NCBI GenBank assembly: GCA_965207065.1
Contig: OZ242260.1
Span: 3,776,001-3,840,000 of the forward strand
Reading direction: 5' to 3'
DNA from: a bacterium
GTDB lineage: Bacteria > UBA8248
Length of the DNA: 64,000 nucleotides
A model generated the notes under the pieces. The model saw only the letters and a list, made by a program, of their open reading frames with translations. It was not told where the DNA came from and ran no database searches. Shown here one piece after another: positions 1 through 64,000 of the stretch (within the stretch, counting starts at the first letter, position 1; the number at the start of each line of letters is the position of its first letter). The position numbers and the translations under genes were made by a program.

Positions 1-2
1 CC

Positions 3-296
3 TGCTACGTTACGGACGGCGCCTCGCGGTCGGTCGAGATCGGCGGGCGTACGATCCGCTTCCGGCATGCGAGTCCGAGCGTCATGCGCTGGGCGGGAAA
101 AGCGGCGGCCCCGGTCGCTCAAGCGCTCCGGTGGCTGGGTCCCGAGGCCTCCAGGGACGCGCGGGTCGCCTCGATACTGAGACGCCGTCTCCCCGATGCC
201 GTGAAACGCGACTTGGCGAAAAACTGCCGGGACCTGCCCGGCTGGGCGATGCCGCTCGCACGCAGCATCACAAGTGATGAGACTATCGCTTCATGA
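3..296 (+). CDS. DUF6088 family protein (AbiEi-like antitoxin), 5' truncated by the window edge
   Basis: Frame open from position 3: CYVTDGASRSVEIGGRTIRFRHASP...QALRWLG...LPGWA resembles the DUF6088 C-terminus; ATGA overlap with the AbiEii gene. Confidence 0.8.
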   Translation, partial: CYVTDGASRSVEIGGRTIRFRHASPSVMRWAGKAAAPVAQALRWLGPEASRDARVASILRRRLPDAVKRDLAKNCRDLPGWAMPLARSITSDETIAS

Positions 297-1334
297 ACGA
301 TGCGTTCAAATCCTTTTTCGCCTTGGCCGGGCAGGACAAACGCGATGTGTTCGAAGCGGCGGCGAGTCGTCTCGGCACGTTGCCCGGTTACGCAGAAAAG
401 GATTTCTGGGTCTGTTTCGTTCTAGATGCGCTCTACAACGGGTTGCCTGGCGGGCACCCAAAACTGCTTTTCAAGGGCGGAACGTCCCTCTCCAAGGCAT
501 TCGGTCTGATCGAGCGGTTCTCCGAGGAGATCGATCTGGTCGTCTATCGTGACGACCTGGGTTTCGAAGGCCACCGGGACCCGACGATTGGAGGAAACCT
601 CTCCGGCAAGAAACGGAACGCTCTCTTCAGAGAGCTCACGAAAGCTTGCAGCGACTACGTTCTGGGAAATCTAAACGGCGCTGACGGGTTTGATTGACGG
701 GGTTGTGGCGGAGTGCCGCGTCCTGCCGGATGAGGATGACGCCAGCCGCCAGACGCTATTTGTCGAATACCCCACCCTGTTCCCAGGCGGTACAGTTTCC
801 TATGTGTCCCAGCGTGTGAAGATCGAGGCGGGGGCGAGATCCGCGCTGGACCCGAACCTGATCTGCACGGTCAGTCCGTATATCTCCGCCGAACTACCCG
901 ACCGGACCTTTGAAGTGGAAGGAATCAGAACCCTCGCGCCGGAGCGCACTTATTGGGAGAAGCTCCTGATCCTGCATGGTCTGCACTACGGGTACGAAAA
1001 TGGAAACCGCCTACCAGCCGACAGAGACTTGATCTCACGCCATTACTACGATGCCGCGATGATTACTGCGACCGAAACCGGCAGGCATGCACTCTCGAAC
1101 ACTGATCTGCTTGGCGCAGTCCGGGAGCATAATCTCATCGCTTTTCGGCAAGCCTGGAAACGGTTCGATAAAGCCGTCCCCGGTTCGGTGCGATTGACGC
1201 CTCAACCGGAACTGCGCTCGGTGATTGAAAGGGACTACGGGGCCATGCAGGGCATGATCCTTGGCAGTGTTCGGGAATTCGGATGGATTATGGAGCAGCT
1301 TCAACGAGCCGAAGAAACAATCAATCGAGACTAA
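293..1334 (+). pseudogene. AbiEii/AbiGii nucleotidyltransferase toxin, frameshifted near 671-676
   Basis: EKDFWVC and FKGGTSLSKAFGLIERFSEEIDL in ORF 293..697; KIEAGARS, ERTYWEK and SRHYYD in ORF 690..1334; frames join at ctaaacggcg. Confidence 0.85.
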
Positions 1335-1442
1335 TCCGGCGACTTGTTGCCTGCTCGGTGGGGTGTGGACCGATGCGTCAGGAATCACGGGAATATGGTT
1401 TTTAGAAGCACTCCGTGATTAGCCCCTGCGCCCCTCCGCAAA

Positions 1443-1468
1443 GGACAACCACGGGGGGTTGTCCCTAC
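1443..1468. repeat. GTAG-family REP-like palindrome
   Basis: ggacaacc-acgggg-ggttgtcc followed by ctac; relatives throughout the window. Confidence 0.8.
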
Positions 1469-1536
1469 AAAATCATCACAAGCCCACGTTTCCAATCGAG
1501 TTCGCCCGAAACCCCGCTCATCACCTCCGAGACATC

Positions 1537-1628
1537 TAAATATCCCACTTAAATGACATAATAGCCTTAATATCCCCTTTATATCTCTTATTATTGCAGT
1601 TATTATCAATTTATTTCTTTAATATCTT
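1537..1628 (+). promoter_or_regulatory. AT-rich block with repeated ATATC motifs upstream of the XRE gene (putative promoter/operators)
   Basis: TATC at 1541, 1571, 1582 and 1623 in a very AT-rich tract. Confidence 0.45.
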
Positions 1629-1696
1629 ATATTATATGGTGTATTATGGATCCCGGATACAGAGACCAACAACTTTTGATTGTGAGGTTCATTAAA

Positions 1697-2659
1697 ATGA
1701 GAATTCACCCCGAAACACTGAGAAAGCTGCGCAAGGCGCGTGGATGGAGCCAGCAGGAACTGGCCGAGAAAGCGAAGATCGAAAAGAAGACAATCGGCCG
1801 CCTCGAGAGCGAAAACGGGGGCGAAGCAAGGGAATCCACCGCCCGGTTGCTCGCTTCCGCCTTGAAACTGGGGAGTCCCCGGATTCTGGCCCAAGGCCCC
1901 GAATCAGATGCGGTGCGGGAGGAAGTATCCCGGATCAACTTCGATTCCGGCGGTTCAGGCCCCAGGGTCCACCTCGACAGCGAAACCGCCCTCGCCTACG
2001 ACCTGGTGGAGGAGCGCTACGGGGTGGACATGCACCGGCTCATCGAAGAGGCGCCCACCCTCTTTACCCTGCTTGCGGAGGCGTGCCTCGCCGAGCGCCG
2101 CCGCCGGGTCGGTGAGGCGAAAGCGGCTTTGGAGGAGTTCAACCGCGCCCTGCCCGAGCATCTGGCAGAATCCGGGTGGACGTATAAGGAGGAGGAAGAA
2201 TCCATCGAGAAGCGCGACCTGTTCCGCCACCCCGGTGACCTCGAATGGGACGACCCCCGCTGGGAGGAATACAGGAAAGACGGGAACCCCTTCGCCAATT
2301 TCCTGAAAAAGTTGGCGAATAACATCAAAGCCGACAACGGAGCACTCGACCCCGCCGACGTCGGATTCGACCCCGATATGGTTTGCCGGGGCTATCTTTT
2401 CCCCGAACACCGCGCGCGACTGACCGGCGACTCACGGCGCGCCGAGTGGGCTCTTTCCCACGGATATGCGCGTCTCGGCCAGATACCCAAGCGCCTGCGC
2501 GGCGAAGGCGAGCAGGTCGCCCGCGAGCGCACCGGGTGGCTCGAAGCGCAGATCACCGACGATGAGTGGGCCGAATGCGAGGAGATGATGGCCGCCGCCG
2601 AGAGACTCGGGAAAATGCTGACGGGCGAAACCGACCCCGACGGGGAACCAGGCGAATAG
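1697..2659 (+). CDS. XRE-family helix-turn-helix protein with large uncharacterised C-terminal domain
   Basis: LRKLRKARGWSQQELAEKAKIEKKTIGRLE; ATG 1697 preceded by GAGG. Confidence 0.85.
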   Translation: MRIHPETLRKLRKARGWSQQELAEKAKIEKKTIGRLESENGGEARESTARLLASALKLGSPRILAQGPESDAVREEVSRINFDSGGSGPRVHLDSETALAYDLVEERYGVDMHRLIEEAPTLFTLLAEACLAERRRRVGEAKAALEEFNRALPEHLAESGWTYKEEEESIEKRDLFRHPGDLEWDDPRWEEYRKDGNPFANFLKKLANNIKADNGALDPADVGFDPDMVCRGYLFPEHRARLTGDSRRAEWALSHGYARLGQIPKRLRGEGEQVARERTGWLEAQITDDEWAECEEMMAAAERLGKMLTGETDPDGEPGE

Positions 2660-2732
2660 GGAACCGGAGAGTTTCTATCTCCGGCATGGGACGGGGCAAA
2701 ACCGAGACGACGGACAGAGGAGAAGTAATAAC

Positions 2733-3740
2733 ATGAACGCCGAATGTTTGATTCAGTGGAACCGCCTCAAAAAAGAAGCCGCCGGGGATTTTCCACTGGA
2801 AAAACTCGAAGGCTGTATAGGAGAATACCTGCGCGAAAACCCCCAAAAAGGGGAGAACAACGCACGCACCGCACTGAGGTCCATCAGAGAGGCCCTCGGG
2901 TGCAGGGAACACGAAGACGAGGCCGTCAGGCACAAGGCCGGTAAACTCCTCAAGAGTTGCCGCCATTCCTTCGATGAGGTCTGCAAGAATGCAGGCCATT
3001 TCAGAAAGGCATTGACCGAGGCCAGGGAGAGGAATGCCGAAGAAAAAGCCAGCCCAAGAGTCATCCCTCTCGGCGGCGGGTTCCGTCTCGAAGAAGTGCT
3101 CTCCATCAAGATGCTCATGACAATCGGAAAGACTCTCGAACTCTGCGTCGCCAAGCGCGAGGATGCACGAAGTTATTGGAAGGAGGCCGAGTCCGGCGAA
3201 TCCGGGCTGTGGCTGCTCCTGAAGGGAGAGGAGCGATTCGCCCTGCTGAAAATCGACCTGGAGGAGAATAAGGTGGGGGAATTCTCCGCTCACGACAACG
3301 ACGACCCCATAATCTCATTCGAGCTGGCCATGGAAATTCTCGAGAAGCTCGGCGTCACCGCCGATGATGAGACTTCATTCGCCCGCGTCGGCGCATTCGG
3401 CAGGTTCAAGTGTGGTCGGCCCGAGGGCGAACCCGTCCGCGTCGGTGAGCAGGAAATGTGGGTCTGGCTGTATGAGGACGAACTCATCGTGGGGATGGAT
3501 GAACATGCCGACGGGAAACTCTTCTGGTCCCGCTTCGAACTCAAGCAGAAGAAATATAATCCATTCGAAGACCCCAGGAGTCCCTGGGACCTCTTCAGCC
3601 GGGAGGAGTGGGAGGAGAATACCGGTAACCACCTCAGCATGGGGATGCTCTTCGAGATCGTCCGGCGTAATCCCCATGTCCTGGAAAGACTCCGCTCCCC
3701 CGTCATCGCCGAACCGGCTCTCGCCAGGAAAGCCGCCTGA
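2733..3740 (+). CDS. Hypothetical protein with PcfJ-like central region
   Basis: 335 aa, GAGGAG RBS; LMTIGKTLELCV...SYW..AESG...LWLL...FALLKID...EFSAHDN resembles the PcfJ pattern (weak). Confidence 0.6.
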   Translation: MNAECLIQWNRLKKEAAGDFPLEKLEGCIGEYLRENPQKGENNARTALRSIREALGCREHEDEAVRHKAGKLLKSCRHSFDEVCKNAGHFRKALTEARERNAEEKASPRVIPLGGGFRLEEVLSIKMLMTIGKTLELCVAKREDARSYWKEAESGESGLWLLLKGEERFALLKIDLEENKVGEFSAHDNDDPIISFELAMEILEKLGVTADDETSFARVGAFGRFKCGRPEGEPVRVGEQEMWVWLYEDELIVGMDEHADGKLFWSRFELKQKKYNPFEDPRSPWDLFSREEWEENTGNHLSMGMLFEIVRRNPHVLERLRSPVIAEPALARKAA

Positions 3741-3909
3741 GCGCGCCCGTTCCAGTTCGACCCGTCACAGAATCGTCCCCTCACCATTCGACGGCGCCAG
3801 ACAATCTCCACCCTTCCCGGCTCCGGATTCCCTCCCGGTCGTAGCCGGACCCCGCCGGAATGACGGCTGTCATCGAACCCTTGGAAGCCGGCGGCATACC
3901 CTTCCTCTC

Positions 3910-4230
3910 GGGGCTGTTGAAAAAGTCCGATGAAGGAGGAATGACGATTGTAGGGACAACCCCTCCTCGGGGTTGTCCTGCCCCTCCTCGGGGTTGTCCA
4001 TTTGCAGGATGTTTACAATCAGGACAGGCACGGAGGCCTGTCCCTACGGGGTCGTCGCGTCGCTGTGCGGGCGTGATTGGTCGTGTAGGTAGCGCTGCGC
4101 TACAGAAATGCGGCCCATGGTCGGCAGGCCTAAAAGGCAGGGTCGCATAATATGTCGGTCATACATGTCCGACCTACACCTTCACACCCGTCGAACCAAA
4201 CTGCTGAATCAAGGCTTTTTCAACAGCCCC
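3910..4230. mobile_element. MITE with perfect 16-bp terminal inverted repeats carrying REP palindromes
   Basis: ggggctgttgaaaaag (3910) and ctttttcaacagcccc (ending 4230); ctc on both flanks; no transposase. Confidence 0.75.
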
Positions 4231-4395
4231 CTCACTCAGGACGGACCACGCACTTCCCCGCATTTATCGTCACGGGCATTTCGCGTCGATGGGGTATGCT
4301 GGAGAGGCCGCCCGTCGGCCTGCGGTTTTTCAGGCGGCGCGAATCGCGGGAATCGGGCCACCGCTCGGGTGAGGCGCGGGTGGCGCAAAATGCAA

Positions 4396-4465
4396 ATAAT
4401 AATTGCCGAAAATATGGATAAATTCAGATAAATTCACGGGGTTTTTCGATAAAAAAAGATAAATT
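4396..4465 (-). promoter_or_regulatory. AT-rich block with four phased GATAAA repeats
   Basis: GATAAA at 4417, 4427, 4448 and 4458. Confidence 0.45.
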
Positions 4466-4561
4466 ACTTTCCTGGGATGGGACGCCGCGGAATCCGGGCG
4501 CAGGGGAATTCTGCCATGGCCCGCGCCTTCTGCAATGACGGCAATTGCGCGGAATTGCGGG

Positions 4562-5419
4562 CTAGCGCAGAGACGTCACCAGAATCACCCCCGCCACCGT
4601 GACGAGCACCCCCAGAACGATGCGCGGGGTGATTTTCTCGCGCTTCCCCAGTATCAAGGGCGCCAGCACGAGCATGAACAGCGGCACCGTCGCCACCAGG
4701 GGCGTGACGCGCGAGACTTCTCCTAAGCTCAGGGCGGCCATCAGGCATAACTGGGCGGCGGCCATCGCAAGACCCGCCAGGATGAAGTTGCCGAGCGAGG
4801 CCTTGTTGAACACGAACGGACTCCACCCGGTACTCGCCTTCAGGATCAGCGGGCCCAGGGCGCATGCCGAGACGGATTGCAGAAGCCCTCCGAAAACAAG
4901 GGATTCCACGCCTCCGAGCCCCATTTTCCTAAACGTATGGGCGAGCCCCATAAAAGCCGCCGCGCTAATCGGCAACAGCAGCACCCGCCCTCTGGCAAGC
5001 GGACCTCCCCCGCTCGACATAATGTAAACGCCAGCCACGACCACGAGAATCCCCACCCACACGACGGCCGGCGGGCGTTCTCCCAGCACCAGAAAGGCCC
5101 AGAACGCCCCGAAAATGGGGTGGGTGTTCGAGACGGGACTCGTGGAGGCGACGCCGATTCTCTGAATCGAGCGAAACAGGAACATCAGGGACAGCGCGGG
5201 TGAGGATATCCCCGCCGCCAGGAAGGCGAGCCAGTAGACCGAAGGCGAAATGCGGGAGAAATCCACCGCCACCAGGCAGGAGGAGAAGAAGACAACCTGC
5301 ATGATGAGAACGACCAGGCTTCCCGTGTGGGGCGTGCTGCCGTCCAGCCCTCGCCTGGTCATGATGCTTGAGAGGGCGAAGAAGACAGCCGGGCTCAGGG
5401 CGACCAGTTCGAACGGCAT
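4562..5419 (-). CDS. DMT/EamA family transporter
   Basis: About 10 hydrophobic segments, duplicated EamA pattern (LVLGERP; LGKREKIT). Confidence 0.9.
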   Translation of the reverse strand: MPFELVALSPAVFFALSSIMTRRGLDGSTPHTGSLVVLIMQVVFFSSCLVAVDFSRISPSVYWLAFLAAGISSPALSLMFLFRSIQRIGVASTSPVSNTHPIFGAFWAFLVLGERPPAVVWVGILVVVAGVYIMSSGGGPLARGRVLLLPISAAAFMGLAHTFRKMGLGGVESLVFGGLLQSVSACALGPLILKASTGWSPFVFNKASLGNFILAGLAMAAAQLCLMAALSLGEVSRVTPLVATVPLFMLVLAPLILGKREKITPRIVLGVLVTVAGVILVTSLR

Positions 5420-5474
5420 TCACACTCCGACCCGGCTAGCCCCCATCGACCTGTCCGGCGCAAGGGGAAATCGA

Positions 5475-6422
5475 TTAGATGACCCCTGGATTCACGATGT
5501 TTGTGGGTTTTTGGCCGGCCAGGGCCAGACGCATGTTCTCCGCCGTGCGCTCCATGGCGGCGACCTGCGTCTCGGGCGTCCGCGAAGCGTGGTGCGGGCT
5601 GATGATGACGTTCTCAAGCCCCCACAGGCCATGATCCCTGGGCAGAGGCTCAGGATCCGTGACGTCGAGCCCCGCGCCTGCGAGGTGGCCACCGCTCATC
5701 ACCTCCAGAAGATCGTCGCTCACGACGGCGGGACCCCTGGAAACGTTGATAAGAATGGCGTCGGGCTTCATTTTCAATAAATTATCCTTGTTCATGATGC
5801 CCCGCATCTCGGGAGCCAGGGGCATGCACAGAATCAGGAAATCGGCGCGCGGCAATAGGGCATCGAAAGACATGAACTCGAGCTTCGCCTCAGGCACGTA
5901 GGCGGGGTCTTCCGTCCGCGTGTTGATGAGCAACTCCATCCCGAAACCATGGCCGATGCGCGCTGCTCTCCTGCCGATATCCCCGAGACCCACGATACCG
6001 AGCGATTTGCCGCCCAGTTGCACCGCAGGCACATGCTCCCAGGTTTCCTGCTGATCCTGCATCCAGGCATGGCGGGCGACATAGAGCGCCAGGAAAAAGG
6101 CATGCTCCGCCACGGAGCGTCCACGTACACCCTCGACGTTGCACACCATGACGCCGCGTTCGTTGGCCGCATCGACGTCGATGTTGTCCACGCCCGCGCC
6201 CGGCTTCGCCACAACCTTTAGATTCGGCGCCATGTCCATCATTTCGGGCGAGACGGGCCGAAATACCGTCAGAATGCCCTCCGCCTCAGGCAGCAGCGGA
6301 TTTATGGCCTCAGGGTTGTATTCTGCCGGAGCGACGATCTCGTGCTCCACGCCCAGCCAGTCGGGAGCCACGTTCCACGCAGGCGTCGAATAAAGCGGAT
6401 CTACCAACACAACTTTCGCCAT
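5475..6422 (-). CDS. D-isomer-specific 2-hydroxyacid dehydrogenase
   Basis: GAGVDNID, GIVGLGDIG, INVSRG, LDVTDPEPL, SPHHA. Confidence 0.92.
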   Translation of the reverse strand: MAKVVLVDPLYSTPAWNVAPDWLGVEHEIVAPAEYNPEAINPLLPEAEGILTVFRPVSPEMMDMAPNLKVVAKPGAGVDNIDVDAANERGVMVCNVEGVRGRSVAEHAFFLALYVARHAWMQDQQETWEHVPAVQLGGKSLGIVGLGDIGRRAARIGHGFGMELLINTRTEDPAYVPEAKLEFMSFDALLPRADFLILCMPLAPEMRGIMNKDNLLKMKPDAILINVSRGPAVVSDDLLEVMSGGHLAGAGLDVTDPEPLPRDHGLWGLENVIISPHHASRTPETQVAAMERTAENMRLALAGQKPTNIVNPGVI

Positions 6423-6580
6423 GATTAAATCCTCAGATGAAAAATCGGCCGCTCGCTTCGCAAATGAAAAGCGATGTAACCGACCAAAGCGGCCGATGGG
6501 CTCTATGACAAATCACAGGTTCTAAGCCGGAATTGCGAACCTAGGCTTCCCGCTTCGGGACGTCCCAATTACGAACTCTT

Positions 6581-7672
6581 CTACCCGATGATCTTGAGTT
6601 CAGGCACTGAAATGGGCCCAGATGCGTTGGCGATAGCCACCTGTTCGGCCACTTTTCTGGCCGCCTCGCGAAACGACCTGGCCGTAGGATGACCCGGCTC
6701 CCCCGCTACGACGGGCATGCCGAAGTCTCCCCCCAGCCTTACCTTGATGTCGAGTGGAATGGCGCCCAGAAACGGGACTTCATAGCGCTGGGAGGCCTTC
6801 TCCCCGCCTCCCGTATCGAAGATGTTTTCTCGATGGCCGCATTCGGGACACAGGTAGTAGCTCATGTTTTCGATGATCCCGAGGATGGGAACGTCAGTTT
6901 TTCGGAACATCTGAAGACCCTTGCGCGCATCGAGCAAAGCGATGTCCTGAGGCGTACTGACGATGACGGCGCCTGCAAGGGACACCTGTTGAACAATGGT
7001 CAGTTGCGCGTCGCCTGTGCCGGGGGGCAGGTCCAGGACAAGATAGTCAAGCTCCCCCCAAATCGTCTCGCTCAGAAACTGTACGAGCGCCCGCATGACC
7101 ATGGGGCCGCGCCAGATGACGGGGCTGTCCTCATCGACGAGAAACCCCATCGACATGACCTTAAGCCCATGCGCCTCCAGGGGCCTTATTTTATTCCCAT
7201 CCTCGGCAATGGGCCGCGCCGCGGGGATCCCGAGCATGAGGGGCTGGCTCGGCCCGTAAATATCGGCGTCCAATATACCTACCTTCGCGCCTTCAGAACG
7301 CAGGGCAAGCGCGATGTTCACCGCCACGGTCGACTTGCCTACGCCGCCCTTCCCGCTCGCGATGGCGATGATGTTCTTCACACCCTCGATATCCATCTTG
7401 CCCGCCATCGAAGGACGCGCGGTGACGTGGCTCGTCACCCGGACGTTCACCGAATTCACGTTTTCCAAAGAGCCGACGGCCAGCTTGCACTCCTGCTCGA
7501 ATTCTTCTTTGCGCGGATGCGCAGGCGTGGTCAACTGCAGCGTGAAGGCGACCGCATCTCCACAAATCTGAACTTCTTTAATCATGTTGAGGCTCACGAG
7601 ATCTTTTCCGACTTCGGGGTCTCGCACCTTCTTCAGAGCCTCTAGAATCTGGGCTTCGGTTGCTTCTGCCAT
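6581..7672 (-). CDS. apbC: Mrp/ApbC Fe-S cluster carrier ATPase
   Basis: N-terminal DUF59, SGKGGVGKST, DADIYGPS, DLPPGTGD, ENMS...CPEC. Confidence 0.95.
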   Translation of the reverse strand: MAEATEAQILEALKKVRDPEVGKDLVSLNMIKEVQICGDAVAFTLQLTTPAHPRKEEFEQECKLAVGSLENVNSVNVRVTSHVTARPSMAGKMDIEGVKNIIAIASGKGGVGKSTVAVNIALALRSEGAKVGILDADIYGPSQPLMLGIPAARPIAEDGNKIRPLEAHGLKVMSMGFLVDEDSPVIWRGPMVMRALVQFLSETIWGELDYLVLDLPPGTGDAQLTIVQQVSLAGAVIVSTPQDIALLDARKGLQMFRKTDVPILGIIENMSYYLCPECGHRENIFDTGGGEKASQRYEVPFLGAIPLDIKVRLGGDFGMPVVAGEPGHPTARSFREAARKVAEQVAIANASGPISVPELKIIG

Positions 7673-7981
7673 AGGGGAATCCTCTAATCCAAAGCTGGTA
7701 ACGCGTTGAAAAATCGTTTATCGGAAAGTTGCGCCCTCATACTGGAGCGTTTTCATCTTATCGCGCGGATTTTTTTGACTGTCAAACGTGAAAGGGGGAA
7801 ACCCCTTTTGGGGCGAGCGCGGAAAGGCCTCATAAAATCAGGAAAAATGCCTTTCTCGGTTGACGCATCGCCTACATCTCATTATTTTTAGGCCGTCTCG
7901 TTTGTCGATTCAGGAATACAACCGAGCACTTCATACAACCATGACGGATCCAATCTGGCAATAACAAGGAGAATCAATCCT

Positions 7982-8782
7982 TTGGATATCATCGTCTGCA
8001 TCAAGCAAGTACAAGACCCCGACATTCCTCCCCGCGACTTCAAGGTCGATGAGGAGAAGATGGACGTCATCCCGCCTGCGAACGTATCGCCCGTCATCAA
8101 CGGCTTTTGCGAAAACGCCGTCGAGGCGGCCATCAACCTCAAGGATGAACACGGCGGAAAAGTCACCGTCATGACGATGGGCGACGAGAAAGCCAGAGAT
8201 GGACTGAAGAAATGCCTGGCCATGGGTTGCGATGAAGCCGTCTTGCTTCAAGATGAGGCCTTTGGGGGTTCCGACGCCTTCGCTACTGCGCGAATCCTGG
8301 CGAGCGCCATTCAAAAGCTGGATGGCTTCGACATTATTCTCTGCGGCAGGCTGAGCAGTGACTGGAGCTATGGAACGACCGCTCTCGCCCTCGCCGAAGC
8401 GCTCGACCTCCCGAGCGTAAGCCAGCTTCAGAAAGTGGAGAAAACCGACGCGGGGATCCGGTGCGAACGCGCCCTGGAAGACGGCGTGGAGGTCGTGGAA
8501 GTATCGACCCCTTGCCTGCTCACCGCCAGCAATGAGATCAACACGCCTCGCCTACCCTCGGTCAAAGGCATTTTGATGGCGTCTCGCAAGCAAATTCCCG
8601 TATGGAGCTTGGCGGACGTCGGAATAGACCCAGATTCGGTCGGTGAAGAGGCGGCTACTATTGAAGTCACCAAATTTTATAAACCTGTCTTTGACGGTAA
8701 TTGTGAATTCATCGAAGGCGAATCACTCGAAGAAGCAGCCGGCGCTCTGGCGCTTCGTCTTCGTGAAGACAAGATTATTTAA
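7982..8782 (+). CDS. etfB: Electron transfer flavoprotein beta subunit
   Basis: IIVCIKQVQD, AMGCDEA, PRLPSVKGIL; TTG start after AGGAG. Confidence 0.95.
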   Translation: MDIIVCIKQVQDPDIPPRDFKVDEEKMDVIPPANVSPVINGFCENAVEAAINLKDEHGGKVTVMTMGDEKARDGLKKCLAMGCDEAVLLQDEAFGGSDAFATARILASAIQKLDGFDIILCGRLSSDWSYGTTALALAEALDLPSVSQLQKVEKTDAGIRCERALEDGVEVVEVSTPCLLTASNEINTPRLPSVKGILMASRKQIPVWSLADVGIDPDSVGEEAATIEVTKFYKPVFDGNCEFIEGESLEEAAGALALRLREDKII

Positions 8783-8800
8783 GGGAGAACGAATAACGCC

Positions 8801-9793
8801 ATGTCGAACAACGTCCTCATCCTGGCCGAGCGCGCGGGAGACAAACTCGCGCTCGTGAGCAGTGAGCTTTGTGGTATCGGCCGAAAACTCGCCGATGAAA
8901 AGGGGGGTTCCCTGGGAGCCCTTCTCATGGGAGGTGCAGGCACACAGGAATTGGCGAAAGGACTCATCGCCCTGGGAGCCGACAAAGTGCTGGCAGCCGA
9001 GTCGGATATTCTGGATGGGTATACCAACGCGGCGTATCTCAAAGTGATCGACGCCGTCATTACGGAAGAGAACCCGAACATCTTGTTGGTCGCCAACACT
9101 TCCATGGGGCGGGATGTCGCGCCCAGGCTCGCTTTCAGGCATGGAGCCAGCTATGCGCACGACTGCACGGATCTGTCGATCGAGAACGGCAAACTCGCCG
9201 CCGTCCGCCCGGTGCACGGAGGCAGCGCCATCAGCCACGTCCGCTCAAAAACGGATTCCCTCTCCATCGCATCCACGCGTGCGAAAGCCCTGCCGCTGGC
9301 AGATATCGAAGAGGGTCGTGAGGGCGAATTTATGGAAATCGGCGTTTCTGTGGATGCCGACGAGATTCGCATGAATTTCGTAGAGGCGAAAAAGGTGGAA
9401 GCCGAAGGCGTCCGCCTGGAAGATGCGGAAATCGTCGTGAGCGGCGGTCGCGGCCTGGGTGGGCCTGAGAATTTCGAATACTTGCAGGAACTCGCCAAAG
9501 TTCTCAAAGCGGCCGTGGGCGCGAGCCGAGCCGCCGTCGACGCCGGCTGGGTGCCGACGCCGATGCAAGTGGGCCAGACGGGCAAAATCGTGAGCCCGAA
9601 TCTCTACATCGCCGTCGGCATTTCGGGCGCCATGCAGCATATGGTCGGCGCAGGTCCGAGTAAAAATATCGTGGCCATCAACACGGACGCCGAAGCACCC
9701 ATCTTCCAGCGCGCGCGCTACGGCATCGTGGGAGACTATAAGAAAGTGATCCCCGCTCTGACGGAAAAATGCAAGGAATTGATGGATTCCTAA
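8801..9793 (+). CDS. etfA: Electron transfer flavoprotein alpha subunit
   Basis: [35 protein letters not shown]. Confidence 0.95.
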
Positions 9794-9796
9794 CCC

Positions 9797-10531
9797 TCAG
9801 GCGAGCGGTTGATAGGCCCAGACGACTCGGCCTACGATTCGATCAGCAGGTTCTTCCCCGACCAAATCAATATGGGCGACTACCTCTTCTCGATTCTCCG
9901 GCACCAGCCATAGACGAGGCGGGGTCCACTGCAACCGTTTGAGCGTACACCCGCCGGATTCATCCCGAACGGCGTAAATACCATCCGCAACGATCGTCTT
10001 GTCACGGCGGTCGATGACGACCACGGCGCCCGGCTGTATCAAGGGAACCATGCTGCGGCCCATCTCTCTGTCAACTCGAACCGAGACCAAATCTCCACGC
10101 CCGGCAATTTGAGAGACGTGGATGAGTGCGTATTCTTCGATTTGCTCATCCACGATTCTGGCGCTGCCCGCTGCGATGGAGCCCGACACCAAAGGCACGG
10201 CGCGAAACTCCGCATCGCTCACTTTTCCCGGCGCCTGCAAGTTATCACTCATGCTCAAAGTGACGTCCAAAGGCCCGACACCTGGAATCTCAGGCGCGCC
10301 AGTTCGGCCCAGCAACCAATCGCCGGACACGTCGAGTACTTTTGCGATTTCGAACAGTTTACTCGCGCTCGGCTCGTTTTGTCCCTGTTCATAGCGGGTG
10401 AGATTCGCCCATGTGACCCTTGCGGCGCGCGCCAGTTGATTGCGGTTCCATCCCCTGCGCTCACGCGCGTGCGCGATACGTCTTCCTAGTTCGAACGCAT
10501 ACTCTGAGCGGGGTTGGGGAGACTCGGGCAT
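9797..10531 (-). CDS. XRE HTH + peptidase S24 (CI/LexA-like) repressor
   Basis: N-terminal HTH; IAAG cleavage site; RSMVP Ser and TLKRL Lys catalytic dyad. Confidence 0.88.
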   Translation of the reverse strand: MPESPQPRSEYAFELGRRIAHARERRGWNRNQLARAARVTWANLTRYEQGQNEPSASKLFEIAKVLDVSGDWLLGRTGAPEIPGVGPLDVTLSMSDNLQAPGKVSDAEFRAVPLVSGSIAAGSARIVDEQIEEYALIHVSQIAGRGDLVSVRVDREMGRSMVPLIQPGAVVVIDRRDKTIVADGIYAVRDESGGCTLKRLQWTPPRLWLVPENREEVVAHIDLVGEEPADRIVGRVVWAYQPLA

Positions 10532-10625
10532 AGGCTTTGTGGAGGGCTAAGAAATCCCCTCCCCGGGGCGGATGTCGCAGATAGACACCCAGCCTATCAC
10601 ATTTTTGCCATTTAATCGAAAAGAC

Positions 10626-10657
10626 GGGGTCCCCGCCATTTTGGAGGCAGGGACCCC
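10626..10657 (-). terminator. Probable intrinsic terminator after the cyclase gene
   Basis: ggggtccc...gggacccc stem, followed on the minus strand by tcttttc. Confidence 0.55.
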
Positions 10658-10667
10658 GGAAGGTGGT

Positions 10668-11357
10668 CTAATCGTCTAATACCGCAACTGCACGGACGGG
10701 GCTGCCCGTCCCCTCGCGGAACTTCAGGGGAAGGGAGATGAACTGGAACTCACCTTTGCCCAGCAGCGCTTCCAAGTTGCACAGACTTTCCAGATGCGTG
10801 ATTTCCCTCTCCCAGCAGGTTTTGTGGACCAGGGCGTTGACGTCTCCTTCGGGACCGGGACGCATGGAATCGATACCGAAATGGACAATCCCCTGATCCG
10901 CAAGCCATTCGGTGGCTTCCACGTTGATGCCCGGATTATCCGTCCCATACGCCTTCGTGGGGAACGTGCGGGCATGATGACCCGTGCAAAGCAGGATCGT
11001 GCCGCCCTGAGGAGCCGAGAGGCCGGTCTTCTTCACCGCTTCATCGAGGTCGCTCGAGGTGATTTCCGCCCGGGGCGCGATGTGCTGCAAATCGATGCAG
11101 ATACCGCGCACGATGCAGTTCTCGAGCGGGTACTCGTTCATCGGCTGCGCATCCTGGTGGAAATGGCGCGGCGCGTCGAGATGCGTGGTGCCATGCTCGG
11201 GCATCGTGACAAAGTTCAGGGCGTTCCCCCAGACGTTTCCCGAATCCTTGAAGGCTTCTTCATGATTTTTCCACGCGGCGTACAGAATGGGAGGCTGGCC
11301 TGGATACGCGGGCGTGCGATGATAAATCTCTCGTGAAAGGTCAACGATAGTAGGCAT
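10668..11357 (-). CDS. Cyclase family (kynurenine formamidase-like) metal-dependent hydrolase
   Basis: EHGTTHLDAPRHF, GIDS, GTGSPVRAVA; ATG 11357 after AAGGAG. Confidence 0.9.
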   Translation of the reverse strand: MPTIVDLSREIYHRTPAYPGQPPILYAAWKNHEEAFKDSGNVWGNALNFVTMPEHGTTHLDAPRHFHQDAQPMNEYPLENCIVRGICIDLQHIAPRAEITSSDLDEAVKKTGLSAPQGGTILLCTGHHARTFPTKAYGTDNPGINVEATEWLADQGIVHFGIDSMRPGPEGDVNALVHKTCWEREITHLESLCNLEALLGKGEFQFISLPLKFREGTGSPVRAVAVLDD

Positions 11358-11377
11358 AGAATTTTTCTCCTTTTCGC

Positions 11378-12619
11378 CTAAACGGTGCAACGCAAAATAT
11401 GCAGTCCATGGTTCTTGTCCGTTACGTATATGATCCCGCGTCTATCCACGATGACGTCCTCGCTCTGCGTTACGAGCGTCTTGGGCAGCATGCCGAGGCG
11501 TTTCGTCGGGTCGGCGGGTATGTAGTGCGCAATCTCGCGTGGATGGATGGGCTCGGAAATATCATAAACGCGGAGGCCGGCGTTGAAATACGTCAGATAA
11601 ACGCGGTCTTCCCTTTGTTCGAGACAGTCGAGCCCCTGGGGGTGGTGCTGATTATGCGGACCGAATCGTCCGCCTCGTTCGCAAAAACTCTTGTGGGAAT
11701 AACCAGTCGGCGGCTCGGGCACCGGGAAAAGGGACATGAGCCTCGGGTCCGCCTCGTCAGTTATATCCACTATTGCCGTGTAGTTGAGGGGCTCGTCGCA
11801 ATTCTCCTTGAGCGCCTCGCTGTTAATGATGGCGAATCCACGCTTGAGATAGGGATACGCCGTGTGCACGGCGATCGCGCTGCCAAGCGGCGGGTAGACG
11901 TTGAAACGGCTGATGAGCCTGGGGCTTGAAATATCCTCGATGTCCGCGATGACGAATCCACCGCGCGCATACGGCAGATAGGCACGCCCGTTTTCCGCAT
12001 GAGCGGGCCCGTGCTGGAACACGCGCATCCCCTCACTCCAGTCGTCCGATATATCGGTTTCGACCCCCTCCTGTTCGGGCAGCCAGAAGCGGCCCGCTTC
12101 CCTGGGGTTCCGAGGATCAGCCAAATCCAGAATGCGGTAAATGTTCCCGTCGTAGCCGGGCGCGTATGCGGAGAGGTGGGCGTAGCGGCCGCCGTTGTAG
12201 AAATTCCTGTGCGTTCCATCGGCCCCCGTCTGCCAATGTGAGATAAGCTCCGGATCGGCGGGGTCTTTTTTCACGTCCCAGATGTAGACGCCCTCGGCCT
12301 CGGGCGGGTCCTCGGGGCGCGGCCCCCAGCCCGGGGGAATTTTCTCCAAAGAGGTGATGAGCAACCCGTCCGCCACCTGCACCTGCAACGTCCAGGTATT
12401 GTCGGGACCCTCGATAAATTTGAGGAGTTTCGGGTCTTCGGGCTCGGTCACGTCCATGACGCTCCAGCCGCTCTCCCAGAATTGCGATAGATACAGATAA
12501 AAGCGTCCATCCACCTCCTGTATCGCCGTCTTGAAGGCGGGCCTGTCTGCTAAATCATGATATCCGACCAACTCCATGTTTTCGCTGCTGATTGCCGCAG
12601 GCGCCTGCGCGAGACTCAT
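11378..12619 (-). CDS. LVIVD-repeat beta-propeller protein
   Basis: Repeated VMDVTEPEDP, ILDLADPRNP, IADIEDISSP, VYDISEPIHP; RFGPHN. Confidence 0.85.
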   Translation of the reverse strand: MSLAQAPAAISSENMELVGYHDLADRPAFKTAIQEVDGRFYLYLSQFWESGWSVMDVTEPEDPKLLKFIEGPDNTWTLQVQVADGLLITSLEKIPPGWGPRPEDPPEAEGVYIWDVKKDPADPELISHWQTGADGTHRNFYNGGRYAHLSAYAPGYDGNIYRILDLADPRNPREAGRFWLPEQEGVETDISDDWSEGMRVFQHGPAHAENGRAYLPYARGGFVIADIEDISSPRLISRFNVYPPLGSAIAVHTAYPYLKRGFAIINSEALKENCDEPLNYTAIVDITDEADPRLMSLFPVPEPPTGYSHKSFCERGGRFGPHNQHHPQGLDCLEQREDRVYLTYFNAGLRVYDISEPIHPREIAHYIPADPTKRLGMLPKTLVTQSEDVIVDRRGIIYVTDKNHGLHILRCTV

Positions 12620-12814
12620 CGCATCCTCACAAAAGTTGTTCTCTTTGACTCGTCGCCAAAATTGTGAAAGAGAATGTTTGTCGATTTCATGGCGAAACCA
12701 TGCCTTATGTACCCCACTACCGCATGGTGGTAAAGTCCCGCAGCGACTTTGAGTACGCCTACCGGAACATGGTGCGGACGCCTTGCGCCCAATACAGAGG
12801 AAGTCACAGAAAAA

Positions 12815-13579
12815 ATGACCTCACCCGGTGTGGATTTGAACGGCAAGGTAGCCTGCATCACGGGCGGCGGCCAGGGGCTCGGCGCCTCGATGGCCATCGC
12901 ACTGGCGGAGGCTGGAGCGGACCTCGTCCTCATCGGCAGACGGCCCGAGCCGATGGCCGAAACCGCGAAGGAATGCGAGAAATTCGGCGTACGGGCCAGA
13001 CCCGCCGTCTGCGACGTCACGGATTCGTCTCGGGTGAACGCCCTGTTCGGGCAGGTAAACAAGGAACTCGGCGGCCCGCACATTCTCATCAACAACGCGG
13101 GCGTCTCGCTCCCCAGCCCCATTCTCGAGACGACGGACGAACTCTGGCGCGAGACCATCGATTTGAACCTGAGCGGCATGTTCTACTGCTGCCGGGCGGC
13201 GGTGCGCTTCATGCTCGAAGCGGGGGAAGGCAAAATCGTCAATGTCGGCTCGGGCGCCGGCAGTAGGGGCCGACCGAACCAGGTGGCCTACGCGGCGTCG
13301 AAATCAGGCGTCAGGGGATTCACCGAGGCGCTCGCCGTCGAGCTTGCGGAGAAGAACATTCAGGTGAACAACATCGCGCCGGGACGCTTCCCTACTCCGA
13401 TGACGGTCGACCGTATTGCCGACCCGGCGCAGAGTGAAGAGTTCCTGCGCTACGTTCCCATGAAGCGTTACGGCGAACTCGAGGAAATCCGGCCCCTCGT
13501 CGCGTACCTTTGCGGCCCGCAGAGCGACTACATGACGGGACAGACGATTTACTTAGACGGCGGCAGCAACGCCCTCTAG
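12815..13579 (+). CDS. SDR family oxidoreductase
   Basis: TGGGQGLG, NNAG, YAASK. Confidence 0.93.
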   Translation: MTSPGVDLNGKVACITGGGQGLGASMAIALAEAGADLVLIGRRPEPMAETAKECEKFGVRARPAVCDVTDSSRVNALFGQVNKELGGPHILINNAGVSLPSPILETTDELWRETIDLNLSGMFYCCRAAVRFMLEAGEGKIVNVGSGAGSRGRPNQVAYAASKSGVRGFTEALAVELAEKNIQVNNIAPGRFPTPMTVDRIADPAQSEEFLRYVPMKRYGELEEIRPLVAYLCGPQSDYMTGQTIYLDGGSNAL

Positions 13580-14370
13580 GGTCTCACCACGTCGCATCGC
13601 CCGCCGTCCACGTTGATTGACTCACCCGTGATGTTCGAGGCCAGATCGGAGACCAGGAACAAAACCGCGCCTGCGCAATCCTCGGCCCGCGTGAGGCGGT
13701 TCATGGGCAGTTCGGCGCGCCTCTCGGCATCCACCTCCTCATACGTGCGATTCGTGATTTCAGCGATTCTCGTTGTCTGCCGGACGTACCTCGGGGTATC
13801 CGTCGTGCCGGGATTGATGAGGTTCACGCGGATGTTCTCGGGCGCGAGCCTGCGGGCGAGCTGATGTTTGTAGGCGGCGAGGCCTGCGTTCGGGATGCAG
13901 CCCGAACCGTGGAATTCCGAGGTATGGACGTGGCTCAGCCCCGAGAAATAGACGATGGCGCCCCCGCCCCGTTTCCTCATCTTCGGTATCACGGCCTTCG
14001 TCACGCGGATGGCGGCGCGGAGTTTCAAGTCGATAGCGAGGTCGATGTCCTCATCTGTCGTCACTATCGGGTCCGTGCGCCTGCTCACGCCCGCAGCGCT
14101 TACGAGAAAATCGATTCCTCCGAACCGGGCGCAGGTCTCCTCCACTACATGCTCGGTCTGGCCGGAAGCGGTGAGGTCGCCCGCCAACACTTCCGCGCGT
14201 CCCCCGGCGGCAATGATATCCGAGGCGGTCTGCTTCAAATTCTCTTCGTTTCGGGCCGCGAGCGCGACCGAAGCTCCCGCGCGCGCCATCACCATGGCGC
14301 ACGCCTGCCCGATGCCCTGGCTCGAACCCGTCACCAGGGCGATTTTTCCGTTCAAATCTATGGTGATCAT
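13576..14370 (-). CDS. SDR family oxidoreductase lacking YxxxK
   Basis: TGSSQGIG, ITGESINVDGG; GCIPNAGL in place of YxxxK. Confidence 0.88.
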   Translation of the reverse strand: MITIDLNGKIALVTGSSQGIGQACAMVMARAGASVALAARNEENLKQTASDIIAAGGRAEVLAGDLTASGQTEHVVEETCARFGGIDFLVSAAGVSRRTDPIVTTDEDIDLAIDLKLRAAIRVTKAVIPKMRKRGGGAIVYFSGLSHVHTSEFHGSGCIPNAGLAAYKHQLARRLAPENIRVNLINPGTTDTPRYVRQTTRIAEITNRTYEEVDAERRAELPMNRLTRAEDCAGAVLFLVSDLASNITGESINVDGGRCDVVRP

Positions 14371-14541
14371 CTATTCCCCTTTCCTGGCAATTCATTCATC
14401 CTCACATCCGCGCCGGATGAAAAAACGTCAACTTCGTGAATAGCAGCTCGGACGCTGGATTTTCATGGCGATTTTTCTTATACACCACTTGTCACGCGGC
14501 GACATTCCCGGCGAGGTGCACATTCATAGAGGCGATACCCG

Positions 14542-15780
14542 ATGACGAAGAAAAGCATATCGAACCTCGACGTACGTGGTAAACGCGTTCTGATGCGGGT
14601 GGATTTTAACGTCCCCCAGGACGCGAACGTCCGCATCGCCGATGATCGCAGAATCCGCATGGCGCTTCCCACGATAAACCACATCCTGGATGGCGGCGGC
14701 CGCCTTATTCTCATGAGCCATCTGGGGCGCCCGAAAGGAGAAGCCCCACAAGCCGACGGCAGATGGACGCTCAGGCCCATTGCCGAACGCCTGGAGGAAC
14801 TCCTCGGAAAGAGTGTCGTTTTTGCGAATGACTGCGTGGGACCCGCCTCCGAGAGCGCAGCCGCCTCGCTGAAAGACGGGGAATGCTGCCTGCTCGAGAA
14901 CTTGCGTTTACACAAGGCCGAGCAGATCAAGGACAAAGCGGCCTCCGGCGATGCGGACTTAAAGTGCACAAAAGACGCCTTCGCACAGGGGCTGGCGTCG
15001 TTAGCCGACGTTTACGTGAACGATGCTTTCGGCACCTGTCACCGCGACAACGCAAGCATGCTCACCGTGCCGCAGATGATGGTCGGCAAGCCCCGCGTCG
15101 CGGGGTTTTTACTGGAAAAGGAGCTTCAGTACTTAGGCAATACACTGAATGCGCCAGAAAGGCCTTTCCTCGCCATCATCGGGGGCAAGAAAGTCTCCGA
15201 TAAGATGATGGTCATCGAAACTTTATTGGGCAAATGCGACCGGGTGCTCATCGGAGGAGCGATGGTCTATACGTTCATGCGGGCGATCGGCCAGGAGACG
15301 GGCGCGAGCCTCGTGGAGGAAGACAGGATCGAGGTTGCCGCGCGGCTGAAATCCATAGGCGGTGAGAAACTCGTTTTACCGACAGACGTCATCGCCGCAC
15401 ACGCTATCGAAGAGGGAGCAACCTTTGAGGTATTCCAGGGAGAGATTCCCGAGGGACTGATGGGGCTCGACATCGGCCCTGAATCCGCGAGGCGGTTCTC
15501 GCAAATGATTTCAGAAGCGAAGACAATCGTCTGGAACGGCCCCATGGGCGTCTTCGAGGTCAAGCCCTTCGATGGGGGCACGTTCACCGTCGCGCACGCC
15601 CTCGCGGAGGCGACGAGAAACGGCGCCACGACCGTTATCGGCGGCGGCGACAGCGCAGCGGCCATCGAGATGGCCGGACTGAGCGAAAAGGTGAGCCACG
15701 TGAGCACGGGCGGAGGAGCGAGCCTCGAGTTCATGGAAGGAAAATCGTTTCAGGCCGTAGAAATACTGGATGATTTGTAG
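14542..15780 (+). CDS. pgk: Phosphoglycerate kinase
   Basis: RVDFNVP, SHLGRP, LLENLR, WNGPMGVFE, GGGDS, STGGGASLE. Confidence 0.98.
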   Translation: MTKKSISNLDVRGKRVLMRVDFNVPQDANVRIADDRRIRMALPTINHILDGGGRLILMSHLGRPKGEAPQADGRWTLRPIAERLEELLGKSVVFANDCVGPASESAAASLKDGECCLLENLRLHKAEQIKDKAASGDADLKCTKDAFAQGLASLADVYVNDAFGTCHRDNASMLTVPQMMVGKPRVAGFLLEKELQYLGNTLNAPERPFLAIIGGKKVSDKMMVIETLLGKCDRVLIGGAMVYTFMRAIGQETGASLVEEDRIEVAARLKSIGGEKLVLPTDVIAAHAIEEGATFEVFQGEIPEGLMGLDIGPESARRFSQMISEAKTIVWNGPMGVFEVKPFDGGTFTVAHALAEATRNGATTVIGGGDSAAAIEMAGLSEKVSHVSTGGGASLEFMEGKSFQAVEILDDL

Positions 15781-15857
15781 ACGTTGCGCGGATGCCGCAT
15801 AATCGTCTCGCAAGCTGAGGTTTTCGAATCATTAAGCCGCTCTCAAGGGTATAACGA

Positions 15858-16865
15858 GTGAAGAACAGCATTTTGGAGGCCATCGGCGACACACCGATCG
15901 TAAGGCTCAATTCCATCGGCGCGGAAGTCGAATCGGAACTGTTCGTCAAGGTCGAATACATGAATCCGGGCCTCTCGGTGAAAGACCGCATCGCGCCACT
16001 GATCGTCGAAGACGCAGAGAAAAAGGGTGAACTGAAGCCAGGCGGCATGATTGTCGAGGCCACCTCCGGGAACACCGGCGCGGGGCTCGCCATCGTGGCC
16101 GCCATCAAGGGCTACAAGTGTGTTTTCGTGATGCCCGACAAGATGAGCCAGGAGAAAGTCGACCGGCTGCGCGCATATGGCGCGAAAGTCATCGTCACGC
16201 CCACAGTGGCCCTTGATGACCCCGAGAGCCACTACTGCGTCGCCCGGAGGATCGTCGAGGATACGCCCAACTGCATTCTGGCGAATCAATACAACAACAC
16301 CAACAACCCCGAGTCCCACTACCGCATGACGGGCCCTGAAATATGGCGTCAGACGGGAGGCGAATTCGACGCCTTCGTCACGGGCCTGGGCACCGGCGGG
16401 ACCATCTCGGGTACGGGAAGATATCTAAAAGAAATGAATCCCGACATCAAGATCGTCGGTGTCGACCCCATCGGCTCGATACTCTACGGCCTTTTTTACG
16501 GCGAAACCGACCCCGAGGCGGGCTCCTACAAGACCGAAGGCATCGGGGAGAGCTTCAAGCCCAATACGCTCAGCTTCGATAACATCGACGAGGTGGTCCG
16601 CGTGACCGACAAGGAATGCCTACTGATGACGCGCAGGCTGGCGAGAGAAGAAGGCATCCTGGTAGGGGGGTCTGCGGGCGGCGCGGTTGCAGGCGCGGTG
16701 CGGTATGCGGAATCCCTCGAAAAACCGCAGAGAATCGTTACGCTGATGCCGGATTCGGGCATGTTTTACCTCAGCAAGATATTTTCCGATGAATGGATGG
16801 TCGCCAACGGCTTCCTCACTGAGGAGGAGTTGAAAGATGCGCCGGCATCCAAAAGCGCGCGATAG
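15858..16865 (+). CDS. PLP-dependent cysteine synthase family / cystathionine beta-synthase
   Basis: NPGLSVKDRI, EATSGNTG, MPDKMSQEK, GTGGTISG, EGIG. Confidence 0.92.
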   Translation: MKNSILEAIGDTPIVRLNSIGAEVESELFVKVEYMNPGLSVKDRIAPLIVEDAEKKGELKPGGMIVEATSGNTGAGLAIVAAIKGYKCVFVMPDKMSQEKVDRLRAYGAKVIVTPTVALDDPESHYCVARRIVEDTPNCILANQYNNTNNPESHYRMTGPEIWRQTGGEFDAFVTGLGTGGTISGTGRYLKEMNPDIKIVGVDPIGSILYGLFYGETDPEAGSYKTEGIGESFKPNTLSFDNIDEVVRVTDKECLLMTRRLAREEGILVGGSAGGAVAGAVRYAESLEKPQRIVTLMPDSGMFYLSKIFSDEWMVANGFLTEEELKDAPASKSAR

Positions 16866-16924
16866 AGGCGGGAGGGCCGCCTGCTTCACGACGGCTACTC
16901 ACAGACCCTGAGGCAGCGCTATCG

Positions 16925-17455
16925 CTACCAATACGCCGCATTGTTCAGCGACGCCACGCATTCGATTTCGACTGTGTCTCCCCTGATTTCACATCGGTTC
17001 AATTCCAGGGTCTGCCAACCGAAAGGATATCCAAGCGGATAGGGAGGTATGAACCTCGACGCCGCCTCGGCATCGAATCCGAACCTGCCGTAATAGGCGG
17101 GATCGCCGTATACAAGGATGATATGCGCGCCGTCCTTGGACAGAAGCCGCTTTCCGTAATCGATTAAAGCAGAACCGATGCCCTGGCCTTGGCAATCGAT
17201 GCGAACGGCCAAAGGCGACAATATATATGCCCTGACATCCTCATGCCCCGTGATCGAAACCGGACTGAAAGCGATATGCCCCTTCACGACACCTGCGTCG
17301 TCCATCACGAGTGATTCGGTGGTTGGATTCGTCTTTTCGGAAAGCAGGCTGACCGCAAGCCTCCCTACCATCCCGCCCTCATTATCGGGGAATGCTTCAT
17401 CATATAAATTTTGCAATGCAGGTGTATCGTTTTGCCTGGCAGGCCTTATGTCCAT
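16925..17455 (-). CDS. GNAT N-acetyltransferase (YhbS-like)
   Basis: GHIAFSPV, LSPLAV...QGQGIGSALI, GDPAYYGRFGF. Confidence 0.9.
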   Translation of the reverse strand: MDIRPARQNDTPALQNLYDEAFPDNEGGMVGRLAVSLLSEKTNPTTESLVMDDAGVVKGHIAFSPVSITGHEDVRAYILSPLAVRIDCQGQGIGSALIDYGKRLLSKDGAHIILVYGDPAYYGRFGFDAEAASRFIPPYPLGYPFGWQTLELNRCEIRGDTVEIECVASLNNAAYW

Positions 17456-17560
17456 GCTTCCCTTCTACCTTTTTTCTGGAGATGCGGCGGATGCGCCGTC
17501 ATGCAAAAGATATGACGATTTCCTTGAAGAATCCAGGCTTTCGGGACGAACAGAGTCCGC

Positions 17561-17627
17561 GGGGACAGGCCCTCGTACCTGTCCCTACAGACTACTCTTG
17601 CGGGCGGACACACGGGTCCGCCCCTAC
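17561..17627. repeat. Two GTAG-family REP-like palindromes
   Basis: gggacagg..cctgtccctac and gggcggac..gtccgcccctac. Confidence 0.8.
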
Positions 17628-17781
17628 AAACCCCATCACGTATTGTGCAGGCGTATCCACCTGTTCCCATCGCGGATGTTCGGGTAGACTGCTTATCGAG
17701 AAACGCTCTTGTCAACCTCGCCGAAATATGAGTAAAGGTCGATACGAAGTTTGATGCCGCCCCTCGCCTTACGGGAGTCCC

Positions 17782-18957
17782 ATGAAGATATCCACCAGAG
17801 CGGTTCACCACGGAAAAGAACCCAACGAACTCACCGGCGCCGTGAAGCCCGACATCTGCCTGAGCAGCACGTTCAAGCAGCATACGCCCGGCGAGCCCGT
17901 GGGCGATTTCGATTATTCGCGCTCTGGCAACCCGACGCGAGAGGCGCTCGAGATGAACATCGCGGGCCTCGAACGCCCCGACAACGAGGATGCCGAATGC
18001 CATGGGCTGGCTTTCTCCTCGGGCCTGGGCGCGACGACCACGATTCTTTTCGCCCTGCTCTCCCACGGCGATCACATGCTCTGCTCCGACGACGTGTACG
18101 GCGGGACCTTCCGCCTCATCACGGGCAAGGATTTCAGGGGTTTCGAGAAATTCGGGATCGCGTGCGACTACGTGGACATGGCGGATGAAGAATCCCTGGC
18201 AGGCAAAATCAGGGAAAACACGAAGCTCATCTGGATAGAGAGCCCCACGAATCCGCTCCTGAAGATGGCCGACATCCAGAGCATCGCCTCCACGTACGGG
18301 AAAGACGGCGCCATCGTCGCCGTGGACAACACTTTCATGAGCCCCTATTTCCAGAGACCGCTCGCCCTGGGGGCGGACATCGCCGTACACAGCACGACGA
18401 AATATATCGGCGGACACAGCGACGTCGTCGGCGGCGCACTGGTGACGAAAAGCCAGGCGCTCCACGAACGCATCAAGCATTACCAGAACGCGCTCGGGGC
18501 GACGCCCGCCCCCTTCGATTGCTACATGACCATGCGGGGCATCGACACCCTGCCCGTGCGGATGGAAAAACACCAGGATAACGCCATGAAGATCGCGGGC
18601 TTCCTGGAGGGACACGGGAGCGTGGAGAAAGTGATCTACCCGGGGCTGAAATCTCACCCCCAGCACGAACTCGCCAAAAGGCAGATGAGCGGCTTCGGGG
18701 GGATGCTGGCGTTCTACCTGAAAGGCGGCCTGCCCGAGGCGCGCAGGTTCCTGGAAAACGTCCGGCTATTCACCCTCGCGGAGAGCCTGGGCGGCACCGA
18801 GTCCCTGGTGGAGCATCCCGCCATCATGACCCACGCCTCCCTCACCGAGGAGATCAGAGAAGCACTCGGTATCAGCGATACCCTCATCCGGCTGTCCGTG
18901 GGAATCGAGGACGCAGACGATTTGATCGAGGATCTGAAACAGGCCCTGAATGCATAG
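17782..18957 (+). CDS. Cystathionine gamma-lyase/synthase (PLP transsulfuration enzyme)
   Basis: YSRSGNPTR, DVYGGT, ESPTNP, DNTF, HSTTKYIGGHSD, AESLGG, RLSVGIED. Confidence 0.95.
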   Translation: MKISTRAVHHGKEPNELTGAVKPDICLSSTFKQHTPGEPVGDFDYSRSGNPTREALEMNIAGLERPDNEDAECHGLAFSSGLGATTTILFALLSHGDHMLCSDDVYGGTFRLITGKDFRGFEKFGIACDYVDMADEESLAGKIRENTKLIWIESPTNPLLKMADIQSIASTYGKDGAIVAVDNTFMSPYFQRPLALGADIAVHSTTKYIGGHSDVVGGALVTKSQALHERIKHYQNALGATPAPFDCYMTMRGIDTLPVRMEKHQDNAMKIAGFLEGHGSVEKVIYPGLKSHPQHELAKRQMSGFGGMLAFYLKGGLPEARRFLENVRLFTLAESLGGTESLVEHPAIMTHASLTEEIREALGISDTLIRLSVGIEDADDLIEDLKQALNA

Positions 18958-19027
18958 GGACAGGTCCCTGTGCCTGTCCTGATCACATCAGACAAGAAAA
19001 AGGACAACCACGGAGGGTTGTCTCTAC
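18954..19027. repeat. Inverted pair of REP-like palindromes; the first overlaps the stop codon of the upstream gene
   Basis: atagggacagg..cctgtcc and ggacaacc..ggttgtctctac. Confidence 0.75.
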
Positions 19028-19108
19028 GGAAAATTAAATATTCAATATCATTTCCCTATCGAGGAATGCTTCTATTCCCCTCTCCCGGACGCATTCATGG
19101 CCTTGCAC

Positions 19109-19155
19109 AAAAAAACCATCCCCCTGCCCTCTATGAGGCCGGAAGATGGTTTTTT
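19109..19155. terminator. Bidirectional intrinsic terminator
   Basis: aaaaaaaccatc...gatggtttttt between convergent genes. Confidence 0.65.
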
Positions 19156-19168
19156 CTAAAACTTAAGC

Positions 19169-20173
19169 TTACATGAAATACTTCCGGTCGTTCATGTCCG
19201 GATACATGTCCCCCACCCACTTTGCATAGCCGTTGAACAGGAGTGTCGGCCTTCTCTCGTTCGTTCCCAGCATTCGCTCTGTGGCCTGGGACCACCTGGG
19301 GTGATTGAATTTCGGGTTGATGTTGGCCCAGAAGCCGTATTCGCTGGGCGCCGCCTTCTCCCAGAACGTGCGAGGCCGCTTATCGGTGAATTCGATGGAA
19401 ACGATGGATTTTATATTCTTGAAGCCGAATTTCCAGGGAATCACCAACCGCAGGGGCGCGCCATGCTGCTGCGGCATGGGATGCCCGTAAATACCCGTAC
19501 CCATCATGGCCAACTCGTTCATGGCCTCCTTCATGGTGAGGCCTTCCACGTAAGGCCACGGGTACCAGACCTGGAGCTGCCCCAACGCCACCTTGCGGTT
19601 TAAGAATGTTGTGAATTTGATGTATTTCGCCTTGCTCGTGGGTTCTACCTTCTTGATCAGTTCAGATATCTTAAAGCCCGTCCACGGAACGGCCATTGCC
19701 CACGCTTCCACGCAGCGGAAACGATAAAGCCGCTCCTCGAGCGTCATGCCTTTGATCAACTCGTCGATATCGTATGTTTTGGGCTTCTTGACGTGACCCT
19801 TCACCTCCACCTGCCAGGGGCGCGTCTCCATGCGCTTGGCCAGCCAGGAGATCGCCTTGTTGCCGCCGAATTCGTAGAAATTGTTGTATTCGGCCGCCAC
19901 TTTTTCATCCGTCAGGGGCCGATCCAGCGTGAATGCGGGATTCCGGCGCGCCGGGTAAAGGCCCACCGTCTGATCTTTGGGATGCGCGCCGGCATTTTTT
20001 GCCTGCGCCAGGGCGAGCGGCCCGTCACGTTCGGGCCAGTAGGGAGGCGTCACCATCTGGCTCAGCATCAGACCTGCGCCGCCCGCTAAAAACTTGCGGC
20101 GGTTCAAAAACACGGATTCCGGCGTAGCCTCACGCTCGGGCATCGACCATTCGGGCTTTTTGATAAATTTCAT
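19169..20173 (-). CDS. msrP: Protein-methionine-sulfoxide reductase catalytic subunit MsrP
   Basis: Tat motif NRRKFL, YNNFYEFG, RFRCVEAW, GAPLRL, HPRWSQATER. Confidence 0.96.
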   Translation of the reverse strand: MKFIKKPEWSMPEREATPESVFLNRRKFLAGGAGLMLSQMVTPPYWPERDGPLALAQAKNAGAHPKDQTVGLYPARRNPAFTLDRPLTDEKVAAEYNNFYEFGGNKAISWLAKRMETRPWQVEVKGHVKKPKTYDIDELIKGMTLEERLYRFRCVEAWAMAVPWTGFKISELIKKVEPTSKAKYIKFTTFLNRKVALGQLQVWYPWPYVEGLTMKEAMNELAMMGTGIYGHPMPQQHGAPLRLVIPWKFGFKNIKSIVSIEFTDKRPRTFWEKAAPSEYGFWANINPKFNHPRWSQATERMLGTNERRPTLLFNGYAKWVGDMYPDMNDRKYFM

Positions 20174-20415
20174 GTCATCCCCTTTTGGGTGGCGGCTGGA
20201 GTCTGGTGTATTCTCCAGAACAGGCGAATCGTCTTGAGCTATCCCATGGATGCGAATTCGCCTTCCATGACGGCCTTTAGAAATATATCATAGAAATCTC
20301 ACCCCGTAGTGAGAAAACCCGAAATTAAGGAAACTTTAAAGTCTGTAACTGTACACATGCACGGCGCTGGCGCGCTTTGTGAGTATTGAAACCGCCTATT
20401 GATCGAGGAGACACG

Positions 20416-21474
20416 ATGTCCGAACTGCGCTACCCCGTTGAACGCCTGGAAAATTTCATTCACGCCGTCCTGGCGGCGCACGATGTGTTGGACGATCACG
20501 CGCGCACCTGCGCCGTCCGCATGATCGAAGCCGACCTCCACGGGATGCACGGACACGGCATCTTCCGCCTACCTCCCTATTGCCGCAGAATACGCGAAGG
20601 CGGCTACAACCTGAGGCCCGACATCCGCGCCGAGCGCGAGACCGCCGTGAGCGCATTGGTCGACGGGGATAACGGCTTCGGCCAGGTGGTCGTGACGTTC
20701 GCGGCCGAACTCGCGATCCAGAAGGCGAAAGAAAGCGGACTCGCGTGGATCGGCATACACCAAGGAAACCACGCCGGCGCCGCGGGCGTTTACGCCGCCC
20801 TGCCCCTCGCGCACGACATGATCGGCATGTACATGGCCGTCGCCAACGCCAACCACATGCCCCCCTGGGGCGGCGTCGACATGCTCCTGAGCACCAACCC
20901 CATCGCCTACGCCATCCCGGCGGGCGAGGAGCCACCCTTCGTCCTCGACATGGCCACCACCGAGACCTCCTACGGCAAGGTGAAGGTCTATGCCCAGGAG
21001 GGAAAACCGATGCCCGAGGGCTGGATGATGACCAGAGACGGAAAACCCCTCACCGACGCCTCACGTGCCGAGGAGGGTTTTCTGCTCCCCATCGGAGGCC
21101 ACAAGGGCTACGGGCTGAACATGATGATCGGCGCACTCGCCGGCGTGCTGAACGGAGCGGCCTTCGGCTCGGACGTCATCGATTTCAACAAGGACTTCCA
21201 GACGCCCACGAACACCGGCCAGGTGTTCTTCGCCATGCGGCCGGACATCTTCCGGGACCTGGATGAATTCAAGGCGGAGATGGACCTGAGAATCCGCGAG
21301 ATCAGAAACTCCGCTCCCATGGAGGGCAAAGGTCCCATCCGGATTCCCGGTGAGAACCTCGCGCGCCGGAAAGATGAGATGCGCCGAGAGGGCGTGCCCG
21401 TCGCTGCACCCGTGATCGCCCAACTCAGAGAATTGGCCGAAGAGCTCGACTTAGGCGACAGACTCTCCGATTGA
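20416..21474 (+). CDS. Ldh_2 family (malate/L-lactate/L-sulfolactate-type) oxidoreductase
   Basis: GHGIFRL, DGDNGFG, STNPIA, LDMATT, GGHKGYGL. Confidence 0.92.
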   Translation: MSELRYPVERLENFIHAVLAAHDVLDDHARTCAVRMIEADLHGMHGHGIFRLPPYCRRIREGGYNLRPDIRAERETAVSALVDGDNGFGQVVVTFAAELAIQKAKESGLAWIGIHQGNHAGAAGVYAALPLAHDMIGMYMAVANANHMPPWGGVDMLLSTNPIAYAIPAGEEPPFVLDMATTETSYGKVKVYAQEGKPMPEGWMMTRDGKPLTDASRAEEGFLLPIGGHKGYGLNMMIGALAGVLNGAAFGSDVIDFNKDFQTPTNTGQVFFAMRPDIFRDLDEFKAEMDLRIREIRNSAPMEGKGPIRIPGENLARRKDEMRREGVPVAAPVIAQLRELAEELDLGDRLSD

Positions 21475-22332
21475 TCACGCGAGGCTAATCAGCGCGCCGC
21501 CTGCAACGATGAAAGCCGCGCCCAGCACCATGAGCGGCGTCAGCGGCTCCATGCCCTGTGGCAAAAACCGCGAGAAGAGCAGCACGAACAGGGGTTGGGC
21601 CGAGGTGATCGGCGTCACGACGACGATGCGCCCCTCCTCGAGCGCGAAGAAAAGCGCCGTAAGGGCCGAGAAACTGGCGATTCCCACGAGCACAAAATAA
21701 AAGAGTCCCTTCCCGGTGAAGTTCTTGCGGGCGCTTTTGGAATTCGCCAGGACAAAAGCCATGACAATGCTCGACGTTCCCGCCATCACGAAAATCGCGA
21801 GCGTCTTGTAGGGCACGTCGGGCGAGGAGTAGCGGATGATGAGGTCGCGCATGACCCAGATGAGCGTGGCCCCGATGGCGTAGGCGATTCCGGTAAGCGC
21901 CCACGAGCGCATTTCATCTTTCCTGATCGACAAGACGATGATGCCGCAGACGATGAGCGCGGTTCCCGCGGCGAGGACAGGCGTGAGCTGCTCGCCGAGA
22001 AGCAATACGGCCAGCGTGCTCGAGAAGAGCGGCCCCAGACCGCGCAGGATTCCCGAAGGCGCCGCCCCGATGCGCTGAACGCCCGCGAACTGAAACGTCC
22101 TCGATATGCTGGGGGTGATTATGCCGAGCCCCACGAACCAGAGCAGGTGCGGGTTGGCGAAAGCGCTCATCGGCACGCTCGCCGCTATCCAGGGCAGATA
22201 GAGCAGCGTCACCACGGCCGAAGCAACGAAACCGCCGAACACAGGCGTCGCCTCCCGCGTCGCAAGACGCGAGAAGATGAACGTCAGCGCGAAAAAAGCC
22301 GACGCCGCAACGGCCAGGGGAATTTCGGTCAA
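21475..22332 (-). CDS. DMT/EamA family transporter
   Basis: Hydrophobic, duplicated EamA pattern (LLLGEQLT). Confidence 0.88.
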   Translation of the reverse strand: MTEIPLAVAASAFFALTFIFSRLATREATPVFGGFVASAVVTLLYLPWIAASVPMSAFANPHLLWFVGLGIITPSISRTFQFAGVQRIGAAPSGILRGLGPLFSSTLAVLLLGEQLTPVLAAGTALIVCGIIVLSIRKDEMRSWALTGIAYAIGATLIWVMRDLIIRYSSPDVPYKTLAIFVMAGTSSIVMAFVLANSKSARKNFTGKGLFYFVLVGIASFSALTALFFALEEGRIVVVTPITSAQPLFVLLFSRFLPQGMEPLTPLMVLGAAFIVAGGALISLA

Positions 22333-22407
22333 CGCATGCCTCGTCTCAGAATGAAAAAGCGCCCCCGGACCACACGCCAGGGGCGCCGATTCAGGACAAT
22401 CACCTGC

Positions 22408-23646
22408 TCAATCCTGAATGATCAACTCCTCGCAATAGGGAGCGCGCGTCATGTAGACGGGTTCATCCTCGGTGATGAGAATATGATCCTCGATGCGCAC
22501 GCCGGCCCCGCCCGGAATTCCCGGAACGAAGATGAGCGGCTCGATGGCGAACGTCATCCCCGGCACGAAGTCCACGCTCTCGGCCCCGGGCATCACCTCG
22601 CCCACGTAGGGCGGTTCGTTGGGCGATATACCGCAGCCGTGCCCGATGAAGAGTTTAATGAAATTATCCTCGAGACCCGCGGAACGAGCGACTTCCAGGA
22701 ACTCCGCCGCCGAGTCGTCGTTCGTGTAGCCGGGGCGCATCTTGGCGATACCAGCCTTGAGCGCCTTGTAGACGGTCGTATACACCTTTTGCTGCATGGG
22801 ATGGGGCGGGCCGCCGGCCACCTTCGCGCGTCCGCAGTCGCCGAAATAACCGTTCCAGCAGGCCCCGATGTCGATGAAGACGATATCCGCGTTTCTGATG
22901 ATCTTATCGGTGGGAAAGCGCGTCGGCGGCGCCATGTGCTCGCCCGAGGCGACGAACGGGGACGCCAGATGCCCGAACTCCCCGCCGTGAGTGAAGAGCG
23001 TCTTCATGGCCTCGGCCGCCACGTCGAACTCGCGCACGCCCGGCACAGCGTGGTTCAGCGCCGTGATGGTCACGGCGTCGGCGATGGCGCACGCCTGGTG
23101 GAGGCAGGCTATCTCGTCCGGCGTCTTCTGAACCCGGCTCATGTACATGAACTGCTCGCCATCCACGAAGTTGGCTTCGGGGAAATATTTTTCGATCATC
23201 GCCCGCTGGGTGAACGTGTGCCCATCCAGCCCGATGGTGCCGTTCGAAACCCCCCAGTCATCGAATCGCGTCTTGATGTCGATCCCCACCGTGTGCTCGA
23301 CGAGACCGGGCTCCTCCAGGATGCCGATAGGCACGTAATCGTCTATCCAGGGCATGCACTCTTCGATGCGGTGCGCCTCGCCGCTCGAGGCGAGCAGCGT
23401 CGGATTACCTTCCTGCCTGAGCAGTACGCCGTAGGTGGTGGAGGAGCGGTACTGAATCATGATGACGCGTGCGCTGGTCAGGTAGCGCACGTTCTCGTCC
23501 TTCCAGAGTATGAGGGCGTCGATACCCTGTTCCTTCATCGCCGCCTGGGTTTTCTCGACGCGTTCTCTGCGCATCCGGTCCATGTCGATGCGGTGCTCCC
23601 AGTCGACCATCATCGAGCCGCGCGCCCACGTGGGGTAGTCCGTCAT
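22408..23646 (-). CDS. M24 Xaa-Pro peptidase family protein
   Basis: Metal ligands in FIDIG, YFGD, GHGCG, IEP, RIED; ATG 23646 after GAGGAGG. Confidence 0.9.
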   Translation of the reverse strand: MTDYPTWARGSMMVDWEHRIDMDRMRRERVEKTQAAMKEQGIDALILWKDENVRYLTSARVIMIQYRSSTTYGVLLRQEGNPTLLASSGEAHRIEECMPWIDDYVPIGILEEPGLVEHTVGIDIKTRFDDWGVSNGTIGLDGHTFTQRAMIEKYFPEANFVDGEQFMYMSRVQKTPDEIACLHQACAIADAVTITALNHAVPGVREFDVAAEAMKTLFTHGGEFGHLASPFVASGEHMAPPTRFPTDKIIRNADIVFIDIGACWNGYFGDCGRAKVAGGPPHPMQQKVYTTVYKALKAGIAKMRPGYTNDDSAAEFLEVARSAGLEDNFIKLFIGHGCGISPNEPPYVGEVMPGAESVDFVPGMTFAIEPLIFVPGIPGGAGVRIEDHILITEDEPVYMTRAPYCEELIIQD

Positions 23647-23903
23647 TGCTTCTTCCTCCTCGAAAAACAAAGATTTCGGCCTGAAATTATCGAGTCTGCA
23701 AACGATTGTTCTGAATATGAAATTCGCGGCGACGCTAGCACCCGCGCCCTGGCCTGTCAAGAAAACGCGGGCGGGGCGGCTTGTCGAATGCGTGCAAAAG
23801 AGATGGATACCTCCGCATCGTTGACTTGAAGGCCCGGCCTCGCTACTTTCGGCGCAAAGGACTTGCAACAAGCGCATTCACCAAATCAACATGGAGAAGT
23901 CCC

Positions 23904-24671
23904 ATGAGCCTGGTCAATTACGAAGTGAAGGATAAAATCGCCACTATCACCCTGAACCGGCCCGAGAAGCTCAATGCCTATACCGAAGAGATGGTGGACG
24001 AGATGTACGAAGCCTGCCAGAGATTCGCCAAGGACGACGACGCCTGGACGGCCATCGTCACAGGCGCAGGCGATCGCGCGTTCTGCGCAGGACACGACCT
24101 CACCCTGGTCGTGGAAAGCGAAGGACAATACAAGGATCACGACTCTCCCACAGTGTGGTACGGAGAATTCGAGATATACAAACCCATGATCGCCGCGGTG
24201 AACGGCTACGCCTTCGGCGGGGGGTGTTCCCTGGCGCTCTCGTGCGACATCCGGATCGCATCTGAAAACGCAGTGTTCGGCTACCCGCAGCCCAAGTACG
24301 GCGCGATGAGTCTGGGCGGCCACCAGCGGATGCCCAAGACCATCCCGCCCGGCATCGCCATGGAGTTCATGCTCACAGGGAGGCACATCCCGGCGGAAGA
24401 AGCCGCACGCTGGGGTATGGTGAACAAGGTGGTGCCCCAGGACGCCCTGATGGACGAGGCGCGCGCCATGGCCGCCCTCATCAACGAGAACGCGCCCTTA
24501 TCCGTCCGGCACACGAAAGAGGCGGTGCTCAAGGGTCTGAGAACGCCCGACGTTCGCGAAGGAATCGCCATGGCAAAACTCATCAGCTATCGACTCCAGA
24601 CCTCACAAGACACGCAAGAGGGTCTCGCGGCCTTCATGGAGAAGAGAAAACCCGAATGGCAGGGCCGTTAG
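23904..24671 (+). CDS. Enoyl-CoA hydratase/isomerase family protein
   Basis: ITLNRPEKLNA, AFCAGHDL, AVNGYAFGGG, FMEKRKPEW; the usual catalytic Glu residues are not evident. Confidence 0.92.
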   Translation: MSLVNYEVKDKIATITLNRPEKLNAYTEEMVDEMYEACQRFAKDDDAWTAIVTGAGDRAFCAGHDLTLVVESEGQYKDHDSPTVWYGEFEIYKPMIAAVNGYAFGGGCSLALSCDIRIASENAVFGYPQPKYGAMSLGGHQRMPKTIPPGIAMEFMLTGRHIPAEEAARWGMVNKVVPQDALMDEARAMAALINENAPLSVRHTKEAVLKGLRTPDVREGIAMAKLISYRLQTSQDTQEGLAAFMEKRKPEWQGR

Positions 24672-24744
24672 TATAAATTGCCTGTCCGTCTCTCCATTCA
24701 CATTAGGTGTAATGCGCATATATCTTCATACGAGGAACCCATAG

Positions 24745-25782
24745 ATGAATGATGCACCGAAAATCGGCATGGCCTTCATCGGTCTCGGCTGGTGGGGCGC
24801 CGTGCTCGCAGACGCCGCCCTCGCCTCCGGAAAAGTGAAGGTGACCGGCGGCTTCGCTCGCACGCCCTCTACCCGCGAAGAATTTATCGGGAAATACGGT
24901 GGGAAGAACTTCGCCTCCATCGACGAGGTGATGGCCGACTCCGAGACAGAGGCCGTCGTTATCGCCACGGCAAACTCCGTCCACAAGGAGATCGCAGTCG
25001 CCGCCGCGCGCGCGGGCAAGCACGTTCACCTGGAAAAACCGATGGCGCTCAGCGTCTCGGACGCGAAAGCGGTTGAGCAGGCGTGTAAAGACCACGGCGT
25101 GAAACTCCACATGGGGCAGAACTTCCGGCGCTGGCCGATGTTTCGCAAGGCGAAGGAAATCGTCGAAAGCGGAAATCTGGGGCTGGTGAACTACACGGTC
25201 GCCACGTTTTCCAATAACCACGGCTTCACCTCCGGCCCCAAGAGCATGCGGTGGGACGCCACGGAAAACCCGGGTGGGCCGCTCTACAGCTACACCATCC
25301 ACCTGGGCGACATTATGGAATATCTCTTCGGCGACGTGGAAGAGGTGAACGCCGCATGCGCCAAGGTGGGCGGCCCGAACCCCCAGGAAGACGCCGCCGC
25401 CGCCATCTTGCGCTTCAAGAGCGGGCTGATGGGCGTCATTTCGAGCAGTTATCTGGCTCCCTTCCACTTCGCCTTCGACGTTCAGGGCACCGAAGCGAAC
25501 CTGAGCCTTTCCACGACGGAAAACCCGACTCTCAAGCGGCCCATCGACCTGATGGGCGGTCTGGAAACAGAGACAGTGGAGCTCGACCATGATCTCGTAG
25601 AGGGGAGACTCCTCGCGAACCGCGAGCAGTTCGACGACCTGATCGGCGCGATCCGAGAGGACAGGGACCCGGAAGTCACCGGTCGCCACGGTGTGCGGGC
25701 GCTCGCCATCATGCGGGCGATTCTCAAGAGCAACGCAGAGAGACGGATTGTGACAATCGAGGAGATTCTGGAGTCCGACTAG
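24745..25782 (+). CDS. Gfo/Idh/MocA family oxidoreductase
   Basis: IGLGWWG, GKHVHLEKPMA, GGPL...IH. Confidence 0.92.
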   Translation: MNDAPKIGMAFIGLGWWGAVLADAALASGKVKVTGGFARTPSTREEFIGKYGGKNFASIDEVMADSETEAVVIATANSVHKEIAVAAARAGKHVHLEKPMALSVSDAKAVEQACKDHGVKLHMGQNFRRWPMFRKAKEIVESGNLGLVNYTVATFSNNHGFTSGPKSMRWDATENPGGPLYSYTIHLGDIMEYLFGDVEEVNAACAKVGGPNPQEDAAAAILRFKSGLMGVISSSYLAPFHFAFDVQGTEANLSLSTTENPTLKRPIDLMGGLETETVELDHDLVEGRLLANREQFDDLIGAIREDRDPEVTGRHGVRALAIMRAILKSNAERRIVTIEEILESD

Positions 25783-25926
25783 GCCCGAAACATGACTATC
25801 GCAAGATAGTCCTGATTCGCGTATAATTCTCACTCGTTAGCCCACCGCATCTCTGTGACTTGTTCCGCCCGGACTCGTTTCGGAAACGGCTTTCCCATGG
25901 GCAGGCGCCGCGATACACCGGATTTC

Positions 25927-26712
25927 ATGAGCTCTAACAAACTCCCGGCACTGGCATACAGACCCGCTGCCCAGGAGCGCGAACTCACCGGAAAACTCAT
26001 CGCTTCCACGAGCGCGGACGAGCGCGAAGCGCTGGGCCAGAAACTGCTCGACAACATTTGCCGCAGCCTCAAAATCCCCAGGACGCGCCTGCGCGTGTTC
26101 GAAAAGCGCCAACCCCACAAGCTGCGCGGCGGAAAACTCGCCTACAAGCTCTATGGCACCTATAACTGTGAAACCGCGGTGATCGAAATCGCCAACCTGA
26201 CTTCGGTTCGCAAGCAGGTTGTCGCGGGCAAGACGTTTCTCGATACCCTCATCCACGAACTCATGCACCACATCGACAGAAAATTTCTCCGAATTCCCTC
26301 CACGCCCCATAGCCCCGGCTTTTACAAACGCATCGAGGACCTCAAAACCAAACTCATGCGCATGAAGAGCGGGGAGCGGGTACCCCCGCAAGAAGCCGCC
26401 TGGGAGCGACCCAGAGACCTGACGGCGGCTCTCGAGGCGGCGGCCGCAAACGCCCGTGGGAAAAACGATAGTCAAGACCGGCAACAGACAAATGAGGCGA
26501 TCGCGGAGGATGTTCGGCCCGAAACGAGAAAATCCAGGTTGTCCCCACAGGATGAAACGGAATCCCTCTTTCCGGCGCCACCAGGTGAACCAAGCGCAGC
26601 GAAACCCCGGAAAAAACCACCACGCGCGCGCGAAGGAGTGAGCACGCCTCCGAAAAATCCCCAAAAAGTCGCTTCGGGAGAGAAAGAACCGCAGCTGTCG
26701 TTCGATTATTAA
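25927..26712 (+). CDS. SprT-like HExxH zinc metalloprotease domain with low-complexity tail ending QLSFDY
   Basis: TLIHELMHH...HSPGFY; Pro/Lys/Glu-rich C-terminal half; start uncertain (25855, 25897 or 25927). Confidence 0.7.
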   Translation: MSSNKLPALAYRPAAQERELTGKLIASTSADEREALGQKLLDNICRSLKIPRTRLRVFEKRQPHKLRGGKLAYKLYGTYNCETAVIEIANLTSVRKQVVAGKTFLDTLIHELMHHIDRKFLRIPSTPHSPGFYKRIEDLKTKLMRMKSGERVPPQEAAWERPRDLTAALEAAAANARGKNDSQDRQQTNEAIAEDVRPETRKSRLSPQDETESLFPAPPGEPSAAKPRKKPPRAREGVSTPPKNPQKVASGEKEPQLSFDY

Positions 26713-26910
26713 TTTTCTACAATCTACTTTAGATAAACAATATTAAAACTTGAAATAAAAAGTGAAAAAAACTCAAGAAATCTACCCTTCAAGGACCGTC
26801 TTTCGTTCCCACGTTCGGGCGGTTGTGTTTCACTCTGCGATTGGGTAAACAAAGGGACTGGGCATACGCCTTCATACAAACAAACGAATATCGCAGAGGA
26901 GTTTCCTTCT

Positions 26911-27603
26911 ATGAGACCGGCTAACGATTCCGTCCCGAAACCCTGGGGACCGCTGGCGGGTTTTTGGTCCTGGCAATACCTGAACCTGTGGAAGACCATC
27001 AAACTCGTCACGAGCAAACGGGTCAAGAGTTTTTATGAAAAATTTCCGAACGTCCTTCCCCCCGGCGCCGATTTCCCCGACTTCGAACTCAAAGACATTC
27101 AAGGAAACAGCCACCGCATGTCGGACTATCTGGGCAAGAAATACGTGGTGATGACCACGGGGGCCATCACGTGACCGCCATACAGGCGGCAGGTGCCGTT
27201 TTATGAAGAGTTGCAGGAGAAATACGCGGACCGCGACGTAGTGGTCTTCAATCTCTACGTGAGGGAACCCCACGCAGGCGAGCGCGGATTCCCCGAGATC
27301 AGAAACCATGAATCCTACGAGCACAAGCGGAGCTACGCGCAAGAGCTGGCCGATATCAAGAACATGGAAACCAACATCCTCGTCGACGAGATGGACCAGA
27401 AGGTCCACGCCATGCTCGGAGACCTGCCGAACACCATCTGGCTCATCGGCAAGGACGGGAAAGTGGCTTACAAATGCACCTGGTCGAACGCCGAACACGT
27501 GGATGAATATCTGGCCCGGATGGTGAACGAAGACCCCGCATTCGAGGGAATGCCAAGAATCGAGCAAACCATCTTCACCGCTCGCGCGAGCACCGCGATC
27601 TAG
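26911..27603 (+). CDS. Deiodinase-like thioredoxin-fold selenoprotein (UGA 27172-27174 read as Sec88; 230 aa)
   Basis: ORFs 26911..27174 and 27193..27603 are in one frame; read-through gives GADFPDFEL...TGAIT-U-PPY...LYVREPH...LVDEMD...GDLPN...GKVAY. Confidence 0.88.
27185..27200 (+). promoter_or_regulatory. Putative bacterial SECIS hairpin
   Basis: GGCGGC-AGGT-GCCGTT starting 11 nt after the UGA. Confidence 0.65.
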
Positions 27604-27621
27604 CCGGACAAGTCGTTCATC

Positions 27622-27652
27622 AGCGCCCCCTCGTGAGTGGGGGCGTTTTTTC
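27622..27652 (+). terminator. Intrinsic terminator after the selenoprotein gene
   Basis: cgccccc-tcgtgagt-gggggcg followed by a T-tract. Confidence 0.7.
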
Positions 27653-27681
27653 TGCATCACAAACCATGGAGGAATCGGGAC

Positions 27682-28206
27682 ATGGATGCGCCGACTATCA
27701 TCAAAGAGCGCCTCGAAGCCTACGGGATGAGGCTGAGAGAGGTTATGGAAGACGTCACCGATGAGGACTTGACCCTTCAACCCGGTCCGAACGACAACCC
27801 CATGGGCTGGCTCATCTGGCACATGACGCGCTTTGAGGACAGGACATTTTCGTTCCTCGGCGGAACGCAGGAGCTTTGGATAGAGGGGAAATGGCACGAG
27901 CGCTTCAGCATGGAGCCCGACCCCGAATGCACCGGCGTGGGCTTCACGCTCGAACAGGTTCTCGCGCTTGAAGTCAGCAAGGACGCCCTGATGGGTTATT
28001 TCGAAGCGGCGAGAGAGAAGACTCTCGCCTGCCTCTCAAGTCTGAGCGCGGCGGACTTGGATCGGGAAGAAGTCGACTTCGCCAGCAAGAAGCCCATGAA
28101 ACTCGGACTGGTGCTGGGCAGGTACTTGGGCGATCACATCTCCCACATCGGACAAATCTGCTATCTCAGGGGCCACATCGCAGGCTGGGGGCGATACCCC
28201 ACATAG
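27682..28206 (+). CDS. DinB family protein
   Basis: NPMGWLIWHM...ED, HISHIGQICYLRG; GGAGG RBS. Confidence 0.9.
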   Translation: MDAPTIIKERLEAYGMRLREVMEDVTDEDLTLQPGPNDNPMGWLIWHMTRFEDRTFSFLGGTQELWIEGKWHERFSMEPDPECTGVGFTLEQVLALEVSKDALMGYFEAAREKTLACLSSLSAADLDREEVDFASKKPMKLGLVLGRYLGDHISHIGQICYLRGHIAGWGRYPT

Positions 28207-28209
28207 ATT

Positions 28210-29211
28210 TCAGTCGAGTTCTCCCAAGACCTTAAGCGCTTGTTTCACGTCCTCTTCGGGCGTCTCGTCGGGCACGCGGAAAAGCGGCTGCGTGACGCCC
28301 ATCTCCCTGATTGCAGCCAGCATTTCGTTGCATCTTGATTTGGGACCGCAGATGGCGAGGTCGTCCACCAGTTCATCCGAGAGCGCCTCTCCCACCGCCC
28401 TGCGACCGCCCTTTCTCCAGGCCGCCCGAATGTTGTCGGCGTCTTCCCCGTAGCCCCAGCGCGTGAGCTGGGCGTGGTAGTAATCGCCCATCGCGCCAAT
28501 GTAAAAGCCGAGTTCGGGCTTAACGAGTGCGCGTGCTCGTTCCAGATCGTCAAAAGGCGCCGTGTAGACGAACGGCGCCACGTCGATTTCCGTAATCGCC
28601 CTGCCCGCCGATTCCGCGCCCTCTTCCAGGAATTTGAGCGCGTCTTTTGTTTTCGAGAACGGGATGCAGAAAGGAATCCAGCCGTCCGCAATCTCCCCGG
28701 TCAGCCTCGTGTAGTTCGGGCCGTTCGACCCCAGATAGATGGGCAGACGCTCCTGCACCGGCTTTCGCCTGAGCTTGAAGCCGCTCATCCGGTAGATTTC
28801 ACCGTCCAGCTCCACGCGCTCGCCCCTGAACGCCTGGCGCAGGGCTCCGACCATCTCCCGGGAGCGCTTGAGCGGGCTGCCGAAAGGAACCCCGTGCCAG
28901 TTCTCGATTACGGCCTGGCCGCTCGAGCCGAGCCCGAGATGGAAGCGGCCGTCGCTCAACACATCGAGTTCCGCCGCCGTCTGCGCCATGAGGCCGGGCG
29001 TTCTGCCGTAGACGTTGAACACCGCGGCTCCCAGCTTGATCTTCTCCACCGCCTGCGCCGCCATGGCGATGAGGATGCTCCCGTCTCGCACCCAGGTTTC
29101 GGGAAACCAGAGCGAATCGATGCCTGAATCCTCGCACCACCGGGCGAATCGCGGAACCTCGCGCGCGTCGATGGTCTCCTGATGCCACAAAACGATCCCT
29201 TTTTCCGTCAT
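28210..29211 (-). CDS. LLM-class (luciferase-like) flavin/F420-dependent oxidoreductase
   Basis: LWFPETW, LSDGRFHLGLGSS, PIYLG, GEIADGW. Confidence 0.9.
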   Translation of the reverse strand: MTEKGIVLWHQETIDAREVPRFARWCEDSGIDSLWFPETWVRDGSILIAMAAQAVEKIKLGAAVFNVYGRTPGLMAQTAAELDVLSDGRFHLGLGSSGQAVIENWHGVPFGSPLKRSREMVGALRQAFRGERVELDGEIYRMSGFKLRRKPVQERLPIYLGSNGPNYTRLTGEIADGWIPFCIPFSKTKDALKFLEEGAESAGRAITEIDVAPFVYTAPFDDLERARALVKPELGFYIGAMGDYYHAQLTRWGYGEDADNIRAAWRKGGRRAVGEALSDELVDDLAICGPKSRCNEMLAAIREMGVTQPLFRVPDETPEEDVKQALKVLGELD

Positions 29212-29252
29212 CTACCGACTCCCTTCAATCCGCAAGTCCTTGAGTTTCGCGC

Positions 29253-29281
29253 TTGACAGCAGCGAGCTTCTTCCCTATAAA
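29253..29281 (+). promoter_or_regulatory. Sigma70 promoter of the DEAD-box helicase gene
   Basis: TTGACA-17 nt-TATAAA. Confidence 0.75.
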
Positions 29282-29289
29282 CACTCATC

Positions 29290-31011
29290 GTGAGAATTAT
29301 CAAACATTTAGCGAGCATCATTCGCTCCAAAAGCAAAGAACAAACCCCCGAGAGCCTACCTTCCGCCAAGGTCCTGGAATCCAATTCCGCGCCATCCGCT
29401 GACTACGCGGAGCGGAACAAAACCTCTTCCGCCTCGAAACCTGCCGATGTCGAATCTCCGCAGGGAAAAACCGACTCGAACGGGACGAACCCCGGGAACA
29501 AGCGCCGCCGGCGCAGACGCCCCCGGAAAAAACAAAATAATGGAGAAACATTGCATAAGCAAAACGCAGCGACCATAGAACCGAAAAAACCGGAAAACGA
29601 CGAGAACCCATCCAAAAACAAAAGGACAAGAAGGCGCCGCAAGAAGAAACCCGCTGTGGCAGGAGCGCATGCCGCACCGCAAAAATCCCAGAAAGCGGCG
29701 AATCCCTCTTATAACGGCATCACCTACAAAAAAGACCCCTCCGAATTCGGCGTGGCCGATTTCGACGTAGCAGACGCGCCCGAGGGCTTCCGGGAACTCG
29801 GCTTCGGGCCGGAGCTGCTCCGCGGAATTCACGGCCTCGGGTTCGACGCCCCCACTCCCATCCAGCGGGATGCGATTCCCGTCGCGCGGGAGGGCCGGGA
29901 CATCATCGGCTGCGCCCAGACGGGCACGGGCAAAACAGCTTCGTTCGCCCTTCCGACTCTCGAACGCCTACAAGGCGCCTCGGGCACGCGGTGCCTCGTC
30001 CTGACGCCCACGCGGGAACTGGCCATCCAGGTATCGGAGCAATTCCACCGTCTGGGAAAACACGTCGAAACCTCGTGCGCCGTCATCTACGGCGGGGTGG
30101 ATTACGAGCCTCAGTTCCAGGCTTTTAGCGAGAACGTTGACATCGTCGTCGCCACGCCCGGCCGGCTGCTCGACCATTTGAAACGAAAATCCGTTCATTT
30201 CAAGAAACTGGAGATACTCATCATCGACGAGGCCGACCGCATGCTGGACATGGGCTTCGCCGAGGAGATCACCGAAATCCTCAAGCGCCTGCCCCAAAAG
30301 CGGCAGACCATGCTCTTCTCCGCCACCATGCCAGCAAAAATCCAGGATCTGGCGAATCGCGCGGTGAGCGAGCCGGTGCAAATCAACATCTCGACGCCCT
30401 CGACGCCGGCGGAGGGCATCCACCACGGCGTCTACCCCATCAGCATGTCGAACAAGCCTCGTGGGGTGCTGGGCATCATCGACAAATACAACCCCACCAG
30501 CGTTCTCATCTTCACGAGAACCAAAGCCGGGGCCGATGTGCTCTGCAATTTCCTGGAGAACGAGAAAATTTCCGTCGCCAAGATTCATTCCGACAGAAGC
30601 CAGAGACAACGGGAGCGCGCGCTGGCGGGCTTTCGCCAGGGCCAGCACCGCATCCTCGTGGCGACGGACATCGTTTCGCGCGGCATCGACGTGACGGGCA
30701 TCTCGCACGTCATCAATTACGACGTGCCGGAATACCCCGAAGACTACGTCCACCGCGCAGGCAGAACCGCCCGCGCCGGCCGCATCGGCTACGCCATGAC
30801 GCTCATGTCGCCCGGCGAAATCACGCCAGTCAAGAATATCGAACGCTTCATCGGCAAGGCGCTCCCCAGAGTCGGCATGGAAGGTTTCGCCGACGACGTC
30901 CACCAGCAAAACATCGAGAACGAACCCAAACCCCTGCTCGACCAACCGAGGGTGGCGCGTTACGAGCGCCTACGCAAAATGCCGCGCCGCACGGGCCTGT
31001 CACTTCGCTAG
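29290..31011 (+). CDS. DEAD-box RNA helicase (RhlE-like) with basic N-terminal extension
   Basis: PTPIQ, AQTGTGKT, PTRELA, DEAD, SAT, HRAGRTARAG. Confidence 0.95.
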   Translation: MRIIKHLASIIRSKSKEQTPESLPSAKVLESNSAPSADYAERNKTSSASKPADVESPQGKTDSNGTNPGNKRRRRRRPRKKQNNGETLHKQNAATIEPKKPENDENPSKNKRTRRRRKKKPAVAGAHAAPQKSQKAANPSYNGITYKKDPSEFGVADFDVADAPEGFRELGFGPELLRGIHGLGFDAPTPIQRDAIPVAREGRDIIGCAQTGTGKTASFALPTLERLQGASGTRCLVLTPTRELAIQVSEQFHRLGKHVETSCAVIYGGVDYEPQFQAFSENVDIVVATPGRLLDHLKRKSVHFKKLEILIIDEADRMLDMGFAEEITEILKRLPQKRQTMLFSATMPAKIQDLANRAVSEPVQINISTPSTPAEGIHHGVYPISMSNKPRGVLGIIDKYNPTSVLIFTRTKAGADVLCNFLENEKISVAKIHSDRSQRQRERALAGFRQGQHRILVATDIVSRGIDVTGISHVINYDVPEYPEDYVHRAGRTARAGRIGYAMTLMSPGEITPVKNIERFIGKALPRVGMEGFADDVHQQNIENEPKPLLDQPRVARYERLRKMPRRTGLSLR

Positions 31012-31101
31012 TTCGAAGCATCCTCTCAGCAAAAGTGACAGGAAATAACCGAAGTACCCCCTTACTCTCTTAATAATATGGTAAAGATTTTTTGAACTTT
31101 T

Positions 31102-31114
31102 CAAGTCATTGATA
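31102..31114 (-). promoter_or_regulatory. IHF consensus-like site upstream of hup
   Basis: Minus strand TATCAA-TGAC-TTG matches WATCAANNNNTTR. Confidence 0.45.
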
Positions 31115-31288
31115 AAAAGCTACTTATCGGTATCGAGGCGCGCCTTTTGATGAAAAAACCCTGCGCTACTCCATCTTATCTATTGACCTCTCCGCGCGGC
31201 TACGATAAATTGACTTTCCTCGTGACAAATATTTGCAATGTCAAAATCTTCTATATAGCCCGGATTTGAAAGTGGAAGGGAGACCCAT

Positions 31289-31564
31289 ATGCAGAAATCC
31301 GATCTCGTAGAAAAAATCGCCGGGGACGCCGGCATCTCCAAAGCGGCGGCGGACCGCGCCCTGAAGTCCCTGCTTGATTCCGTTACGCAAGCGCTGAAGA
31401 AAGGTGACCGTGTTTCCCTGGTCGGATTCGGAACGTTTTCCGTTTCCAAGCGATCTGCACGAACGGGTCGCAACCCGCAAACGGGCGAGACAATCTCCAT
31501 CAAGGCGAGTAAGGCGCCCAAGTTCTCCGCAGGCAAGAGCCTCAAGGACGCGGTGAACAAATAA
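31289..31564 (+). CDS. hup: DNA-binding protein HU
   Basis: [29 protein letters not shown]. Confidence 0.97.
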
Positions 31565-31720
31565 ACACAGGCTTTTGATGGCGTCAGATTCGGAAATCAC
31601 CCGATAACTGGCCGTTGGATGATTCCAGTCAACTGTACACTTTAGCGTAAGGTAGTCCCGCTTTAGAAATTATCCGGTTCAAAGTAGGTATTCATCCTGT
31701 AAGAAGCAATTATCAAGTCC

Positions 31721-31769
31721 GAAACCCCGACGCTGTATATTTCATCACGGCGTCGGGGTTTTCGTTTTC
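31721..31769. terminator. Intrinsic terminator between hup and hisC
   Basis: aaaccccgacgc...gcgtcggggttt followed by tcgtttt. Confidence 0.75.
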
Positions 31770-31813
31770 AAAATTGTTTCAGAATTCTGCATTAAGAACA
31801 CCACGAAACAACT

Positions 31814-32902
31814 TCAGGCGAGTAAATCCTTGAGCTCCGAGAGGAAGCGCGCGTTCTCCTGTTCAAGTCCGACGGTGACGCGAATCCATTCTGGATGCCC
31901 GAAAGCGCTGCCGGGGCGAACGATGACGCCCTCGCGCATCAGGGCGGCGGTCGCCGCGTCGCCGTCGCCCACGCGCACGAAGATGAAATTGGCCTGGCTC
32001 TCCACGTATTCGAGTCCCATCTCCGCAAACGCCGCATAGAGCGCTTCCCTGCCCTCCCGCACCAGCGCGACGGCGCGCTCCTTGTAGTCGTCGTCCTCGA
32101 GCGCGGCCAGAGCCGCCGCCTGCGCGAGCTGATTCACGTTGAAAGGATCGCGAACGCGGTTCATGTACTCGACGACACCCTCCCGGCTCACGGCGAATCC
32201 CACGCGCAGACCGGCCAGCCCATAAATTTTCGAGAACGAGCGCAGGACGACCAGCGGGAAGCGCTCGATCAGTGAGACGCTGTCCGGATAGGCCGGATCG
32301 TCTACGAAATCGCCATAAGCCTCATCAAGGAGTACGAGAAGGCCATCTGGCAACTTTTCGAGGAAGGCGACGAGTTCACCCTCCGCCAGTATTCCGCCCG
32401 TGGGGTTGTTCGGCGAACAGAGGAAGACGATTTTTGTGCGCCCGGAAATTTGAGCGAGAACGTTTTCCAAATCGACTCGCATGTCACGGAGGGGCGAGAA
32501 AACGACTCGCGCTCCCATCACCCGGCTCACGTGTGCATAGGGGCTGAAGGTGGGCTGGGGGATCACCACCTCGTCGCCATCGTTCAGGAACGTCCTGCTC
32601 AATACGGAGAGTACGTCGTCGCCCCCGTTTCCCATGAACACACACGATGGGGAGACGTCCAGTTTTTTCGCCAGGCGTTCCACCAACGCCTTCGCCCCGC
32701 CGTCGGGATAACGATGCAGGTCCTCGAGCGCGCCGCGAATCGCATCCATCGACCCAGGCACGGGGCCGAGCGCGTTTTCGTTGCTGGCAAGCTTGACGAC
32801 GTCGCTCAGCCCGTACTCGGCGGCCACCTCTTCGATGGAGCGCCCCGGCACATAGGCCTTAAGCGATGAAACGCCCTTTCTCAGCAGGTCTTCCACGTTC
32901 AA
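31814..32902 (-). CDS. hisC: Histidinol-phosphate transaminase
   Basis: KLASNENALG, PNNPTG, DEAY, RSFSKIYGLAGLRVG. Confidence 0.95.
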   Translation of the reverse strand: MNVEDLLRKGVSSLKAYVPGRSIEEVAAEYGLSDVVKLASNENALGPVPGSMDAIRGALEDLHRYPDGGAKALVERLAKKLDVSPSCVFMGNGGDDVLSVLSRTFLNDGDEVVIPQPTFSPYAHVSRVMGARVVFSPLRDMRVDLENVLAQISGRTKIVFLCSPNNPTGGILAEGELVAFLEKLPDGLLVLLDEAYGDFVDDPAYPDSVSLIERFPLVVLRSFSKIYGLAGLRVGFAVSREGVVEYMNRVRDPFNVNQLAQAAALAALEDDDYKERAVALVREGREALYAAFAEMGLEYVESQANFIFVRVGDGDAATAALMREGVIVRPGSAFGHPEWIRVTVGLEQENARFLSELKDLLA

Positions 32903-33135
32903 AGCCTTATCCTCTCTTTGTTATCCTCGTCATCGTCCTGAACTCCTGGAACGGCGAACATATAGACCATCCGAAGCGATTTGACCACACCCCCCGACGG
33001 GCGTGCTGCTTGTATCCTCCATACGAAGGAACCGGATATCGTCTTACGCCATGAGACCCGGAAAGTCGATGCGTTGCTCTCGGTAAGCGAGACGGGCTAA
33101 TATGTGTCGTATCAGCCGTCGAACGGAGGCTCATC

Positions 33136-33984
33136 TTGAGCGATGCGAAGCCGGATGCGAAACTGAAAAAACTCGAACGAACCCTCGAAGAGATGGGGAG
33201 CGTGCTGGTCGCGTTCTCGGCGGGCGTGGACAGCACCTTTCTGGCGAAAGTGGCCTACGACGTCCTCAGAGCGGGGGCGCTCGCCGTCACGGGCCGCTCC
33301 GTCACCCTGGCGGCATCCGAACTCGAAGAATCGGGCGTCCTTGCGGCGCAAATCGGGATTCGCCACATCATCATCGACACCGACGAGATAGCGGATGAAT
33401 CGTTCGGGAACAACCCGCCGAACCGCTGCTATTTCTGCAAAAACGAGCTCTATTCCGTCCTGAGCCGCGTGGCATCCCAGGAGGAGATGGCCGCCATCGT
33501 CGATGGTTCGAATGCCGACGACGTAGGCGACCACCGCCCCGGCATGCAGGCGGCGCGGGAGCTGGGCGTGCGGAGCCCGCTCATGGAAGTGGGCATGACG
33601 AAAGAGGACATCCGCACCCTCTCCCAATCGTTCGGACTCCCCACCTGGGACAAGCCCGCGCAGGCGTGCCTCTCGAGCCGCTTCCCGTATGGGGACCGCA
33701 TCACGCCAGAGAAGATCGCCCAGGTCGAAAAGGCGGAAAGCGGCTTGCGGGAGCTGGGCTTCCGGCAGCTGCGGGTGCGCCACCACGGCGACGTCGCCAG
33801 AATCGAGGTGCCCAAAGCCGACATCGCGCGGCTGGTCGATGAGGAGACATCCAGACAAGTGATCGCCCGCATGAAAGAGGCCGGCTTCACCTACGTGACC
33901 ATCGACCTGGAAGGATTCCGCTCGGGGAGCATGAACGAAGTGCTCAAAACCGGGCGCGGCTCCGATTTGCTCATACTCTCGTGA
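33136..33984 (+). CDS. larE: LarE ATP-dependent sulfur transferase (PP-loop)
   Basis: AFSAGVDS, RCYFCK, DGSNADD...RPG, ACLSSR, FRQLRVR, GFRSGSMN. Confidence 0.95.
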   Translation: MSDAKPDAKLKKLERTLEEMGSVLVAFSAGVDSTFLAKVAYDVLRAGALAVTGRSVTLAASELEESGVLAAQIGIRHIIIDTDEIADESFGNNPPNRCYFCKNELYSVLSRVASQEEMAAIVDGSNADDVGDHRPGMQAARELGVRSPLMEVGMTKEDIRTLSQSFGLPTWDKPAQACLSSRFPYGDRITPEKIAQVEKAESGLRELGFRQLRVRHHGDVARIEVPKADIARLVDEETSRQVIARMKEAGFTYVTIDLEGFRSGSMNEVLKTGRGSDLLILS

Positions 33985-34739
33985 ACCCCGAACTCATTCT
34001 CGAACTGCTCGAGCAGGTGAAGCAGGGCCGACTCGCGCCCGATGACGCCGCCGCGCGCCTTCGGGACCTGCCCTTCGAGGATCTGGGGCATACGCGGGTG
34101 GACCACCATCGCGCTCTCAGAAACGGCTTTCCCGAGGTCGTCTTCGGCGCGGGAAAAACGAGGGAACAAGTCGTCGAAATCGCAAAGAGCCTGATGGCGA
34201 AAGAGCAGACCGTCATGGTAACGCACGCGGGCGCGGATCAGGCGAAAGCCCTGCTCGAACTCTCTCCCCGCGCGAACCACCACGAAACCGCCCGCATCGT
34301 CGAAATCCAGTGCGAAAATCCGCCCGCTCCCATCGGCTCCATCTCGGTCGTCTGCGCGGGCACATCCGACATGCCCGTCGCAGAGGAGGCGGCAGTGACC
34401 GCGCGCATCCTGGGTTCTGAGGTGACGCGCGTCTACGACGTGGGCGTGGCGGGCCTGCACCGCCTCCTGGCGGAGGTAAAAACCCTTCGCGAGTCGAACG
34501 TCATCATCACCGTGGCGGGGATGGAAGGCGCCCTGCCCTCGGTGGTCGCCGGCCTGGTGGCCTGCCCCGTCATCGCGGTGCCAACGTCTGTGGGCTACGG
34601 CGCGAACCTGGGCGGACTGACGGCGCTGTTCGCCATGCTGAACTCATGCGCTTCCGGCTTGAGCGTGGTGAACATCGACAACGGATTCGGCGCTGCCTGT
34701 CAGGCGCACCTCATCAACCAGCAGACGGCTAGATCATGA
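33981..34739 (+). CDS. larB: LarB nickel pincer cofactor carboxylase/hydrolase
   Basis: AGTSD, AGMEGALPS, PTSVGYG, NSCASG, NIDNGFGAA. Confidence 0.96.
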   Translation: MNPELILELLEQVKQGRLAPDDAAARLRDLPFEDLGHTRVDHHRALRNGFPEVVFGAGKTREQVVEIAKSLMAKEQTVMVTHAGADQAKALLELSPRANHHETARIVEIQCENPPAPIGSISVVCAGTSDMPVAEEAAVTARILGSEVTRVYDVGVAGLHRLLAEVKTLRESNVIITVAGMEGALPSVVAGLVACPVIAVPTSVGYGANLGGLTALFAMLNSCASGLSVVNIDNGFGAACQAHLINQQTARS

Positions 34740-35974
34740 AGACGATTTATTTCGACTGCTTTGCGGGGGCTGCGGGCGACATGCTCGTGGGCGTTCTGCT
34801 CGACTTGGGGCTGGACTTCACTGCCCTGGAAGGGGAGCTTGCGAAGCTCGAAATTGGAGGCTACTCATTGTCTAATGATAGCGTCCTAAAACAAGGGGTT
34901 ACAGCCTGCAAGTTCAGCGTGAACATCACCCATGAAACGCACCATCATCATCATGAAGGAGAAGGCGTCCACGGCGCGCATCATCACGGCCGCTCCTACC
35001 GCCAGATTCGGGAAATCCTGGAAAAGGCGGCGATTCCCGAGACTCCCAAAAGCCGAGCCATTTCCGCGTTTCACCGTCTGGGCGTTGTGGAGGCGGACAT
35101 CCACGGCGTCGAACTCGACGCCATCCATTTCCATGAAGTCGGAGCGGTGGATTCGATCATCGACATTACGGGCTATTTCCTGGGGCTCCACATGCTGGGC
35201 GTCGAGCGGGTGGCGGCCTCTCCCCTGCCGGTGGGGAGCGGGTTCGTGCAGTGCGCGCACGGGCGAATGCCGGTTCCAGCGCCCGCGACGGCGAAGCTGC
35301 TCGAAGGCATACCCGTGGCGAAGAGCAACCTCGAAGGCGAGATCCTGACGCCCACGGGCGCATTGCTGCTCGGCGAGAGCGCGGAATACTTCGGCCCCAT
35401 GCCCGAAATGACGATAACGCGGGTGGGCTACGGCGCAGGCGATAAGGACCAGCCAAACATCCCCAACGCCGTTCGCGCTTTTATGGGGGAAAGCGAAGCG
35501 AGCACCGAAGGCGAAGGACCACCCGCCACCATCGCCGTGCTGGAGGCCAACATCGACGACATGAGTCCAGAGCTATTCCCTCACGTGATCGAAGGGGCTA
35601 TGAAGGCGGGCGCGCTCGATGCGTTCTCCATACCCGTCACGGGCAAGAAGGGAAGGCCCGGACAACTGCTCACGATTTTAAGTCCCCTGGCGAAGCAAGA
35701 CACCCTCACCCGCTTCCTGTTCCGGGAGACGTCCACACTGGGCGTCCGCCGCCGCACAACGGAGCGCGCGGTTGCCGAGCGCGCGTGGGTGGAGGTCGAC
35801 CTCCCCTGGGGCCGGGTGCGCGTCAAGACAGGAACCTTCGAGGGCGCCCTCACCAATATCGCGCCCGAATACGAAGACTGCAGGCGCCTGGCGGAGGAGA
35901 GCGGGGTGCCGCTCAAGGGGGTGATCGAGGCGGCCTTGGCGCGCGCCAGAGAGATGTTGGAGAGCAGACCATGA
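34736..35974 (+). CDS. larC: LarC nickel insertion cyclometallase
   Basis: FDCFAGAAGDM, His-rich tract, HFHEVGAVDSIID, TPTGA, EANIDD, KKGRPG, PEYEDC. Confidence 0.96.
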   Translation: MKTIYFDCFAGAAGDMLVGVLLDLGLDFTALEGELAKLEIGGYSLSNDSVLKQGVTACKFSVNITHETHHHHHEGEGVHGAHHHGRSYRQIREILEKAAIPETPKSRAISAFHRLGVVEADIHGVELDAIHFHEVGAVDSIIDITGYFLGLHMLGVERVAASPLPVGSGFVQCAHGRMPVPAPATAKLLEGIPVAKSNLEGEILTPTGALLLGESAEYFGPMPEMTITRVGYGAGDKDQPNIPNAVRAFMGESEASTEGEGPPATIAVLEANIDDMSPELFPHVIEGAMKAGALDAFSIPVTGKKGRPGQLLTILSPLAKQDTLTRFLFRETSTLGVRRRTTERAVAERAWVEVDLPWGRVRVKTGTFEGALTNIAPEYEDCRRLAEESGVPLKGVIEAALARAREMLESRP

Positions 35975-36213
35975 AAATCCGCATTAAATTGTTCGCGGAT
36001 TTTACGGACAAGATGCCGCCCGAACAAGATGCGGAGGGCACCGCCGAAATCACGCTGCCGGAGGGCGCCAGTGTTTACGACGTACTCGATCGCTTCCAGA
36101 TTCCCTACGAGGAGGCCTATATCGTCCTGCTCGACGGACGGCACGCGAAGAAATCGGTCGTGATACCCGAAGGCTCCGAGCTTTGCGTGTTCCCGCCCAT
36201 CGTGGGGGGGTGA
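35971..36213 (+). CDS. MoaD/ThiS family ubiquitin-like sulfur carrier (80 aa)
   Basis: MKIRIKLFA...VFPPIVGG-stop; ATGA overlap with larC. Confidence 0.9.
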   Translation: MKIRIKLFADFTDKMPPEQDAEGTAEITLPEGASVYDVLDRFQIPYEEAYIVLLDGRHAKKSVVIPEGSELCVFPPIVGG

Positions 36214-36247
36214 GGGTCTCCCTGGCCGGGAACGGAGAATATAAGAC

Positions 36248-37090
36248 ATGCTGACGATAGACGCCCAGGTCCACGCCTATGAAAGGGACTGCCCGGAGCG
36301 GCCGTGGGCCGGTTCTCTGCCGGGACCCTCGGAAATCACCGGCGACGGCATGGCCGCGGCCATGGATGCGGTCGGCGTCGACGCCGCCGTGCTGATCTCC
36401 CCGTTCGCCCTGTACCGCTACGACGCCGGCTACGCGCTCGAGGTGCATGCCGCGCATCCGGGCCGGTTCGCCCTGATCAAGCCGGTCGACCCGACAGATC
36501 CGACCGTAGGGGAGACGATAGCCGAATGGGCCTCGCTGGAGGGGACGGTGGGGGTGAGAATCATGCTGAACCCGGGCCCCGGCCTCGATCCGGCCCATCC
36601 GGGGGTCGACCGGGTTCTCGACGCCGCCGCCCGCTGCTCGCTGCCGGTCAATCTCATGTGCTGGGGCCTGCTGGAGCATGTCGCGCGGTATGCGCGCGCG
36701 CATCCGGGCACGATGCTGGTGGTCGACCACTTGGGATTAGAGCAGCCTTTCCACCCGCCGGCGCCGCCTGAGCCATTCGCCGACCTCCCCGGTCTCCTGG
36801 CTCTGGCGGATTACGACAACGTCGCCGTGAAGATCACCGGCGCCTGCACGCTATCACGCGCCCCCTACCCCTACGACGATATCTGGGACCCGCTCTGCCG
36901 GGTCTTCGACGCGTTCGGCATCGATCGCTGCCTGTGGGGCACCGATTGGACGCGCGCGGTCAATCTGCTGACCTACGAGCAGGGCGTGGCGCCGTTCCGC
37001 CTCACGGACCGCCTGAACGACGAGGAGCGCGCGACGCTCATGGGCGGCGCCTTGCAGCGGATATACGACTGGTCGCCTGTGATCACCTGA
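36248..37090 (+). CDS. Amidohydrolase_2 family protein
   Basis: IDAQVH, VVDHLG, NVAVKITG, WGTDW. Confidence 0.88.
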   Translation: MLTIDAQVHAYERDCPERPWAGSLPGPSEITGDGMAAAMDAVGVDAAVLISPFALYRYDAGYALEVHAAHPGRFALIKPVDPTDPTVGETIAEWASLEGTVGVRIMLNPGPGLDPAHPGVDRVLDAAARCSLPVNLMCWGLLEHVARYARAHPGTMLVVDHLGLEQPFHPPAPPEPFADLPGLLALADYDNVAVKITGACTLSRAPYPYDDIWDPLCRVFDAFGIDRCLWGTDWTRAVNLLTYEQGVAPFRLTDRLNDEERATLMGGALQRIYDWSPVIT

Positions 37091-37257
37091 GCGGGCGGGA
37101 TTCGACCCTCTACGGGGTCAACCCCGACTGAAGTAGGGGGGCGCCGACCAAGAATGGTTTCGAGACCCACTCCCGCCGCAGGGTGAACCCTTCTTCGGGC
37201 TCTTTCCACAGACTGTGACCCCGTGCCTACAGGTACGTTTCGATGCGCGAGGTATTC

Positions 37258-37381
37258 ATAGGGGCGGACCCGTGTGTCCGCCCGATTGCCCAGACGCGGA
37301 AAAATGGGAGAACACGCAGGCCCTTCCCTACGCCGCCTGGCCATTTTTCTCCAGTAGGGACAGGTCGCGACCTGTCCCTAC
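37258..37381. repeat. Cluster of GTAG-family REP-like palindromes
   Basis: ataggggcggac..gtccgccc; gtagggacaggtcgcgacctgtccctac. Confidence 0.8.
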
Positions 37382-37409
37382 AATATCCGCGCCCCCTTTT
37401 GCCTACGTT

Positions 37410-37554
37410 CGTCATTCCGGCGGATGCCAAAATCCAGAAACGATTAAGGTGGAGATACTGCGGTTTTTTATTCTCTATCCGATTGGATTGGGGTGACTGA
37501 AAAACCAAAGGTGAAAAATAAGACCCCTGGATTCCTGCATTCGCCGCAATGACG
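37410..37554. repeat. CGTC-type REP pair / MITE-like inverted repeat
   Basis: cgtcattccggcggatgccaaaatccag...ctggattcctgcattcgccgcaatgacg; half-copies near 3823-3865 and 55732. Confidence 0.65.
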
Positions 37555-37593
37555 GTCAAAATCGAATGTCGGACAGGCGCGGGGGGCGCGCAC

Positions 37594-38622
37594 TCACGAA
37601 TCGATCACGACAGGCGCGCGGCCGATAATCCGGTTTTCCGAGAGATCGGCCAGCGCCTTTTCCACCTCGGCCAGGGGGTACGTCCCCGAAACGACCGGCT
37701 TCACCCGGCCCGAGCCGACCCAGTCGGCGGCCTCGGCCAGCTCCGCGCAATTCACGTAGCGCGATCCGGTTACCGTGATCTCATCGTTCACGAAGCGGGT
37801 GGGGTCGCTCGCGAAGACCGTTCCCGGCTGAAAGCCCACGACGACGAGGACGCCCGTCCTCGCCAGCGAAGCGAAGCTCTTCGGCAGCGTCTGCTCCGTG
37901 CCCACGAACTCCAGCACGGCCTCGGCTCCCTTGCCGCCGGTGATCTCTTCGACGACCTCGGCGAAGTCCTCCTCCAGGCCGTTCACCGCGTGGTCAGCGC
38001 CCAGCTCCCGGGCCCGGGCGAGCTTTGCGTCGTCGATGTCCACCGCGACGACGCGCGCGCCGAAGGCCTTGGCGATCTGGACGGCGTGGATTCCCACACC
38101 GCCGCAGGCGCCGACGACGACCACATCGTCCCCCGGGCGCACGCCCGCGCGCGTCTTGATGGCCTTGAGCGGGGTCGCCACCGGGCTCACGATGGTTGTG
38201 GCCTCGGCGTAGCCCACGCCTTCGGGAATGGCGCACAGGTTCCCCGCCGGGACCCGTACAAATTCGGCGTAGCCGCCGTCCTGGTGCACCCCGAAGTAGC
38301 CGCGGAAATTCTCGCACAGCGTCACCCGGCCGAGCCGGCAGAACCGGCATTGACCGCAGGTGAGATAGGCGTGGACGACCGCGCGGGTACCCTCCTCCCA
38401 TCCCTCGACGCCCGGTCCCCTTGCGGCCACTTCGCCCGCGATCTCGTGGCCCATGACGAGGGGCAGCTTTCCACCGATCCGGCCCGCGCGGATGGTCACG
38501 TCGAACTGGTCCGGCGCGCAGGCGTGAACGCGCAGCACGACCTCCCCGTATCCCGGCGCCGGGTCGGGCACCGTTTCGAGCGTCAGGGGACCTCCCCATT
38601 CATGCAGAACCATGGCGCGCAT
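37594..38622 (-). CDS. Zinc-binding (MDR) alcohol dehydrogenase family protein
   Basis: GHE, CGQCRFCR...C structural Zn site, GACGGVG. Confidence 0.9.
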   Translation of the reverse strand: MRAMVLHEWGGPLTLETVPDPAPGYGEVVLRVHACAPDQFDVTIRAGRIGGKLPLVMGHEIAGEVAARGPGVEGWEEGTRAVVHAYLTCGQCRFCRLGRVTLCENFRGYFGVHQDGGYAEFVRVPAGNLCAIPEGVGYAEATTIVSPVATPLKAIKTRAGVRPGDDVVVVGACGGVGIHAVQIAKAFGARVVAVDIDDAKLARARELGADHAVNGLEEDFAEVVEEITGGKGAEAVLEFVGTEQTLPKSFASLARTGVLVVVGFQPGTVFASDPTRFVNDEITVTGSRYVNCAELAEAADWVGSGRVKPVVSGTYPLAEVEKALADLSENRIIGRAPVVIDS

Positions 38623-38783
38623 CGCAGCCTCCTCGTTGGTCGGACAAAATCATTACGAATCGTCCGGAAAAACGCATTTTCCTCATTTCCCGATGATTCT
38701 GTGGAGAACTACGCGTCCCCGAACTTCTGAAAACACATTCGGATAATGAGTTTATCTAATTGATAAAAAAGGAGATATTATTT

Positions 38784-39242
38784 TTATTCTTTCTCTCTTC
38801 GCTCGACCATGATGGTGACGTCGCCCTCGTGGATGAGCTCATCGCTCTGGTTCAAGAGTGTCAGCGACAACGTCACAATTCCCTGCCCCTTGCTTGAGAT
38901 GCGCTTCGATTTCACGACGACCTCGCCGGAAATCGTATCGCCGAAGCGAATCGGGCCGCGAAAACGCCACTGCAGGCCCAAGAATGCTTCCACCGTCCCC
39001 TCGATAATCCCGAGCCTGGTCACCAAGCCCATGAGGAAGGAGAGGCCGAGCAGCCCGTGGGCCACCCTTTCCCCGAAAGGAGTTTCAGCCGCCGCCTCCG
39101 CATCGGTGTGCAGGTAGGTGTAATCGCCCGTCAGGGCGGAGAAGGCGTTGACGTCGGACTCTCCTATCGTGCGCGCGGCGGTCTTCCATGCCCTGCCCTC
39201 TTCGAATTCCTCAAAAAACAAGCCTGTAGCCTCGTATTCCAA
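38784..39242 (-). CDS. MaoC family dehydratase
   Basis: LTGDYTYLHTD, PFGERVAHG, PIRFGDT. Confidence 0.9.
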   Translation of the reverse strand: MEYEATGLFFEEFEEGRAWKTAARTIGESDVNAFSALTGDYTYLHTDAEAAAETPFGERVAHGLLGLSFLMGLVTRLGIIEGTVEAFLGLQWRFRGPIRFGDTISGEVVVKSKRISSKGQGIVTLSLTLLNQSDELIHEGDVTIMVERREKE

Positions 39243-39252
39243 AACACGCTCC

Positions 39253-40098
39253 TCAATTCAAAAGAAAACGGAAGGTGATTTCGCCCCATTGCTCCTTGTC
39301 CTCAGCGCCTGGAGGCAGCGGACTGAAGCGCCAGCGCTTCAGGTGGTTCGAGGCCAGACCCTCGAGGTAAGCGCTTGCTTTTCTGGTCGGAATGACACGG
39401 CCGACGGTGCCGTCGGGCAGCACCCAAAACTTGAGCACGATCTCCGTCGTACTTTCGAGCCTCTCGAGTTTCGGGGGTTTGGGCTGAAACAGGATTCTCC
39501 GCCTCGCTGCAGGCCCTGCGATGTTGGTCCGCCTCTGCTGCCTGGAAGAGCGGGAGTCGCTCAGGCGCGATAATTGCTCCAACATCTTACGGTCCGCTTC
39601 GGAGCCCGGCAATGCTACTTTTTTTCTTCGCTTCAACCCCCTTGACTCGCCTGCCTTTGTCTTTTCATCTACCGGCAACACAATTTCGTCCACCGTCTCT
39701 CCCGCCTGCAAAGCGCCTAATGAGGGTATCTCGCCAGGCGCAAGCACCGGTTTTGGCATATCCAGAACGGGGGCATCGGGCAGTGGCTCGCTCTCGGGCA
39801 AAACCCCCGGATCGGGCGCTACGAGCTTCGTCTTCACATCCATGTTCAAGTCCCGCTCCGCCATGGATTTTTTTTCAAGCATATGGTTCAAATCAAGCGG
39901 TTCCGGCAGGGGAACTTCAGGCAAAACCTTCGGAAGCAACGCTTCGGGTATGGGAACCTCGCGGCGCACCAGATCGACTTCCATTCTTTCGGGCTGTTTG
40001 GCGAATATCGTCGGCAGTTTGAAGGCGGGACTGAACAGAATCACCCCCATATGAACGGTGATGGAAAACAGAATCGTCAGGATGAGTGAAAAACTCAT
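39253..40098 (-). CDS. TonB-like energy transducer
   Basis: TM helix with SITVH (SxxxH), Pro-rich linker, C-terminal LKFWVLPDGTV...WRFSP. Confidence 0.85.
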   Translation of the reverse strand: MSFSLILTILFSITVHMGVILFSPAFKLPTIFAKQPERMEVDLVRREVPIPEALLPKVLPEVPLPEPLDLNHMLEKKSMAERDLNMDVKTKLVAPDPGVLPESEPLPDAPVLDMPKPVLAPGEIPSLGALQAGETVDEIVLPVDEKTKAGESRGLKRRKKVALPGSEADRKMLEQLSRLSDSRSSRQQRRTNIAGPAARRRILFQPKPPKLERLESTTEIVLKFWVLPDGTVGRVIPTRKASAYLEGLASNHLKRWRFSPLPPGAEDKEQWGEITFRFLLN

Positions 40099-40123
40099 GG
40101 GATTTCAGCCAGCCTCCTTCGGG

Positions 40124-40549
40124 CTATTTCGTCTTCTTTTTTTCCACTCGTTTCGTTGGCGCCGTCGCAATCGACATGCGCAGGGCGCCCGCCTGTTTGG
40201 CAATATCCATCACCTGCACCACCATACCGTGCGGTACGCCCTTGTCCGCTCGAATGATGATCATACCCTCCGACTGCACTTTCAACTCTTCTATCAACCG
40301 GCCCCAGAGCGATTTCAGCGGCACCTGATCATTATTCAAAAACACCCTTTCATCACGCGAGATAATGAGGATCAAATCCTTGCGGACGGGGTGTTCCTGC
40401 GTGACGGTGCGCGGCAACTCCACCTTGACGCCCGGCTGCAAGACGAATGAAGAGCTCAGGACAAAGAACAGGAGCAGCAGGAAAATGATGTCGATCATGG
40501 CCGTCATGCCGGGTTCGGCCCGTACTCGCCTGAGGTCTCGAAATTTCAT
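40124..40549 (-). CDS. exbD: Biopolymer transporter ExbD/TolR
   Basis: MIDIIFLLLLFF, IRADKGVPHG..VQVMD. Confidence 0.93.
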   Translation of the reverse strand: MKFRDLRRVRAEPGMTAMIDIIFLLLLFFVLSSSFVLQPGVKVELPRTVTQEHPVRKDLILIISRDERVFLNNDQVPLKSLWGRLIEELKVQSEGMIIIRADKGVPHGMVVQVMDIAKQAGALRMSIATAPTKRVEKKKTK

Positions 40550-40556
40550 CGCTTCC

Positions 40557-41156
40557 TCACCTCTTCAGCGACTCGACGACCCGGTAGGAGTGCTTTTCGA
40601 TTTCCAGGATGAGGCGGTCCGCCTTGTTGGTGAAATAGTTGTAAAAAATGAGCGTGGGTATGGCGATGACGAGCCCGGTCGCCGTCGTGATAAGGGCCTC
40701 GCTGATGCCGCCGGCGAGTTGACTTGGGTGAGCGATTCCCTTCTCGCTAATGATGGCGAAGGTCCGAATCATGCCAAAAACCGTGCCCGTCAGCCCCAGA
40801 AGCGGCGAAATGGCGGCAATCGTTCCCAGGGCGCCCAGATTCCTGTCGAGCGTGGTAACCTCCTGCCTGCCCGCATCCTCAACGACGGAGCGGAGTTCTT
40901 CCCGATTTCTATCGTGATTCGCTATCGTGACGAGCAGTATCCTGCCCATGACCGATGGATAGCGTCGGCAAAGGGTCATGGCGTCTGACACCTGGTTCTC
41001 CGCAACCAGATCCCTGACCTGCTGCAAAATATCGAGTTGAATGATTTTCTTGGTGCGCAGGTTGAGAGTCCGCTCCAGGACAATGGCCAAGGCCAAGATG
41101 GAGCAAACGCCCAACGGAATCATCAACACCCCGCCTCTGGCCAAAAATTCGAACAT
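40557..41156 (-). CDS. exbB: MotA/TolQ/ExbB proton channel
   Basis: SPLLGLTGTVFGMI, GISEALITTATGL. Confidence 0.93.
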   Translation of the reverse strand: MFEFLARGGVLMIPLGVCSILALAIVLERTLNLRTKKIIQLDILQQVRDLVAENQVSDAMTLCRRYPSVMGRILLVTIANHDRNREELRSVVEDAGRQEVTTLDRNLGALGTIAAISPLLGLTGTVFGMIRTFAIISEKGIAHPSQLAGGISEALITTATGLVIAIPTLIFYNYFTNKADRLILEIEKHSYRVVESLKR

Positions 41157-41193
41157 CAATATGCACCTTTGCGTAAATGGGAGCCTTCGATTT

Positions 41194-44100
41194 TCATCGT
41201 CGAGCACGCTTCCTGGTTTGTTTCGTAATTCGCCTGATGGCGAACCGGGCTTTTCGCTTCAATGCGGGATCTTCCACCACTTTGCTCATCTTCTGGTAAA
41301 TCCGGAGGGCAAGCGTGCGCTTTCCCGCTTTTTCATACAACTCACCTGCCCGCACATATGCCCGCGCTACCCATATTTTCTGATCAGGGTATCGATAGGT
41401 CAACTTCAAGTATTCAGCCGCTGCGCCCGGACCTCTTTGCTCAGTAGATATCCGGGCGTACGCGAAATACGCCTCCGCCGCTTGTTCCGGCGCCCCAAAC
41501 TCGACTGCGAAGCCCAGAGCGCGTTTCGCATCGGCATATTTTCTTCGCTTCCTGTACAACTCGGCCGCCAAGAGCGCGGATTGACTTCGCAAGTCCACGC
41601 CAGCGGACTCACTCCTCATGATTACCGCAAGGTGAGAGAGCGCCGCACGATCTTCGCCAAGCCGAATCAAGCAACGTCCCAAGGCGAATCGAGCAAGCAT
41701 TTCATAGTCATGCCCCGGAAACGTCTCCAAAAATTCCGTTAGCCTCTGCTTCGCCTCTTCGCACCGACCGATGCCGGCCAGTGTTTCCCCGACGCCAAAA
41801 AGCCCATCGGCGCGAAAAGCCTCCGCCGGAAGCCGGATCAACAATGTCTCATAAGAATCCAGGGCTTTGTCGATATCGTTTTTGCTCCGATATATGCCCG
41901 CCATTCGCAACATGGCATGAGCGGCCAGAGCATTGTTCGGGTATCGTGTGATGACGTCCTTGTACGCCGTAAGGGCTCCTTCCGTCTTCCTCTGCGTAAG
42001 CAAAACCTCGCCGATTTGAAAAACCAGGGAAATACTCAGATTGCTCTCCGGGTACCGTTCAATATATTCCCGTGCGCCCGATAAGAATTTCGAATACTCC
42101 CCGAGTTGAAGGTGACTGAGCAAACGGCCATAGACGGCTTCCGAGAACTTCGGGTGAGAAGGATACCCATTCATCATAAGTCGATATAAGCGGTTCGCTT
42201 CTCTGTAGCGACCTTCATTATACGATGAGTCGGCAAGGCGCAAATATGCTTCGCCCGCCAGGGGGGAATCTCGATATGATTCCTGAAATTCAAGAAGTTT
42301 CTTGCGCGCCAAGGCGTATTGGCCCTTTCGGAAAGGTACCAGCGCCAGAATATATTTTACCTCGGCCACCTTTTCGCTTTTGGGGTAGCGTTTCAAAAAG
42401 ATTTGAAAGTTCTTCTCCGACGCATCGAAACGACTACGCCTGAACAGCAATTTCGCCTTCTGGTACAACGCTTCCTTGGCGACATCGCTGCCCCGGTATT
42501 TCTTTTCTATTCTCTCGAAAGATTGCAAGGCGCCGTCATAGTTTCTAAGGTTGAAGCGAGCCTCCCCCGCGCGTGCGAGGGCTTCCGCCGCCAGGACGCC
42601 ACCCGGCTTATGTTCGAAAACGCGATCGAAGGCGAGCGCTGCTTCTTTCCAGTTCTTCTTCCGGTATTGAATCCACGCAAGACCTCCCAGAGCGCGGTAA
42701 TACTCGGGGCTCTTTCCGGGAAGCGCCCGGAAAGCGCGAGCGGCCTCATTCAGATCGCCCAATTCAAAAGCCGCCTCTCCATACCACAACATGGCCACAC
42801 CATCCGGAGAAATCGTGGATCCTCTCTCCGGCAAGAAGGCCCAATGCTTCAGCACATTCAACGCGCCCTTGAAATCCCGGAGCCTAAATGCGGCGAAAGC
42901 CGCCCCCATCGCTGCAGAACGAGCGGCATCCTGCTCCGCCAGCCGGTGAGTGGAAACCGGCGGGTAATCAGCGCCCTGACGCAGAATCCCGTAGGCGCGC
43001 TTCACTTTTCCGAGATGGTATTGAGAGAGGCCTTCCACAATTCTCGCGATGCGATAGATTCTGCCAAGCGGGAATTCATCGCTTACCTTTCCCGCCAGAA
43101 CGGATGCTTCTTGATACACCCCGATTTGGAACAACTTCCAGGCCAATTGCAGGCGTAAAGCGCCGGCGAGCGTTTTACGGCGATTGTCGCGAGAAAAATC
43201 CAGAATACGGGCTTTTATCGTTTTCAATTTTTTCTGAGATTTTTGTAGTGATTCGATTTCAGCGGATAGCAAACCCGCCTGCACGAAAACATTGAGGAAA
43301 TGCTTCGGGTGACGACGCATAAAAAGAGAAAAAGTGCGTTTTGCTTTCTCTATTTTGCCCAGGTACAACCGCGTCCAGCCGATACCGTACAGCGCTTCCC
43401 CCTGAAGCGCATTATCTGGCTTTTCTCTGCCTGATCCGAGCGCCTCGGCCGCGGCATAGCGTTTTTCCGCCTGCGCATAGTTTTTTCTTTGGAGATAGAG
43501 ATTTCCAAGCGCCACGAGGGCCTGTACGTCGAGCCGCCCCTTCGCATTCGCAAGCATCGTCCATGAGTCGATCGCTTCATCGACGGAACCCGTTTTCGCC
43601 TGCACCCAACCTTTCAGAAAAACCGCCTCCTCATAGGCGAATTTTCCTTTTTCCCACGATTTCCCTTCCAACAGAGCGAGGCACCCCTCGTAGTCACGCG
43701 CCTCGCAACGCTCTTGCGCCAATGTATATCTCGCAGCCGCCACGTAGCGAAGGCCGTCGGTCAGAAACAAGTTCAACAATCTTTCCCTTCTATCCCTGGC
43801 TTCCTGATTTCTTCTCAAATCAAGAAGCGTCTCTCCCGCCCAGAAGAGAGCCGCCGCGCGCCAGAAATGAATCTTCGTTTTCTTCGCCAATCCTTCGAAA
43901 AGAGTGAACGCCTCTACGGGCGAGCCTTTTTGCAGATAGGCATACGCCGTATTGAACTGTTCGCTCTCATCGACAAAGTCATCCGACGAACTACCGAAGT
44001 ATTGCGTCAAATCCAGGTCCGGCTTTTTTTCGGAAGGAATCGGGCGGGCGGGCAGGCGAATCAATGGAGTTTCAAGCTCAACAAAAACGGCGGGAAGACG

Positions 44101-44328
44101 AACACCCAATCGCTTGGGCGGGATGGGGCGCACACGAGTTGCAGTGAGGTGCTCGATATTGGGCGATTCCACCACGACTTCGGGCAAGGAAATGGTGAGC
44201 TGCTTCCCTTGAGCGGCGCTTCCATCCCTGGACCACGCGGTACTTTCCGCTCCCCAGTAGACGAAACATGCGACCACCAGGCCAAGGAGAAGCCTGCACC
44301 TGAATTTATACGCGGCAAATCGCATCAT
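41194..44328 (-). CDS. Large exported tetratricopeptide-repeat protein
   Basis: Signal-like N-terminus; many TPR units with YP.S turns. Confidence 0.88.
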   Translation of the reverse strand: MMRFAAYKFRCRLLLGLVVACFVYWGAESTAWSRDGSAAQGKQLTISLPEVVVESPNIEHLTATRVRPIPPKRLGVRLPAVFVELETPLIRLPARPIPSEKKPDLDLTQYFGSSSDDFVDESEQFNTAYAYLQKGSPVEAFTLFEGLAKKTKIHFWRAAALFWAGETLLDLRRNQEARDRRERLLNLFLTDGLRYVAAARYTLAQERCEARDYEGCLALLEGKSWEKGKFAYEEAVFLKGWVQAKTGSVDEAIDSWTMLANAKGRLDVQALVALGNLYLQRKNYAQAEKRYAAAEALGSGREKPDNALQGEALYGIGWTRLYLGKIEKAKRTFSLFMRRHPKHFLNVFVQAGLLSAEIESLQKSQKKLKTIKARILDFSRDNRRKTLAGALRLQLAWKLFQIGVYQEASVLAGKVSDEFPLGRIYRIARIVEGLSQYHLGKVKRAYGILRQGADYPPVSTHRLAEQDAARSAAMGAAFAAFRLRDFKGALNVLKHWAFLPERGSTISPDGVAMLWYGEAAFELGDLNEAARAFRALPGKSPEYYRALGGLAWIQYRKKNWKEAALAFDRVFEHKPGGVLAAEALARAGEARFNLRNYDGALQSFERIEKKYRGSDVAKEALYQKAKLLFRRSRFDASEKNFQIFLKRYPKSEKVAEVKYILALVPFRKGQYALARKKLLEFQESYRDSPLAGEAYLRLADSSYNEGRYREANRLYRLMMNGYPSHPKFSEAVYGRLLSHLQLGEYSKFLSGAREYIERYPESNLSISLVFQIGEVLLTQRKTEGALTAYKDVITRYPNNALAAHAMLRMAGIYRSKNDIDKALDSYETLLIRLPAEAFRADGLFGVGETLAGIGRCEEAKQRLTEFLETFPGHDYEMLARFALGRCLIRLGEDRAALSHLAVIMRSESAGVDLRSQSALLAAELYRKRRKYADAKRALGFAVEFGAPEQAAEAYFAYARISTEQRGPGAAAEYLKLTYRYPDQKIWVARAYVRAGELYEKAGKRTLALRIYQKMSKVVEDPALKRKARFAIRRITKQTRKRARR

Positions 44329-44335
44329 ACGTCCC

Positions 44336-46999
44336 TCACCGAAGCATCGGCTTTTGGTTTTTCATTTCCCATTCACGCTTATTGACCGAAGCCAGATAAG
44401 ACTCAAGCCGGCGGATCCTTAATCTCGCTTTCTTGATTTCTTCTCCCATCCGAGGCGAAGCCTTTCCGTTTTTGAGCGCCGCAATGCTACGGTAATGACC
44501 GATGGCCTTCTTCCACTCCCGGCGCGATTCACGAATCGCAGCGGCGCGCCAGGTCGCCGAGCGCACCCACTCCCTGTGACCTGGACCTGTGCGCTTCAAC
44601 GTCTCGAAAAGATCGAGCGCCTTGTTCCATTCCCCCTCTTGCTCAAACCGCACTGCGATTTGAAACAACGCAGGACCGGAAATGTTTCCATCGTTCGACT
44701 TTGCCGCGATCTGGAAAGCCGCCGACGACGCTTCGGGCCTTTTTCTCTGCAACTCAATCGTACCGAGGCGCAAAGCCACCATACCCGCTTTGTCGTTTTC
44801 GGGAAAATTGCCGAGAAAATCCGTATAGGCTTGAGCGGCTTTATCGTTATCACCCATGGTCTCGAACGTTTCCCCCAGCCTCAGCGCCACCTCGGCGTCA
44901 TGAGGGGCAAGGGCGAGAACATGGCGCAGCGCACCCGCGAATTCCTGCAAATTGTTCTCTTTCAGAAAACACGACGCCCGCAGCCGGTGTAAAACCAACT
45001 TCTCGTTCTTCGTCCTCTCGTGTTGCAGCGCCCGCCCCGATGTCTTTACTGCGCGGCCACAGTCTTTTTGCTCGAACAACACGAGCGCCCACAGCCTGAG
45101 CCCCTCGCCAGGCTCGGACGGGGCGAGTGCATCCCAGGAAGAGAAGGCCGCATCCGCGCCTTTCCAGTCTTGCGCGCTGACGGCATTTCGAGCCAGGAAA
45201 TACCAGATCGAACGCCTCCTTGAGGCGCTCACCGCCTCATCACTTGCAAGCGGGAGGAGATATTTCCGCGCATTTTGCAAATCGCCCTGCGCGCGATAGA
45301 GGTTGCCAATTTTGAGGCGCGCCTCGCGTTTTAATTCTTCGGAAAGAAGGGGGAGAACGCTCTGGAAACGCTTCAAAGCCTCTTTTTTGTCGCCGCGCTT
45401 CTCCGACAACTCGCCCAGACGATACCGCGACCGGACGGCGAGTTCAGGGTGTCTTGAGCCTGAGGCGACTTGGCGGTAAAAAACACCCGCCGCATCGAAC
45501 CTAGCGGAATTCCACGCACACTCGGCTCTCAGGAATGCCACCTCGGAGCGCAAGGTCCGGGGTACATACGCTTCGGGAACCACTTTCAACAGGGCGATGG
45601 AGCGGGCGCAATCCTCTCGCGCATTGTGGATGAACGCCGACCGCAGAACGCCCTGGTATACGGCCCGCATCATCTCGGGCTCGAGTTTTTTTTCCGATTT
45701 CCCGAGTCCGCCAAATGACGCCAATATCTGTTGATACCGCTTGAGCAGTGCTGGCGTGTTTCGCTCAGGCTCTTTTTCCAGCATCTCGGCCAGGCGCAGA
45801 CCGGACCACACCGCCTCACGCGTATCCGGGGCGCGCCGGATAAGTTCGCCGTATTGGTTCACCGCTTCTTTCTTCAAGCCCGCGCCGAGCAGACAATCCG
45901 CCATCCTGAATCGAGACGAAGAAGGCAGTGGCGCGCCCTTTCCGATAACGTCGAGCGCAAGAACGAGATACTTTCTGCCTCCTTCCGCACAAAGCCCTGC
46001 TTTTTCAACGCTTTGCAAGAAAAACAGGAGATAGGCGCCATCCCTGGCCGGCTCCCGAATCAAGCGTTGATAGGCCGGTGCGGCTTTCGCGTATTCCCCG
46101 GCGCGCCACCACGAAGACGCCAGACCCCGCTCCGCCGCCATGCGCTGTGACTTTGATAGTTTCATGTCCAAAACGGCTTCGAACGCCGCGCCCGCCTCGG
46201 GGTATTTCTTTTGCGCAAAAAGGCTTGCAGCCTGGCCCAGCCTCAAGTCGGCGCGTTTTTTCTCTCCGGGACTCCCCTGAAACAAAGAGTCGAAAGTCTT
46301 CTCCGCCGAGGCGAACTTTTTCAGGTCCAATTGCAATTTTGCCAGCCGCAGCGAGAAGGCATGCACCCGCGGGTTTTTGGGGAAACGGCGCACGACCAGG
46401 CTGTGCGCCTTCTCGGCCTCCCTGATCCGCGGAATGTGATCAAGGGCGATGGCGCGCTCGAAGAGGGCATCTTGCACGCGGGGGTCTTTGGGCGCTGACT
46501 TGATGAATTCATCGAGCGCATCGACCGCGCCCTGCCAATCGCGCGCCGCCAGCCTGAGCGCGGCGACACGGTAGACGGCCTCCACCCGGTAGCGACCGGG
46601 CTTTACGGACGCATAGGCGCGTATCGCCCCCTTTCTGTCGCCGATCCGCTCGGCGAGCACCCCAACCCGGAACTGAACCTCGCCGGCCCTCTCATGGCGG
46701 GGATGACGATTCAGGAACGCCTGATACGCAGCGACCGCCTCTTTGAGCCGATCATCGCGACGCAGCGCCTCAGCGAGAAGATAACGCACGATTGAAGCCG
46801 CTTTGCTGTTCCCCGCAGCTTTTAAGTAGGCCCTGAAAGCGTCAATCGCAGGCTCATAAAACCCGTCCCGGAAGGTATTCAGGCCGAATTCGAGACGAGA
46901 CTGCGGCGTTTCCTTGAACTGCGCCCGGGCAGGTGTAATCGGCGCGAGAACAGACCCCGCTAGAACGAACGCCGCAATAGTAAGAAGACTACGCCTCAT
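44336..46999 (-). CDS. Large exported tetratricopeptide-repeat protein
   Basis: Signal peptide ending PARA-Q; tandem TPR units. Confidence 0.88.
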   Translation of the reverse strand: MRRSLLTIAAFVLAGSVLAPITPARAQFKETPQSRLEFGLNTFRDGFYEPAIDAFRAYLKAAGNSKAASIVRYLLAEALRRDDRLKEAVAAYQAFLNRHPRHERAGEVQFRVGVLAERIGDRKGAIRAYASVKPGRYRVEAVYRVAALRLAARDWQGAVDALDEFIKSAPKDPRVQDALFERAIALDHIPRIREAEKAHSLVVRRFPKNPRVHAFSLRLAKLQLDLKKFASAEKTFDSLFQGSPGEKKRADLRLGQAASLFAQKKYPEAGAAFEAVLDMKLSKSQRMAAERGLASSWWRAGEYAKAAPAYQRLIREPARDGAYLLFFLQSVEKAGLCAEGGRKYLVLALDVIGKGAPLPSSSRFRMADCLLGAGLKKEAVNQYGELIRRAPDTREAVWSGLRLAEMLEKEPERNTPALLKRYQQILASFGGLGKSEKKLEPEMMRAVYQGVLRSAFIHNAREDCARSIALLKVVPEAYVPRTLRSEVAFLRAECAWNSARFDAAGVFYRQVASGSRHPELAVRSRYRLGELSEKRGDKKEALKRFQSVLPLLSEELKREARLKIGNLYRAQGDLQNARKYLLPLASDEAVSASRRRSIWYFLARNAVSAQDWKGADAAFSSWDALAPSEPGEGLRLWALVLFEQKDCGRAVKTSGRALQHERTKNEKLVLHRLRASCFLKENNLQEFAGALRHVLALAPHDAEVALRLGETFETMGDNDKAAQAYTDFLGNFPENDKAGMVALRLGTIELQRKRPEASSAAFQIAAKSNDGNISGPALFQIAVRFEQEGEWNKALDLFETLKRTGPGHREWVRSATWRAAAIRESRREWKKAIGHYRSIAALKNGKASPRMGEEIKKARLRIRRLESYLASVNKREWEMKNQKPMLR

Positions 47000-47843
47000 C
47001 GCGAGGCTCCAACAGGATGTTGTCGATAAGCCTGGTTTCTCCGATATAGGCCGCCACCGCCATCCGGGCGGCGCCGTTTATGGTTTCCACCCTTTCGAGT
47101 GTCACAGGGTCCACGATCTCCACGTAATCGACCCTGGACCCGGCTTTCTTAAGCTTATCCAAGCAAGACTGAATGATGGCGACAGAAAATCGCTCCCCGG
47201 CCGCCACCGTCTTTTTCGCATCGAACAAGGCCACGCTGATGGCGCGCGCGCGCAACCTCTCCTCGGCCGACAGATAGGCGTTCCTGCTGCTCAAGGCTAT
47301 ACCATCTTCTTCGCGGATTATCGGACAGGGAACAATCTCCACCCCGAGATCCAGATCGTGCGTCATGCGGCGGAGCAGGACGAGTTGCTGATAATCCTTC
47401 TCTCCGAAATAAGCCCGGTGCGGAAGACACGCGGAGAACAGCTTGAGCACGACCGTGGCGACGCCCCGGAAGTGTCCCGCCCGGTGGCTCCCGCAAAGAG
47501 GCGCGCCCAGGCCGGGCACGTCCACCCATGTGTCGTATCCGCCGGGATACATCGAACTCGCTTTGGGCGCGTAGGCGCATGCTACGCCCATCTCCCGGCA
47601 GGTCTCCAAATCCGCCTCGAAAGTTCTCGGGTAGGTGTCGTAATCCTCACCGGCTGCGAATTGGGCCGGATTCACGAAAATACTCACGACAACGGCGCCG
47701 CACTCGCTCGTCGCCCGGGCGATGAGGCTTTTGTGGCCCTCGTGCAGCGCGCCCATCGTGGGAACCAGCCCGAGCGGGGCGTCATCCCGCCTGAGAATTT
47801 CGGCCAGTTCACGCATTTTTTGAGGCGTATCGACGACTTTCAT
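46989..47843 (-). CDS. panC: Pantoate--beta-alanine ligase
   Basis: VPTMGALHEGH, SIFVNP, FGEKDYQQ, ALSSRN, RLIDN. Confidence 0.97.
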   Translation of the reverse strand: MKVVDTPQKMRELAEILRRDDAPLGLVPTMGALHEGHKSLIARATSECGAVVVSIFVNPAQFAAGEDYDTYPRTFEADLETCREMGVACAYAPKASSMYPGGYDTWVDVPGLGAPLCGSHRAGHFRGVATVVLKLFSACLPHRAYFGEKDYQQLVLLRRMTHDLDLGVEIVPCPIIREEDGIALSSRNAYLSAEERLRARAISVALFDAKKTVAAGERFSVAIIQSCLDKLKKAGSRVDYVEIVDPVTLERVETINGAARMAVAAYIGETRLIDNILLEPRDEA

Positions 47844-47969
47844 CGGTAATCACCGGGAAAACGGGCAACATGCACCAGTACGGGCGGCGGTAGGGTATCT
47901 TCTCAAATATCACACGGGAAAAACAAGGCTAAAAAAACAAGGGGTTGCCTTTGCGAGACGCCGGAGGCC

Positions 47970-48479
47970 TCAGGGGGATTCCGATTCCAGTTTCTCGACC
48001 CAGAAATCCCCGGGAGGAAGCTCGTCCAGCAGCTGAGAAACGGGCTTTTTGAGGACGGGATGAACGAAGTCTGGCGCGATTTCAGCCAGCGGCCCGAGGA
48101 CGAAGCGCCTCTCGTGCAGCCTGGGATGCGGAAGTTCCAGACCCTGTTCCTCGATGACCGCATCGTCGCAAAAGAGCAGATCCAGGTCGATCAGCCGTGG
48201 CCCCCACCGCTCCATTCTGACGCGGCCCATTTTTTGCTCAATATCCAGAAGGAGCGCGAGCAATTCCTGCGGGCTGTTCCCGCATTCGAGCGAAAAAACG
48301 GCGTTCACGAAGGGAGGCTGTTCGACGGGACCCATGGGCTGCGTGCGATAAAAAGACGACGCGCCCAAAAATACAATGCCCGGGTTTTGGCTTAGCGCAT
48401 CTTGCGCCTGCCTGATCTGGCGAACCGGCTCGCCCAGATTGGCGCCCGCGCCGATAAAGGCGCGCGCCTTATCGATCAA
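47970..48479 (-). CDS. folK: 2-amino-4-hydroxy-6-hydroxymethyldihydropteridine diphosphokinase
   Basis: [30 protein letters not shown]. Confidence 0.96.
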
Positions 48480-49651
48480 AAGCCCGTCTTCTCGATTCTA
48501 TCGAGCGCTTCCTTGAGCCTGGCTTCGGGGACCGTCAGGGCGAAACGGATATATCCCTCACCGGAGGGGCCGAAACCGTTCCCCGGCGTGGTGACGACGC
48601 CGCAATTTCTCAAAACATGCGCCGTGAACTCGCTCGACGTGAAGCCATCGGGGCACCTCACCCAGACGTAGAACGTTGCCTTGGGCGTATTGGCTTCGAG
48701 GCCGAGTTTCTTGAGGCCTTCCATTACGACGTCGCGCCTGCCCTGGTACATCTTGCGCATATCGGCCACGCATGTCTGATCCGCGCTCATCGCCTTGATG
48801 CCCGCTTCCTGCACCGCGCCGAACACGCCCGAATCCACGTTCGTCTTGATGGCGCCGAGTCCGGCGAGGACTTCCGCGTTCCCCACGGCGCTGGCGATGC
48901 GCCAGCCCGTCATGTTGTAGGTCTTGGAGCACGAGTGGAACTCGACGCCCACGTCCTTCGCGCCCTCGGCGTTTAAGAAGCTGATGGGCTCGTAGCCGTC
49001 AAAAGCCATTTCGGAGTAGGCGTTGTCGCTGCACACGATGATGTCGTACGTGCGGGCGAACTCGACGAGCTCGTTGTAGAAATCCACTTCCGCGCAGGCG
49101 GCGGTGGGATTGTTCGGGTAGTTGATGAACATGAGTTTCGTGTTTTTCGCCACGTCGGTGGGAATCGCGCCCAGATCCGGCAGAAAATCGTTCTCCGCGG
49201 TCAGGGGCATGAAGTGCACCTTCCCGTCCGCGAAATAGGTCCCTATCTCATAGACGGGATAGGCCGGGTCCGGCACGAGCACGGTGTCGCCGGGGTCCAC
49301 GAACGCGAGCGGGATATGGGCGATGCCCTCTTTCGAGCCGATGAGGGATATCGCCTCAGATGCCGGGTCGAGAGCGACCCCGAAACGCGAGCCGTACCAG
49401 TCCGCCACGGCCTTGCGGTAGGACGGCATGCCCTCGTAGGAGGGATACTGGTGGTTCGTGAGCCTCCGCGAAGCCACGTCGAGTTCTTCGATGATGTGGC
49501 CGGGCGTCGGCAAGTCCGGGTCGCCGATGCCAAGGCTGATGATGTCCATGCCCGAATCGGCGACTTCCGCCTTCATCCGGTCGATTTCCGCGAAGAGATA
49601 GGGAGGCAGGCGCTTGAGCCTGTGCGCGCGTTCGATATTGATTGACGCCAT
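48476..49651 (-). CDS. dapL: LL-diaminopimelate aminotransferase
   Basis: [36 protein letters not shown]; lysine-pathway context. Confidence 0.88.
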
Positions 49652-50000
49652 GAAATTCCTCAAAAGTGGTGTTTGATAGAAGTGGTTATTTTCGTTACCT
49701 GCATATTTTCAGGTGGTTACATAGTATTCCTGATGCAATTTCTCGTAAAATGCGCGGTATTCCGCGTTCCATGAGCCGGAAACCTAGCACGGCTTGGATG
49801 GAACGGCAAGGTTTGGGAGTGGATGAAAGATATGCGCTCATCCCTGCCATTTCTCATCCCAAAACCCCAAAACCCTCACCCCATCCCTCCCGCATATTGT
49901 GTTTCTTGGGAAAAAAGTGCTAACATCCCCGCGTCAAAAATCGCGCCCGTGAGGTGCGCGATCCATACGCCCTGAATAACTGCTTGAGGAGCGCATTCCG

Positions 50001-50969
50001 ATGACCCACGTCATCGCGGAACCCTGCATCGACACCAAGGACACCGCATGCGTCGACGTATGCCCGGTCGACTGCATCCATGAGGCGGCGGACGGCTCGA
50101 GCCCGATGCTCTACATCGACCCTGTGGAGTGCATCGACTGCGCGGCCTGCGTGCCGGCGTGTCCTGTGGACGCCATTTTCGAAGAAAGCGACCTGCCCTC
50201 CCAGTGGAACAAATACACGCAGATAAACGCGGATTTCTTCGCGGGCGGCGGCGCGGCGGCCCCGGCGGCAGCGGCCGCAGGAGGTGGCGCGGCGGCGGCA
50301 CCGGCGGCGAAGAAGGCGGCACCCGAACCCGAGCCGATGCCGGAGCCTCTGGAGCTCACGGTCGAGGAGATGTACAAGGAACTCTCCGAGATACGCGAGG
50401 ACGTGGCCACCAACCGGGGCCGGGAAGAAGAAGGAAAACCGGCGAGGAGGTCTCCCAGCCTCGTATTCCTGGCCGCGGCGGTGATACTGCTCGTCGTTTA
50501 CGGCATCTCGAACAACTTCTCGAAATCCGTCAACACCAGTCTCTACGGAAAACTGAGCGCCTTCGCGCTGGGGGACAAGAAACCGACGCTTTCGGGCAGC
50601 GTCTACTCGGTCAACCAGACGATCGGCGGCAAGAAATATACGCTCCTGGTATCCGATTCGATATTCGGGGGACGGACCTTGCAACTCCAGGCGCCGGCCG
50701 GCCCGATTCAGAAGATCTACCACAAGGATGAGAAATTCTTCGACAACGTATCGAACCAGTACAGCCGCTACTACTATACGTTCGTTGACGACAAGAGCGA
50801 CGGAACCGTCGATTCCATCCTCCAGGTCCGGGAAATATGGAGCAAGGAGAACCGTTTCCTGGGCCGCTACCACAACCCGATAGCGCCGAATCCCGAACTC
50901 CAGAAATCCTACCAGGAGGCGGCGAAAACGCTCGCCAAACAATTCGGGATCGCAGGAGCCGGCGCGTAG
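50001..50969 (+). CDS. FdxA-type ferredoxin fused to a linker, a TM helix and an unknown C-terminal domain
   Basis: C..TKDTACVDVCPVDC...CIDCAACVPACP; Ala/Pro linker; LVFLAAAVILLVVYGI; GAGGAG RBS. Confidence 0.85.
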   Translation: MTHVIAEPCIDTKDTACVDVCPVDCIHEAADGSSPMLYIDPVECIDCAACVPACPVDAIFEESDLPSQWNKYTQINADFFAGGGAAAPAAAAAGGGAAAAPAAKKAAPEPEPMPEPLELTVEEMYKELSEIREDVATNRGREEEGKPARRSPSLVFLAAAVILLVVYGISNNFSKSVNTSLYGKLSAFALGDKKPTLSGSVYSVNQTIGGKKYTLLVSDSIFGGRTLQLQAPAGPIQKIYHKDEKFFDNVSNQYSRYYYTFVDDKSDGTVDSILQVREIWSKENRFLGRYHNPIAPNPELQKSYQEAAKTLAKQFGIAGAGA

Positions 50970-50993
50970 GACGTACGTAAGCCTTACGACTTT

Positions 50994-51133
50994 GTAGGGG
51001 TCGCATATATGCGACCCTACTTAATCGCCTTCCAGCCGTGGGCCGCATATATGCGGCCCCTACACATCACCCTCGAATGGCGACCGTAACGGACAGGTCT
51101 CGACCTCGGACAGGCACAGGGGCCTGTCCCTAC
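50994..51133. repeat. Cluster of GTAG-family REP-like palindromes
   Basis: gtaggggtcgcatatatgcgaccctac; ggccgcatatatgcggcc; ggacaggcacaggggcctgtccctac. Confidence 0.82.
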
Positions 51134-51229
51134 GGAACCTTCTCGCATCCCCGCTCCATAAGCTGAATCACGAAATGAAGAGTTTTTTCAACCCCCTAGG
51201 ACGGGGATAGGCTACACAGCAATAATTCC

Positions 51230-51751
51230 TCAAAAATCGACCTTGTCGGCCTCGTCGGTTTCCGGGAAGGGGCCCTCTTTTATCTCGATGGCCTTGGTGC
51301 CCGGCTCCAGAAACTCGATGCGGTGCCCCTCGTACATGAGAATCATGTCGCCGGGCGCCAGGTCCACGTCGCCCGCATGGTCGCCCTCTTTGGCGTAGAC
51401 GCCGATACGCATCCGGCCCGAGCGGCATATCATGATCTGGTGGCGCGTCGTGTTCACGGGGCGATCCGTTACCTCGTGGTAGTGGGGGTTCACCACGGCG
51501 CCGGGGTTTCGGTTCAGCATGACGATTTGAAGCGGATTTTCGTCCGGCGTCATATGGGCCTTCGTTCTCCGCTCGGTTTCGGGGTCGGCGCCCGAGTAGG
51601 CCTCCGCCAGATGGGCGCGCTCTTCTTCTGAATCCAGGTAGGGCGGGAAGGCGGCGTAATCGTCAAAGTTGTGCCTGATGACCTGCGCCAGCGTTCTCCC
51701 GTCAGCGGCCTTCACATATTCAATACCGGCAGCTTCGATTTCCCCTGCCAT
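51230..51751 (-). CDS. Cupin-fold protein
   Basis: PHYH...HQIMICRSG, GDMILMYEGH, EIKEGPF; ATG 51751 after GAGGAGG. Confidence 0.78.
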   Translation of the reverse strand: MAGEIEAAGIEYVKAADGRTLAQVIRHNFDDYAAFPPYLDSEEERAHLAEAYSGADPETERRTKAHMTPDENPLQIVMLNRNPGAVVNPHYHEVTDRPVNTTRHQIMICRSGRMRIGVYAKEGDHAGDVDLAPGDMILMYEGHRIEFLEPGTKAIEIKEGPFPETDEADKVDF

Positions 51752-51794
51752 CCGTAACCTCCTCACAATGTCGTGAACACACAGATTACAAGTA

Positions 51795-52592
51795 TTACAG
51801 CCCCAGCACGTCCGCCATGCCGTAGATGCCGGGGGCCTTGCCGGCCACCCAGCGGACCGCGCGGACGGCGCCCGCCGCGAAATTATCCCGGCTGCCCGCC
51901 CTGTGGGTGATCTCCACCCGCTCGCCCATCCCGAAGAAATAGACGGTGTGCTCGCCCGGAACGTCGCCGCCGCGCAGCGTCTGCATGCCGATGACGCCTT
52001 CGGGGCGGACGCCCGTCTGGCCTTCGCGGTGAAAAACGGCGTCTTCGGGGTATTTTTTACCCGTAACCCGGGCAAGAATCTCGCCCATGCGCACCGCTGT
52101 TCCCGAGGGAGCGTCTATTTTCTGGTTGTGGTGAGTTTCGATTACCTCGATATCGTAAGCATCGCCGAGAAGCCGTGCCGCCTCTTCTATCAGGCGAAAG
52201 GAGACGTTCACCCCCACGCTCATGTTCGGCGCCAGTACGCAGGCGATATTCTCGCCCAGTCCTGCGATTTCCTCGCGCTGGGCATCGCTGAAGCCCGTGG
52301 TGCCGACGACGGCCGCCATCCCCTTCTCGGCCGCGAGGCGCACGTGGGCGACGCTGGCTTCGGGGATCGCGAAGGAGACCAGCACGTCGCCGCTTAATGA
52401 AGATGTATCGGAAGTAAGGCTGACGCCCATATCACCGCAGCCTGCGTGAGCGCCCGCATCCGCTCCCAAAGCGTCAAACTCCTCGCGTTCGAGCGCGCCC
52501 GAGAGAGAGAGATCGCTTGAGGAGACGATCTGGTGGATGATGCGGCCTCCCATCCTGCCGCCGGCTCCGGCCACGACGATTCGTATCGACAC
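51795..52592 (-). CDS. dapB: 4-hydroxy-tetrahydrodipicolinate reductase
   Basis: GAGGRMG, GTTGF, APNMSVG, ETHHNQKIDAPSGTA. Confidence 0.97.
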   Translation of the reverse strand: MSIRIVVAGAGGRMGGRIIHQIVSSSDLSLSGALEREEFDALGADAGAHAGCGDMGVSLTSDTSSLSGDVLVSFAIPEASVAHVRLAAEKGMAAVVGTTGFSDAQREEIAGLGENIACVLAPNMSVGVNVSFRLIEEAARLLGDAYDIEVIETHHNQKIDAPSGTAVRMGEILARVTGKKYPEDAVFHREGQTGVRPEGVIGMQTLRGGDVPGEHTVYFFGMGERVEITHRAGSRDNFAAGAVRAVRWVAGKAPGIYGMADVLGL

Positions 52593-52624
52593 GGGATTCC
52601 CCTTCCCTGATTTAGAAATATCAA

Positions 52625-52637
52625 CAAGTCATTGATT
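52625..52637 (-). promoter_or_regulatory. IHF consensus-like site in the dapB/ECF divergent region
   Basis: Minus strand AATCAA-TGAC-TTG. Confidence 0.45.
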
Positions 52638-52763
52638 GTAAAGCGTATTATATGCGCTTTGCCTCGAAGTGGGAACCTGCCTGCGTCATAATGGGTGTAG
52701 GAAGAGGAAACGTGAAAAACGCCCGCTTTTGGACAGCTTATTTGATACTATAAGGCGACGAGG

Positions 52764-53387
52764 ATGTTCACTCTGGCGATACCGGCTTGGGGGTTGGGAC
52801 TTTTGGAAGCCCCGCACGAAGAGCACGAAGAGTCTGCCTGGATCAAACGCTGCCAGAACGGCGACAAGGACGCCTTCGAACCCCTGGTTCGCCAGAACGC
52901 CGGTAAAATCCAGCGCCTCGTGTGGGGGATGCTCGGGGAACGCAGGGAAGACACCGACGACATCGTTCAGGAGATATTCCTGAAAGCCTACATCTCGCTT
53001 CCGAAATTCCGGGGAGACGCCCGGTTTTCCACCTGGGTCTACCGGATCGCGGTCAATCATTGCCGCGATTACCTCAAGCGCGGCGCGCCGCTGCCGCTGG
53101 AACTCAAAGAAGAGCAAGTCGCCGATGCGCCACCACCCGAAGACAAGGATGAACAGGACGCATTGCGAGAGATGCAGGAGATGCGCGCGAGTGATGAACT
53201 GCAGCGGCTCCTGGCGCAACTGCCGGAGAAACACCGGCGGATTCTGGTGATGCGCGAACTCGAGGGCATGAGTTACGATGAGATAGGCGAAGTGCTCCAG
53301 ATAAGGCCCGGCACGGTGCGCTCGAGACTCAACCGGGCGCGCGCGGGTATTATTCGCGTGGCGGTGAGAGCCCGGGAGGCGAAGTGA
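52764..53387 (+). CDS. ECF (sigma-24) RNA polymerase sigma factor
   Basis: DIVQEIF, FSTWVYRIAVNHC, MSYDEIG...GTVRSRLNRAR. Confidence 0.95.
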   Translation: MFTLAIPAWGLGLLEAPHEEHEESAWIKRCQNGDKDAFEPLVRQNAGKIQRLVWGMLGERREDTDDIVQEIFLKAYISLPKFRGDARFSTWVYRIAVNHCRDYLKRGAPLPLELKEEQVADAPPPEDKDEQDALREMQEMRASDELQRLLAQLPEKHRRILVMRELEGMSYDEIGEVLQIRPGTVRSRLNRARAGIIRVAVRAREAK

Positions 53388-53845
53388 TGCGCTGGTGGGA
53401 CAACATTTTCAACAGAGGTCGAAACGCGCAGGATTGGGACGCTCACAAGCCCGACGATGATACTGTCGCCGAGCTGCAAGCCCTCTTCGAGTCCGCGCGC
53501 GAGGATGCGCCTGAGCCTGACGATAAACTCTGGGAGAAGCTGCGCCCCCAGCTCGCCGCCCATGAGGGGCAACAAGCCCAGGGCGCCCTCTCCTTCATCT
53601 CGGTTGTTGCCGCTACGGGGCCGAGATTCGCCGCCGCGGCCCTGGGAATCCTGCTCCTCGCGGCGGGCCTTCTCTGGAACCAGGGCGTGGAGAGGCAGGC
53701 GCGCATCCTGGAACGCCAGGCGGCAGTAGCACTCTATACAGACAGAAATCCCCTGAACCCGATTGTGATGATCGGTGGCGAACTCGAGGCGCAGAGGGGC
53801 GAAGATCTGCTCCAATTCGTCGCCTACGGCTCGACGGATCGTTAG
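53384..53845 (+). CDS. Probable membrane anti-sigma factor
   Basis: Overlaps the sigma stop codon; single TM helix. Confidence 0.65.
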   Translation: MMRWWDNIFNRGRNAQDWDAHKPDDDTVAELQALFESAREDAPEPDDKLWEKLRPQLAAHEGQQAQGALSFISVVAATGPRFAAAALGILLLAAGLLWNQGVERQARILERQAAVALYTDRNPLNPIVMIGGELEAQRGEDLLQFVAYGSTDR

Positions 53846-53862
53846 CCTGTGAGATTGAGACG

Positions 53863-54408
53863 ATGAAAACCTGGTTCACGAAAGAATTCATGAAGGCGTC
53901 GGCGGTGCTGTTGATCGTGTTCCTGGCGGGCGCGGGCGTCGGCTACGTCGGCGGCCATAAATACGCGGCATACAAGTTCCACAACGATTACATGTCCCGC
54001 GTATTCAAGTCCCGCATCGAAGCCACAACACCCTCGCCTCCCATGATGCGCTCCCGCCGCGCAGAACGCGCCGGAAGCGAAAGAAGCGCCGCAAGACGCC
54101 GCTCCAGAGGCGAAAGACGCTTCATGCGCAGGCTCGAGCGTGACTTGAACCTGAACACCTCGCAGCGCGAAAACGTGGACCGCGCGCTCGAGCGCCATTA
54201 TGCGCGAATCCGCGACATCAGGAGCCAGATGAGGCCGCAGATCAACTCCATCATGCAGGAAATACGCAAGGACGTGCGCTCTTTCCTGGACAATGAGCAA
54301 AAAACATCTTTTGACGAAATGGTCCGGAAATTCGAGGAAAGACGCAAAAGAAGATGGAGGAAGCACAGGAAGCACCACCCAGGCGACCCGGCCGGTCAGT
54401 CGAAGTAG
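53863..54408 (+). CDS. Membrane-anchored Spy/ZraP-like helical periplasmic protein
   Basis: LIVFLAGAGVG anchor; LNLNTSQ and LDNEQ motifs. Confidence 0.7.
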   Translation: MKTWFTKEFMKASAVLLIVFLAGAGVGYVGGHKYAAYKFHNDYMSRVFKSRIEATTPSPPMMRSRRAERAGSERSAARRRSRGERRFMRRLERDLNLNTSQRENVDRALERHYARIRDIRSQMRPQINSIMQEIRKDVRSFLDNEQKTSFDEMVRKFEERRKRRWRKHRKHHPGDPAGQSK

Positions 54409-54479
54409 CAGTGAGTACCTGTAAGCAAATGCAACGCCGCCAGAATGGAACGCAAACGCAACACCGGAGGAAACAATAC

Positions 54480-55100
54480 ATGAAACGTCAAAAACGCCGC
54501 ACCCTTTCGACAGCCGTCATCGCCGCCGTATTGAGCCTCGGTCTCGCAGGCGCGGCGGCCTGGGCCCAATCTCCCACGCCCACCCCTCCGCACCACATGC
54601 AGAATCTTCCGCAATTCATGCAAAACATGATGGAAGACGCGCATTTCGGCCAGCGCGGCCACCGGGGACGCCGCGGAATGCGCGGCCCGAGGCCCTACTC
54701 GGCGCGTCCGCTGGTTTCCATCGCGCTGAGAAACCACGAAGAGCTCAAGCTCACCGACGACCAGATGAAACGCCTCAAGGATATCCGAGACGCGTTCTCC
54801 AAGAAGGCGGTGAAAGAAGGCGCTGAAATGAAGAGCCTCAGAATCGACCTCAGGCGCGCGCTCGACGCCGAAAAGCTCGACCTCGCCGACGTGGAAAAGA
54901 AAATCCGCGAGATCTCGAAGATGCGGGTGGACTTGCGGATCGCGCGCCTCAAGGCGATTCAGGAAGGAAAATCCGTCCTGAACGATGAGCAGCAGAAGCA
55001 GTTGACGAAAATCGCCCGGAAACGCCGCGGCAGGGGTCCCGGAATGCATGAACAGATGTTCAGGGGACCTGGCCGAGGGAACCAGTCCCAGACTTACTAG
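54480..55100 (+). CDS. Spy/CpxP family periplasmic chaperone
   Basis: Signal peptide ending AWA-Q; LKLTDDQ and VLNDEQ (LTxxQ) motifs; GGAGG RBS. Confidence 0.85.
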   Translation: MKRQKRRTLSTAVIAAVLSLGLAGAAAWAQSPTPTPPHHMQNLPQFMQNMMEDAHFGQRGHRGRRGMRGPRPYSARPLVSIALRNHEELKLTDDQMKRLKDIRDAFSKKAVKEGAEMKSLRIDLRRALDAEKLDLADVEKKIREISKMRVDLRIARLKAIQEGKSVLNDEQQKQLTKIARKRRGRGPGMHEQMFRGPGRGNQSQTY

Positions 55101-55174
55101 TAGACATCCCGGCGCCCCGGGGCATGGCGTAAAAACCATGTCCCGGGCTTCCGGGCCTCTCTGTTGGAGCCGCC

Positions 55175-55333
55175 ATGTGGATTCTGATGTATGAGATATA
55201 CGCCGGTTACGATTTGCTCGATTTCACCCTGGCGGGCGCCATCCTCATCGTTTCGGGGATGGTTTGCCTTCTCCTGAGAGAACTCCGGCTGGATGATTTG
55301 CAGAACGCGGTCCCATCCGGGGGAGAAGGATAA
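55175..55333 (+). CDS. Small membrane protein, 52 aa (absent from the ORF track)
   Basis: GGAG RBS; MWILMYEIYAGYDLLDFTLAGAILIVSGMVCLLLRELRLDDLQNAVPSGGEG. Confidence 0.55.
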   Translation: MWILMYEIYAGYDLLDFTLAGAILIVSGMVCLLLRELRLDDLQNAVPSGGEG

Positions 55334-55351
55334 CGCAGCCTCCGATTCAAA

Positions 55352-55416
55352 GGGGCTATTGAAAAAGCCTTTGTCGAGGGAGCAACCCCCCTTATCAGGG
55401 TCTGTTGAAAAAGCCC
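55352..55416. repeat. Two orphan copies of the MITE terminal repeat seen at 3910
   Basis: ggggctattgaaaaag (55352) and gggtctgttgaaaaag (55398). Confidence 0.6.
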
Positions 55417-55438
55417 ACATAAGAAGCGTACCGAATTT

Positions 55439-55623
55439 CACTCCCCCCTTGAGGGTCGGTCTATCCTCCTCGGGTAGACCGACGAAGAGCTGAGGGCGTA
55501 AGCCCGAAAGCGATTCGGTGGGGGGCATAACTCGGAGTGGCAATAAAACGCGATTCACCCCCCACCGCATCAGCCTTCGCAAAAAACGCTCGGCTTCTGC
55601 GACTCCCCCTCAAGGGGGGAGTG
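55439..55623. mobile_element. MITE-like element with 17-bp terminal inverted repeats and nested palindromes
   Basis: cactccccccttgaggg...ccctcaaggggggagtg; inner cggtgggggg/ccccccaccg. Confidence 0.7.
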
Positions 55624-55769
55624 GTGTCTCCATGCTGAATTGGAAAAATCATTAAGAGCCAGCTGAAAAATGGTGATGTCTGAGGTTTTATCGCGACCGA
55701 ATTAGGGAAGGCGTGCTAAATTCATTTTTGCTCGTCATTCCAGCACTACAGGGTATTACTACAGTCCCT

Positions 55770-56594
55770 TCACAGCAGAGCCTCTTCCGTCATCTCGCCT
55801 TTGTAGACGAGCCTGGTCTCGCCTTCCATGTAGACGTCGCGCACATCTGAGCCTGCGCCCTCGAAATAGATCTTGAGAATTTCGCCGCTGCGCACCGTAA
55901 CGTCCACGGGAGCGGTTACGAAGCCGCGCGTAGCGGCGAGTATCGCCGTCGCCACCGCGCCCGTGCCGCAGGCCAGGGTCTCGTTCTCCACCCCTCGCTC
56001 ATAGGTTCTCAGAATCACGGAATTAGCCCCGCTCACCCGGGCGAAATTCGCATTCGCGCCGGCCGGCGCAAAGGCATCGTGCGTGCGGATCGCCCGGCCG
56101 TCGCCCACGACCTCCACGGACTCCACGTCGTCCATGAACTCCACGGCATGGGGGACGCCGGTATTCATGTGATCCACGACCACCCCTCTCCCGTTGATAT
56201 CGAGTTCAACCCCCGCGCGGAAATCAAAGGGCTGGGTCATCCGCAACTTGACACGCGAGCCGTTCATCGTCGCGTCGATGACGCCCGCGATGGTCTCGAA
56301 CGACACCGAGTCCGTAGCCAGACCCAATTCTTTGGCAAAACGCGCGGCGCAGCGCCCGCCGTTGCCGCACATCTCGCCCTCCGAACCGTCGGCGTTGAAG
56401 AAGCGCCACTTGAAATCAGCCCGTTCGCTCGGTTCGATGAACATCAGCCCGTCGGCGCCCACGGACTGGCCCCTGCGACAAACCCGCTGGACGAAATCGA
56501 TCATCTCATCGGCCCGGTGCTCCAGGTTCCTGTTGTCGATGAAGATGAAATCGTTCCCGCTTCCGCTGAACTTGGTAAAAGCGATTTTGCTCAC
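55770..56594 (-). CDS. dapF: Diaminopimelate epimerase
   Basis: GSGNDF, EMCGNGGRC, GVPH, ERGVENETLACGTG. Confidence 0.97.
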   Translation of the reverse strand: MSKIAFTKFSGSGNDFIFIDNRNLEHRADEMIDFVQRVCRRGQSVGADGLMFIEPSERADFKWRFFNADGSEGEMCGNGGRCAARFAKELGLATDSVSFETIAGVIDATMNGSRVKLRMTQPFDFRAGVELDINGRGVVVDHMNTGVPHAVEFMDDVESVEVVGDGRAIRTHDAFAPAGANANFARVSGANSVILRTYERGVENETLACGTGAVATAILAATRGFVTAPVDVTVRSGEILKIYFEGAGSDVRDVYMEGETRLVYKGEMTEEALL

Positions 56595-57868
56595 GGAATC
56601 CGCCTCTCCTCGATGAATGCCGGTATGTGCTCGCCGCGAATGAGGTCGTCATACGACTCGCGCTCCCTGATTATATGATACTCATCCCCGCGCACAAGAA
56701 TCTCGGGCGGACGGGGGCGCGAGTTGTAGTTCGACGCCATGGTGAAGCCGTACGCGCCCGAACTCATGACGGCCACCAGGTCGTCGCGGTACAGTTCGGG
56801 CAAATCCCGGTCTTTCGCCAGGTAGTCCCCGCTCTCGCATACGGGACCCACCAGGTCCGTAACATGTTTCGGCCTCTCCCGCGCCGCCTCCTCCACGGGC
56901 CATACATCCTGGAAGGCCTGATACAGGCTGGGCCTGATGAGGTCATTCATGCCGGCGTCGATGATCACGAAGCGCTTTTCGGGATTTTCCTTCTGATACA
57001 GCACGCGCGTGACGAGCACCCCTGCGTTGCCCGTGATGACGCGGCCCGGCTCGAAAATGAGCGTGCAGCCCAAATCCTTCAGCTTCGGCAATATGGCCGC
57101 CGCATATTCTTTTGGCAGCGGCGGCGCCTCGTCGTGATAAGTGATGCCGAGGCCGCCGCCCAGGTTCAAGTAGCGGATGTCGTGGCCGTCTCCGCGCAAT
57201 TCGCCCACCAGGCGCGCCACGATTTCCACCGAATCGGCGAACGGACTGCTCGACGTGATCTGGCTTCCGATATGGCAGTGCACGCCGGAGGGTTCGATGC
57301 CCTCGAGATTCGCGGCGGTCTGGTACTGCTCCCTCGCCCGATTGATGTCGATGCCGAACTTGCTCTTCTTGAGTCCGGTGGTGATGTAAGGGTGGGTCTG
57401 GGGATCGACGTCGGGGTTCACCCGAATCGCGACTTGCGCTTTTTTGCCGATGCGGCTCGCCACCGCGCCGATGTTCACCAACTCCTCTTCGCTCTCCACG
57501 TTGAACAACAAAACGCCTTTTTCGAGCGCGTAGGCAATCTCCTCATCCGACTTGCCGACACCCGCGAACACGATGCGGTCGGCGGGCATCCCGGCCTTGA
57601 CCGCGCGGAACAGTTCCCCGCCCGATACGATGTCCAGCCCCCCGCCCATCGCGCCGAAGAGCCGGAGTATCGCCAGGTTCGAATTGCTCTTCATGGCGAA
57701 ACAGACAAGGTGCGGAACGGATGCGAACGCCTCGTCGAAGACGCGGAAATGCCTCGTAAGCGTCTCGTGGCTGTAGGCGTAAAAAGGCGTTCCCACCTCC
57801 TCGGCCAGCCGCGTCAAGGATACGTCTTCGGCGCACAACTCGCCGCCTTTGTAGTCAAAATGGTGCAT
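56591..57868 (-). CDS. lysA: Diaminopimelate decarboxylase
   Basis: AMKSNSN, VSGGEL, HIGSQ, EPGR, GPVCESGD, GAYG..MASNYN. Confidence 0.97.
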   Translation of the reverse strand: MHHFDYKGGELCAEDVSLTRLAEEVGTPFYAYSHETLTRHFRVFDEAFASVPHLVCFAMKSNSNLAILRLFGAMGGGLDIVSGGELFRAVKAGMPADRIVFAGVGKSDEEIAYALEKGVLLFNVESEEELVNIGAVASRIGKKAQVAIRVNPDVDPQTHPYITTGLKKSKFGIDINRAREQYQTAANLEGIEPSGVHCHIGSQITSSSPFADSVEIVARLVGELRGDGHDIRYLNLGGGLGITYHDEAPPLPKEYAAAILPKLKDLGCTLIFEPGRVITGNAGVLVTRVLYQKENPEKRFVIIDAGMNDLIRPSLYQAFQDVWPVEEAARERPKHVTDLVGPVCESGDYLAKDRDLPELYRDDLVAVMSSGAYGFTMASNYNSRPRPPEILVRGDEYHIIRERESYDDLIRGEHIPAFIEERRIP

Positions 57869-57908
57869 TCTGAAAGCTCTCCTTCCGGGTCCCTTTGAGC
57901 TTGCGTTC

Positions 57909-58028
57909 TTACAAGCTCTTAGCGACCGGACTCTTCGGTGGTTTCGGCGGTCCCTTGACGCCGCAACCCACGGCCATGCAGGCCATCCCGACAATAAGGA
58001 CGCCCACCAGTAAAATTCTCTTCATCAT
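57909..58028 (-). CDS. Small lipoprotein, LptM/YifL/LppL-like (39 aa, absent from the ORF track)
   Basis: MMKRILLVGVLIVGMACMAVG-CGVKGPPKPPKSPVAKSL; lipobox plus CGxKGP; lies between argH and lysA. Confidence 0.8.
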   Translation of the reverse strand: MMKRILLVGVLIVGMACMAVGCGVKGPPKPPKSPVAKSL

Positions 58029-58029
58029 C

Positions 58030-59457
58030 CTATATTCCCAGTCGTTTTTTCTCGGCCCGTATCTGGGCCCTCACGCTTCTCTTCGAAGCCCCGCCTGCGC
58101 TGCTTCTCGAACGCAGGGACTTCTGCAAATCCGTTTCCGCCAAATCGCCCACGTCGAGCATGGGGTCGGCCTCCTCCAGGTCCTCGGCGCTCAACGCCCC
58201 GAGCGCCACCCCTTTGTCGACCGCGATTCGCACGGCGCGCCCCGCCGCCTCATGCGCCTGGCGGAAGGGAACCCCCCGCCGCACCATGGCGTCCGCCAGG
58301 TCCGTCGCCGTCATGTAGCCGCCCTCTGCGGCTTGCGCCATCGCCTGCTTTTTAAACCGCATGGATTCGACCATGGGCGCCATGACCTCCAGTGAGGCCA
58401 GCAGCGTGTCCGCGGCGTCGAAGAGGGATTCCTTGTCCTCCTGCATATCGCGGTTATAGGTGAGCGGCAGCCCTTTCATCAACGTGAGCAGGGCGATGAG
58501 ATCACCGAAGACGCGCCCGCTCTTGCCCCGGACGATCTCGGCCACGTCGGGGTTTTTCTTCTGCGGCATGAGCGAGCTTCCCGTCGCGAAGGAATCCGCA
58601 AGCTCCACGAAACCGAACTCACCGCTCGCCCAGAGAATGACCTCCTCCCCCAGGCGGCTTAAGTGCATCATCGAAATAGCGGCGGCGGAAGCGAATTCGA
58701 GCGCGAAATCCCTGTCGCTCACCGCGTCCATGCTGTTCTCGGCGACGGAGGCGAACCCGAGCTTTTTCGCCACCATTTTTCTGTCTATCGGGTGGCTCGT
58801 GCCCGCAAGCGCTCCCGCGCCCAGCGGCAGGACGTTGACGCGTGCGCGCGCTTCGGCGAACCGCTCCCCGTCGCGCCTGAGCATCTGGGAATACGCGAGC
58901 AGATGATGCGCCAGCGAGACGGGCTGCGCGCGCTGTAAATGCGTGTAGCCTGGCATCACCGCCTCGACGTGCTCTTCCGCCTGCGCGAGCAGGGCGCGCC
59001 TCAGCTTCAGGAGCGCCTCCCCTATCTCATCTATCCGGTTCCTGAGCCAAAGCCTGAGTGAGGTGGCCACCTGGTCGTTCCGGCTCCGGGCCGTGTGCAG
59101 CCTGCCGCCGACGGCGCCGATTCGCTCCGTCAGCGCCGCCTCGACGTTCATGTGCACGTCTTCGAGTTCGGCCCGGAATTCGAACTTGCCCGCCTCCACT
59201 TCCTTGAATATAGCCTTGAGGCCGGTGACGATTTTCCGCGCATCCGCTTTCGTGATGACCCCCTGCGCTCCGAGCATCTCCGCGTGGGCGACCGAAGCCA
59301 GGACGTCATACGGCGCCAGGCGGTAGTCGAACGAGACGCTCTCGGTGAAGGCCTCCACGCGCGCATCCGTCCCCCCCCGGAACCTCCCGCCCCAGGGTTT
59401 CATGGTCTTCGTCTTCGGAGACTTCGCCACTCGCTTCGGCATCATCTTACTTCCCAT
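58030..59457 (-). CDS. argH: Argininosuccinate lyase
   Basis: WGGRF, EDVHM, RSRNDQV, PGYTHLQ, GSSLMPQKKNPD, YNRDMQEDK. Confidence 0.98.
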   Translation of the reverse strand: MGSKMMPKRVAKSPKTKTMKPWGGRFRGGTDARVEAFTESVSFDYRLAPYDVLASVAHAEMLGAQGVITKADARKIVTGLKAIFKEVEAGKFEFRAELEDVHMNVEAALTERIGAVGGRLHTARSRNDQVATSLRLWLRNRIDEIGEALLKLRRALLAQAEEHVEAVMPGYTHLQRAQPVSLAHHLLAYSQMLRRDGERFAEARARVNVLPLGAGALAGTSHPIDRKMVAKKLGFASVAENSMDAVSDRDFALEFASAAAISMMHLSRLGEEVILWASGEFGFVELADSFATGSSLMPQKKNPDVAEIVRGKSGRVFGDLIALLTLMKGLPLTYNRDMQEDKESLFDAADTLLASLEVMAPMVESMRFKKQAMAQAAEGGYMTATDLADAMVRRGVPFRQAHEAAGRAVRIAVDKGVALGALSAEDLEEADPMLDVGDLAETDLQKSLRSRSSAGGASKRSVRAQIRAEKKRLGI

Positions 59458-59659
59458 GTTGAACCACGGCGCGCCCCGGAAATTACGCTCAGGGGCGCAA
59501 AGAGAACTGCTTACACGATAGCATGCGGATAGGGCAACCGGGGGACCTGGAAATCAGGCGGAACCGCCCGAATCGCTTGCGGGCGAGCGCCGCATCTTCT
59601 AGGATGAGCCTTACATAGTTTTTTTCAAACCTTTCCGCTGCATTTTTGGGAAAACGTAT

Positions 59660-60940
59660 TTGGAACAAAGAAACCGTTTATTCTCACCCGGACAATGGAT
59701 TTTCATCGTCTCCGCATTTGTCCTCATGGGGCTCTTCTCGGGCCTTAATTTTCTATTCGGCGTATTCCTGAACCCCCTGGTGGACGAGTTCGCCTGGAAC
59801 CGATCGACGGCCTCGGCGGCGTATTCCCTCAACATGTTCATGATAGCGTTCTGCTCGATGATTGCGGGCGGCTTCTCCGATAAATTCGGGACGAGACCCG
59901 TGCTGATCGTCGGGATCCTGATCGCAGGCGGTTCGCTGCTCCTCTCTTTTTTCATCCAGAACCTGTGGCACTACTTCCTGTTCACCGGCGTGATGGCGGG
60001 CACGGGACGCGCGGCCATCGCAACGCCCGTGCAAGCCTTTATTCAGCGCAACCTGAACAGACACCGGGGGCTGGCCACCGGGCTTGCCGGCTCGGGCACG
60101 GGTCTCGGCATATTGATCCTGGCGCCCCTCACCGGCTTTTTCATCAGCAATCACGGATGGAGACTCTCCTATCTGTACCTGGGCGTCATATTTTTCGTTT
60201 TCGCCGTTCCCGCGGCGCTGTCCCTGAAGCCACAAAGACAATCCATGACGGGCGGCGACGGCTCCAAGCAATCCCCGGCCAGACAGGAAGAACCCGACCC
60301 GATTCTCCCCGAAGCGTCCATGGGAATGCGGGAAATACTCAAGCGCAGGCCGTTCTGGATGATCATTTCCAGTCACGCCACCGACTGCATGTGCCACTCG
60401 GTTCTCATCGTTCACCTGGTGCCCATCGCGATTGAGGCGGGCATACCGCACCTGCAGGCGGCGGGACTCGTGGGCGTCATGGGTCTGGGGACGCTCATCG
60501 GGCGAATCAGCATGGGCGTGCTCTCGGACCGAATCGGCTCGAAATGGGCGTTGTTCACCACGCTCACGACGCAGACACTGGCTGTTCCCTTCCTGTTCTG
60601 GATTGATTCCACCTACGCGTTCTATGCCGTCGCCCTGGTGGTCGGGGTCGGCATGGGAGGACACGGGACGATGTATCCCGTGGTCACGCGCGAATACTAT
60701 GGCCCCAAGAAAATAGGCCTCCTCTTCGGGGCCTTCATCACGGGCGCGAGTTCGGGAATGGCCACGGGCGGATTCATGGGCGGGCTGCTCCACGATCTGA
60801 GCGGTAATTACACGCTCTCCATCCTGTTCAGCTTCCTGACCGGGGTCGCCTCGCTGTTCTTCGTGCTCTCCTACCCTTCCAGAGAAAAACCGAGCAGGAA
60901 AGAGGAGGTGGCGCACCCCGCCGCACAACCCGCGGGTTGA
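59660..60940 (+). CDS. MFS transporter
   Basis: About 12 TM segments; GGFSDKFGTR and GVLSDRIGSK motif A. Confidence 0.92.
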   Translation: MEQRNRLFSPGQWIFIVSAFVLMGLFSGLNFLFGVFLNPLVDEFAWNRSTASAAYSLNMFMIAFCSMIAGGFSDKFGTRPVLIVGILIAGGSLLLSFFIQNLWHYFLFTGVMAGTGRAAIATPVQAFIQRNLNRHRGLATGLAGSGTGLGILILAPLTGFFISNHGWRLSYLYLGVIFFVFAVPAALSLKPQRQSMTGGDGSKQSPARQEEPDPILPEASMGMREILKRRPFWMIISSHATDCMCHSVLIVHLVPIAIEAGIPHLQAAGLVGVMGLGTLIGRISMGVLSDRIGSKWALFTTLTTQTLAVPFLFWIDSTYAFYAVALVVGVGMGGHGTMYPVVTREYYGPKKIGLLFGAFITGASSGMATGGFMGGLLHDLSGNYTLSILFSFLTGVASLFFVLSYPSREKPSRKEEVAHPAAQPAG

Positions 60941-61045
60941 GGCGCATTCGCGCAATCGCGGATGCGTGTTCTTGAGCCGGCAAGCGCCGGAATCGATCAG
61001 AAGCGCATTCACATCTTGTAGTGGGCCGTTGTTATGAACGGCTCA

Positions 61046-61249
61046 AGGTCGCGACCTCGGACAGGCACAGGGGCCTGTCCCTACGCAATACGCGATGGTT
61101 CCGTAGGGGCGGCCCCCCGTGGCCGCCCATGCGATCAACGTGTTCCATCATTTCGCATTCGGGATGTATGTCAGCCATATATGTCTGACATATTATGCGA
61201 CCCGTTTTGGGCTGCGGAAGGGCCGGGCCGCATAATATGCGGCCCCTAC
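61046..61249. repeat. Cluster of GTAG-family REP-like palindromes
   Basis: 61052-61085 identical to 51101-51134; 61165-61231 resembles the reverse complement of 4107-4179. Confidence 0.82.
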
Positions 61250-61292
61250 ACTCTCAAACGGCGCCGTCCGCTGGTGGATTCGGCGAGATACG

Positions 61293-61325
61293 ACACCGGG
61301 CCGCGTCTGAGACGCGGCCCGGTGT
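61293..61325. terminator. Long hairpin downstream of katG, probable terminator
   Basis: acaccgggccgcgtct-g-agacgcggcccggtgt. Confidence 0.6.
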
Positions 61326-61358
61326 TTCAGCCTGTTTTCCTCGTTTCCCGTTACCCGC

Positions 61359-63608
<2,250 letters not shown>

Positions 63609-63878
63609 TCACACCTACTTCGCCCGGCGCTTCCCGGAGAACAGCGGGCGATTCTGAGTAGCAAAGGAGAGCCGCGTCGTCAATCCGCGCCCGGTGGTAT
63701 TGCGGCGTTGTCGATGGGGCAGCCGAAGAAACGGGTTTCAGAGCCGGGCGGCGCCGTTGCGCCTCGTATTGCGCCTGTCGAGATGGCGGATGAACGGACT
63801 GCGTCCGCCCTCTCTTTGCCGCCTGCCACGGCGAAGAAGTTTACCCGAGGACGCATTCATGGGGGCCGAAAGATTTTT

Positions 63879-63907
63879 TTGACAATTCAGCCCTTCAAAC
63901 CTATTTT
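63879..63907 (+). promoter_or_regulatory. Sigma70-like promoter reading out of the window
   Basis: TTGACA-17 nt-TATTTT. Confidence 0.5.
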
Positions 63908-64000
63908 TATTATATAGGCGTGAGTTCAGCGCATCGAAGAACCATGAGGTCAGACCCCCATTCGGGGGAGAAAAAAGGAGCCAAAGCAACGATCGTCCCA

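What the first reader, a model, noticed from the sequence alone, without database searches (positions are those of the whole stretch)
25927..26712. SprT-like metalloprotease ending in a beta-clamp-binding-like motif: possible bacterial SPRTN analogue
Seen: a basic N-terminal domain with HELMH and a downstream HSPGF (third Zn ligand pattern), then about 120 aa of low-complexity tail ending EPQLSFDY-stop. Known: QL[S/D]LF and QLxLxL-type peptides on flexible tails bind the DnaN clamp; eukaryotic SPRTN joins an SprT protease to a PCNA-binding box to repair DNA-protein crosslinks. Inference: a replisome-tethered protease with a similar role. The motif is short and could be chance.
Basis: partly seen in the sequence, partly recalled or inferred. 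Interest (0 to 1): 0.7.

Follow-up and report, generated by a model that had tools for sequence, protein, structure and literature searches.

The report
Clamp-tethered SprT/Wss1-like bacterial zinc protease
A small, unannotated bacterial zinc protease that looks like the eukaryotic enzymes that cut proteins stuck on DNA carries a floppy tail ending in a conserved peptide predicted to plug into the replication sliding clamp, so it may be a bacterial counterpart of SPRTN, but nothing has been tested at the bench.

Summary
The ORF is real, but homologues show it starts 30 nt upstream (ATG 25897; 271 aa). It has a basic N-terminal zincin domain (HELMH plus a downstream His) whose two AlphaFold models match Wss1 and SPRTN first (VIA Z 7.1-8.3). 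Sequence matches to Pfam WLM/SprT-like are only sub-threshold.

The tail is disordered and variable, yet the terminal QL[STAG]FDF is kept in 49 of 56 close homologues. The other 7 are truncated, partial or frameshifted.

In the wider, unnamed family (484 representatives), tailed members in at least three separate clades end in QLSLF, QLxLPF or QLELPL. That is 14 of 59 tails, against 0.09 expected from shuffles.

A complex model puts residues EPQLSFDY in the cleft of the genome's own DnaN: score 0.70, best control 0.00. Likeness to solved clamp-peptide complexes may explain part of this pass.

Clamp tethering is therefore well supported in silico. The DNA-protein-crosslink role remains inference. 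Six literature searches found no described bacterial equivalent. This scan noted a similar protein before on other DNA (e1-5030439).

The parts
25897..26712 (+). Full coding sequence as re-annotated here (271 aa plus stop).
Evidence: ORF list and sequence. The same ATGGGC start is present in all 19 related loci examined.
25954..26367 (+). SprT/Wss1-like zincin (metalloprotease) domain, residues 20-157 of the 271-aa protein. It is basic (pI 10.25 for residues 1-157).
   Evidence: AlphaFold2 models have pLDDT 94-99 over this part (first model). Best structural matches are Wss1 5xbn (Z 8.3, rmsd 3.3, 104 aligned), SPRTN 6mdx (Z 7.5-8.2) and Wss1 5ln5 (Z 7.1-7.8). The Foldseek top 4-5 are Wss1. 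Pfam WLM scores E 0.043, 14.3 bits, below the cut-off of 26.
26254..26268 (+). HELMH zinc-binding and catalytic motif (H110, E111, H114 in P0001 numbering; H120, E121, H124 in the 271-aa protein).
   Evidence: Read from the sequence. H, E and H are invariant in 113 family members, as are D117, F132 and R135.
26308..26322 (+). HSPGF. H128 is the likely third zinc ligand, 14 residues after the second His.
   Evidence: Sequence. H128 and G131 are at least 90% conserved and F132 is invariant in 113 members. The ligand role is inferred, not shown.
26419..26475 (+). Predicted amphipathic helix after the domain (P0001 residues 165-183), preceded by invariant W159 and P162. Role unknown.
   Evidence: Helix 165-183 in model 1 and 175-192 in model 2 numbering, block pLDDT 67-83. 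W159, P162 and A168 are invariant in 36 homologues.
26476..26685 (+). Disordered, Pro/Lys/Arg/Glu-rich linker (P0001 residues 184-253), acting as the 'leash'.
   Evidence: pLDDT 29-36. Mean commonest-residue frequency is 0.56. Indel-rich in the alignment.
26527..26547 (+). Second conserved island in the tail, R-K-P-R-W-T-P in most homologues. The window's copy has diverged to RKSRLSP. Unexplained.
   Evidence: Column frequencies 0.92, 0.56, 0.83, 0.86, 0.75, 0.61, 0.81. Also seen in Tectomicrobia-type homologues (RRPRWTP, RIPRWPR).
26692..26709 (+). C-terminal beta-clamp-binding-like motif QLSFDY (QLSFDF in most homologues).
   Evidence: Q256 0.97, L257 0.94, F259 0.83, last position 0.92 in 36 rows. 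Present in 49 of 56 close homologues. The complex model contacts DnaN only through residues 254-261.
25822..25896 (+). Conserved leader: a TATAAT hexamer (25822-25827) and a conserved untranslated stretch up to the ATG. Putative promoter -10 and 5' UTR.
   Evidence: TATAAT is kept in 17 of the 19 related loci aligned, and the stretch is conserved. The consensus scan found no full sigma-70 site here because there is no -35. The alignment fold gave no covariation, term 0.01.

Best explanation
The gene encodes a DNA-associated zinc endopeptidase of the SprT/Wss1 structural type, held on the replication sliding clamp by a flexible leash.

Proposed mechanism:
- The basic N-terminal domain (HExxH plus a distal His) is the protease.
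- About 70-110 disordered residues form the leash.
- The C-terminal QLSFD[FY] peptide inserts into the hydrophobic cleft between domains II and III of DnaN.
- Clamps loaded at forks or left behind on DNA would thus carry a protease. It could reach proteins that block the polymerase, above all proteins covalently trapped on DNA, and cut them down so that replication, translesion synthesis or excision repair can proceed.

Shown in silico: the intact catalytic motif, the Wss1/SPRTN-like fold, conservation and recurrence of the clamp motif, and docking into the clamp cleft.

Inferred: actual clamp binding, protease activity, DNA dependence and the crosslink substrate.
For: (1) Catalytic residues. 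H, E, H, D117, F132 and R135 are invariant in 113 members, and all are present in the window.

(2) Fold. Two independent models (domain pLDDT >90) both rank Wss1 and SPRTN as the top three of 48,161 chains. First model: 6mdx Z 8.2, 5xbn Z 8.1, 5ln5 Z 7.8. Second model: 5xbn 8.3, 6mdx 7.5, 5ln5 7.1. The Foldseek top hits are Wss1, best E 9.6e-4 and 8e-3. A profile of 113 members hits S. pombe Wss1 at E 0.009. Of the 113 members, 31 touch Pfam SprT-like and 14 touch WLM at E<=0.01.

(3) Motif conservation. 46 of 56 close homologues carry the strict motif and 49 of 56 the loose one. The 7 without are 168-219 aa truncations, a 'partial' record or a frameshifted end. The last 8 columns score 0.84 against 0.56 for the tail.

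(4) Recurrence. Among 50%-identity representatives with a tail of at least 20 aa, 14 of 59 have QL.[LF]F or QL.[LF].[LF] in the last 25 residues. In 2000 shuffles the mean was 0.09 and the maximum 2. The motif occurs in 0 of 144 domain parts. Variants include canonical QLSLF, QLLLF, QLELPL and QLTLPF. On a domain tree the motif needs 6 changes, and starred branches force at least 3 separate groups. Five more cases (QLSLF, QLGLF, QLELF, QLALPF, QLALF) are in Polyangia/'Deltaproteobacteria' genomes.

(5) The published clamp-binding consensus is QL(D/S)LF. It is tolerant of variation and usually lies in flexible termini (PMC6511837, passage read). A Y-family polymerase of the same genome carries QLELPL.

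(6) Complex model with the genome's own DnaN. Score 0.70, best of 3 controls 0.00. The mark was reached by 58 of 80 solved complexes and 2 of 110 mismatched pairs; these counts hold only roughly because my own alignments were used. The runs agree in at least 53% of contacts and the partner's pLDDT is at least 42. Contacts are residues 254-261 with DnaN 173, 175-176, 178, 263-264, 267-268, 298, 339, 363, 365 and 381-384. Most of these are invariant in 45 DnaN sequences.

(7) The domain is basic family-wide: pI>9 in 119 of 130 members, median net charge +9.

(8) The gene is single-copy here, with no canonical SprT over the cut-off. It is kept in 35 of 41 genomes of the same family.
Against: - No experiment of any kind exists.
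- Fold scores are middling. The tool notes that Z 7-8 is a typical best score even for models without a clear relative. YbeY-type RNases (Z 5.2-7.5), minigluzincins and PprI/IrrE also appear.
- The protein itself fails the thresholds of every curated family: Pfam WLM 14.3 bits against 26, NCBIfam none.
- Clamp-peptide complexes are solved, so the complex pass may reflect likeness and not this pair.
- My motif pattern was written after seeing the sequences, and the window's own copy (final Y) does not fit the strict pattern.
- Most family members have no tail and no motif: 95 of 142 on the tree, and most of the 80 genome loci. The core function therefore does not need the clamp.
- No dedicated DNA-binding domain was found.
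- No conserved repair-gene neighbours were found in 80 loci. The flanking genes here are an oxidoreductase, a peroxiredoxin-like gene and a DinB_2 gene.
- I could not recognise a LexA-type operator upstream.
- Evidence of expression is limited to low-depth contigs of a relative in one RNA library.
Confidence: 0.5

Rival explanations
1. A clamp-tethered regulatory protease. It binds DnaN as above, but its substrates are specific clamp clients or replisome parts (for example translesion polymerases, initiation regulators or the clamp itself). It would clear or exchange them, not cut crosslinked proteins.
For: All the clamp-binding evidence applies equally. A leash of about 70-110 residues places the active site next to other cleft-bound partners. 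IrrE/PprI and CapP, zincins that cleave specific regulators after DNA damage or phage signals, are among the weaker structural matches (Z 5.5-6.2).
Against: No candidate substrate or partner gene is conserved beside it. The closest folds are the promiscuous DNA-dependent proteases Wss1 and SPRTN, not IrrE. The family-wide basic charge fits DNA contact.
Confidence: 0.2
2. A small zincin with a role unrelated to replication (general or stress-related peptidase). Its C-terminal peptide binds some other partner, or serves as a degradation or localisation signal.
For: Most family members lack the tail. Nine of 80 related loci fuse the domain to a DinB_2 domain instead (two confirmed by Pfam). The window has a DinB_2/mycothiol-S-transferase-like gene and a peroxiredoxin-like gene just downstream, which hints at thiol or electrophile stress.
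Against: The motif matches the clamp consensus in several independent variants, including exact QLSLF. It docks in the clamp cleft with zero-scoring controls. The window's DinB_2 gene is not specifically related to the fused DinB_2 domain (E 0.84).
Confidence: 0.12
3. Not a protease: a zincin-fold hydrolase of another kind, such as a YbeY-like metallo-RNase or another nucleic-acid enzyme, brought to the clamp.
For: YbeY-family structures appear among the matches: 1oz9 Z 6.3-7.5, 7y7o Z 5.4-6.3, 1xm5 Z 5.2-6.1.
Against: The invariant motif is HExxH with the catalytic Glu typical of zincin peptidases. The three top structural hits and all weak Pfam hits are peptidase families: SprT-like, WLM, M76.
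Confidence: 0.05
4. The terminal QLSFDY is a chance resemblance with no binding function.
For: The motif is short and degenerate. The window's copy deviates from the consensus at the last position.
Against: It is conserved in 49 of 56 close homologues while the surrounding tail varies. It recurs in distant clades at 14 of 59 tails against 0.09 expected.
Confidence: 0.03

Closest known systems
SPRTN / Spartan / DVC1 (metazoan DNA-dependent DPC protease; PDB 6mdx)
   Same: An N-terminal SprT-type zincin domain with HExxH, followed by a long disordered region that carries a short sliding-clamp-binding peptide. In SPRTN this is a PIP box at aa 325-332 that binds PCNA (PMC9240642, passage read). 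It is a top-three structural match (Z 7.5-8.2, 109-110 residues aligned). The distal third His lies about 14-15 residues after the second; SPRTN's H130 is recalled from memory, not from a call.
   Different: This protein is bacterial. The clamp is DnaN and the peptide is a QLxLF-type motif at the extreme C-terminus, not a PIP box. I found no zinc-binding/basic DNA-binding subdomain, no SHP box and no UBZ, and bacteria have no ubiquitin control. The protein is about half the size. Sequence similarity is below all curated thresholds, so the shared architecture is probably convergent.
Wss1 (yeast WLM-domain DPC protease; PDB 5xbn, 5ln5, 5jig; Pfam PF08325)
   Same: Best Foldseek and VIA matches. 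It is the only PDB sequence hit of the family profile (5jig, E 0.009) and the only Pfam hit of the protein (WLM, E 0.043). Both have a compact core of about 120-140 residues.
   Different: The score is below the Pfam gathering threshold (14.3 against 26 bits). The loop between the second and third His is longer. Wss1 is recruited through Cdc48 and SUMO motifs, not through a clamp.
Bacterial beta-clamp partners with terminal clamp-binding motifs (Pol IV, Pol II, UmuC, Hda, MutL and others)
   Same: A QL(D/S)LF-like peptide on a flexible terminus (consensus from PMC6511837). It is predicted to lie in the same cleft. A Y-family polymerase of the same genome carries QLELPL.
   Different: All clamp partners I know of or found in searches are polymerases, ligases, mismatch-repair or initiation-control proteins. 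No peptidase appeared in six literature searches.
E. coli SprT (YggI) and Pfam SprT-like (PF10263)
   Same: A zincin of the same clan. 31 of 113 family members touch this model at E<=0.01.
   Different: The window's protein does not match the model. No hit in this genome passes the cut-off. There is no C-terminal zinc ribbon; the ribbon of E. coli SprT is recalled from memory.
Earlier finding of this scan, e1-5030439 (another genome)
   Same: A small Wss1-like zinc protease with a floppy tail ending in a clamp-binding peptide (QLDLF), as that note describes it.
   Different: It is on different DNA, is about 150 aa and lies near dnaA. No shared sequence words were found with this protein, so I could not test whether it belongs to the same family.

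Membership tests
Pfam WLM (PF08325) | Score at or above the curated gathering threshold (26 bits) | tested here: not met
   14.3 bits, E 0.043, residues 97-172 of P0001. No hit at E<=0.01 for the 271-aa form. 14 of 113 family members hit at E<=0.01, best 7.5e-5.
Pfam SprT-like (PF10263) | Score at or above the curated gathering threshold (25.6 bits) | tested here: not met
   No hit for this protein. 31 of 113 family members hit at E<=0.01, best 6.5e-5. The genome-wide search found nothing over the cut-off.
SprT/Wss1-type zincin fold | HExxH on the active-site helix plus a downstream third zinc ligand, all conserved | tested here: met
   H110, E111 and H114 are invariant and H128 is at least 90% conserved in 113 members. 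All are present in the window. Metal binding itself was not tested.
SprT/Wss1-type zincin fold | Three-dimensional similarity to solved Wss1 or SPRTN protease domains | tested here: inconclusive
   Wss1 and SPRTN are the top three of 48,161 chains for both models (Z 7.1-8.3, rmsd 3.2-3.4, 95-110 aligned), and Foldseek's top hits are Wss1. The tool warns that Z about 8 is a common best score, and Foldseek passes E 1e-3 only once (9.6e-4).
Beta-clamp-binding proteins | QL(D/S)LF or QLxLxL-type peptide in a flexible terminal region | tested here: met
   QLSFDY lies at the extreme C-terminus after a stretch with pLDDT 29-36. Relatives have QLSFDF, QLTLAF, QLSLF and QLELPL. The QL(D/S)LF consensus is from PMC6511837; the hexapeptide form is recalled.
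Beta-clamp-binding proteins | Motif conserved while the surrounding sequence drifts | tested here: met
   49 of 56 close homologues. 14 of 59 tailed representatives against 0.09 expected. At least 3 separate clades.
Beta-clamp-binding proteins | Physical, motif-dependent binding to the DnaN cleft | not testable with these tools
   Only a model exists: score 0.70, best of 3 controls 0.00. The mark was reached by 58 of 80 solved and 2 of 110 mismatched pairs. Contacts are limited to residues 254-261 and the cleft residues. The pass may reflect likeness to solved clamp-peptide complexes.
DNA-dependent DPC proteases (functional class of SPRTN/Wss1) | Protease activity switched on by DNA, and cleavage of DNA-crosslinked proteins | not testable with these tools
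   The only indirect support is a basic domain: pI 10.25 here, and pI>9 in 119 of 130 members.
DNA-dependent DPC proteases (functional class of SPRTN/Wss1) | A dedicated DNA-binding module beside the protease domain | tested here: not met
   No further Pfam or NCBIfam domain. Beyond the domain the models show only one helix and disorder.

The most novel reading that the evidence does not exclude
Bacteria have their own replication-coupled DNA-protein-crosslink protease. An unnamed, widespread SprT/Wss1-like zincin family has repeatedly acquired disordered tails tipped with beta-clamp-binding peptides, and so convergently recreates the SPRTN-PCNA design. This would be the missing proteolytic branch of bacterial crosslink repair and the first peptidase among clamp partners.
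Probability: 0.4. Interest if true: 0.8.

Novelty: new variant of a known kind. Interest (0 to 1): 0.66.

Why it matters
Proteolytic repair of DNA-protein crosslinks by Wss1 and SPRTN is established in eukaryotes. For bacteria, the reviews I read describe only excision repair and recombination. They note that loss of the cytosolic ATP-dependent proteases does not change survival after formaldehyde or 5-azacytidine (PMC6945406, passage read; PMC9240642, passage read).

A clamp-tethered SprT/Wss1-like protease would give bacteria such a pathway and add a peptidase to the list of clamp partners. It would also be a clean case of convergent evolution of a 'protease on a clamp leash'.

The family is large: 484 representatives at 50% identity and at least 593 genomic loci for one subfamily. 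It is unannotated, with only 'hypothetical protein' names and one automatic 'WLM domain-containing' label. It has natural tail-less, clamp-motif and DinB_2-fused variants, so it offers ready-made comparisons for experiments.

Tried and rejected
- NCBIfam, PHROGs and PADLOC-type annotation gave nothing useful. NCBIfam returned 0 families. PHROGs returned only a 14.8-bit chance-level hit to a giant virion RNA polymerase family.
- tblastn of the protein against 50,697 phage and 72,556 plasmid records found no match. I therefore dropped a mobile-element or anti-restriction (ArdC-like) reading. ArdC is only a weak fold match (Z 4.7-5.3).
- A scan of genome contigs with the broad alignment A2 failed for lack of a conserved stretch. 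I used the narrower subfamily alignment A3 instead.
- Conserved neighbours: clustering of 734 ORFs from 80 loci gave no shared neighbour. The only large cluster besides the gene itself was its antisense ORF, in 24 loci.
- SOS control: I located lexA (in an operon with a Y-family polymerase), recA and a second Y-family polymerase. I compared their upstream regions with the gene's by eye and found no shared operator I could defend. This is inconclusive, not a negative result.
- A 5' UTR hairpin that I thought covaried is not supported. The alignment fold has covariation term 0.01 and 1 pair with a double change.
- The sigma-70 scan found no full promoter at the conserved TATAAT.
- Rosetta-stone link to DinB_2: the window's DinB_2 gene and the fused DinB_2 domain are not specifically related (E 0.84).
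- Expression: four RNA-library runs were laid. Only one, X18, has low-depth contigs (4-6x, 90-99% alike, so from a relative) over 25811-25941 and 26079-26266. The others cover only the flanking genes. These are contigs from RNA libraries and do not show transcription.
- Genome-wide scan for the strict motif in the last 14 residues of 13,013 six-frame ORFs of at least 100 aa gave 8 hits. All look like spurious or unidentified ORFs, and the scan was not informative.
- Cluster look-up of 10 representatives returned no organism or function names.
Full report
**1. What is in the sequence**

Window 25927..26712 (+) is an open frame of 261 codons plus a stop. It reads HELMH at residues 110-114, HSPGF at 128-132, and EPQLSFDY before the stop.

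The start needs correcting. Of the 35 homologues aligned with it, 34 begin ten residues earlier with an MGRRRDTPDF-type peptide that is over 90% conserved. The window has the same ATG at 25897, and the same ATGGGC start is found in all 19 related loci whose upstream DNA I read. In a full-length model these residues lead into an N-terminal helix (8-15) at block pLDDT 80. The gene is therefore 25897..26712, 271 aa.

**2. Anatomy**

Two AlphaFold2 models were made. One used 36 close homologues and the other 78 more diverse ones. Both give a confident compact domain: pLDDT mostly over 90 in the first and 94-99 in the second.

- The domain has N-terminal helices, a small beta-sheet, the HExxH helix and one further helix.
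- A poorly predicted linker follows, holding invariant W159 and P162.
- Next comes a helix, P0001 165-183.
- About 70 residues at pLDDT 29-36 run to the C-terminus.

Residues 1-157 have pI 10.25, with 32 K+R against 16 D+E. Within the disordered part two islands stand out in the 36-row alignment. One is R-K-P-R-W-T-P near residue 201-207, which has diverged to RKSRLSP in the window. The other is the last eight residues. Mean commonest-residue frequency is 0.84 for the last eight, against 0.56 for the rest of the tail and 0.85 for the domain.

**3. What the domain is**

No curated family claims it.

- Pfam gives only WLM at E 0.043, 14.3 bits against a cut-off of 26.
- The 271-aa form gives nothing at E<=0.01.
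- NCBIfam gives nothing.

An exhaustive HMMER search found 484 representatives at E<=0.001 (132 at 1e-10), of which the best 150 were returned. They share HE..HH.D, a loop of 8-16 residues, then [ST].H[ST].GF[YF].R. In an alignment of 113 of them, H110, E111, H114, D117, F132 and R135 are invariant, and H115, H128 and G131 are at least 90% conserved.

Scanned one by one, 31 of the 113 touch Pfam SprT-like, 14 touch WLM and 7 touch Peptidase_M76 at E<=0.01. The best is 6.5e-5, so none is strong. The family profile finds one solved protein, S. pombe Wss1, at E 0.009.

The structural matches agree with this.

- First model: the best of 48,161 chains are SPRTN 6mdx (Z 8.2, rmsd 3.4, 109 aligned), Wss1 5xbn (Z 8.1) and Wss1 5ln5 (Z 7.8).
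- Second model: 5xbn (Z 8.3, rmsd 3.3, 104 aligned), 6mdx (Z 7.5) and 5ln5 (Z 7.1).
- Foldseek ranks Wss1 entries first both times, with best E 9.6e-4 and 8e-3.
- Below these come minigluzincins, YbeY-type RNases, PprI/IrrE, CapP and ArdC at Z 4.7-7.5.

The tool warns that Z near 8 is a common best score, so the fold evidence alone is inconclusive. What makes the SprT/Wss1-like assignment reasonable is that three weak lines (Pfam, PDB profile, two fold searches on two models) agree. I do not file the protein as a member of Pfam WLM or SprT-like, because it fails both thresholds. It is an unnamed branch of that clan. Sources call its members 'hypothetical protein', with one automatic 'WLM domain-containing' label, and the ESM Atlas clusters nearest to it are unnamed.

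**4. The terminal motif: close relatives**

Among the 56 close homologues (E<=1e-37), 46 carry QL.[LF]F or QL.[LF].[LF] within the last 25 residues. With M at position 2 or Y at the end allowed, the count is 49. The 7 without are four truncated proteins of 168-201 aa, two frameshifted products, and one record that its source marks 'partial'.

Tectomicrobia-type relatives, whose tails are otherwise unalignable, keep QLALAL, QLTLAF, QLALAF, QLTLDF or QLPLGL, sometimes followed by a few more residues.

**5. The terminal motif: the wider family**

The 150 returned representatives are non-redundant at 50% identity. Of these, 144 contain the domain pattern; 6 fragments without it were dropped.

- 59 have at least 20 residues after the domain. 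14 of these 59 have the strict motif in their last 25 residues.
- 2000 composition-preserving shuffles of the same tails gave a mean of 0.09 and a maximum of 2.
- Only one tail has the motif further upstream.
- None of the 144 domain parts has it.

The variants include the textbook pentapeptide: QLSLF four times, QLLLF, and the hexapeptide forms QLELPL, QLTLPF, QLMLPF and QLSLNF.

I built a FastTree tree of the domain alone. It has 142 rows; 8 of the 150 were left out for lacking the pattern or most of the domain. On it the motif-bearing rows need 6 changes, and well-supported branches force at least 3 separate groups. These are the Nitrospinota/Tectomicrobia clade, a QL/PMLPF pair, and a clade of 'RESSL'-type proteins.

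A scan of species-representative genomes with that last subfamily found at least 593 loci in Acidobacteriota, Myxococcota, Methylomirabilota, Gamma- and Betaproteobacteria, Gemmatimonadota and Nitrospirota. Of the best 80:

- most have short tails of 13-33 residues and no motif;
- five end in QLSLF, QLGLF, QLELF, QLALPF or QLALF: three Polyangia-group genomes (L019, L034, L070, L079 includes a fourth) and one labelled 'Deltaproteobacteria' (L074);
- one, L003, has a near miss, QLELPG;
- nine Methylomirabilota/Rokubacteria loci carry a C-terminal domain of about 180 aa instead.

Two caveats apply. I wrote the motif pattern after seeing these sequences, guided by the known consensus. And the window's own copy, ending in Y, does not fit the strict pattern.

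The published consensus is QL(D/S)LF. It tolerates variation and usually lies in flexible terminal regions (PMC6511837, passage read). The QLxLxL hexapeptide form is recalled from memory. In the same genome one Y-family polymerase carries QLELPL and the other a QPLLF-like stretch near the C-terminus.

**6. Docking on the clamp**

The genome has one dnaN, 385 aa. I modelled it, with an alignment of 45 DnaN sequences, together with residues 217-261 of the protein, with the 36-row alignment.

- The score was 0.70 (three runs: 0.70, 0.71, 0.67). The best of three controls was 0.00.
- The tool's mark was reached by 58 of 80 solved complexes and 2 of 110 mismatched pairs. These counts hold only roughly because my own alignments were used.
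- The runs agree in at least 53% of contacts, and the partner's pLDDT is at least 42.
- Confident contacts involve only residues 254-261 (EPQLSFDY).
- On DnaN they involve 173, 175-176, 178, 263-264, 267-268, 298, 339, 363, 365 and 381-384.

Most of these DnaN residues are invariant in the DnaN alignment: T173, G175, H176, L178, P263, V268, N339 and M381-R384. From memory, they correspond to the peptide-binding cleft between domains II and III of the E. coli clamp.

Clamp-peptide complexes are solved. The pass therefore shows likeness to a known binding mode, not that this pair binds.

**7. Genomic setting**

The gene is single-copy in this 4.48-Mb genome, and no canonical SprT is present over the cut-off. 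It is found in 37 of 51 genomes of the phylum, including the window's own. Without the window's genome, that is 35 of 41 in the same family and 21 of 22 in the same genus. It was not found in four genomes of about 2.1 Mb of one genus, nor in most of the other families.

Its neighbours are a Gfo/Idh/MocA oxidoreductase upstream, and a peroxiredoxin-like gene and a DinB_2/mycothiol-S-transferase-like gene downstream. This order is kept in the genus, but such close relatives say little. The 80 distant loci share no neighbour.

The protein evolves much faster than its neighbours: 66-75% identity against 92-97% for the oxidoreductase in the same genome pairs. This fits a long disordered tail.

Upstream, a TATAAT and the leader are conserved. 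There is no consensus -35, no covariation, and no operator that I could relate to lexA or recA. No phage or plasmid record encodes a relative detectable by tblastn. Evidence of expression is limited to low-depth contigs of a relative in one RNA library.

**8. How it most likely works**

I read it as a zinc endopeptidase of the SprT/Wss1 type that rides on the sliding clamp.

- The C-terminal peptide occupies one cleft of the DnaN dimer.
- The leash of 70-110 residues lets the basic protease domain sweep the DNA around the clamp.
- Proteins that block the polymerase, above all covalently trapped ones, are cut down so that synthesis or excision repair can continue.

The family-wide basic charge fits contact with DNA: pI>9 in 119 of 130 domains, median net charge +9. 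My crude genomic background was 157 of 400.

The catalytic motif, fold resemblance, motif conservation and docking are shown in silico. Binding, activity, DNA dependence and substrate are inferred. I put this at 0.5.

The main rival (0.2) keeps the tether but makes the substrates specific clamp clients. A role unrelated to replication (0.12) draws on the tail-less majority and the DinB_2 fusions. A non-protease hydrolase (0.05) and a chance motif (0.03) are unlikely.

**9. Comparison with what is known**

The architecture parallels SPRTN: a SprT domain, a disordered region and a PCNA-binding PIP box (PMC9240642, passage read). Here the clamp, the peptide type and the absence of ubiquitin- and p97-binding elements and of a DNA-binding subdomain all differ. 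Sequence similarity is marginal, so the design is probably convergent.

Six full-text searches returned no bacterial clamp-binding peptidase and no bacterial SprT/Wss1-type crosslink protease. From these I saw listings and abstracts, and I read passages of four papers. The library lacks most subscription journals, and I did not see supplements.

This scan has noted the same idea once before on other DNA: e1-5030439, a protein of about 150 aa ending in QLDLF. I could not compare the sequences, and no shared words were found.

**10. Verdict**

- The clamp-tether reading is well supported by conservation, recurrence and modelling.
- The crosslink-repair role is plausible but untested.
- I rate it a new variant of a known kind, interest 0.66.

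Noticed in passing
window 26911-27603 (+): A peroxiredoxin/thioredoxin-fold gene (weak AhpC/TSA hit) is interrupted by one in-frame TGA at 27172-27174 (…TTGAIT-TGA-PPY…). The same split is present in all relatives that keep the gene. A stable hairpin follows the TGA directly, and the genome has a tRNA-SeC. It is probably a selenoprotein, not a broken gene.
   Followed up: partly
L104 (G030) about 2600-4600 and L105 (G031) about 1140-3130: In two relatives a two-gene candidate defence system (PADLOC HEC-01A ATPase, E 4e-155, and HEC-01B, E 3.5e-67) sits directly downstream of the protease gene. On its far side is a diverged second copy of the protease's last 44-56 codons. This looks like an insertion hot spot that duplicates or replaces the 3' end of the gene.
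   Followed up: partly
L106 (G025) 2332-3558; a second tail match was also reported in G026: At the same spot another relative carries a 308-aa ORF with no PADLOC hit (I did not identify it), again followed by a remnant of the protease's last 32 codons.
   Followed up: no
L018, L024, L025, L030, L044, L053, L055, L073, L077: In nine Methylomirabilota/Rokubacteria genomes the same zincin domain is fused to a C-terminal DinB_2 domain. Pfam confirmed this for L030 (E 1.9e-17) and L077 (E 5.9e-15); the other seven were judged by their shared C-terminal sequence. The window has a separate DinB_2/MST-like gene at 27637-28206, but it is not specifically related to the fused domain (E 0.84).
   Followed up: partly
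window 26527-26547: A second conserved island in the disordered tail (RKPRWTP in most homologues, also in Tectomicrobia-type ones) has diverged to RKSRLSP in the window's copy. I found no known motif that fits it.
   Followed up: no
window 25822-25896: The leader is highly conserved. GCCCAT about 60 nt upstream is complementary to the start region ATGGGC, so pairing could mask the start codon. There is no covariation to support any structure.
   Followed up: partly
G000:C1 about 961000-962883 and 4351424-4352713: lexA lies directly upstream of a Y-family polymerase gene, apparently in one operon. A second Y-family polymerase (429 aa) carries QLELPL about 65 residues from its C-terminus.
   Followed up: partly
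L046 5971-7809: One betaproteobacterial locus reads the zincin domain in frame with about 450 further residues that look like a multi-pass membrane protein. It could be a real fusion or a missed stop or frameshift.
   Followed up: no
window 25600-27000: Several DNA runs labelled 'sponge metagenome' hold about 0.55 of the stretch's sampled words.
   Followed up: no
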